Program-made: the position numbers and the translations under genes
In this document: positions 1-32,000 of the stretch, in pieces
How the letters are laid out: every line of letters starts with the position of its first letter
Numbering within the stretch: position 1 is the stretch's first letter
The notes under the pieces: model-generated
What the model saw: only the letters and a program-made list of their open reading frames with translations
Databases searched by the model: none
What the model was told of the DNA's origin: nothing
Assembly: GCA_942493095.1 (NCBI GenBank)
Contig: OW818675.1
Coordinates: 2,880,001 to 2,912,000, forward strand
Source of the DNA: Candidatus Electronema halotolerans
Lineage (GTDB): Bacteria > Desulfobacterota > Desulfobulbia > Desulfobulbales > Desulfobulbaceae
DNA: 32,000 nt
Reading direction: 5' to 3'

Positions 1-2
1 CC

Positions 3-86
3 AAGGCCTTGGATGCTTTCGGCATTCCCAAGGACGGGGTGAACGACAAACGCTATTCTGTGGCTAAGAAGTCGGTCCAGCTATAA
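3..86 (+). CDS. 3' end of an unidentified CDS entering from upstream of the window (partial)
   Basis: Frame is open from the window edge to TAA at 84-86 (..KALDAFGIPKDGVNDKRYSVAKKSVQL*). Only 27 codons, so no family can be assigned. Confidence 0.3.
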   Translation, partial: KALDAFGIPKDGVNDKRYSVAKKSVQL

Positions 87-136
87 GGAGGAAACCGGCT
101 TGCTGCTGAACAATGCGGCCAGCCGGTCAGCCTGGT

Positions 137-958
137 TCAAAAGACACTGCGCTTGCGGCGGTGATTGCGGGAATAGGCCACCCAATAGACAGCCCCGACC
201 TGCACTGCGCCGCCGACAATGTTGCCTGCGGTGGCCATGATGATGTTGGTGATCGAGCCAAACAGGGAAACCACGCCGCTGTCATCCAAAATCAGGCCAA
301 AGGGCAGGAAGAACCAGTTGGCAATGGAATGCTCAAAGCCGATGGCGACAAAGGCGGCCACAGGCAGAAGGATGGCCATGATCTTGTCCACCACGCTGCG
401 GCCTCCCATTGCCAGCCAGATGGCTAAACAGACCAGCGCGTTGCAGAGCATGCCCCGGAGAAAGGCTTCGCAGAGGGTCAGGTCAGCCTTGCCTGCGGCG
501 ATGTTCACGGCAGTCTTGGCCACTTCGCCGTTGCCCAGCTCGGCGACTCCGGCCAGCACCACAAGCTGCACCGTGATCAGCGCGCCGATCACATTGCCGA
601 TATAGGAATACAGCCAGTTGCGCAGCAGGCTGACAGCACTGATCTGGCCGCTGGCCCAAGCCATAGTCAGCAGGTTGTTGCCGGTGAACAGCTCGGCCCC
701 GCCGACCACCACCAGAATCAGGCCCATGCTGAAGCTCAGGCCGCCGAGCAGGCGGGTCACGCCAAAGCCGAGTTGGGAGCCGGTCATCACCACGGTGCAG
801 AAGAGCGCGCCAAGGGCGATGAAGGCCCCGGCCAGCATGGCTAAAACCAGCAGGGAGAGGGTGTCAACATGCGCCTTCCTGACTCCCATGCTCTCAACCT
901 TGCGGGCAATGTCATCTGGGGAATAGGCATCGCTGAGGCCTTCGTGCGCGGTTTCCAT
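137..958 (-). CDS. Formate/nitrite transporter (FNT) family channel (FocA/NirC-like)
   Basis: 273-aa ORF with about 6 hydrophobic helices. FNT-type motifs GGAELFTGNN and GFEHSIANWFF are present. Strong SD (GGAGGAGG) lies just upstream of the ATG at 958. Confidence 0.9.
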   Translation of the reverse strand: METAHEGLSDAYSPDDIARKVESMGVRKAHVDTLSLLVLAMLAGAFIALGALFCTVVMTGSQLGFGVTRLLGGLSFSMGLILVVVGGAELFTGNNLLTMAWASGQISAVSLLRNWLYSYIGNVIGALITVQLVVLAGVAELGNGEVAKTAVNIAAGKADLTLCEAFLRGMLCNALVCLAIWLAMGGRSVVDKIMAILLPVAAFVAIGFEHSIANWFFLPFGLILDDSGVVSLFGSITNIIMATAGNIVGGAVQVGAVYWVAYSRNHRRKRSVF

Positions 959-1198
959 GAAACATCCTCCTCCTTGTTTGAGTCATCTTCAGCCGCCGGA
1001 CAGCGGCCCCTTGTCTTCACTCAAAATGATGCCGCATTTCATTTTTAATGATACTGCAACGGCCTGAAAAGGGAAAGCGCCCGCCCAAATAAAAAAATTG
1101 ACACCATCAGGCGGTGCTGCTCGGTTGAGAAAACCGGAAGCTGCTTCTCAACCCGGCGGCATCAGACAGGAATCCCTGCAACAACACGAGGAGCGCGC

Positions 1199-1996
1199 AT
1201 GAACGAGAAAGAATTGTTTGACGTGGTGGAGACGGAACAGGTTCCCGGAGCAAAGTTCGAGGTTGTCCAGTACAAAAGTCTGAAAGGCTCAGACAATCTT
1301 TATGTGGCGGAAAAGATGTTCCTTGCCAGGCAGGCGGATATTCACCTCAAGATGATCCGGGTCACGCTGGAGCGGAGTGAAGTCCTGATCGAGCCGGGCG
1401 CGCTCTATTTCATGAAAGGCGACCTGCACTTGGAATCAAATATGCAGCAGGGATTGAGCACGGGCCTGATGCGCAAATTCACCTCTGGCGAAACCCTGTT
1501 TCAGTCCCGCATCCGGGGAACCGGCGAGGTCTATTTGGAACCGAGCTTTGGCCATTACTCGCTCTTTAATATTGAGGAAGACGCGCTGATTGTTGACAAG
1601 GGCGCGTTTTACTGCGCTTCCGGCGGGCTGGAAGTCAGCGCCAAGATGCAAAGCAATATTTCCAGTGCCTTGTTTGGCGGGGAAGGGCTTTTTCAAACCC
1701 AGATCAAAGGCAGCGGCGTGGTGGTGCTGGTCTCACCCGTGCCGACAGATGAGCTGCTCATCTATCAGCTCGCGCCAAAAGAAAAACTTTCGGTTGATGG
1801 CAGCTTTACCTTTGCCAGAACCGCCAGCGTTGCCTTTCATGCAGAAAAATCAGGCAAAAGCCTGCTTCAGTCCGTCACCAGCGGCGAAGGACTGCTGCAA
1901 ACCTTCACCGGGCCGGGCGTGGTCTGGATCGCCCCGACCGAAGAAGTGTATAAACGTCTGGGCGCGTTCAGCTATACGATGCAGGCAGGCAGATGA
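1199..1996 (+). CDS. AIM24 (DUF124, TRAP-like fold) family protein
   Basis: 265-aa ORF with family-typical beta-rich repeats and motifs (LFGGEGLFQTQIKGSGVVVL, SGEGLLQTFTGPGVVWI). SD GAGGAG lies before the ATG. Confidence 0.8.
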   Translation: MNEKELFDVVETEQVPGAKFEVVQYKSLKGSDNLYVAEKMFLARQADIHLKMIRVTLERSEVLIEPGALYFMKGDLHLESNMQQGLSTGLMRKFTSGETLFQSRIRGTGEVYLEPSFGHYSLFNIEEDALIVDKGAFYCASGGLEVSAKMQSNISSALFGGEGLFQTQIKGSGVVVLVSPVPTDELLIYQLAPKEKLSVDGSFTFARTASVAFHAEKSGKSLLQSVTSGEGLLQTFTGPGVVWIAPTEEVYKRLGAFSYTMQAGR

Positions 1997-2043
1997 GCAG
2001 ACCTTGAGCTGATTTTTTCACCAACCCATCCGCAGGAGGAAAC

Positions 2044-2682
2044 ATGTCCCGCAGGTTGCCGATTTATATTGCCATTGACACTTCAGGCTCCATGAACGGC
2101 GAGGCGATTCAGTCTGTCAACGTTGGTCTCCAAGCAATGCTCACCGCCTTGCGCCAAGACCCGCACGCCCTTGACTCTGTTCATCTCTCTGTCATCACGT
2201 TTGATATTCAGGCCAAGGAACTCTTTCCCCTGACCCCGCTGTCGCAGGTGCAGATTGGCGAAATAACCTGTCCCAAATCCGGGCCGACCTCCACAGGCGC
2301 AGCCTTGGCCCTGATTGTTGACCGGGTCAAACGGGACATCGTTCACAGCACCAACGAACGCAAGGGCGACTGGCGGCCCATGCTCTTTCTGATGACCGAC
2401 GGCAGCCCTTCGGATGTGGCCCGTTACAACGAAATCCTGCCTAAGGTGAAAAACTGTCAGTTCGGCAGGATCATTGCCTGCGCTGCCGGGCCAAAAGCCA
2501 AGCTCGACCAGCTCAAGCGGCTGACTGACACTGTGGTCAGTCTTGACACCACAGACAGTGCCGCCTTTGCCAGCTTCTTCAAATGGGTTTCCGCCAGCGT
2601 GGAGATGCGCAGTGTTGGCACTGGCGGCAGCTCCTCGGACGTGCTGCCTCCTCCTCCGGCGGAAATCCAAATTGTCCTTTGA
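2044..2682 (+). CDS. terY: TerY-like von Willebrand factor A (vWA) domain protein, paralogue 1
   Basis: N-terminus MSRRLPIYIAIDTSGSM carries a MIDAS DxSxS motif. Also present are SVITFD, ERKGDWRPMLFLMTDGSPSD and the C-terminal tail LPPPPAEIQIVL shared with the 26323 paralogue. SD AGGAGG. Confidence 0.85.
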   Translation: MSRRLPIYIAIDTSGSMNGEAIQSVNVGLQAMLTALRQDPHALDSVHLSVITFDIQAKELFPLTPLSQVQIGEITCPKSGPTSTGAALALIVDRVKRDIVHSTNERKGDWRPMLFLMTDGSPSDVARYNEILPKVKNCQFGRIIACAAGPKAKLDQLKRLTDTVVSLDTTDSAAFASFFKWVSASVEMRSVGTGGSSSDVLPPPPAEIQIVL

Positions 2683-2720
2683 TTACAAAATTTTTCCCAG
2701 ACAGCAGCGGTCACATCGTG

Positions 2721-2894
2721 CTATCTGCGATACTCATAACGTTCATTATGGTCGTATCTGTCATCATCATGATGTTCATACCGGTCATGCCGGTCATCGT
2801 GATGATCATCATCCCAGTGCCGAACACAGCCAGTTCCGATCAATGCTGCTGCAAGCACTGCGCTCCAAGTCAAGGCTGTAATAACTTTTTTCAT
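2721..2894 (-). CDS. Small (57 aa) secreted or lipid-anchored His/Asp/Arg/Tyr-rich peptide (not in the supplied ORF track)
   Basis: Own translation of the minus strand: MKKVITALTWSAVLAAALIGTGCVRHWDDDHHDDRHDRYEHHDDDRYDHNERYEYRR*. The ATG is at 2894, preceded by SD CAGGAGG (complement of 2901-2907), and TAG is at 2721-2723. It has a classic n/h-region signal peptide ending GTGC, an atypical lipobox. Confidence 0.5.
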   Translation of the reverse strand: MKKVITALTWSAVLAAALIGTGCVRHWDDDHHDDRHDRYEHHDDDRYDHNERYEYRR

Positions 2895-2939
2895 GATGTT
2901 CCTCCTGTTTTAGTTGATGTGCTCATGCAAGAATAAATT

Positions 2940-2994
2940 CATCTTGCTTTTGTACAGTAACAGAAGCAAGATGAACAAACGATGAACAAGCAAG
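2940..2994. promoter_or_regulatory. Inverted and direct repeat cluster in the divergent intergenic region (possible operator)
   Basis: Perfect 10-bp inverted repeat CATCTTGCTT (2940-2949) / AAGCAAGATG (2964-2973). Direct repeat GATGAACAA at 2970-2978 and 2981-2989. A third AAGCAAG lies at 2988-2994. The cluster sits between the small-peptide start (2894, minus) and the TerY start (3014, plus). Confidence 0.35.
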
Positions 2995-3013
2995 CTGCTA
3001 AAGGAGGAAGGTC

Positions 3014-4060
3014 ATGCGCCGTCTGCCGGTTTTTCTTGTCCTTGATGTGTCCGATTCCATGCTCGGCGAGCCGCTCCAGCACTTGGAGCAGGGGCTGGAG
3101 CAGCTCATCACCAAGCTGCGCCAGAATCCCCATGCCTTGGAAACGGTGTTTCTTTCAGTCATCGCCTTTGCTGGCAAAGCAAAAACGCTGGTGCCATTGG
3201 TTGATCTGCCGACTTTTTATCCGCCGCGCCTGCCCTTGGGTTCCGGCACCGCCCTTGGCCGCGCCCTGACCTGCCTGATGGAGGAGATGGACCGGCAGGT
3301 CAAGCCGACCACGCCGGAGCGCAAAGGCGATTGGAAGCCGATTGTTTATCTGATGACTGACGGCAAGCCCACGGATTATTGGAGCGATGCGGTCAGAATA
3401 TGGCAGAGCAAATACAGCAAACGTGCCTTTCTTACCGCCATTGGCATGGGCAGCTATGCCGCCACCAATGTTTTATCGCAGTTTGCGGATCATGTCTTGA
3501 CCTACAGCGGCGAAAGCGGGGCTGATTTTTCCTCGTTCATTGAATGGATGAGCATGTCGGTGCAGTCACGCAGCGTCATGGTGCAGCAGCAGGGCGAGGG
3601 AAATCAGCCGATCTCCTTGGCCAAGGCGGAGAAAATCCTCTCCTTTGCTGACAACGCCCCACGTTCTGATGAGGATTTTGCCATCTTTGTCGGTCGCTGC
3701 CAGAAGAAAGGAACCCCGTATCTGCTCAAGTATGAACGGGTTCTTTTTGCCGGTTTGCAGGGGAGCGGAGAAAGCGACCGCTGCTACCGGATGACTGGCT
3801 GCTATCCAATCGACGAAAGCTATTTTGACTGGTCAGCCGCAGTGAATGAACTGGAGGCAAACATTGATCTCAATAATCTGATCGGGCAGGCAAGCTGTCC
3901 CTGCTGCGGCAATCCTTCTGCTTTTGGTCTCTGCGCCTGCGGCCGCATCTTCTGCGTTGACGGAGCGGCAAAGGCCCAGTGTCCTTGGTGCAAGCAGCAT
4001 CTTGAACTGGCTCCGGCAGAAAAAGATCAGCGTTTCGACATTGTCAGGTCGTTGGGATGA
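3014..4060 (+). CDS. terY: TerY-like vWA protein with a C-terminal TerY-C-type Cys-rich metal-binding domain, paralogue 2
   Basis: N-terminus MRRLPVFLVLDVSDSM (MIDAS), then SVIAFAG and ERKGDWKPIVYLMTDGKPTD. The extra C-terminal ~120 aa end in CPCCGNPSAFGLCACGRIFCVDGAAKAQCPWCKQ, a zinc-ribbon-like motif. SD AAGGAGG. Confidence 0.85.
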   Translation: MRRLPVFLVLDVSDSMLGEPLQHLEQGLEQLITKLRQNPHALETVFLSVIAFAGKAKTLVPLVDLPTFYPPRLPLGSGTALGRALTCLMEEMDRQVKPTTPERKGDWKPIVYLMTDGKPTDYWSDAVRIWQSKYSKRAFLTAIGMGSYAATNVLSQFADHVLTYSGESGADFSSFIEWMSMSVQSRSVMVQQQGEGNQPISLAKAEKILSFADNAPRSDEDFAIFVGRCQKKGTPYLLKYERVLFAGLQGSGESDRCYRMTGCYPIDESYFDWSAAVNELEANIDLNNLIGQASCPCCGNPSAFGLCACGRIFCVDGAAKAQCPWCKQHLELAPAEKDQRFDIVRSLG

Positions 4061-4132
4061 AAGATGCTTATTCGATTACGCTTTCGGTAAAAACAGCATT
4101 TTTCAAGGAACCCTATATATGAGAGAAACACC

Positions 4133-4351
4133 ATGTGTCTTGCTGTGCCTGCTAAAATTACTGCCTTGCAAGGCAGCCTTGCCACGGTTGAGCTGAACGG
4201 CGTGCGGCAGCAGGCCAATGTTGCCCTGATTGATGCGCCTGCGCTGGGGGATTATGTGCTGATTCATGCCGGCTTTGCCATTCAGAAATGGGCGGCGGAC
4301 GAGGCGGCGGCTTGGTTCAGCATGATGCGGGAAATGAATGGCCATGAATGA
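4133..4351 (+). CDS. hypC: [NiFe]-hydrogenase maturation chaperone HypC/HybG
   Basis: 72 aa with the invariant N-terminal MCLAVPAKI (Cys2), an OB-like core (VELNGVRQQANVALI, GDYVLIHAGFAI), and a 14-nt overlap with hypD. Confidence 0.9.
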   Translation: MCLAVPAKITALQGSLATVELNGVRQQANVALIDAPALGDYVLIHAGFAIQKWAADEAAAWFSMMREMNGHE

Positions 4352-5426
4352 GCTGCTGCGCCGCGAGCTGGACCGGCTGCGGCACGCGGCAGGGCAGTCA
4401 GACCGCCCGGTGCGGCTGATGGAGGTCTGCGGCTCGCACACGATGGCCGCTTTCCGAACCGGTCTCCGCTCTCTGCTGCCAGACAACGTCAGCCTGCTCT
4501 CCGGGCCAGGCTGCCCAGTCTGCGTCACTCCCAACGCCTACATTGATCATGCAATCGCCTTGGCCCTGCGGCCTGAGACCGTGGTGGCCACCTTTGGCGA
4601 CATGGTCAGGGTGCCGGGCACGGAATCATCGCTGGAATACGCCCGCGCCCAAGGCGGCGCAGTGACCGTGGTCTATTCGCCGCTGGAGGCCCTGCGCATG
4701 GCCCAGCAGCAGCCCTCGAAGCAGATTGTCTTTCTCGGCATCGGCTTTGAGACCACGATTCCAGCGGTTGCTTGGACGTTGCAAGAGGCGCAGCAGCAGG
4801 GCCTGAGCAATTACGCGGTGCTCTGCGGCCATAAGGTCATTCCTCCGGCCATGCTGGCCTTGCTCCAAAGCGAGACCCAGATTGACGGCTTCCTCTGTCC
4901 CGGCCATGTCAGCGTCATCATCGGCGAGCAGCCTTATCAGCCTTTGGCCCGGCAGCATCATGTTCCCTGCGTGATCACCGGTTTTGAAGCGATGGACATG
5001 CTGCAAGGTATGGCCATGCTCTTGGAGCAGCTTGGCCAAGGCCGGGCTGAGGTGGAAAATCAGTATGCCCGCAGCGTCAGGGCCGAGGGCAATGCTGCCG
5101 CCTTGGCGGTAAGCGCGGAAGTCTTTGCTCCCTGTGATGCGGAATGGCGCGGCTTGGGCATGATCCCGGCCAGCGGCTTGCGTATTCGCGCTCCCTATAA
5201 TGATGCGGCAGCCCTGCCCTTGGAGCAGGAACTGCCCGTGCCGCAGGCTGATCCCCGCTGCCGCTGCGGCGAGGTCCTGCGCGGCCTGATCACCCCGCCA
5301 GACTGCCCGCTCTTTGCGGCCCGCTGCACCCCGCTCAGACCGGTCGGGGCCTGCATGGTTTCCGGCGAGGGAGCCTGCGCCGCCTATTACAAATACGCCC
5401 GCCTGGAAGGCAGCAACAAGCCATGA
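4338..5426 (+). CDS. hypD: Hydrogenase maturation protein HypD
   Basis: 362 aa with HypD motifs CGSHT, GPGCPVCVTP, GIGFETT and a C-terminal Cys cluster (CRCGEVL...C). The exact start (4338 or 4344) is ambiguous. Confidence 0.95.
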   Translation: MAMNELLRRELDRLRHAAGQSDRPVRLMEVCGSHTMAAFRTGLRSLLPDNVSLLSGPGCPVCVTPNAYIDHAIALALRPETVVATFGDMVRVPGTESSLEYARAQGGAVTVVYSPLEALRMAQQQPSKQIVFLGIGFETTIPAVAWTLQEAQQQGLSNYAVLCGHKVIPPAMLALLQSETQIDGFLCPGHVSVIIGEQPYQPLARQHHVPCVITGFEAMDMLQGMAMLLEQLGQGRAEVENQYARSVRAEGNAAALAVSAEVFAPCDAEWRGLGMIPASGLRIRAPYNDAAALPLEQELPVPQADPRCRCGEVLRGLITPPDCPLFAARCTPLRPVGACMVSGEGACAAYYKYARLEGSNKP

Positions 5427-6433
5427 ACAACGAGATCATCACCCTTGCCCACGGCGGCGGCGGCATCCGCACTCAGCAGCTCTTGGAGGAGCTGATTTTC
5501 CCGCACCTTGACAAGGCGGTGCGCGCCCGTTTGGATGACAGCACCTGCATCAGCATGGCCGCAGGCACCTTGGCCATGAGCACGGATTCCTACGTGGTCT
5601 CGCCGCTCTTTTTTCCCGGCGGTGACATCGGCAGGCTGGCTGCCTGCGGCACCATCAACGACATTGCCATGCAGGGGGCGCAGCCGACTCATATCAGTCT
5701 GGCTTTGATTATCGAGGAAGGAACCACGCTTGCTGATCTGCGCCGGGTGACAGCCTCCTTTTTCGCGGTCTGCAAGGAAACCGGCGTGGTGCTTGCTGCT
5801 GGTGACACCAAAGTAGTGGAACGCGGCAAGGGCAACGGCATTTTCATCAACACCACCGGTCTTGGCCGGGTACTGCCCGGTATTGACACCTACGTTGGCA
5901 ATGCCCGGCCCGGTGATGCGGTGCTGGTCAGCGGCACAATCGGCGACCACGGCATTGCTGTCCTGAGCTGCCGGACTGAGCTGGGCTTTTCAACAACCTT
6001 GGCCAGCGATGTCGCCCCGCTTTGGGACATGGTGCGCCAGCTGCTGACCGAGGTGCCGTCTCTGCGCTGCCTTCGTGATCCAACCAGAGGCGGTCTGGCG
6101 GCGGCCCTCTGCGACATCGCCTCAGCCTCCAAGGCAGGAATCCACCTGACGGAACAGGCCGTGCCGGTGCTGCCCCAAGTCGAGGCCGCCTGTGATCTAC
6201 TGGGCTTGGATGCGCTCAATGTGGCCAATGAAGGCAAGGCCGTTGTTGTCTGCGCCCCTGAAGATGAGCAAAAGGTGCTGGAACTGCTGCGCCGTCATCC
6301 CTTGGGCAAGGATGCTGCTCTGATCGGCAGGGTGACAGCGCAGCATCCCGGCATGGTGGTCTGCGAAACCCGCTTTGGCGGCGAGCGCATTGTTGACCTG
6401 CCCAGCGGCGAAAACTTGCCCAGGATTTGTTAG
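5423..6433 (+). CDS. hypE: Hydrogenase maturation carbamoyl dehydratase HypE
   Basis: 336 aa with a PurM/AIR-synthase-like fold and the HypE-specific C-terminal PRIC. ATGA start/stop overlap with hypD. Confidence 0.95.
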   Translation: MNNEIITLAHGGGGIRTQQLLEELIFPHLDKAVRARLDDSTCISMAAGTLAMSTDSYVVSPLFFPGGDIGRLAACGTINDIAMQGAQPTHISLALIIEEGTTLADLRRVTASFFAVCKETGVVLAAGDTKVVERGKGNGIFINTTGLGRVLPGIDTYVGNARPGDAVLVSGTIGDHGIAVLSCRTELGFSTTLASDVAPLWDMVRQLLTEVPSLRCLRDPTRGGLAAALCDIASASKAGIHLTEQAVPVLPQVEAACDLLGLDALNVANEGKAVVVCAPEDEQKVLELLRRHPLGKDAALIGRVTAQHPGMVVCETRFGGERIVDLPSGENLPRIC

Positions 6434-6437
6434 GCAG

Positions 6438-6887
6438 TTACTGCCGCGTCACCTTGCAGCCAGCGCCGACTTTGAGGGTGAACTCACAGGGCGCGCCCTT
6501 TTCCGCCCGCCGGTCCAAGCGGGCCGAGCAGCCCGCATCCTCCAGCATGGCCTGCTTGCCGTCCTCTGTGCAGAGCAGGAGCACCGCATACGGATCCTGC
6601 CGCTGCACCCGAATCCGATACGGCTTGAACATGGCAAGCAGCGAGGGGTCGTGGGCCGTGGCCTGGCGGAGAATTTCCTTGTCGCTGCCTGTCGGCACTG
6701 CATCAGGGCCAGAAAAATAAGCGTCAACCGCCGCGCTCAGATTGATCAGGCTGGCAGCCAGCCTGTCCTCATTCTGCTGCTGCGGACGATTGAGCCACCA
6801 AATACCAATGCCCCCTGCAATGAGCAGATCAACCACTGCGACAAGGACAAGGATGCGCACCAGCTTTTTACGGTCAGGATTGGTCAT
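6438..6887 (-). CDS. Hypothetical membrane-anchored protein (N-terminal TM helix, Cys-containing extracytoplasmic domain)
   Basis: 149-aa ORF with one TM segment (LVRILVLVAVVDLLIAGGIGIWW). Its start lies 2 nt after the stop of the upstream 6890-7891 gene, suggesting translational coupling, and GGAG lies about 8 nt upstream. No family recognised. Confidence 0.6.
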   Translation of the reverse strand: MTNPDRKKLVRILVLVAVVDLLIAGGIGIWWLNRPQQQNEDRLAASLINLSAAVDAYFSGPDAVPTGSDKEILRQATAHDPSLLAMFKPYRIRVQRQDPYAVLLLCTEDGKQAMLEDAGCSARLDRRAEKGAPCEFTLKVGAGCKVTRQ

Positions 6888-6889
6888 GG

Positions 6890-7891
6890 TCAGCTCCAGA
6901 ACACACAGTTGCGGTTTGTTGCATCAAAACCGGTGGACAGATTCCAGCCCGCCATGTCGTCCAAGGGCGAGGGACGGTCTTGCAGGGCCAAGGACATGCT
7001 CTGCCAGAAGGCCACCGTATCTTGCAGTGCCTTGCTGAAGACCGCCTCAAAGTCCATCTGTTTTTTTATAGGTGCTTCCAACCCGTTAACATACTGCGCC
7101 TCCGGTTCCGCCGGATAGGTCAACCCGGCATTGGCGGCGGCATGACGGGCAAAGGGCATGAGCCTGCCGCCGCTTTCCGCCAGCTTCATGTTTCGGATCA
7201 TGGCCCGGTGCCATTTGTCCGGGTCAGGCGCGGGCAGGCTGTCAGACTGGCCACTGAGCTGCTTCAGCTTGGCTGACATCCACGCCCAAGCCGAGAACAG
7301 GGAAAAAGGCTGTTCCTTCTGCCACCGGTCCGCATAAACGGTCTCCAGGGCGGCTGACCAGAGCCGGGCAATGTCCCGGTCCAGCCGGTCGCGTTCCCGT
7401 TCATCCGCTGCAAGCTGCACGTTGAGGGATATCTGCCGGTTCAGCGCAACTTCCCCCAAGCCGAGCTTGGCATGAACCAGCACATCCTGCGACATCTCGC
7501 AGCAGCGGTGCGCCGTCTTGTTCTGCTCATAAGGGCCGACCTTCAAATTGACCACTGGATGGACCACGCCGTCAGCCACGCAGTGCGAGGCAAAGCCGAA
7601 CAGCCAGGCCGTGCATTTCTGGCGGACGTTCTCCTCCTGAATGACCCGAACGCGCCGCACTCCTTCCCGAAGGAATTCCAGCACCCGCTCCTCGTGCATG
7701 GCTGTGGCCCACGCCTCGGATGATTTGTCGGCAAGGTCCAAGTAGGGATAATCCGGCCCCATTGAGCCGACGATGACGAACTTTTTCCATTTCTGCAAGG
7801 CCTGCCGCGCCTCCTCGTGCAGCAGCTCCTGCCGCAGCGTCTCCTCAATTGCCAGCTGAACCAGCGTGACATGGGTGTATCCTCCTGCCAT
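6890..7891 (-). CDS. Zinc-dependent phospholipase C / P1-nuclease-fold family protein (putative)
   Basis: 333-aa ORF with SD AGGAGGA. The His/Asp pattern resembles the Zn-dependent PLC superfamily: N-terminal GYTHVTL, GSMGPDYPY, ASHCVADGVVHP, TAHRCCEMSQD. There is no signal peptide. The functional call is by motif only. Confidence 0.55.
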   Translation of the reverse strand: MAGGYTHVTLVQLAIEETLRQELLHEEARQALQKWKKFVIVGSMGPDYPYLDLADKSSEAWATAMHEERVLEFLREGVRRVRVIQEENVRQKCTAWLFGFASHCVADGVVHPVVNLKVGPYEQNKTAHRCCEMSQDVLVHAKLGLGEVALNRQISLNVQLAADERERDRLDRDIARLWSAALETVYADRWQKEQPFSLFSAWAWMSAKLKQLSGQSDSLPAPDPDKWHRAMIRNMKLAESGGRLMPFARHAAANAGLTYPAEPEAQYVNGLEAPIKKQMDFEAVFSKALQDTVAFWQSMSLALQDRPSPLDDMAGWNLSTGFDATNRNCVFWS

Positions 7892-7988
7892 CGTTTCTCC
7901 TCCTGTTCCCGATGGATTAGATTAACCACGAAAAATTTTTCACTCCGGCAGGCGGCTGGCCGCAAGGCTCCCTGCCTGCCAAAACAAA

Positions 7989-8103
7989 GGAGCCTTGCCG
8001 TCTGACGCGAAGGCTCCTTCTCGTATCAGAAGAAGGTTCCTTGTCGTATTGCGAGCAGGCTCCTTCCCGTATGAGAAGAAGGTTCCTTGCTGCTGGCCGA
8101 CAG
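7989..8103. repeat. Five tandem 23-bp repeats (noncoding), each junction forming a near-palindromic box GAAGGnnCCTTC
   Basis: Units are 7989 GGAGCCTTGCCGTCTGACGCGAA, 8012 GGCTCCTTCTCGTATCAGAAGAA, 8035 GGTTCCTTGTCGTATTGCGAGCA, 8058 GGCTCCTTCCCGTATGAGAAGAA and 8081 GGTTCCTTGCTGCTGGCCGACAG. A 23-nt period is not a multiple of 3. The array is intergenic, between the mtaB stop and the PLC-like start. Confidence 0.8.
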
Positions 8104-8121
8104 GGAGACTGGCGGGACAGC

Positions 8122-9435
8122 TCAGTCAGACCGTTCGCCCCAAACCTCTCCCTCCCGCAGCTCCATCAGCCGCACTGGCGCCACGGTTCTGATCAGACTG
8201 GCCGGGCCGCTGCACAGCACTGGCATGTAATTCTCGGAAAAGCCCTTGAGCAGGCCGGTCTTCCTGTCTCTCCGCTCCAGCAGGACGCGCTGCACCGTGC
8301 CAAGCTGTTGCTGCTGAAAGGCAGTCCGCTTCTCCTGATCAAGGACGTGCAGTCTGGCCGCCCGCTCCTCTTTGACCGGGCCGGGCACGTGCTCCGGGAA
8401 GGCCGCCGCCGCTGTGCCGGGCCGGATTGAATACGGGAAAACATGCAGATAGCTGATCGGCAAATCCGTCAGAAGTTGGAGCGTATTGGCTGCCGCCTGT
8501 TCATCTTCACCGGGAAAGCCGGTCAGAATGTCGCAGCCAATGGCCGCATGGGGCGCAGCCGCGTGAATGCGCTCCACGGCCTGCGCAAAGGTTGCGGCGG
8601 TGTAACGGCGCTTCATCTGCGCCAAGATGCCGCTGTCGCCGCTTTGCAGAGGAATGTGGAGATGCGGCATGAAGTTCCGGTGCGCTGTGAGCAGTTCCAG
8701 CAGCCGCGCATTGACTTCGGTCGGCTCAATCGAGCTGAGGCGAAGGCGGAGCTGCGGAAACTCGCGGCAGAGCAGGTCGAGCAGGGAATAAATGTCCTGC
8801 CCTTCCACCAGATCAAGGCCGTACTTGCCCACGTTGATGCCGGTGATGATCAGCTCCAAATAACCTTCCTCAACAAATATCCGAGCCTGCTCCAGCACAG
8901 CGGCCAAGGGCAGGCTGCGGCTGCGGCCTCTGGCATGGGGAACAATACAGTAGGCGCAGAAGTTGTTGCAGCCGTCCTGAATGCGGAGACAGGCGCGGGT
9001 TCTGCCACTGAAACGGCGCACCGGCAGCAGACTGATCTGCCGCGCCGCGCTGATCTCGCCTGCAAGCAGGGCGGGCGGCTCGGCAGCCAGGGCGGTCTCG
9101 ACCAGCAGGTGCTTGCTGTCATTGCCGATAATGAGCACCTGACGGCCCGGCACCAGATCGGGCAGTTCAGCAGCGGCAATCTGGGCGTAGCAGCCGGTCA
9201 GCACGAGCCGCGCTTCCGGGTTGCAGCGGGCCAGCCTGCGGATGAGCTGCCGCGACTGCTGCCCAGCCCGCGCCGTGACCGCGCAGGTGTTGATCACGGC
9301 AATGTCTGCCGGGCCAGCCGCAGAAACTATCTCGCAGCCCTGCTCCTGAAAGCCGGTGGCAAAGGCGGCAGACTCAAACTGGTTGACCTTGCAGCCCAGC
9401 GTGGCCACGGCCACTTTCTGCTGATGTGTTTGCAT
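8122..9435 (-). CDS. mtaB: tRNA (t6A37) methylthiotransferase MtaB-like radical SAM enzyme
   Basis: N-terminal MTTase domain (KVAVATLGCKVNQFES ... VINTCAVT), radical-SAM CNNFCAYC and a C-terminal TRAM-like region. I prefer the ATG at 9435 (MQTHQQK); the ORF track extends to a GTG at 9456. Confidence 0.85.
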   Translation of the reverse strand: MQTHQQKVAVATLGCKVNQFESAAFATGFQEQGCEIVSAAGPADIAVINTCAVTARAGQQSRQLIRRLARCNPEARLVLTGCYAQIAAAELPDLVPGRQVLIIGNDSKHLLVETALAAEPPALLAGEISAARQISLLPVRRFSGRTRACLRIQDGCNNFCAYCIVPHARGRSRSLPLAAVLEQARIFVEEGYLELIITGINVGKYGLDLVEGQDIYSLLDLLCREFPQLRLRLSSIEPTEVNARLLELLTAHRNFMPHLHIPLQSGDSGILAQMKRRYTAATFAQAVERIHAAAPHAAIGCDILTGFPGEDEQAAANTLQLLTDLPISYLHVFPYSIRPGTAAAAFPEHVPGPVKEERAARLHVLDQEKRTAFQQQQLGTVQRVLLERRDRKTGLLKGFSENYMPVLCSGPASLIRTVAPVRLMELREGEVWGERSD

Positions 9436-9468
9436 GGGCAACACCAGGGCAGCCACAGGGGGCCGCCC

Positions 9469-10707
9469 CTACTCCTCCACCGGCTTGTTGTTGTCTCTAT
9501 CCAAGGCAAAGGCGGTGTGCAGGGCGCGCACGGCCAGCTCCGTGTATTTCTCGGCAACGATGCAGGAAACCTTGATCTCTGAGGTGGAGATCATCATGAT
9601 GTTGATGCCTTCAATGGCCATGACTTGGAACATGGTTGAGGCAATGCCGGAATGATTGCGCATGCCCACGCCGACAATGGAAATCTTGGCAATGGAGTCG
9701 TCGCCTTTCACTGACTCGGCCCCAATATCGGCGACAGTCTTTTGCAGCATCTCCATAGTCCTGGCGTAATCAGTGCGCATGACCGTGAAGGTGATGTCAG
9801 TGAGCTGCCCCTCTCTGGTGTTCTGAATGATCATGTCAACCAGAATGCCGGAACTGGAGATCGGCTCAAATATCTTTGAGGCCACGCCCGGCTGATCCGG
9901 CACGCCTTTGATGGTGATGCGGGCCTCTTTTCTGCTGTAGGTGATGCCGGAAACCAGCATTGACTCCATAATTCTCTCCTCTTCGACAACCCAAGTGCCT
10001 TCGTTTTCGGAAAAAGTGGAACGAACATGCAGCGGAACCCTGTAGCGTTTGGCCATGCCGACAGAGCGGATCTCCAACACTTTCGCGCCAAGGCTGGCCA
10101 GCTCCAGCATTTCGTCATAAGTGATCATGTCAATCTTGCGCGCCTGCGAGCAGATGTTGGGGTCAGCCGTGTAAACGCCCTCAACGTCCGTGTATATCTC
10201 GCAGGAATCCGCCTTGAGCGCGGCAGCCAAGGCCACGGCGGTGGTGTCGGAGCCGCCCCGGCCCAAGGTGGTGATCTCGCCTTGCAAAGTGACTCCTTGA
10301 AATCCGGCCACCACCACAATGCGGCCTGCGTCAAGGTGCTTGCGGATCAGCTCAGTCTCAACTTCGAGAATGCGAGCCTTGGTGTGCATGGCATCAGTGA
10401 TGATCCGCACCTGATCGCCGAGCAAGGAGACTGCGTCGCTGCCAGCCGCCTTGACCGCCATCGCAAACAGAGAAATTGTCACCTGCTCGCCGGTGGAGAG
10501 GAGCACGTCGGTTTCGCGCAGATCAGCAAGCTGCTGCATTTCTGCGGCCATGCCCAGCAGTTTGTCGGTCTGGCCGGACATGGCTGACAGCACCACCACC
10601 ATCTGATGGCCCTGCTGCTGATGCCGCAGCACCCGCTTGGCCACATTTTTGATCTTTTCCGTGGAACCGACCGAGGTTCCGCCGAACTTCTGCACTATCA
10701 GCGCCAT
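9469..10707 (-). CDS. lysC: Aspartate kinase
   Basis: MALIVQKFGGTSVGS amino-acid-kinase N-terminus, GRGGSDTTAVALAAAL, and two C-terminal ACT repeats. The internal ATG at 10707 is chosen over the track start at 10821, which adds 38 non-conserved residues. Confidence 0.93.
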   Translation of the reverse strand: MALIVQKFGGTSVGSTEKIKNVAKRVLRHQQQGHQMVVVLSAMSGQTDKLLGMAAEMQQLADLRETDVLLSTGEQVTISLFAMAVKAAGSDAVSLLGDQVRIITDAMHTKARILEVETELIRKHLDAGRIVVVAGFQGVTLQGEITTLGRGGSDTTAVALAAALKADSCEIYTDVEGVYTADPNICSQARKIDMITYDEMLELASLGAKVLEIRSVGMAKRYRVPLHVRSTFSENEGTWVVEEERIMESMLVSGITYSRKEARITIKGVPDQPGVASKIFEPISSSGILVDMIIQNTREGQLTDITFTVMRTDYARTMEMLQKTVADIGAESVKGDDSIAKISIVGVGMRNHSGIASTMFQVMAIEGINIMMISTSEIKVSCIVAEKYTELAVRALHTAFALDRDNNKPVEE

Positions 10708-10983
10708 AGCTGTCTTGCGTGGTTGAGATGAGAGCAGGGCAGATATTGCCTGCTGCCGCTGCAATGAAATTGCCCGAAAGCACACTACTTTAAAAACGAA
10801 ACCGCATTTTTGCAAGCCCAATTCACGCCGGGCAGGCGGCAGATGCGCCAGGCAAGAGAATTTTCTTTACAATTTCCCCGTCCGTTTGCACCGCGCTATA
10901 TTCCCTGCCTTTCAGCACGATTGCAGTCGGCAGGACAGCCCGTCCCGTCGGCCTTGAAAATTCAGATGCAAGGATGAAACACC

Positions 10984-12672
10984 ATGTTTTCCGCCCTCAC
11001 CACCACGATCAAAGCAAAACCCTCATTCTCCCAGATTCAATCTGAGGTGCTGGCCGGACTGACGGTCGGCATCATCGCCCTGCCCTTGTCAATGGCTCTG
11101 GCCATCGCCAGCGGGGTGCCGCCGCAGCACGGCCTGTACACCGCCATGATCGGCGGCATTGTCATCGCCCTTGCCGGCGGTTCCAGCATCAACATTTCCG
11201 GCCCGACTGCCGCCTTTGTTGTCGTCCTCCTGCCCATTGTGCAGCAGTTCGGCATCGGCGGCCTGCTTCTCAGCGGCCTGATGGCAGGCATCATTCTCAT
11301 CATCATGGGCGCGGCCAAGCTCGGCAAGTTAGTCGAGGTGGTGCCCTATCCGGTGACCATCGGGTTCACCGCTGGCATTGCCGTGGTCATTGCCACCTTG
11401 CAGATCAAGGACTTTCTCGGCCTGAGCGTGGAGCCAGTGCATGGCGAGTATGTGGCCAAAACAGCTGCCATCATCCGCGCCCTGCCCAGCATTCGGGCTG
11501 AAGACTGCATTATTGGCGTGCTGACTTTGGCCGTGCTGCTGATCTGGCCCAACTTCCGCCTCAAAGTGCCGGGGCATCTGGCGGCGGTGCTGCTCGGCTC
11601 GATTCTTGCCTGGGCAGGCAGCCGCATCAACCCTGATTTCACCGTGGCCACCATTGGCAGCCGCTTTCATTACGAGCTGAACGGCCTGACCGGCAACGGC
11701 ATTCCCCCGATCCTGCCGAGCTTTCATCTGCCGTGGAATCTGCCCGGCCCGGACGGCGCGCCGCTCGGCCTGAGCTGGAAGCTGATCCGCAATCTCTTTC
11801 CATCAGCCATTGCCATTGCTGTGCTTGGGGCAATTGAATCCCTGCTCTGCGCCGTAATTGCTGACGGCATGGCAGGCACCAAGCATGATTCCAGCGACGA
11901 ACTGATCGGCCAAGGCATCGGCAACCTGCTTGCCCCGCTGTTCGGCGGCATCCCGGCTACAGCCGCCATTGCCCGGACAGCGGCCAACATCAAGGCGGGC
12001 GGGCGCACGCCGATTGCTTCAGTGGTGCATGGCATTTTCATTCTTGCCTCCCTGCTCCTGCTTGCGCCGCTGCTTGCTTATATCCCAATGGCCTCAATGG
12101 CAGCCCTGCTCCTCATGGTGGCGTGGAACATGAGCGAGGCCAAGCATTTTATCCGCACGGTCAAGGTTGCCCCGGGCAGCGATGTAGCCGTGCTCCTGAT
12201 TTGCTTCTCCCTGACCGTGCTCTTTGACATGGTGGTTGCCGTAGGCGTGGGCATGAGCTTGGCCTCGTTCATCTTTATTCAACGGAGCATCAGTCTGACC
12301 ACAGCCACCAAGGTGGAAAACCGGAGCCAAGAGCAGGGCGGCCCGCTCTCGGCTATTTCCATTTATGAGATCAACGGGCCGCTCTTCTTCGGCTCGGCGC
12401 AAAAGGCGTTGAAGAATATTGCCGCAGCCCCGGAAGTGCGGGCAGTAATCCTTGATATGAGCAAGGTCAACATGATCGACATGAGCGCGATTATGACGAT
12501 GGAGGCAATCCGCAGAAACTTGGAGAGAAACGGAGTTGGTTTGGTGATCAACAACCTTGAGCCGCGCATGATTCTCAAGCTGCGTCGGGCCGGGCTGCGA
12601 AAGAAGGTCGGCAAGGTGGCGTTCTCGCGTTCCTTGACTGAGGGACTTGAAAAGGCGAAGGTGATGCTCTGA
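10984..12672 (+). CDS. SulP-family anion permease with C-terminal STAS domain
   Basis: 562 aa with a SulP N-terminal signature (EVLAGLTVGIIALPLSMALAIASGVPPQHGLYTA), many TM helices and a C-terminal STAS domain (IYEINGPLFFGSAQK ... ILDMSKVNMIDMSA). Confidence 0.9.
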   Translation: MFSALTTTIKAKPSFSQIQSEVLAGLTVGIIALPLSMALAIASGVPPQHGLYTAMIGGIVIALAGGSSINISGPTAAFVVVLLPIVQQFGIGGLLLSGLMAGIILIIMGAAKLGKLVEVVPYPVTIGFTAGIAVVIATLQIKDFLGLSVEPVHGEYVAKTAAIIRALPSIRAEDCIIGVLTLAVLLIWPNFRLKVPGHLAAVLLGSILAWAGSRINPDFTVATIGSRFHYELNGLTGNGIPPILPSFHLPWNLPGPDGAPLGLSWKLIRNLFPSAIAIAVLGAIESLLCAVIADGMAGTKHDSSDELIGQGIGNLLAPLFGGIPATAAIARTAANIKAGGRTPIASVVHGIFILASLLLLAPLLAYIPMASMAALLLMVAWNMSEAKHFIRTVKVAPGSDVAVLLICFSLTVLFDMVVAVGVGMSLASFIFIQRSISLTTATKVENRSQEQGGPLSAISIYEINGPLFFGSAQKALKNIAAAPEVRAVILDMSKVNMIDMSAIMTMEAIRRNLERNGVGLVINNLEPRMILKLRRAGLRKKVGKVAFSRSLTEGLEKAKVML

Positions 12673-12708
12673 TCATGCTGTGAGTGTTTGCAGACAGCGA
12701 GAAATTCC

Positions 12709-12738
12709 TTGTCATTTCCGCAGTCATGATGGTATGTT
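12709..12738 (+). promoter_or_regulatory. Possible sigma70-type promoter for the EACC1-like/caspase pair
   Basis: TTGTCA (12709-14), an 18-nt spacer, then TATGTT (12733-38), about 38 nt upstream of the ATG at 12776. Pattern match only. Confidence 0.3.
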
Positions 12739-12775
12739 CTGCAATGCTTCCGAACCATCACGAAAGGAGAATTTC

Positions 12776-13138
12776 ATGGACGCAACCCTTTCCCTGCACG
12801 ACAGCAGCCTGTCTGCTGAGGACATTGCCGACCTGACAGGCAGGCTGCGGCTGGACATCATTCAGGAAACTGGCTTGACCGCAAGGCAGGTTGAAACAGC
12901 GGGCGGACTTGGCACGAAAGGCGATGCTGTCACCATCGGCGCGATTGTGCTGGCTGCGCTGAGTTCTGGCGGCGTAGTCACAGACTTGCTGCAAGTGCTG
13001 AAATCCTACGTTGAGCGCAAGCCGACCTTGGAAATAGAGCTGGAAGTTGCTGGCAAGAAGCTGAAGATCAAGGCCGAGCATCTCCGCCCAGAGCAGATTG
13101 AGCAGACGCTTCAGGCGGTGCAGCAGCATTTGCATTGA
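12776..13138 (+). CDS. Small EACC1-like protein (effector-associated constant component type), 120 aa
   Basis: The ATG at 12776 follows SD AAAGGAGA. Architecture: acidic N-terminal segment, Gly-rich hydrophobic helix (GTKGDAVTIGAIVLAALSSGGVVTDLL), then a charged beta-like C-terminus (KPTLEIELEVAGKKLKIKAEHL). This matches my memory of the EACC1 family, which sits next to caspase-type effectors. Needs HMM confirmation. Confidence 0.6.
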   Translation: MDATLSLHDSSLSAEDIADLTGRLRLDIIQETGLTARQVETAGGLGTKGDAVTIGAIVLAALSSGGVVTDLLQVLKSYVERKPTLEIELEVAGKKLKIKAEHLRPEQIEQTLQAVQQHLH

Positions 13139-13141
13139 ACA

Positions 13142-13172
<31 letters not shown>

Positions 13173-13178
13173 AATGAA

Positions 13179-14627
13179 ATGAAAGGAAAACGCTACGCAA
13201 TCCTCATAGCTGCCAGCAAGTTCCCGGAAGAGCCGGGCCTGACTGAGCTGCGCTGCCCGGAGAACGACGTTGACGCGCTCCACGAGCTGCTGATCTCGCC
13301 GAACTGCGGCTTGTTTGACAAGAAGAATACTCTTGTCCTCAAGAACGCGCCAAGCCATGAGGTGCTGTATAAGATTGAGACCGTCTTGAATGACGCTGGC
13401 AGTGAGGACTTGGTGCTCATCTATTTTTCCGGGCATGGCAAGTTAAATGCTGCGGGGCGGCTTTGTCTGGCAACTGTGAACACCAAGCTGAGGGCACTCG
13501 GCTCGACCTCCATTGCAGCAGAGCAGATCAAGCGTTTCTTTGACACTGCCAGCACAAGGAAGAGGATTCTCATTCTTGACTGCTGCTACAGCGGCGCGGC
13601 AGGGGCGGAGTTTGTCAAAGGCGGGGTGGATGACCAGCTCCAGCTCATGTCCGGCGGGCAAGGCACCTTCATCATGACTGCTTCGACGGCGTTTCAGACA
13701 GCGGTGGAAAAGGAGGGCGACTCGAACGGCCTGTTCACCAAGCATTTGCTGGAGGGCATCCGCAGCGGCGAGGCGGACAGGGATGATGACGACCTCATTT
13801 CGGTGGATGATCTGTATGAATACGTCCATGAGAAAGTCCAGGCTGAAGGCGCGCAGGTGCCGATGAAATGGGGCCTTCAGGCCAAAGGCAAGATGATCAT
13901 TGCCAAGAGCGGCAGGGATGCGAAATGGCGGCAGGAGATGGAACGGAGTCTGCATCGCTTTGCCGCAGACGGCCTGTTGACCAGCCGCGTTGTCCATGAG
14001 GCAATACAAGTTCTGCGTATGCCGAAAAAGAAGCTGGTCGGCAGAGAACAGCAGCGCATTGTCCTGATTGAGCAAGTTATATGCAGCAGGCTCGGCATGG
14101 CTGATTTCATGGAGCAGTGGATGGACTTGCGCTGCCTTGACTGTGCCGCAGCGGCAGCGGCGCAGAGAAGCAGAACCATCGGGCGATACATTGATCATGG
14201 CGATGGCACGATCACGGACACTGAAACCGGCTTGATGTGGAAACGCTGTTTGGAAGGCTTGTCCGGCGTGAATTGTGAAGAGGGAGAGGTGAAAAGATAT
14301 AAACATGATGAGGCGGTGAAGCGTTTCAAAAATGTTGAATATGCAGGATATTCTGATTGGCGGCTGCCGACCATTGATGAACTGAAGACCTTGGTTCATT
14401 GCAGCAAGGGGAAAAACAAAGATGGCTACTGCAACGAGGGATCAAAAACACCGACGATCAATCAGCAGGCTTTTCCGAATGCTGAGGCAGAATACTTTGT
14501 CTGGTCCGGTTCGCCCTATGCGCCCAACTCGGACTATGCGTGGGGCGTCAGTTTCCTCAGCGGCGATTCCTACTACGGCGGCCGCTTCAGCTTCCTCGCG
14601 GTCCGGTTGGTGCGCGGCGGACAGTGA
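13179..14627 (+). CDS. Caspase-family (peptidase C14) protein fused to a C-terminal DUF1566 / Lcl-C-terminal-like domain
   Basis: 482 aa. The N-terminal caspase fold has KRYAILIAASKF, catalytic His in LIYFSGHGKL and catalytic Cys in ILILDCCYSGAAG. A helical linker spans roughly residues 245-335. The C-terminal ~145 aa carry DUF1566 hallmarks (TITDTETGLMWKRC, GYSDWRLPTIDELKTL, YFVWSGSPY, AWGVSF). Confidence 0.88.
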   Translation: MKGKRYAILIAASKFPEEPGLTELRCPENDVDALHELLISPNCGLFDKKNTLVLKNAPSHEVLYKIETVLNDAGSEDLVLIYFSGHGKLNAAGRLCLATVNTKLRALGSTSIAAEQIKRFFDTASTRKRILILDCCYSGAAGAEFVKGGVDDQLQLMSGGQGTFIMTASTAFQTAVEKEGDSNGLFTKHLLEGIRSGEADRDDDDLISVDDLYEYVHEKVQAEGAQVPMKWGLQAKGKMIIAKSGRDAKWRQEMERSLHRFAADGLLTSRVVHEAIQVLRMPKKKLVGREQQRIVLIEQVICSRLGMADFMEQWMDLRCLDCAAAAAAQRSRTIGRYIDHGDGTITDTETGLMWKRCLEGLSGVNCEEGEVKRYKHDEAVKRFKNVEYAGYSDWRLPTIDELKTLVHCSKGKNKDGYCNEGSKTPTINQQAFPNAEAEYFVWSGSPYAPNSDYAWGVSFLSGDSYYGGRFSFLAVRLVRGGQ

Positions 14628-14672
14628 TGTTGTCTTTTTGCCTCTTTTGGAATTCGGCCTCGGAATCCCCCG

Positions 14673-14708
14673 CCCGGTAGGGACAATTCATGAATTGTCC
14701 CTACCGGG
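14673..14708. repeat. Perfect 36-bp palindrome CCCGGTAGGGACAATTCA|TGAATTGTCCCTACCGGG (possible bidirectional terminator or REP-like hairpin)
   Basis: Read directly. It lies between the convergent stops of the caspase gene (14627) and asnS (14776). An 18-bp stem is possible, but there is no flanking T-run on either strand. Confidence 0.8.
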
Positions 14709-14775
14709 CATGTCATCCGCAACGAAACAGCATTCGAGAATATATTCACAACAATCCGACCAAATGGGAATTTTC

Positions 14776-16194
14776 TCAGCACGGTGCGCTGCCGGGTGTG
14801 CGCGGGAAGGGAATCACATCGCGGATGTTGCTCATGCCAGTGACGAATTGGATCAGCCGCTCAAAGCCGAGGCCAAAGCCTGCATGGGGCACAGAGCCGA
14901 AACGGCGCAAATCCAGATACCAGCTGTATTCCTCCAAATCAAGACCTGCCTCGCGCATCCGTTTTTCCAGCATGGCCAAGCGTTCCTCGCGCTGGCTGCC
15001 GCCGACCAGTTCGCCAATGCCGGGCACGAGAATGTCCATTGCTGCCACAGTTCTGCCGTCATCGTTCTGGCGCATGTAAAACGGCTTGATGTTTTTCGGA
15101 TAATCCGTGACAATCAGCGGGCGGCCAGCAAGCTCCTCGCAGAGAAAACGCTCATGCTCGGCTTGCAGGTCTGTTCCCCATTGCACTGGAAAATCAAACG
15201 TTTTTCTGGACTGCTCCAGAGCGGCGACTGCCTCGCTGTAGCTCATGCGGGCGAATGGCTGCGCCTGCACAGCCTCCAACTTCTTCAGCAAGCCTTTGCT
15301 GACAAAGCGTTCAAAGAGATTCAGCTCCTCAGCGCAGTTGGCCAGCACAGTGCCGACCAAGTCTTTGATCAGAGCTTCGGCCACCTCCATGTCGCAGCTT
15401 AGATCACAAAAGGCCATTTCCGGCTCCAGCATCCAGAACTCAGCCAAGTGACGGCTGGTGTTGGAATTCTCGGCCCGGAAGGTCGGGCCAAACGTATAAA
15501 CCCGGCCATGTGAGAGGGCAAAAATTTCCGCCTGAAGCTGGCCGCTGACTGTCAGCCCGGCCCGGCGGCCAAAGAAATCGCTGCTAAAGGATTCCAGCCC
15601 GTGGATTTTGTCGGCAGGCAGGGCCGTGACTGTGAACATCTCGCCTGCGCCCTCGCAGTCCGAAGTGGTGATGATCGGCGTATGCACCTGAAAAAAGCCC
15701 TGCTCACGGAAAAAGCGGTGGATGGCAAAGTTCAGTTCTGAGCGGATGCGGGCCACCGCGCCAAAGGCATTGGTGCGCGGGCGCAGGTGACTGATCGAGC
15801 GGAGAAATTCAAAGCTGTGCCGCTTTTTCTGGAGCGGATAGCTATCCGGGTCAGCTAGGCCAAGGATGCTCAGGCTGTCCGCCCGCAGCTCCACGGCCTG
15901 ACCTTTGGCAGGCGAGGCGGCCAATCTGCCGCTGACCTTGACCGCGCAGCCCGTGCTCAAGCGTCTGATCTCGCTTTCATAGTTGGGCAGATTCGCCTCA
16001 GCCACCACTTGCAGCCCGGTCAGACAGGAGCCGTCCGTGATTTCGACAAAACAGAGGCTGCCAGAGTCACGGCAGGTCTTGACCCAGCCTTGGATTTCAA
16101 TGTGCTGTTCCGTCGGAGTGCTGTTGAGAATTTCTTTAACACGCAGTTTCATGGTCTTACTGAAAATTTTTTCGTCAGTTCCAGAGGCGTTCAT
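14776..16194 (-). CDS. asnS: Asparagine--tRNA ligase
   Basis: N-terminal OB-fold anticodon-binding region (IEIQGWVKTCRDSGSLCFVEITDGSC), class II core (FRAENSNTSRHLAEFWMLEPE) and C-terminal GFGLGFERLIQFVTG. The start is uncertain: TTG 16206, ATG 16194 or ATG 16152. Confidence 0.92.
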   Translation of the reverse strand: MNASGTDEKIFSKTMKLRVKEILNSTPTEQHIEIQGWVKTCRDSGSLCFVEITDGSCLTGLQVVAEANLPNYESEIRRLSTGCAVKVSGRLAASPAKGQAVELRADSLSILGLADPDSYPLQKKRHSFEFLRSISHLRPRTNAFGAVARIRSELNFAIHRFFREQGFFQVHTPIITTSDCEGAGEMFTVTALPADKIHGLESFSSDFFGRRAGLTVSGQLQAEIFALSHGRVYTFGPTFRAENSNTSRHLAEFWMLEPEMAFCDLSCDMEVAEALIKDLVGTVLANCAEELNLFERFVSKGLLKKLEAVQAQPFARMSYSEAVAALEQSRKTFDFPVQWGTDLQAEHERFLCEELAGRPLIVTDYPKNIKPFYMRQNDDGRTVAAMDILVPGIGELVGGSQREERLAMLEKRMREAGLDLEEYSWYLDLRRFGSVPHAGFGLGFERLIQFVTGMSNIRDVIPFPRTPGSAPC

Positions 16195-16212
16195 CGCGGC
16201 GGACAAGGAAAA

Positions 16213-17028
16213 TCAGCCCAAAGCCACATCCAGAATCATCATCACTGTGAAGCCAAGCATGGTCGCCATAGTGACTGTGTCAATGTGTTCATGCCGACGC
16301 TGCGATTCTGGGATCAGCTCCTCAACAACGAGAAAAATCATCGCCCCGGCAGAAAAAGACAGGGCCAGCGGCAGAAGCAACTGAATATGGATGACAAACA
16401 GGGCACCTGCCACACCTGCAATTGGCTCAACAATACCGGATAGCTGGCCGAGAAAAAAGCTCTTGCTCCGCGACATCCCTTCCCGCCGCAGTGGCAGAGC
16501 AACTGCCGCGCCTTCAGGAATATTTTGCAGACCAATGCCCACTGCCAAGGCCAAAGCACCGCCAAAGGTGGCTGAAGGCAGTTCCGCTGCCACTGCGCCA
16601 AAGGCCACTCCCACGGCCAGTCCTTCGGGAATGTTATGCAGGGTGACGGCCAGCACCAAGAGGGTGCTGCGCTGCAACGAGGTCTTGATGCCTTCTTTTT
16701 TATCTGTCTCCAAGCCGGGATGCAGGTGCGGCAGCAGGATGTCAGCCAGCCGCATGAACAGGCCGCCGCCCATGAAGCCTGCCGCAGCGATCAGCCAAGG
16801 TGTCTGGCCAAGGTGCTCGGCCATGGCGATGCTTGGAGCCAGCAGGGACCAGAAACTGGCCGCAATCATCACGCCAGCGGCAAAGCCGAGGGTGGAGTCC
16901 ATGAATTTGGCATTGACCGTTTTGGTCAGCAGAACCAAGGCTGCCCCGGCAGCAGTGCAGCCCCAGGTGAACAGGGTGGCGGCGGCGGCCTGCATGACCG
17001 GCTCATGCAGAAGATTGGTGAATTCCAT
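16213..17028 (-). CDS. ZIP-family divalent metal transporter (ZupT-like)
   Basis: 271 aa, multi-TM, with ZIP signatures LHNIPEGLAVGVAFG and GLQNIPEGAAV. SD AAGGGA lies before the ATG at 17028. Confidence 0.9.
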   Translation of the reverse strand: MEFTNLLHEPVMQAAAATLFTWGCTAAGAALVLLTKTVNAKFMDSTLGFAAGVMIAASFWSLLAPSIAMAEHLGQTPWLIAAAGFMGGGLFMRLADILLPHLHPGLETDKKEGIKTSLQRSTLLVLAVTLHNIPEGLAVGVAFGAVAAELPSATFGGALALAVGIGLQNIPEGAAVALPLRREGMSRSKSFFLGQLSGIVEPIAGVAGALFVIHIQLLLPLALSFSAGAMIFLVVEELIPESQRRHEHIDTVTMATMLGFTVMMILDVALG

Positions 17029-17276
17029 GATTTTTCCCTTGCAGCAAATTGTTCCGCATGGTCAGGTCAGGTGGATTCAAGTTGCGCTTGCAGCTTGCAA
17101 TCCGCAGTTTGGCAGCTGCTTCCAGCATACACCTGCGTCTTGTTTTTTCCAAGATCTTTCTGAATATCAGCCGCCTGTAGAGGCCATGCGCTTATCATGC
17201 GAATTCAGGTGCCTTGACCGGCGCGGGGCTGCCAATTTTAATGCCCCCTATGGCCTTCCCATTCCCGGCAGCGGTG

Positions 17277-17285
17277 TGGTACAAT
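17277..17285 (+). promoter_or_regulatory. Possible extended -10 promoter element (TGGTACAAT)
   Basis: TGnTACAAT at 17277-17285, about 200 nt upstream of the 17483 start. There is no good -35. A 10-bp-stem hairpin (CTGACAAAAA..TTTTTGTCAG, about 17325-17355) follows it. Pattern match only. Confidence 0.3.
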
Positions 17286-17482
17286 GAGACAGAAAAAAAA
17301 AGCAAGTCCCAACCGCTCAAGCTGACTGACAAAAAAAACAGTTGACTTTTTGTCAGGCATCATATAGCAGTGTTAGAAAACAACAGTTTTCTGTTTTATC
17401 AAACTATCTGCTGAACAAGCAGGAGCCTGCATTCCGGCAGCGGCTTGCCGACCTGTAGGTTTGACCAAAAAGGAGAAACAAA

Positions 17483-18793
17483 GTGAACGTAGATGGTGTG
17501 CAATTTCCTGTGATTGGCAACAGCATCATCATGGCGGTGGTCATTCTGACCCATGTCTTCTTCGCCTTTTTCGCGGTCGGAGGTTCTGTCTTGGCCGTTG
17601 TTGCGGAATGGTGGGGGACGAGAAAGAAAGATGATGACTATCTCCGGCTGGCTAAAAGCGTGTCCGGCTTCCTCTCGGACATGATGAAGATCAACGGAGT
17701 GCTGGGTGTGGCCATTGTCGTGCTGACCATCGGCCTCTGGAGCCAGTTTGGCGCGTTTCTTTATTCAGTCCAGTTCTGGCCCTTCTTCTTGGAAGGAGCT
17801 GATTTTCTCCTGCTGATGATTTTCGCAGTTGTTTATCATCATACATGGGATTCGGTCTCGCGGGGAATGCACATTTTTTTTGGCATCCTCACCGGCTTCT
17901 TTGCCTTGATGGCAGGCTTCCTGATCAACGGCATCTGGGCCTTCATGCTTTTTCCAGGCAAATGGGTTGAGACCGGTCTCCGCTGGGACGCATTTTTCAA
18001 TCCCATTTTATGGGAGTCAAGCATTCACATCCTGCTGCCCACGCTGATCAACGCCACGTTGATCATCTTCCTCTGGACGTACTGGAAATCCCTGAAAACC
18101 CAAGGGGCGGAGCAGGCCTATTTCAACAAGATGAACCTGTTCACGGCCAAAATCGGTGCTGTTCTGCTTTTCCTGCAGCCGCTTTCCGGCCTCAGCTTCA
18201 TGTTCAAAGTGAAGTCAGCCACAGAAGAGGCACTCAAATCGGAGGTGGTAAAAACAGTGGTTCCGTTGTCAAATCCGTGGCAGCAGATAACTGACGGCAT
18301 GGCCACGCCCTTTTTTTACACCATGATCACGCTGGGCGTGCTGGCTATGATCGGAGGCGCGCTGTACTGGGTGCAGGGGCATGAGAAAGGCCGCAAGGCG
18401 CTGGCCTTTGCCGCTTTTGCCATGTTCCTCGCCTTCTTCATGGGTGCCTTCACACGCGAACGGGCAAGAAAGCCCTATTTGGTCTGGAACAACATGTACA
18501 TGAATCAGCAATTTGTTCCCGGCAGCATTGCAGCTCCGCCTGCGCCTGCTGCCGCAGGCGAGACAGACGCACCGGTGAACGGCGAGCAAGTGCTGAAGGA
18601 TAAAGGCTGCATGAGCTGTCATGCTGGCGGCGCAGGCGCGCCATCGCTGAAGGGTCTGGCTCAGAAATATGACAAAACCACGCTGATGAACTTCATCCGC
18701 CAGCCTCAGGGAGCGGCAGCCAATATGATGCCGCCTTTCACCGGTTCAGACCAGGAACTGGATGCCTTGGCTGATCATCTGCTCAAGCAGTAA
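17483..18793 (+). CDS. Cytochrome bd subunit-I-like membrane protein fused to a C-terminal mono-heme c-type cytochrome domain
   Basis: GTG start after SD AAAGGAGA. About 9 predicted TM helices, with a CydA-like first helix containing His (VVILTHVFFAFFAVGG). The C-terminal soluble domain has CMSCH (CxxCH) and a downstream Met (ANMMPPF). Confidence 0.65.
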   Translation: MNVDGVQFPVIGNSIIMAVVILTHVFFAFFAVGGSVLAVVAEWWGTRKKDDDYLRLAKSVSGFLSDMMKINGVLGVAIVVLTIGLWSQFGAFLYSVQFWPFFLEGADFLLLMIFAVVYHHTWDSVSRGMHIFFGILTGFFALMAGFLINGIWAFMLFPGKWVETGLRWDAFFNPILWESSIHILLPTLINATLIIFLWTYWKSLKTQGAEQAYFNKMNLFTAKIGAVLLFLQPLSGLSFMFKVKSATEEALKSEVVKTVVPLSNPWQQITDGMATPFFYTMITLGVLAMIGGALYWVQGHEKGRKALAFAAFAMFLAFFMGAFTRERARKPYLVWNNMYMNQQFVPGSIAAPPAPAAAGETDAPVNGEQVLKDKGCMSCHAGGAGAPSLKGLAQKYDKTTLMNFIRQPQGAAANMMPPFTGSDQELDALADHLLKQ

Positions 18794-18819
18794 GCAGTGT
18801 TGAGCCTGTAAGAATTGTC

Positions 18820-18855
18820 CCCTGACCGGAATCTCGCCGGTCAGGGATTTTTTTT
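18820..18855 (+). terminator. Rho-independent terminator
   Basis: 10-bp stem CCCTGACCGG (18820-29) / CCGGTCAGGG (18837-46), a 7-nt loop, then T8 (18848-55). It lies between the convergent cytochrome gene and secA. Confidence 0.75.
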
Positions 18856-18859
18856 GCCC

Positions 18860-21406
<2,547 letters not shown>

Positions 21407-21428
21407 ATTTGGTTCTCCGCAGGCGGAA

Positions 21429-21956
21429 TCAGGCGGCTTTTTGCCGGTGAGGGATTGATTGACTGGCTGCGGCAGGCTGATCAGTCCAGATCAGCGCCTC
21501 TTCATCACAGTCCGGGAATTTGGGGCATTGCAGGCAGTCGCTCCAGATTTTGTGCGGCAGCTCGCTTTTTTCAATCGGGACAAAGCCGAGCTTGCGGAAA
21601 AACAGGCCTTGGTAGGTGAGGGTGAAAACCCGGCTGATTTCCAAGCTGCGGGCCTCGTCCAAGCAAGAGCTGACCAATTCGCTGCCAATGCCCTGCCGCT
21701 GCCTGCTTTCCGCCACCGCCAAGGAGCGGATTTCCGCCAGATTGTCCCAAGAAATATGCAGTGAGCAGACCCCTTGGATGCCATCCTGATCAAAGACGAC
21801 AAAATCACGGAGCTGGTCATAGAGTGAACTGATCGAGCGGCCCAGCAGCAGCCCTTTGGCAGCATACTGCTGGAGCAGGCTGTGAATGGCCTTGACATCG
21901 CTCATTCTGGCCGGACGGATGAAAACCCCTGGTTTTCCCCCTGAGAGTGTGTTCAT
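21429..21956 (-). CDS. GNAT-family N-acetyltransferase (N-acetylglutamate-synthase-like)
   Basis: Acetyl-CoA binding motif [11 protein letters not shown] in a GNAT-length protein. I prefer the ATG at 21956 (MNTLSGG, 175 aa) over the track start at 22046. The start is uncertain. Confidence 0.75.
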
Positions 21957-22103
21957 AGCAATGCGCCGCCGTTTCTCCGTTGAGACGGAAAAAACGGTTT
22001 GCTGATGTTGGTTGTGTTTCAATGGATTTTTGCTCTGTATAAACAAAGACAGTAACGCTTTGTCAGCTTTTGGTCAAGGGCTGGCGCGCAGAGCGGATGC
22101 CGC

Positions 22104-22430
22104 TTACTGCGTTTCCCGGACAGCCTTCTGCCCAAGCGGAGCAATGCGCTTCTTTTTTTCTTCAGGCCGGATGATTTCCACGGCTGGATTTTCGATATAT
22201 GCAGGAGCTGCATTGTCAGCCTGCCTGTTGTCCGCTGGCGGTGCGGCAGCGAGCTGCTGCGGAGAATGGAGAATGGTCTGCCCCGCCCAGATGCCGAGCA
22301 GAAATATCCAGAAAAAAAGACAGAACAGCACCACGCCAATGCCGGCAATGCCGCCCGGACTGAGCTGGAACGTGATGCTGCCGCTTGATTCTTCCTGAAT
22401 TTCCGCTGTGCTGCGTTTGCGCCGGGACAT
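22104..22430 (-). CDS. Hypothetical single-pass membrane protein
   Basis: ORF with one TM helix (IAGIGVVLFCLFFWIFLLGIWAG) and a low-complexity tail. There is no SD at either candidate start (22430 or 22511), and no family is recognised. Confidence 0.4.
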   Translation of the reverse strand: MSRRKRSTAEIQEESSGSITFQLSPGGIAGIGVVLFCLFFWIFLLGIWAGQTILHSPQQLAAAPPADNRQADNAAPAYIENPAVEIIRPEEKKKRIAPLGQKAVRETQ

Positions 22431-22827
22431 GCTGCCTTGAGGAGGAACAGTGATCTTTGCCTGCTGAGACAGCTTACAAATTCGGCCCGTTGGGAGCAAG
22501 ATTTTTATCAAGGCGGTTGCGCGAAGTCGAAACCGCAGCCTTTGTCTTCATGCAGTCGGCAACATGCTCCGGCAATACGCCTAGCTGGCTTATGAGTAAA
22601 AAATACTCAGCAATGTCTTGAGGCTGTGTAAAAGTTACCTGCGCCCCTTGGCTGTCTGTTTGTTCACTTGTTCAGAATGAGAATCAATCCCATTTTGGCC
22701 GGACAGGCAAGAAAAACGCAATTCAAAGCAATTGCGGCATATATCTTGCAAGATAAATTATGGAGAGGAAGCTTTCTGCCTGTGCGTGGAGGGTGAAAAA
22801 ATTTCAGAAAAAGACGAGGAGGAACAG

Positions 22828-23067
22828 ATGAACTGTTGGGAATATAAGAAATGCGGGCGGGAAAAAGGCGGCATCAATGTGAAAAGGTTAGGGATATGTC
22901 CAGCTTGGCCAGCGCATGGCCAGCAATGCGCCCGCGTTGCCGGCACCTTCTGCGGCGGCAAGGTGCAGGGAACCTTTGTCATGAAGCTGCTCACCTGCAT
23001 GAAATGCGAGTTTTATCAAAGTGAGCATTATGATAAAAGCTATGGCAGAGAAAGAGCCGCAGCCTGA
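22828..23067 (+). CDS. Small Cys-rich protein of the two-CW-domain type (79 aa)
   Basis: The ATG at 22828 follows SD GAGGAGG. MNCWEYKKCGREKGG...CPAW...CARVAGTFCGGKVQGTF...CMKCEFY matches the NCWE[FY]KKCGRE...AGTxCGGxVQGTF...C.KC.FY pattern I recall for two-CW domains, here as a stand-alone protein. Confidence 0.6.
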   Translation: MNCWEYKKCGREKGGINVKRLGICPAWPAHGQQCARVAGTFCGGKVQGTFVMKLLTCMKCEFYQSEHYDKSYGRERAAA

Positions 23068-23090
23068 CAGGCTGCGGCTGAGTCCTTTTT
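23055..23090. terminator. Hairpin terminator shared by convergent genes
   Basis: 11-bp perfect stem AGCCGCAGCCT (23055-65) / AGGCTGCGGCT (23069-79) with a 3-nt loop, and T5 at 23086-90. The stop codon of the 22828 gene lies in the loop. Confidence 0.55.
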
Positions 23091-23538
23091 ATTGCGGCTG
23101 ACAGGTGCCTGTGCATTCCGCACCGTTTTCACAGCCGTCGTTGGGAATGTCAACGCATATCATTCCGTTTGGACAGGGAATGCCAGCGATGCTGCCGCAC
23201 ATCCGGCCTTGACCTTCGCATTGGCCGTCATATTTGACGGAAACACCAGCCCGGGCCGCAGCGCAGGCGTTGCTGTAGGTCCTGCCATTGCATCCGCAGA
23301 CCGGCGAATAGTCTGCGGTGCAGATTTCCGGCCTTGGCTTGCAGATGCCCGGCGCATCTCCAATGCCGCAATGGGCAGCGGGTTCATAAGAGCAATACAT
23401 ATCTGCCGGGCAGGCTGCACCGCGAAAGCCGCCGCAGACTTGGCCGGAAGGAGGAGGCGGGGAAGAAGGCGGCTTGGGGCATCCTGTCAGGAGCAGCAGG
23501 ACAAAGCAGCTGAGAGCAAAAAAAATGGACTTGCACAT
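23089..23538 (-). CDS. Cys-rich lipoprotein with a Kazal-type serine protease inhibitor domain
   Basis: The ATG at 23538 follows SD GGAGAG. Signal peptide with lipobox LLLTGC. The Kazal signature CTADYSPVCGCNGRTYSNACAAARAGVSVKYDGQC is flanked by further Cys-rich modules. Confidence 0.7.
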   Translation of the reverse strand: MCKSIFFALSCFVLLLLTGCPKPPSSPPPPSGQVCGGFRGAACPADMYCSYEPAAHCGIGDAPGICKPRPEICTADYSPVCGCNGRTYSNACAAARAGVSVKYDGQCEGQGRMCGSIAGIPCPNGMICVDIPNDGCENGAECTGTCQPQ

Positions 23539-24008
23539 GAATCTCTCCGCAAAAGAAACGGTTGCGCTGACATCAGCAGCATCTATTCTGCAAACCTGCC
23601 TCTGACAGCTTGGCTGTTGCCTCAGATTAAGCATTTTCGCCCCTGTCCAGCAAGGAATTTCTGCGGCAACAAACACCGCCCGCCGCTGCCGATCTTCAGA
23701 GATCATCCTGCCTCACTGTAGTCCATCTCGCAAAAAAGTCTCAACAATCCCGATTGCTTGGTCGGTCATACTGACCTGACATCCTGTTCCACAGGGAATA
23801 AAGCACTTGCACAGACCAGCACTGCTCCTATACAATAGGATTTCTTGTGCATAGTGTCTCTGTGCCATGAGCAGAAAGCTGCCTCCATGATTCTGGCTGT
23901 TTGGACTGCGCTTGTCAAAACGCTGCGCAGATGCGGCAGTGATACATCAAGAGTCAAGTGCTTGCCGCATACTCGGCTTGTCCTGAATGAATACAACTGA
24001 ATTTTTTT

Positions 24009-24842
24009 ATGAACATCGCCCATTTCCCCATTCCCTTTGTCAAGATGAGCGGCACTGGCAATGACTTTATTCTCATTGACAACCACCAGCCGCTGATCGC
24101 CCCGGAGGACATGTCCGCTTTGGCTGCTGCTGTGTGCAGACGCAAGTTTTCTGTCGGCGCGGACGGCCTGATTCTGCTTGAACCATCTGCGCAGGCCGAC
24201 TTTTGCTGGCAGTTCTTCAATGCCGACGGCTCAACAGCGGAGATGTGCGGCAACGGAGCGCGCTGCGCCGCCCGTTTCGCCTTCATGCAGGGCATTGCTC
24301 CAGAAAAGATGCGCTTTGAGACCCTGGCCGGAATCATTGAGGCGGAAATTTCTGGCACCGAAGTGGCGGTCAAGATGACGAAGCCGGTCAATCTGCGCCT
24401 GCATCAGACCATTGAGGTGAACAATGCCCCGTTGGAATTGCACAGCATCAACACGGGCGTGCCTCATGCAGTTGTCTTTGTTGACAACATTGACAAAACT
24501 GACGTGCGCGGCCTTGGCCGGGCGGTCCGGCAGCATCAGGCCTTTGCCCCTGCTGGCACCAATGTCAACTTTGTTCAGCAGCGCGGCGCGGCCTTCAAAG
24601 TGCGTACCTACGAGCGCGGCGTGGAGGATGAAACCTTGGCCTGCGGCACTGGCGCGGCAGCCAGTGCGATCATTGCCGCCCTGCTTGGTCAGGCCGCCTC
24701 GCCAGTGGAGATCATCACCTCCGGCGGCGACCGCCTGAGCATTTCCTTTGCCGCTGAAAGCGGGCGGATTGACAGCGTCTATCTCAAAGGCCCGGCCCGG
24801 ATGATTTATGCCGGAGAACTGACTGCCGAGGCCCTGCTGTGA
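24009..24842 (+). CDS. dapF: Diaminopimelate epimerase
   Basis: 277 aa with FVKMSGTGNDFILID and both catalytic Cys motifs (EMCGNGARC and LACGTGAAA). Confidence 0.95.
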   Translation: MNIAHFPIPFVKMSGTGNDFILIDNHQPLIAPEDMSALAAAVCRRKFSVGADGLILLEPSAQADFCWQFFNADGSTAEMCGNGARCAARFAFMQGIAPEKMRFETLAGIIEAEISGTEVAVKMTKPVNLRLHQTIEVNNAPLELHSINTGVPHAVVFVDNIDKTDVRGLGRAVRQHQAFAPAGTNVNFVQQRGAAFKVRTYERGVEDETLACGTGAAASAIIAALLGQAASPVEIITSGGDRLSISFAAESGRIDSVYLKGPARMIYAGELTAEALL

Positions 24843-24897
24843 TTTGCTGCCGTCCCTCAGCTTCATATCTCTGCCAAAGAAAACGCGACATTTTCTA

Positions 24898-24925
24898 TTG
24901 ACAAGCAGAGCCGGAATGATAATCT
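24898..24925 (+). promoter_or_regulatory. Possible promoter of the terD-terD block
   Basis: TTGACA at 24898-24903 with weak -10 candidates GATAAT (24918-23, 14-nt spacer) or TAATCT (24920-25, 16-nt spacer), about 125 nt upstream of terD. Pattern match only. Confidence 0.3.
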
Positions 24926-25049
24926 CCTTTGCAAGAGTTTCTCCTCAAGCAACAAGGTCACGCGCCGCAGTCTGCTGTGGAACTTTTCTTCAGCAAAACA
25001 AGGTGCTGTCAACGCAGTCAATCAAGCCAACTTCACAAGGAGTGCTGCC

Positions 25050-25637
25050 ATGTCGATCAATCTCTCCAAAGGCGCCAATATCTCATTGGCAAAAGAAGCT
25101 CCCAGCCTCACCGATGCCCTGCTGGGGCTGGGCTGGAGCAAGAGAAAAGAAAAAGCGTTCTTTGGCATGACGACCAAAGAAGTTGATGTTGATCTGGATG
25201 CCTCCTGCCTCCTGTTTGATGAAAATAAAAGCCTGCTGGATGCGGTCTGGTTCCGGCAGCTGCAAAGCAAGGACGGCTCAGTCCGGCACAGCGGTGACGA
25301 CCTGACCGGCGGGGGCGGGGATGACGATCCGAATGAGGAAATTCTTGTCCAGCTCAACGCGGTGCCGGACAATGTCAAAACCTTAGTTTTCACAGTCAAC
25401 AGTTTTCTCAATGATTCCTTTGACGGCATTCCCAGTGCCTTCTGCACCTTGAAGGATAAAAAAACTGGGAAAATCATTGCCAAGTACGACTTGAGCGTCG
25501 AAGGCGGCAGCCGCACCGGGCTGGTCATCGCCAAGCTCTACCGGCATGACAACGAGTGGAAATTCAAAGCCCTTGGCGAATGGGGCAACGGCAGAACCTT
25601 TGACAAGCTGCTGCCGATCATTTCTAAATTGCTGTAA
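25050..25637 (+). CDS. terD: TerD-family stress protein (TerD/TerZ-like), copy 1
   Basis: 195 aa with INLSKGANISL, LGLGW, DLDASCLLFD and the Ca-binding-type GDDLTGGGGDDDPNEEI. SD AAGGAG. Confidence 0.9.
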   Translation: MSINLSKGANISLAKEAPSLTDALLGLGWSKRKEKAFFGMTTKEVDVDLDASCLLFDENKSLLDAVWFRQLQSKDGSVRHSGDDLTGGGGDDDPNEEILVQLNAVPDNVKTLVFTVNSFLNDSFDGIPSAFCTLKDKKTGKIIAKYDLSVEGGSRTGLVIAKLYRHDNEWKFKALGEWGNGRTFDKLLPIISKLL

Positions 25638-25658
25638 CGCACCAAAGGAGGCAAAAAA

Positions 25659-26246
25659 ATGGGCATTACCTTAGAAAAAGGCGGCAGGATATCTCTGTCA
25701 AAAGCGGCACCTGGCCTGAGCAAGATTTTCATCGGTCTTGGCTGGGATGAGCGGACCACTGATGGTGCTGATTTTGATCTTGATGCCTCGGTTTTTCTCT
25801 TAAATGCGGCAGGCAAGGCCCGCAGCGAGCAGGATTTCATCTTCTACAACAACCTCAAGGGCGCGGACGGCGCAGTTGAGCATCAAGGCGACAACTTGAC
25901 CGGTGGCGGCGAGGGTGACGACGAGGTCGTCAAGGTTGATCTGCGCAAATTGGAAAGCGTCGCCCCGGATGTGATCAGAATGGCTGTGGTCTGCACGATT
26001 TACGAGGCGGAACAGCGCGGCCAGAATTTTGGTCAGGTCAGCAATGCCTTTATCCGCATTGTCAATGACGACGACAACGAGGAGATCGTCCGCTTTGATC
26101 TGACTGAAGATTATTCCATGGAAACGGCAATGGTCTTTGGCGAGGTCTATAAAAAAGACGGCGAATGGCGTTTCACTGCGGTCGGACAAGGCTATTCAGG
26201 AGGGCTTGCCGCTGCCTGCGCCAACTACGGCCTGAACGCCAACTGA
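25659..26246 (+). CDS. terD: TerD-family stress protein, copy 2
   Basis: 195 aa with ITLEKGGRISL, IGLGWD, DFDLDASVFLL, GDNLTGGGEGDDEVVKVDL and GEWRFTAVGQGY. SD AAAGGAGG. Confidence 0.92.
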   Translation: MGITLEKGGRISLSKAAPGLSKIFIGLGWDERTTDGADFDLDASVFLLNAAGKARSEQDFIFYNNLKGADGAVEHQGDNLTGGGEGDDEVVKVDLRKLESVAPDVIRMAVVCTIYEAEQRGQNFGQVSNAFIRIVNDDDNEEIVRFDLTEDYSMETAMVFGEVYKKDGEWRFTAVGQGYSGGLAAACANYGLNAN

Positions 26247-26270
26247 GGCGCAAACATCTGCCAATTTCGG

Positions 26271-26300
26271 AATGCCGCCTGCAACCGGGCGGCATTTTTT
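26271..26300 (+). terminator. Rho-independent terminator or attenuator between terD and terY
   Basis: 9-bp stem AATGCCGCC (26271-79) / GGCGGCATT (26288-96) with an 8-nt loop, running into a T6 tract (26295-26300). Confidence 0.6.
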
Positions 26301-26322
26301 GATATTTCTACAGGAGAATGCG

Positions 26323-26961
26323 ATGCGACGGCTGCCTGTCTATCTTCTGCTTGACTGCTCCACTTCCATGAGCGGCGAGCCGATTCAAGCGGTGCAAGAT
26401 GGCGTGCAACTGCTGATTTCAACCCTGCGGCAAGACCCTTACGCGCTGGAAACAGCCTGTCTCAGCGTGATCGCCTTTGACACAGATGCCAGACAGCTTG
26501 TGCCGCTGACTGATGTGATCAGCTTTCAAGTCCCAAATATTCGGGCGCAGGGGGTCACATCTTTAGGCAGGGCGTTGCAGCTAACTGCGGAAAAAATCAA
26601 CAGCGAAGTGGTGAAAACCACGCCTGACCGGCGCGGCGACTGGAAGCCGCTGGTTTTTCTCATGACCGACGGCATGCCCACGGACGACTGGCGGCCTGGC
26701 TTGGACCTGCTGCAAAAGAGCAAGCCCGGCATGATCATTGCCTGCGCTGCCGGACCTGATGTGGAACTCAAGGTTCTGAAGGAAATCTCAGACGTTGTTG
26801 TGCAGTTGAGCACGGCTGACGCTGAAACCATCAAGAAGTTCTTCCAGTGGATTTCCGCCAGCGTCAGCACCAGCAGCCGCAAGATTGATCTGAAAAAGAA
26901 AGATGTTACCGCCTTGGACGAGCTGCCGCCCCCGCCGCCGGAAATCAATGTCGTGGTCTGA
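26323..26961 (+). CDS. terY: TerY-like vWA domain protein, paralogue 3
   Basis: The ATG at 26323 follows SD CAGGAGA. MRRLPVYLLLDCSTSMSGEPIQ (MIDAS), SVIAFD, RRGDWKPLVFLMTDGMPTDD and C-terminal LPPPPPEINVVV. Confidence 0.85.
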   Translation: MRRLPVYLLLDCSTSMSGEPIQAVQDGVQLLISTLRQDPYALETACLSVIAFDTDARQLVPLTDVISFQVPNIRAQGVTSLGRALQLTAEKINSEVVKTTPDRRGDWKPLVFLMTDGMPTDDWRPGLDLLQKSKPGMIIACAAGPDVELKVLKEISDVVVQLSTADAETIKKFFQWISASVSTSSRKIDLKKKDVTALDELPPPPPEINVVV

Positions 26962-27252
26962 TTTCAGTTCTTGAACAGTTTGCTTTCCAGCAAACAAGTC
27001 GATCAGCCCCGCTTGCCCCAACAGCTTTACATGACTGATGTTTTTTTAAGAATATCGTGTCAGGATGTCCTGATCAGGGAAACTTCAGGCTGACGGGCTG
27101 ATGCAAAGCTGGTTTGCTGAATTTCTTTCATTCCGCCCTTAAAGCGTTCAGTCATACGTCAAGTCGCCCTGAATCCTCTTTTGCAACGAACTGCGGTGCG
27201 GAGTTGCGCACCGGCTCTGGGGCTGCATGGCAGAGCTGGCGCGCTGCTGAGG

Positions 27253-27564
27253 TTATAAGGTGATGACAATTCTTGGCAACTCCAGCACAAATGGCGGCGG
27301 GGCCATGTAAGCTGGCGGCGGTGCTGGCGTGACCATATAGGGCGGCGGCGGCAGATAGACCACTGGCGCAGGCGGCGGTGGCGGCACAAAAACAGGCGGT
27401 GGTGGAGCTGGCGCGACCATATAGGGCGGCGGCGGCAGATAGACCATTGGCGCAGGCGGTGGCGGCGCAAAAGCGGGCGGCGGCGGCAGAAAAGCGTGAG
27501 ACGCTGTTGCCGAAGTAAAAAAGATCGCCGCGCTGAACAAAATGGAACAAGTCAGAGTTTTCAT
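27253..27564 (-). CDS. Secreted proline-rich repeat protein (103 aa; mature part more than 50% Pro)
   Basis: The ATG at 27564 follows SD GGGAGA. Signal peptide MKTLTCSILFSAAIFFTSATASHA. The mature sequence is FLPPPPAFAPPPPAPMVYLPPPPYMVAPAPPPPVFVPPPPPAPVVYLPPPPYMVTPAPPPAYMAPPPFVLELPRIVITL. Confidence 0.6.
   Translation of the reverse strand: MKTLTCSILFSAAIFFTSATASHAFLPPPPAFAPPPPAPMVYLPPPPYMVAPAPPPPVFVPPPPPAPVVYLPPPPYMVTPAPPPAYMAPPPFVLELPRIVITL
27289..27495. repeat. About 84-bp tandem repeat (about 2.5 copies) inside the proline-rich gene
   Basis: GACCATATAGGGCGGCGGCGGCAGATAGACCA[C/T]TGGCGCAGGCGG starts at 27331 and again at 27415, with 1 mismatch over the first 45 nt and then a 3-nt indel. 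A degenerate copy lies upstream. Confidence 0.7.
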
Positions 27565-27951
27565 TGCATTCTCCCAGATGAAGTGGTGTGGGCAGATCAG
27601 CCTTGCAGCGACTGCTCCGCTTATTTTATTATACCATGCTGCTGTCAGGCCTGCTATTCTTTCCGCCGCCGCTTGAAACGTGTCATTCATGACCTGCGAA
27701 ACCGGCCCAACCAAAAATTTCAAAAAGTTTCAGGCGTATTTGGAACATTTTGCGGAGCAGCATGTTGAGCGGCTTCCAAATCCATCCCAATCCGCAGAGC
27801 ACCAACCTGCAATGGAAATTGGATTATCCGAAGAAACATCGCTTGAATCTGTATTTAGATGCAACATTGACCTGACTGATCAAATACGCATTCCACTGAC
27901 CGAGTTTCATACGGAAGCACTGGATTTATCAATAATAACAGAGAGGGGAAA

Positions 27952-28731
27952 ATGCCTGCACCAGAAATACAGATTTCAAAAGACGGCCTGAGACTTTCTT
28001 ATCAGCGATATTTGGCAGACAGTGCTGCTGGTTTCTTGGTGATTCTAATCGTATTGCTTGCTCTGAACAAAGGTGTGCCGCTTCCTTTTTTGGGCCATTC
28101 ACTTGAGTCACTTACAACGTTATCAAAAGATACTAAGGTGTTTGTTTTTCTTATTACCTTCCTACTTGCTACACCGCTTGGTCTCACGATAAACGGACTG
28201 AGCTGGTTTTTTCTTGGCTGGTGCAAGCTGTATAGTATAGATATTTGGTTAAAATCTCCTGAAAAGTACTTTAATCCATTTTTTCCTACTAAAAAATCTT
28301 TTAGATACAAAAAACTTGTCACTTTTTTCTTCAATAATAATCAATTATCAGGAAAAATTTATGAAGTATCTGAACAATATCAAGATTACCTGAGCATATT
28401 CTTTAAAGACAGGATACGATTAGAACATGTGACAGGATTGTCCCAATTTGCAAGAAATGTTTCTTTTATTTCTGTATGTTATGTTTTTATTATTTTCTAT
28501 AAGTTGTCGTGGTGCCCAGAAACAACCTTAGTCACATCTCACCATTTCATATTGCTTGGTATATTAATCGCTATACTTGCAGCTATTCTCTACTCATTAT
28601 TAGAGAGCTTTCGGTGTTTGAAAATTCTGTCAACCATCCATCTTCTCTGTATTGCTCGTGGGATAACACATAACACGTCGGATGATCCTGAAAAACTAAT
28701 CAAAAAAATACATGCCGCCTATTTTGCGTGA
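27952..28731 (+). CDS. Orphan AT-rich integral membrane protein (about 4 TM helices), unknown function
   Basis: 259-aa ORF with SD GAGGGG. It has about four hydrophobic helices, starting near residues 26, 63, 168 and 197. The lines I counted are 23-42% G+C, against about 55-60% in the flanks. No family recognised. Confidence 0.6.
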   Translation: MPAPEIQISKDGLRLSYQRYLADSAAGFLVILIVLLALNKGVPLPFLGHSLESLTTLSKDTKVFVFLITFLLATPLGLTINGLSWFFLGWCKLYSIDIWLKSPEKYFNPFFPTKKSFRYKKLVTFFFNNNQLSGKIYEVSEQYQDYLSIFFKDRIRLEHVTGLSQFARNVSFISVCYVFIIFYKLSWCPETTLVTSHHFILLGILIAILAAILYSLLESFRCLKILSTIHLLCIARGITHNTSDDPEKLIKKIHAAYFA

Positions 28732-28776
28732 TAACAGCGGCACTGCAAATTCACCCAATCCATAAGGAAACAGATC

Positions 28777-30042
28777 ATGACCAACAGTGAAATCGAACAG
28801 CTTATTATCAACATGGCGGAAAAGGGCCGCAAAGCAGCCCGCAAGCTCGCCGCCCTGCCGACTGCGGTGAAAAACAGCATCCTGCTGCAAACTGCCGAGC
28901 AGCTTGAAGCGCAGCGCGAGGCCATCAAGGCCGAAAATGCCAAAGACTTGGCTGCTGGCCGCGAGAAAGGGCTGTCTGCCGCCATGCTTGATCGACTGAC
29001 CCTGAGCGACAAGGTCATCAACTCCATGATTCAGGGCTTGCAGGAAATTGCGGCCCTGCCAGACCCGGTCGGCACGGTTGACGACATGAAGCGTAGGCCG
29101 AGCGGCATTACGGTGGGCCGGATGCGGGTGCCGCTGGGCGTGATCGGCATGATCTACGAGGCGCGGCCCAACGTGACCATTGATGCCGCCGCCCTCTGTC
29201 TGAAGGCGGGCAACGGGGTGCTTCTGCGCGGAGGCTCTGAGGCGATTCATTCCAACCTCGCCTTGGCCAAGCTGCTGCAAGAGGTGCTGGCTGCGCACGA
29301 AGTACCTGCCGAGGCGGCCCAAGTCATCCCGGTCACTGATCGCTACGGCATCAACGTCATGCTGGCGCAGGAGCAGTTCATTGACGTGATCATCCCCAGA
29401 GGCGGCGAGGGCCTGATCCGCTTTGTCACGGAGAATTCTAAAATTCCGGTGCTCAAGCACTACAAGGGCGTGTGTCATCTCTACATGGATGAGAGCGGCG
29501 ATGTCGCCACCGGCATCCGTATCACCATGAACGGCAAGACCCAGCGGCCCGGTGTCTGCAATGCCTTGGAAGGAATGCTGATTCACAAGGATGCTGCACC
29601 TTGCTTTCTGCCTGCGGCAGCCAAGGAATTGATGGCTGCCGGGGTTGAGCTGCGCGGCTGCGAGCGAAGCCGGGCCATCGTCCCGGAGATTGTCGCGGCG
29701 CAGGACAGCGACTGGGGCACCGAATTCCTTGATTTGAAAATGATTGTCCGGGTGGTTGAGGACATGGATGAGGCCATCCGCTACATCGAGCAGTATGGCT
29801 CGCAGCACACCGAGGTGATTGTCACCGAGTCCTACGCTGCCAGCCAGCGTTTCCTGCGCGAAGTGGATGCCTCGGCAGTAATGATCAACGCTTCCAGCCG
29901 CTTCAACGACGGCGGCCAGTTTGGTTTGGGCGCGGAGATCGGCATTTCCACCACCAAGCTGCACGCCTACGGCCCGATGGGGCTGGAGGAGCTGACCACG
30001 CGCAAGTTTGTGGTCTATGGTGAGGGCGAGATTCGCCAGTAA
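28777..30042 (+). CDS. proA: Glutamate-5-semialdehyde dehydrogenase (gamma-glutamyl phosphate reductase)
   Basis: 421 aa with ProA-typical LDRLTL, IYEARPNVT, LLRGGSEA and catalytic Cys in RPGVCNALE. Confidence 0.95.
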   Translation: MTNSEIEQLIINMAEKGRKAARKLAALPTAVKNSILLQTAEQLEAQREAIKAENAKDLAAGREKGLSAAMLDRLTLSDKVINSMIQGLQEIAALPDPVGTVDDMKRRPSGITVGRMRVPLGVIGMIYEARPNVTIDAAALCLKAGNGVLLRGGSEAIHSNLALAKLLQEVLAAHEVPAEAAQVIPVTDRYGINVMLAQEQFIDVIIPRGGEGLIRFVTENSKIPVLKHYKGVCHLYMDESGDVATGIRITMNGKTQRPGVCNALEGMLIHKDAAPCFLPAAAKELMAAGVELRGCERSRAIVPEIVAAQDSDWGTEFLDLKMIVRVVEDMDEAIRYIEQYGSQHTEVIVTESYAASQRFLREVDASAVMINASSRFNDGGQFGLGAEIGISTTKLHAYGPMGLEELTTRKFVVYGEGEIRQ

Positions 30043-30047
30043 GAATA

Positions 30048-30638
30048 ATGGAGCGGATCGGGCTGTTCGGCGGCACCTTTGACCCAGTGCATTGCGGCCA
30101 TCTGGCGATTGCCGAGCAGGCTGCGGAAGAACTGCGGCTCGCCCAGATGCTCTTCATCCCGGCTCCTGATCCGCCTCATAAGCGAAAGACGACAGCGACT
30201 TACGGGCAGCGGGTCGCCATGCTGGAGCTGGCCTTGGCCGACCATGATCGCTTCAGCGTCTCCCTGCTGGAGTCTGAGCTGCCCAAACCTTCCTACACGG
30301 CTGACACCCTGCTGGAGCTGCGCAAGCGTCTGGCCGGGCAGTTTTATTTCCTCATTGGTGCGGATTCGTTGCTGGAGCTGCACCTCTGGAACCGCTTTCA
30401 GGATTTGCTCAAGCTGACCAAATTCATCGTCATTTCACGGCCCGGCATTCCGCTGCCAGCCATGCGGCAGGCGATGGAGCGGCTGCCCGGTAATTTTGTT
30501 CCGCTCGTCAACCGGCTGAAGGAGGATGTTTCATCCACTGCGATTCGGGCGCAGTTGCGGCTGGGCGAAAAAACAGAGCTATTGGATAGGCGGGTGGTAG
30601 GGTATATTGAGCGGGAGAGGTTGTATAAATCTGTCTGA
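30048..30638 (+). CDS. nadD: Nicotinate-nucleotide adenylyltransferase
   Basis: 196 aa with IGLFGGTFDPVHCGHL (HxGH nucleotidyltransferase motif) and the C-terminal SSTAIR motif. It lies 5 nt downstream of proA. Confidence 0.9.
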   Translation: MERIGLFGGTFDPVHCGHLAIAEQAAEELRLAQMLFIPAPDPPHKRKTTATYGQRVAMLELALADHDRFSVSLLESELPKPSYTADTLLELRKRLAGQFYFLIGADSLLELHLWNRFQDLLKLTKFIVISRPGIPLPAMRQAMERLPGNFVPLVNRLKEDVSSTAIRAQLRLGEKTELLDRRVVGYIERERLYKSV

Positions 30639-30665
30639 CAAAAAACAGTCATCTTAATGCAGTAG

Positions 30666-31859
30666 ATGGAGAATGAAAGAATAATGGGTAAAACTTTTAA
30701 AAACAGCGGCGGAGAACAGAACATCGCTCAAGGTGACTATGCTATCGGCAGACAGATAAACACCTTTGGTATCCCTCCAGAAATCTTTGAAAAGTATGCG
30801 ACGAAGCTCGCTGTTACAGAATCTGCTTTAAGCAGTTTCTTCAAAACATTAGGAATAAAACAGGTTTCCCTTGACGATATAGATGGCAAATTACGTGAAA
30901 TTGCAGCTAATCATAAAGAACTATTGCAAAAATTACAGAATAACGCAGCAGAGTTATCAAAAAAATCAGAAGGTGCAGATATGAGTTCAAATTTGATTTA
31001 TATTGAAATATCAATGAAAGATGCGGAGTTGTATCAGGAGGCGTATGAGATACTGCTCAACAAGCTCGTTGAATGGAATGAAATAGCTATCAATAATGGA
31101 GCATCTAAAGCTCCATATGAATATGAAGTAAAGCGATTGCCAATCATAGTTAATTTTTTTAAGAAAAAAATTGCGTCAGGGAGTTATTTTATCACTGATA
31201 GAGTTAGCGAAGAGACCTTGCGTCTCAAAAAATCAGCTCTTCTTTGTGCTGCACATCAACATGAACAGCAGCTCCTCGAAAAATCAAAGAATGGCTGGCC
31301 ACCAGCAGTGATAGAGGCGGCTAAGGAGAAATCCAGAAGATTCAAAGAGCTTGCCGATAAGATTAAATATGATCTTCCAGAAAATTTGGCAGATATTCTG
31401 CCAAGATCAAATGTAACCGTTAATGATCATCATATCCGAGGCAAGGACTGGGAATGGGATGCGTTTATCAGCCACGCATGGGAGGATAAGGAAAATTTTG
31501 TTGCATCACTTGCTGCTGCTTTAGAGGAACAGGGCTTGAAAATATGGTACGACGAGTCAGTACTTAAAGTTGGTGATAGCCTCAGACGCTCCATAGATAA
31601 TGGATTGTCAAAATCAAGATATGGGATTGTTGTGTTAAGTCATTCTTTTTTGAAAAAAGAGTGGCCACAAAAAGAACTTGATGGGATATTCGCAAAAGAG
31701 CGGAATGGGATAAAAGTGCTGCTGCCGATATGGCATAATATTTCTTCAGAAGATATTGAAAAATTTTCGCCTATGCTGGCTGATCGTCTGGCAGTTTCAT
31801 CCAGCAAAGGACTTCCTCATGTCGTTGAGCAATTGTTGAGTGCGATTCAGCAATCGTAA
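30666..31859 (+). CDS. TIR-domain protein with an unassigned ~250-aa helical N-terminal region
   Basis: The C-terminal ~140 aa read WDAFISHAWEDKENFVASLAAALEEQGLKIWYDESVLKVGDSL...YGIVVLSHSFLKKEWPQKELDG, a TIR fold with the conserved Glu. The gene is AT-rich (lines counted 33-47% G+C). An alternative start is the ATG at 30684 (MGKTFKN). Confidence 0.85.
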   Translation: MENERIMGKTFKNSGGEQNIAQGDYAIGRQINTFGIPPEIFEKYATKLAVTESALSSFFKTLGIKQVSLDDIDGKLREIAANHKELLQKLQNNAAELSKKSEGADMSSNLIYIEISMKDAELYQEAYEILLNKLVEWNEIAINNGASKAPYEYEVKRLPIIVNFFKKKIASGSYFITDRVSEETLRLKKSALLCAAHQHEQQLLEKSKNGWPPAVIEAAKEKSRRFKELADKIKYDLPENLADILPRSNVTVNDHHIRGKDWEWDAFISHAWEDKENFVASLAAALEEQGLKIWYDESVLKVGDSLRRSIDNGLSKSRYGIVVLSHSFLKKEWPQKELDGIFAKERNGIKVLLPIWHNISSEDIEKFSPMLADRLAVSSSKGLPHVVEQLLSAIQQS

Positions 31860-31861
31860 GA

Positions 31862-32000
31862 TTGATCGAGCGCGGCAATTTTTCGACTGCCGAAAAACGG
31901 CGGCAATACCGGCAACTCGTGGAAAAAGTCGCTAATGCCGCCGCCTTAAAGCAGGAATTTCAGCGAAAACTCAAAAACGTTGAACAGAGCCTTGCTGCGG
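31862..32000 (+). CDS. Partial ORF of unknown function, open to the window end (start unclear)
   Basis: The frame is open from TTG 31862 to the window end (LIERGNFSTAEKRRQYRQLVEKVANAAALKQEFQRKLKNVEQSLAA..). G+C returns to backbone level. There is no SD and no family is recognised. Confidence 0.25.
   Translation, partial: MIERGNFSTAEKRRQYRQLVEKVANAAALKQEFQRKLKNVEQSLAA

What the first reader, a model, noticed from the sequence alone, without database searches (positions are those of the whole stretch)
30640..31860. AT-rich single-gene insertion after nadD encoding an orphan TIR-domain protein with an unassigned N-terminal domain
The last ~140 aa of this 397-aa protein are a TIR domain. It includes the S..F....W...EL segment (SHSFLKKEWPQKELDG), whose Glu is catalytic in NAD-cleaving TIRs. 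The first ~250 aa are helical and Lys/Glu-rich, and I cannot place them in any family. The gene is far more AT-rich than its neighbours. It starts 28 nt after nadD, and backbone-like G+C resumes directly after its stop, which looks like horizontal insertion into the conserved proA-nadD array. No ThsA (SIR2/SLOG), STAND NTPase, cyclase or other known TIR-system partner is adjacent, so it fits no named TIR defence system I know. It is also notable, possibly by coincidence, that a likely NAD-consuming enzyme sits immediately downstream of an NAD-biosynthesis gene.
Basis: partly seen in the sequence, partly recalled or inferred. Interest (0 to 1): 0.7.

Follow-up and report, generated by a model that had tools for sequence, protein, structure and literature searches.

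The report
Solo TIR NAD-cleaving gene after nadD
A cable bacterium picked up a single foreign gene after nadD that encodes an apparently intact NAD-cleaving TIR enzyme of a well-studied bacterial type, joined to a widespread but unstudied helical domain, and it most likely serves as a one-protein anti-phage defence.

Summary
ORF 30666-31859 (+, 397 aa; likely true start M7 at 30684, 391 aa) has GC 0.39 against 0.57 background, starts 27 nt after nadD and ends in a TIR domain.

It is not an orphan. The TIR domain (residues 261-397) is about 50-60% identical to the solved PdTir, AbTir, BtTir and TcpB/BtpA NADase TIR domains, and every AbTir active-site residue I mapped is present (catalytic E337, W333, BB-loop GDSLR). 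PADLOC scores it as candidate PDC-S66, through the TIR domain and the stretch just before it.

The N-terminus has two parts:
- Residues 106-245 are a confidently modelled four-helix domain shared by the roughly 300-aa relatives that dominate the best hits. It has no Pfam, PADLOC, NCBIfam, PDB or BFVD match. It is also fused to KAP-NTPase and AbiL-like ATPase proteins.
- Residues 1-105 are a lineage-specific extension under purifying selection.

Relatives show that the 1.2-kb cassette replaced two small membrane genes. Window 31862-32000 is the 3' remnant of one of them. Three lineages share the same junction, so the insertion is old and maintained. No partner gene is linked, and the nadD adjacency looks incidental.

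Verdict: a new variant of a known kind (single-protein TIR NADase defence, as in SpbK). Function is inferred, not shown. Interest is moderate.

The parts
30048..30638 (+). nadD (nicotinate-nucleotide adenylyltransferase). Native gene that forms the left border of the inserted cassette.
   Evidence: Pfam CTP_transf_like E 1e-27. GC 0.589, GC3 0.716. 73-86% identical to NadD of L003-L005. DNA homology to relatives ends at about 30616-30629.
30630..31861 (+). AT-rich inserted cassette of about 1.23 kb carrying one gene. The left edge is approximate; the right edge is exact.
   Evidence: blastn against the nadD loci of relatives: homology ends at about 30629 and resumes at 31863. The same right junction is found in L083 and L085. 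GC 0.388. No flanking direct or inverted repeats, and no promoter or terminator excess.
30666..31859 (+). TIR-protein ORF, 397 aa from M1. Probable true start M7 at 30684 (391 aa).
   Evidence: P0001 is 391 aa, 100% identical, annotated 'hypothetical protein GCAAIG_13010, Candidatus Electronema halotolerans'. The orthologues' starts align with M7.
30666..30980 (+). N-terminal extension, residues 1-105. Lineage-specific; three predicted helices (21-33, 38-61, 69-103).
   Evidence: Found only in the close orthologues P0002/L085 and L083. dN/dS 0.13-0.24 with dS above 1, so it is coding. AF2 pLDDT about 63-86 over the helices. No Pfam or PADLOC hit.
30981..31400 (+). Conserved family N-domain, residues 106-245. 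Four long helices plus a two-stranded beta hairpin. No known relatives.
   Evidence: Nearly all of the 120 best hits align from about residue 106-125 onward. AF2 on the domain alone gives pLDDT 91.4 and pTM 0.85. Foldseek best E is 0.8 against PDB and 0.23 against BFVD. A profile search of PDB sequences gives best E 0.05. 15 of 18 near-invariant family residues are kept. dN/dS 0.31-0.38.
31401..31445 (+). Flexible linker, residues 246-260.
   Evidence: AF2 pLDDT below 50 for residues 248-259.
31446..31856 (+). TIR domain, residues 261-397, of the PdTir/AbTir/BtTir/TcpB type.
   Evidence: phmmer against PDB: 3H16 E 3.7e-43, 7UWG 1.1e-41, 7UXR 1.1e-40, 4LZP 6.9e-40. Foldseek target-normalised TM 0.84-0.90 at 50-54% identity. 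Pfam TIR_2 and TIR. dN/dS 0.10-0.12.
31674..31676 (+). Codon of E337, the predicted catalytic glutamate, in the motif K331-E-W333-P-Q-K-E337-L-D-G.
   Evidence: Aligns with AbTir E208. AbTir residue number plus 129 gives the residue here. K202, W204, G174-D-S-L-R178 and W227 correspond to K331, W333, G303-R307 and W356. These columns are invariant or nearly so in 79 family members.
31862..32000 (+). 3' remnant (about the last 50 codons) of a resident 149-aa membrane-protein gene that the insertion truncated. It runs off the window.
   Evidence: It translates to LIERGNFSTAEKRRQYRQLVEKVANAAALKQEFQRKLKNVEQSLAA. This matches the C-terminus of the intact 148-149-aa ORFs in L003 and L004, with 84-88% DNA identity. 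The copy in L085 carries a 5-nt insertion that shifts the frame.

Best explanation
What it is: a stand-alone cytoplasmic TIR-domain NAD+ glycohydrolase. Its catalytic domain belongs to the PdTir/AbTir/BtTir/TcpB clade. An ancestor of a sub-lineage of Candidatus Electronema acquired it horizontally at a variable spot just 3' of nadD, where it replaced two small membrane-protein genes. It has been kept under purifying selection since.

Proposed mechanism, all of it inferred:
1. In the resting cell the protein is inactive. TIR NADases need two TIR domains packed head to tail (the BE interface) to form an active site.
2. The conserved four-helix N-domain, together with the lineage-specific N-terminal extension, binds a trigger, most likely a phage protein or assembly. 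Alternatively it releases autoinhibition.
3. TIR domains are brought together and cleave NAD+ at E337 into nicotinamide plus ADP-ribose and/or a cyclic ADPR isomer. W333, the tryptophan needed for cyclisation in AbTir, is present, so 2'cADPR is plausible.
4. With no linked effector gene, NAD+ depletion and growth arrest of the infected cell (abortive infection, as for B. subtilis SpbK) is the most likely output.

Shown here: sequence, fold, intact catalytic residues, acquisition history, selection, absence of a linked partner, and the defence-type company of the family and of its N-domain.
For: - TIR identity: E 1e-38 to 4e-43 to seven solved PdTir, AbTir, BtTir and TcpB chains. Foldseek target-normalised TM 0.84-0.90 at 50-54% identity.
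- Active site: every AbTir residue that mutagenesis or the cryo-EM structure showed to matter, and that I mapped, is present: G303, S305, L306, D311, K331, W333, E337, W356. The alphaC motif KKEWPQKELDG is identical to that of PdTir.
- Activity of relatives: PdTir, AbTir and BtpA hydrolyse NAD+ in vivo and in vitro, dependent on this Glu (PMC10937652). AbTir E208A is dead, and W204A loses most cyclisation (bioRxiv 10.1101/2022.05.07.491051).
- Architecture: the AF2 model shows separate modules joined by a disordered linker. This is the layout of SpbK, an N-terminal 4-helix bundle, linker and TIR, which a phage portal protein activates through the N-domain (PMC12847820).
- Defence signal: PADLOC PDC-S66 E 3.6e-63, ThsB1 1.9e-38, retron RT-TIR 8e-13.
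- Family contexts: variable regions with integrases or transposases, AbiE, HicB, Phd/PIN, SIR2_2 proteins or a second TIR gene, and no recurring partner.
- N-domain fusions: the same N-domain heads a QatA/PifA-like KAP NTPase (P0166) and an AbiLi/PDC-M38A-like ATPase (P0159), hhalign probability 99.9%.
- Acquisition: GC3 0.34 against 0.72-0.76 in the flanks.
- Maintenance: dN/dS is 0.10-0.38 in all three segments. dS of the TIR gene (0.51-0.81) is similar to nadD (0.58-0.61).
- Location in the cell: no hydrophobic segment (maximum 19-residue hydropathy 0.85), so it is cytoplasmic.
Against: - No enzymatic or phage data exist for this protein or for any member of its N-domain family. PDC-S66 is only a candidate, and its model matches here only over profile positions 90-280 of 282 (the TIR domain plus about 65 preceding residues).
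- Several family loci sit among housekeeping genes (L091, L172, L173), as this one does, so enrichment in defence islands is anecdotal (nine loci).
- The role of the N-domain as sensor is an analogy. It could instead be an oligomerisation or autoinhibitory module.
- The product (ADPR, 2'cADPR or 3'cADPR) cannot be read from sequence.
- An unlinked receptor elsewhere in the 3.2-Mb genome could not be looked for, because the genome is not in the collections I could scan.
- DNA beyond 32000 in this genome was not seen.
- The gene has stayed AT-rich over dS of about 0.5-0.8. I cannot explain this.
Confidence: 0.55

Rival explanations
1. Signal generator working in trans. Like a Thoeris ThsB, the protein makes a cyclic ADPR isomer (2'cADPR or 3'cADPR) on infection, and that signal activates an effector encoded elsewhere in the genome. 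NAD+ depletion is not itself the output.
For: - PADLOC ThsB1 models hit at E 1.9e-38.
- AbTir, BtTir and TcpB, the nearest solved relatives, make mainly 2'cADPR, and the cyclisation tryptophan (W333) is kept.
- Two of the nine family loci have large SIR2_2 proteins within about 4 kb, and one has a tandem second TIR gene.
Against: - The cassette holds one gene, and the flanks are nadD and a gene remnant.
- No ThsA/SLOG/Macro-type hit among 31 other window ORFs.
- No partner recurs across nine family loci.
- The nearby SIR2_2 proteins are 866-1264 aa, carry no other Pfam domain on record, lie on either strand and are several genes away.
Confidence: 0.17
2. Housekeeping or regulatory NAD enzyme. 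The protein trims NAD pools or removes NAD caps from RNA (deNAMing), and is expressed from the proA-nadD transcript so that NAD consumption is coupled to NAD synthesis.
For: - PdTir, AbTir and BtpA decap NAD-RNA in vitro, dependent on the Glu (PMC10937652).
- The gene lies 27-45 nt after nadD on the same strand, with no promoter-like or terminator-like site in between. The three orthologues keep the same position and orientation.
Against: - Foreign composition (GC3 0.34).
- Absent from the closest nadD loci L003-L005.
- In L083/L084 a Phd/PIN pair sits between nadD and the TIR gene.
- The nadD link comes from one ancestral event and is absent from eight other family loci.
- The N-domain is shared with defence-type ATPases.
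- Patchy distribution is not what a housekeeping function predicts.
Confidence: 0.1
3. Selfish toxin or addiction-type element, or a decaying passenger gene with no current benefit to the cell.
For: - A TIR NADase is potentially toxic.
- Toxin-antitoxin genes are frequent neighbours of the family: Phd/PIN in L083, HicB in L172, AbiE in L174 and L175.
- One locus (L175) keeps only the N-domain (153 aa), which may reflect loss of the TIR part.
Against: - No antitoxin-like gene lies inside the cassette.
- Purifying selection acts on all three segments over dS 0.5-0.8, and the reading frame is intact in three lineages.
- No mobility genes or terminal repeats.
Confidence: 0.08
4. Host-directed Tcp-type virulence factor that interferes with eukaryotic Toll-like receptor signalling, the role first proposed for TcpB/BtpA, TcpC and PdTLP.
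For: The TIR domain is closest to PdTir and TcpB/BtpA.
Against: - The organism is a free-living sediment cable bacterium.
- No signal peptide or hydrophobic segment, and no secretion genes nearby.
- The N-domain is unlike the Ala-rich, basic, Trp-free N-terminal region of PdTLP (PMC7646307).
Confidence: 0.02

Closest known systems
PdTir/PdTLP (Paracoccus denitrificans, PDB 3H16), AbTir (Acinetobacter baumannii, 7UWG/7UXU/8G83), BtTir (7UXR) and TcpB/BtpA (Brucella, 4C7M/4LQC/4LZP): bacterial TIR NADases
   Same: - The TIR domain is about 50-60% identical and superposes at target-normalised TM 0.84-0.90.
- Same catalytic Glu, cyclisation Trp, BB-loop G-D-S-L-R and adenine-stacking Trp.
- Same overall layout: an N-terminal helical region followed by a C-terminal TIR domain in a protein of about 270-300 aa.
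   Different: - The N-terminal region is not the same. Residues 1-256 here match no PADLOC, Pfam or PDB entry.
- The PdTLP N-terminal region is Ala-rich, has pI 10 and lacks Trp, whereas this family's N-domain has two near-invariant Trp.
- This protein adds a further lineage-specific extension of 105 aa.
- Activity and product are untested here.
SpbK (Bacillus subtilis): single-gene TIR abortive-infection protein
   Same: An N-terminal 4-helix bundle, a flexible linker and a C-terminal TIR NADase, encoded as a lone gene. In SpbK the N-domain docks on the phage portal, and the resulting clustering switches on the NADase (PMC12847820). This is the working model I adopt.
   Different: - No detectable sequence relationship. 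SpbK is not among the PDB sequence hits at E <= 0.01.
- The N-domain here is larger (about 140 aa, with a beta hairpin) and has no solved counterpart.
- The trigger is unknown.
PADLOC candidate PDC-S66 (single-gene phage-defence candidate)
   Same: Best PADLOC hit, E 3.6e-63 and 212 bits. Other family members score alike.
   Different: - The match covers only profile positions 90-280 of 282, that is the TIR domain plus about 65 preceding residues. Residues 1-256 alone hit nothing.
- PDC-S66 is a computational candidate. I found only two papers that mention it, both in passing.
Thoeris ThsB (TIR signal generator paired with ThsA)
   Same: A TIR NADase domain. ThsB1 HMM hits at E 1.9e-38 and 3.6e-19.
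   Different: No ThsA or other effector gene is adjacent or anywhere in the window. According to the AbTir study, AbTir-type TIR domains are structurally less similar to BcThsB than to each other.
Other architectures built on the same TIR subtype (DUF1883-TIR on enterobacterial plasmids, retron RT-TIR type XII, prophage TIR proteins)
   Same: - The TIR domain is 39-64% identical.
- Retron-TIR models hit at E 8e-13 in PADLOC and 3e-26 in NCBIfam.
   Different: Different partner domains. Of 80 metagenome loci carrying this TIR subtype, only 2 have the N-domain of this family.

Membership tests
AbTir/PdTir/BtTir/TcpB-type bacterial TIR NADase domain | TIR (flavodoxin-like) fold with close sequence similarity to the solved members | tested here: met
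   phmmer E 1e-38 to 4e-43 against 3H16, 7UWG, 8G83, 7UXR, 4LZP, 4LQC and 4C7M. Foldseek target-normalised TM 0.84-0.90 at 50-54% identity. Pfam TIR_2 E 4e-20.
AbTir/PdTir/BtTir/TcpB-type bacterial TIR NADase domain | Catalytic Glu on helix alphaC, with the W-x-x-x-E tryptophan and an intact BB loop | tested here: met
   E337, W333, K331 and G303-D-S-L-R307 align with AbTir E208, W204, K202 and G174-R178. They are invariant or nearly invariant in the family alignment.
AbTir/PdTir/BtTir/TcpB-type bacterial TIR NADase domain | NAD+ glycohydrolase activity, with ADPR or 2'cADPR as product | not testable with these tools
   Needs the purified protein. Activity is documented for PdTir, AbTir, BtTir and BtpA.
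AbTir/PdTLP-type full-length protein (coiled-coil N-terminus plus TIR) | N-terminal region homologous to the coiled-coil N-terminal regions of AbTir or PdTLP | tested here: not met
   Residues 1-256 give no PADLOC hit, although PDC-S66 and ThsB models hit the TIR part. The published composition of the PdTLP N-terminal region (20.6% Ala, pI 10.15, no Trp) does not fit this N-domain, which has two near-invariant Trp.
Thoeris (ThsA + ThsB) | TIR gene adjacent to a ThsA effector (SIR2-SLOG, or TM-Macro in type II) | tested here: not met
   The neighbours are nadD upstream and a gene remnant downstream. The cassette holds one gene. No Thoeris model was hit by 31 other window ORFs. The orthologous loci L083-L085 have no such gene. 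DNA beyond 32000 in this genome was not seen.
PADLOC PDC-S66 | Full-length match to the PDC-S66 profile | tested here: inconclusive
   E 3.6e-63, but only profile positions 90-280 of 282 are matched. The N-terminal 256 residues alone score nothing.
The N-domain + TIR family of about 300 aa (unnamed) | Conserved N-domain of about 140 aa (motifs W-N..A...G-A...P-Y..E, R..K-A-A-L, G-W-P), followed by a linker and an AbTir-type TIR domain | tested here: met
   Nearly all of the 120 best hits align over about residues 106-397 at 40-48% identity. 15 of 18 near-invariant N-domain residues are kept. The domain is modelled at pLDDT 91.
SpbK-like single-gene TIR abortive infection | Lone gene; N-terminal helical sensor domain, linker and TIR NADase; activation by a phage protein | tested here: inconclusive
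   The architecture and lone-gene status are met. There is no sequence homology to SpbK. Activation by phage cannot be tested here.

The most novel reading that the evidence does not exclude
The roughly 140-aa four-helix N-domain would be a previously undescribed sensor or adaptor module of prokaryotic immunity. It is plugged interchangeably onto TIR NADases, QatA/PifA-like KAP NTPases and AbiL-like ATPases, and may recognise a conserved phage cue or small molecule. The N-domain + TIR proteins would then define a new, widespread single-protein defence family. The cable-bacterium version, with its extra lineage-specific N-terminal extension and stable position behind nadD, would be a variant in a multicellular filament, where death of single infected cells could protect the electrically coupled chain.
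Probability: 0.3. Interest if true: 0.6.

Novelty: new variant of a known kind. Interest (0 to 1): 0.4.

Why it matters
The catalytic half is ordinary: one more copy of a very mobile, well-studied TIR NADase domain.

Three things are worth keeping:
1. A clean natural record of gene turnover at a small hotspot behind nadD. Relatives show an empty site, a two-gene membrane module, the TIR gene plus a remnant, and a toxin-antitoxin pair plus the TIR gene plus the remnant.
2. A confidently folding N-terminal domain with dozens of sequence clusters and no entry in Pfam, NCBIfam, PADLOC, PDB or BFVD. It is shared between TIR, KAP-NTPase and AbiL-like ATPase proteins, which makes it a good candidate for a new sensor or adaptor module.
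3. A candidate single-protein immune gene in cable bacteria. These cannot be cultured, and I came across no work on their defence systems in the searches made here.

Tried and rejected
- Contig look-ups for this genome: these returned only 1.4-1.7-kb Logan contigs. The genome-contig scan with NadD did not contain the genome itself. DNA beyond 32000 therefore stayed unseen, and I relied on the relatives L083-L085.
- Foldseek with the full-length model: only TIR hits. I re-modelled the N-domain alone and found no significant match in PDB or BFVD.
- Profile of the N-domain against PDB sequences: best E 0.05, in helical regions of GBP1 and SecA. Rejected as noise.
- Pfam Snapin_Pallidin on residues 66-107, E 0.014-0.03, below the cut-off. 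Rejected as coiled-coil noise.
- Word-indexed homologue search with residues 1-110: nothing, not even the identical P0001. The same search with the N-domain profile gave only 3 proteins. The exhaustive phmmer run gave 58 clusters. Three of them (P0148, P0149, P0165) are long proteins matched only by several short repeated stretches; I discounted these as coiled-coil matches without testing them.
- Metagenome scan meant to collect family neighbourhoods: it retrieved the TIR subtype in many other architectures, and only 2 of 80 loci had the N-domain. It was no use for a partner census but showed how modular the TIR domain is.
- Plasmid and phage collections: no full-length family member.
- C-terminal extensions of longer family members (400-655 aa): no Pfam domain.
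- Mobile-element signatures at the cassette ends: none. Promoter and terminator scan: at chance level.
- The two displaced genes (ORF177/227 and ORF149 of L003/L004): no Pfam or PADLOC hit.
- M106 as the real start, as the gene caller chose for P0003 and P0004: considered and rejected as the sole start. The upstream 105 codons are conserved as protein, with dN/dS 0.13-0.24. An internal start with a GAAGGTG Shine-Dalgarno-like motif remains possible as a second product.
Full report
**1. The observation**

The window contains an ORF at 30666..31859 on the + strand (397 aa). nadD (Pfam CTP_transf_like, E 1e-27) stops at 30636-30638. The gap is therefore 27 nt to the first ATG, or 45 nt to the second ATG at 30684. 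The NCBI record starts at the second ATG (P0001, 391 aa, 'hypothetical protein GCAAIG_13010 [Candidatus Electronema halotolerans]'), and the orthologues' starts line up with it.

The organism is a cable bacterium of the Desulfobulbaceae.

| Region | GC | GC3 |
|---|---|---|
| TIR ORF | 0.389 | 0.342 |
| proA | 0.602 | 0.763 |
| nadD | 0.589 | 0.716 |

For windows of the same length, the background in the rest of the 32 kb is 0.566 +/- 0.033, which gives z = -5.4. Only one other stretch of the window is as AT-rich: the 259-aa membrane-protein gene at 27952-28731.

The C-terminal 137 residues are a TIR domain (Pfam TIR_2, E 4e-20).

**2. The TIR domain is not an orphan**

A sequence search of all PDB chains gives E 3.7e-43 to PdTir (3H16), 1e-41 to AbTir (7UWG, 8G83), 1e-40 to BtTir (7UXR) and 1e-38 to 7e-40 to TcpB/BtpA (4LZP, 4LQC, 4C7M). 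The alignments run gap-free over residues 261-394. The AlphaFold2 model (mean pLDDT 80.9) superposes on these structures with target-normalised TM 0.84-0.90 at 50-54% identity.

Using the AbTir numbering of the cyclic-ADPR study and the alignment, an AbTir residue number plus 129 gives the residue here.

| AbTir residue | Role | Here |
|---|---|---|
| E208 | catalytic | E337 |
| W204 | needed for cyclisation to 2'cADPR | W333 |
| K202 | binds the diphosphate | K331 |
| G174-D-S-L-R178 | BB loop | G303-R307 |
| D182 | interstrand interface | D311 |
| W227 | stacks on adenine | W356 |

All are present, and all are invariant or nearly invariant in 79 family members. The helix-C motif KKEWPQKELDG is identical to that of PdTir.

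PdTir, AbTir and BtpA hydrolyse NAD+ in cells and in vitro, and they also remove nicotinamide from NAD-capped RNA. Both activities depend on this glutamate (PMC10937652). The domain therefore carries everything known to be needed for NADase activity. The activity itself is inferred.

**3. The N-terminus has two parts**

BLAST of the 120 best database relatives shows that nearly all are proteins of about 300 aa that align with query residues ~106-397 at 40-48% identity. Only P0001 (the same protein) and P0002 (74%) cover residues 7-105.

*Residues 106-245.* On their own they fold with pLDDT 91.4 and pTM 0.85 into four long helices with a two-stranded hairpin. The near-invariant residues are W137-N138, G145-A146, P150-Y151, E154, R186, K189, W211-P212. 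From the helix order, most of them should lie at one end of the bundle; this is inference.

This domain has no match in any library searched:
- Pfam, NCBIfam and PADLOC;
- Foldseek against PDB (best E 0.8) and BFVD (best E 0.23);
- a profile search of PDB sequences (best E 0.05).

The published composition of the PdTLP N-terminal region (20.6% Ala, pI 10.15, no tryptophan; PMC7646307) does not fit this domain. So it shares only the TIR domain with PdTLP. The PADLOC hit to candidate PDC-S66 (E 3.6e-63) likewise covers only the TIR domain and the roughly 65 residues before it (profile positions 90-280 of 282).

*Residues 1-105.* These form three predicted helices of lower confidence. They have no relatives outside the close orthologues. 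They are clearly coding: dN/dS is 0.13-0.24 with dS above 1.

*Residues 248-259.* A disordered linker.

**4. How the gene got there**

The genome itself is not in the searchable genome collection, but three relatives' nadD loci are.

| Locus | What follows nadD |
|---|---|
| L003 (UBA5173), L004 (S01.Bin068) | An AT-rich 177- or 227-aa membrane ORF, then a 148-149-aa membrane ORF ending ...AMELIERGNFSP(I/A)EKRRQYRLLVEKVANAAALKQEFQRELKNIEKSLAAEGKT(S/P) |
| L005 (Electronema sp. KV) | murA, directly |
| Window | The TIR gene; the 139 nt after its stop translate to LIERGNFSTAEKRRQYRQLVEKVANAAALKQEFQRKLKNVEQSLAA |

DNA homology between the window and these relatives ends at about 30629 and resumes at 31863 with 84-88% identity. 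The cassette of about 1.23 kb therefore replaced the first ORF and roughly the first 100 codons of the second.

Three metagenomic contigs carry orthologues of the TIR gene:
- L083 and L084: 79% identity over the full length, and 82% over the part called as P0003.
- L085: 74% identity.

All three have the gene behind proA-nadD or nadD, with the same right-hand junction to the base. In L085 the remnant has acquired a 5-nt frameshifting insertion. In L083 and L084 a Phd/PIN toxin-antitoxin pair has been added between nadD and the TIR gene.

Synonymous divergence of the TIR gene (0.51 to L083, 0.81 to L085) is similar to that of nadD (0.58, 0.61). This fits one old insertion followed by vertical descent. 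The orthologues are as AT-rich as the window copy (GC3 0.35-0.37).

There are no terminal repeats, target duplications or mobility genes. Promoter- and terminator-like sites occur at chance level, so read-through from proA-nadD is plausible but not shown.

**5. Company kept by the family and by its N-domain**

Outside the Electronema group I examined eight N-domain + TIR loci, plus one N-domain-only locus (L175). No neighbour recurs.

| Locus | Neighbours |
|---|---|
| L086 | A second TIR gene in tandem; a 1264-aa SIR2_2 protein |
| L088 | Two integrases, an HTH gene immediately upstream, an 866-aa SIR2_2 protein, IS21 |
| L089, L090 | Transposases |
| L091 | YfbU and cobalamin genes |
| L172 | HicB |
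| L173 | Housekeeping genes |
| L174 | AbiEi/AbiEii and two integrases |
| L175 | A 153-aa N-domain-only protein next to AbiEi/AbiEii and Fic |

An exhaustive phmmer search with the N-domain alone found 58 clusters (at 50% identity) with E <= 0.001. Most that are long enough carry the TIR domain, but two do not:
- P0166 joins the N-domain to a KAP P-loop NTPase that hits the QatA, PifA and PDC-S20 models.
- P0159 joins it to an ATPase that matches PDC-M38A and AbiLi over their full length.

hhalign of the family profile against each of these two gives probability 99.9% (E about 1e-31) over about 150 N-domain columns.

Longer family members add unrelated C-terminal extensions of several kinds, none with a Pfam domain. 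Conversely, the same TIR subtype occurs in many other architectures. Of 80 metagenome loci carrying it, only two have this N-domain. On enterobacterial plasmids it is fused to DUF1883.

Within the window, 31 other ORFs give no Thoeris, SIR2/SLOG or other partner hit.

**6. Mechanism**

The best-supported reading is a one-protein TIR NADase that is silent until its TIR domains are brought together. Inactive symmetric dimers and active head-to-tail filaments have been described for AbTir and SpbK.

SpbK is the closest functional analogue. It has an N-terminal 4-helix bundle, a flexible linker and a TIR domain, it is encoded by a lone gene, and it is activated when its N-domain docks on the phage portal. 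By analogy, the N-domain, perhaps with the lineage-specific extension, would bind a trigger, and NAD+ depletion would arrest the infected cell.

I put 0.55 on this. The rivals are:
- in-trans cyclic-ADPR signalling to an unlinked effector, 0.17;
- a housekeeping NAD or NAD-RNA role coupled to nadD, 0.10;
- a selfish or decaying element, 0.08;
- a host-directed Tcp role, 0.02.

The remainder is unassigned. Only sequence, fold, residues, history, selection and context are shown here; activity, trigger and phenotype are inferred.

**7. Comparison, novelty and score**

At the domain level the protein is a member of the PdTir/AbTir/BtTir/TcpB TIR clade: fold and catalytic features were tested and met. 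At the whole-protein level it is not an AbTir/PdTLP-type protein, because the N-terminal region test was not met. It is not a Thoeris component, because no ThsA is present. Its relation to PDC-S66 is partial.

It works most like SpbK but is not homologous to it. I therefore rate it a new variant of a known kind.

What remains of interest is the uncharacterised, recurrent N-domain shared with two defence-type ATPase families, and the well-resolved replacement event at a small hotspot in a cable bacterium. Interest 0.4.

Noticed in passing
window 27952-28731 (+): A second strongly AT-rich gene (GC 0.358) sits just upstream of proA. It encodes a 259-aa multi-pass membrane protein with no Pfam, PADLOC or NCBIfam hit. 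A homologue (about 69% DNA identity) occupies the same place in L003 but not in L004. In L003 and L004 a further 443-455-aa membrane protein lies between this position and proA and is missing here. Both flanks of proA-nadD are therefore variable.
   Followed up: partly
L003 10664-11643; L004 10669-11795: In relatives the site now held by the TIR gene carries a two-gene module. The first gene is an AT-rich 177- or 227-aa membrane ORF with a variable N-terminus and a conserved C-terminus; the second is a 148-149-aa membrane ORF. Neither has any Pfam or PADLOC hit. The function is unknown; it may be another small accessory system that the TIR gene displaced.
   Followed up: partly
L083 7021-7747; L084 2306-2596: In the closest TIR-bearing relative a Phd/YefM antitoxin and a PIN-domain toxin are inserted between nadD and the TIR gene. 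The spot has accepted accessory genes more than once.
   Followed up: yes
P0166 (1289 aa) and P0159 (533 aa), from the representative search: The family's N-domain also heads a QatA/PifA-like KAP NTPase and an AbiLi/PDC-M38A-like ATPase (hhalign probability 99.9%). It is thus an uncharacterised module shared by three defence-type protein classes.
   Followed up: partly
L175 8001-8462; L174 7001-7933: A 153-aa protein consisting of the N-domain alone lies divergently next to AbiEi/AbiEii. A full N-domain + TIR protein occupies the same position in another contig. This could be loss of the TIR domain or a free-standing N-domain protein.
   Followed up: no
P0013, P0030, P0040/P0044/P0051, P0057, P0070/P0118/P0120: Family members of 400-655 aa carry at least four unrelated C-terminal extensions after the TIR domain, none with a Pfam domain. 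They may be variable sensor domains.
   Followed up: partly
L003 11675-12517: In relative L003 an ADP-ribosylglycohydrolase gene (PF03747, E 2e-48) directly follows the 149-aa ORF whose remnant follows the TIR gene here. Whether the window genome has it just beyond position 32000 could not be checked. An ADP_ribosyl_GH gene also lies about 8 kb from the TIR gene in L086.
   Followed up: no
window 25050-26961 (+): Two tandem TerD-domain genes (E 1e-45 and 1e-79) are followed by a vWA-domain gene. This looks like a stress- or conflict-associated cluster about 3.7 kb upstream of the TIR gene. No link to it was found.
   Followed up: no
window 13179-14624 (+): A 482-aa protein with an N-terminal caspase domain (Peptidase_C14, E 7e-16) and an Lcl C-terminal domain. 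A PADLOC 'caspase' model is hit at E 4e-10 by one of the window ORFs, presumably this one.
   Followed up: no
window 27150-27723 (-): A GC-skewed stretch encodes a 156-aa ORF with a repeated proline-rich motif (...VYLPPPPYMV(A/T)PAPPP...). It has no Pfam hit, and several ORFs overlap it on both strands, so the real gene is unclear.
   Followed up: no
window 23092-23706 (-): A 205-aa ORF with a Kazal-type serine-protease-inhibitor domain (E 3e-7), which is uncommon in bacteria. A 209-aa ORF overlaps it on the opposite strand.
   Followed up: no
TIR gene in the window, L083 and L085: The gene has stayed AT-rich (GC3 0.34-0.37) in hosts with GC3 0.70-0.79, although synonymous divergence between the copies is 0.5-0.8. 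It has not drifted toward host composition, and I have no explanation.
   Followed up: partly
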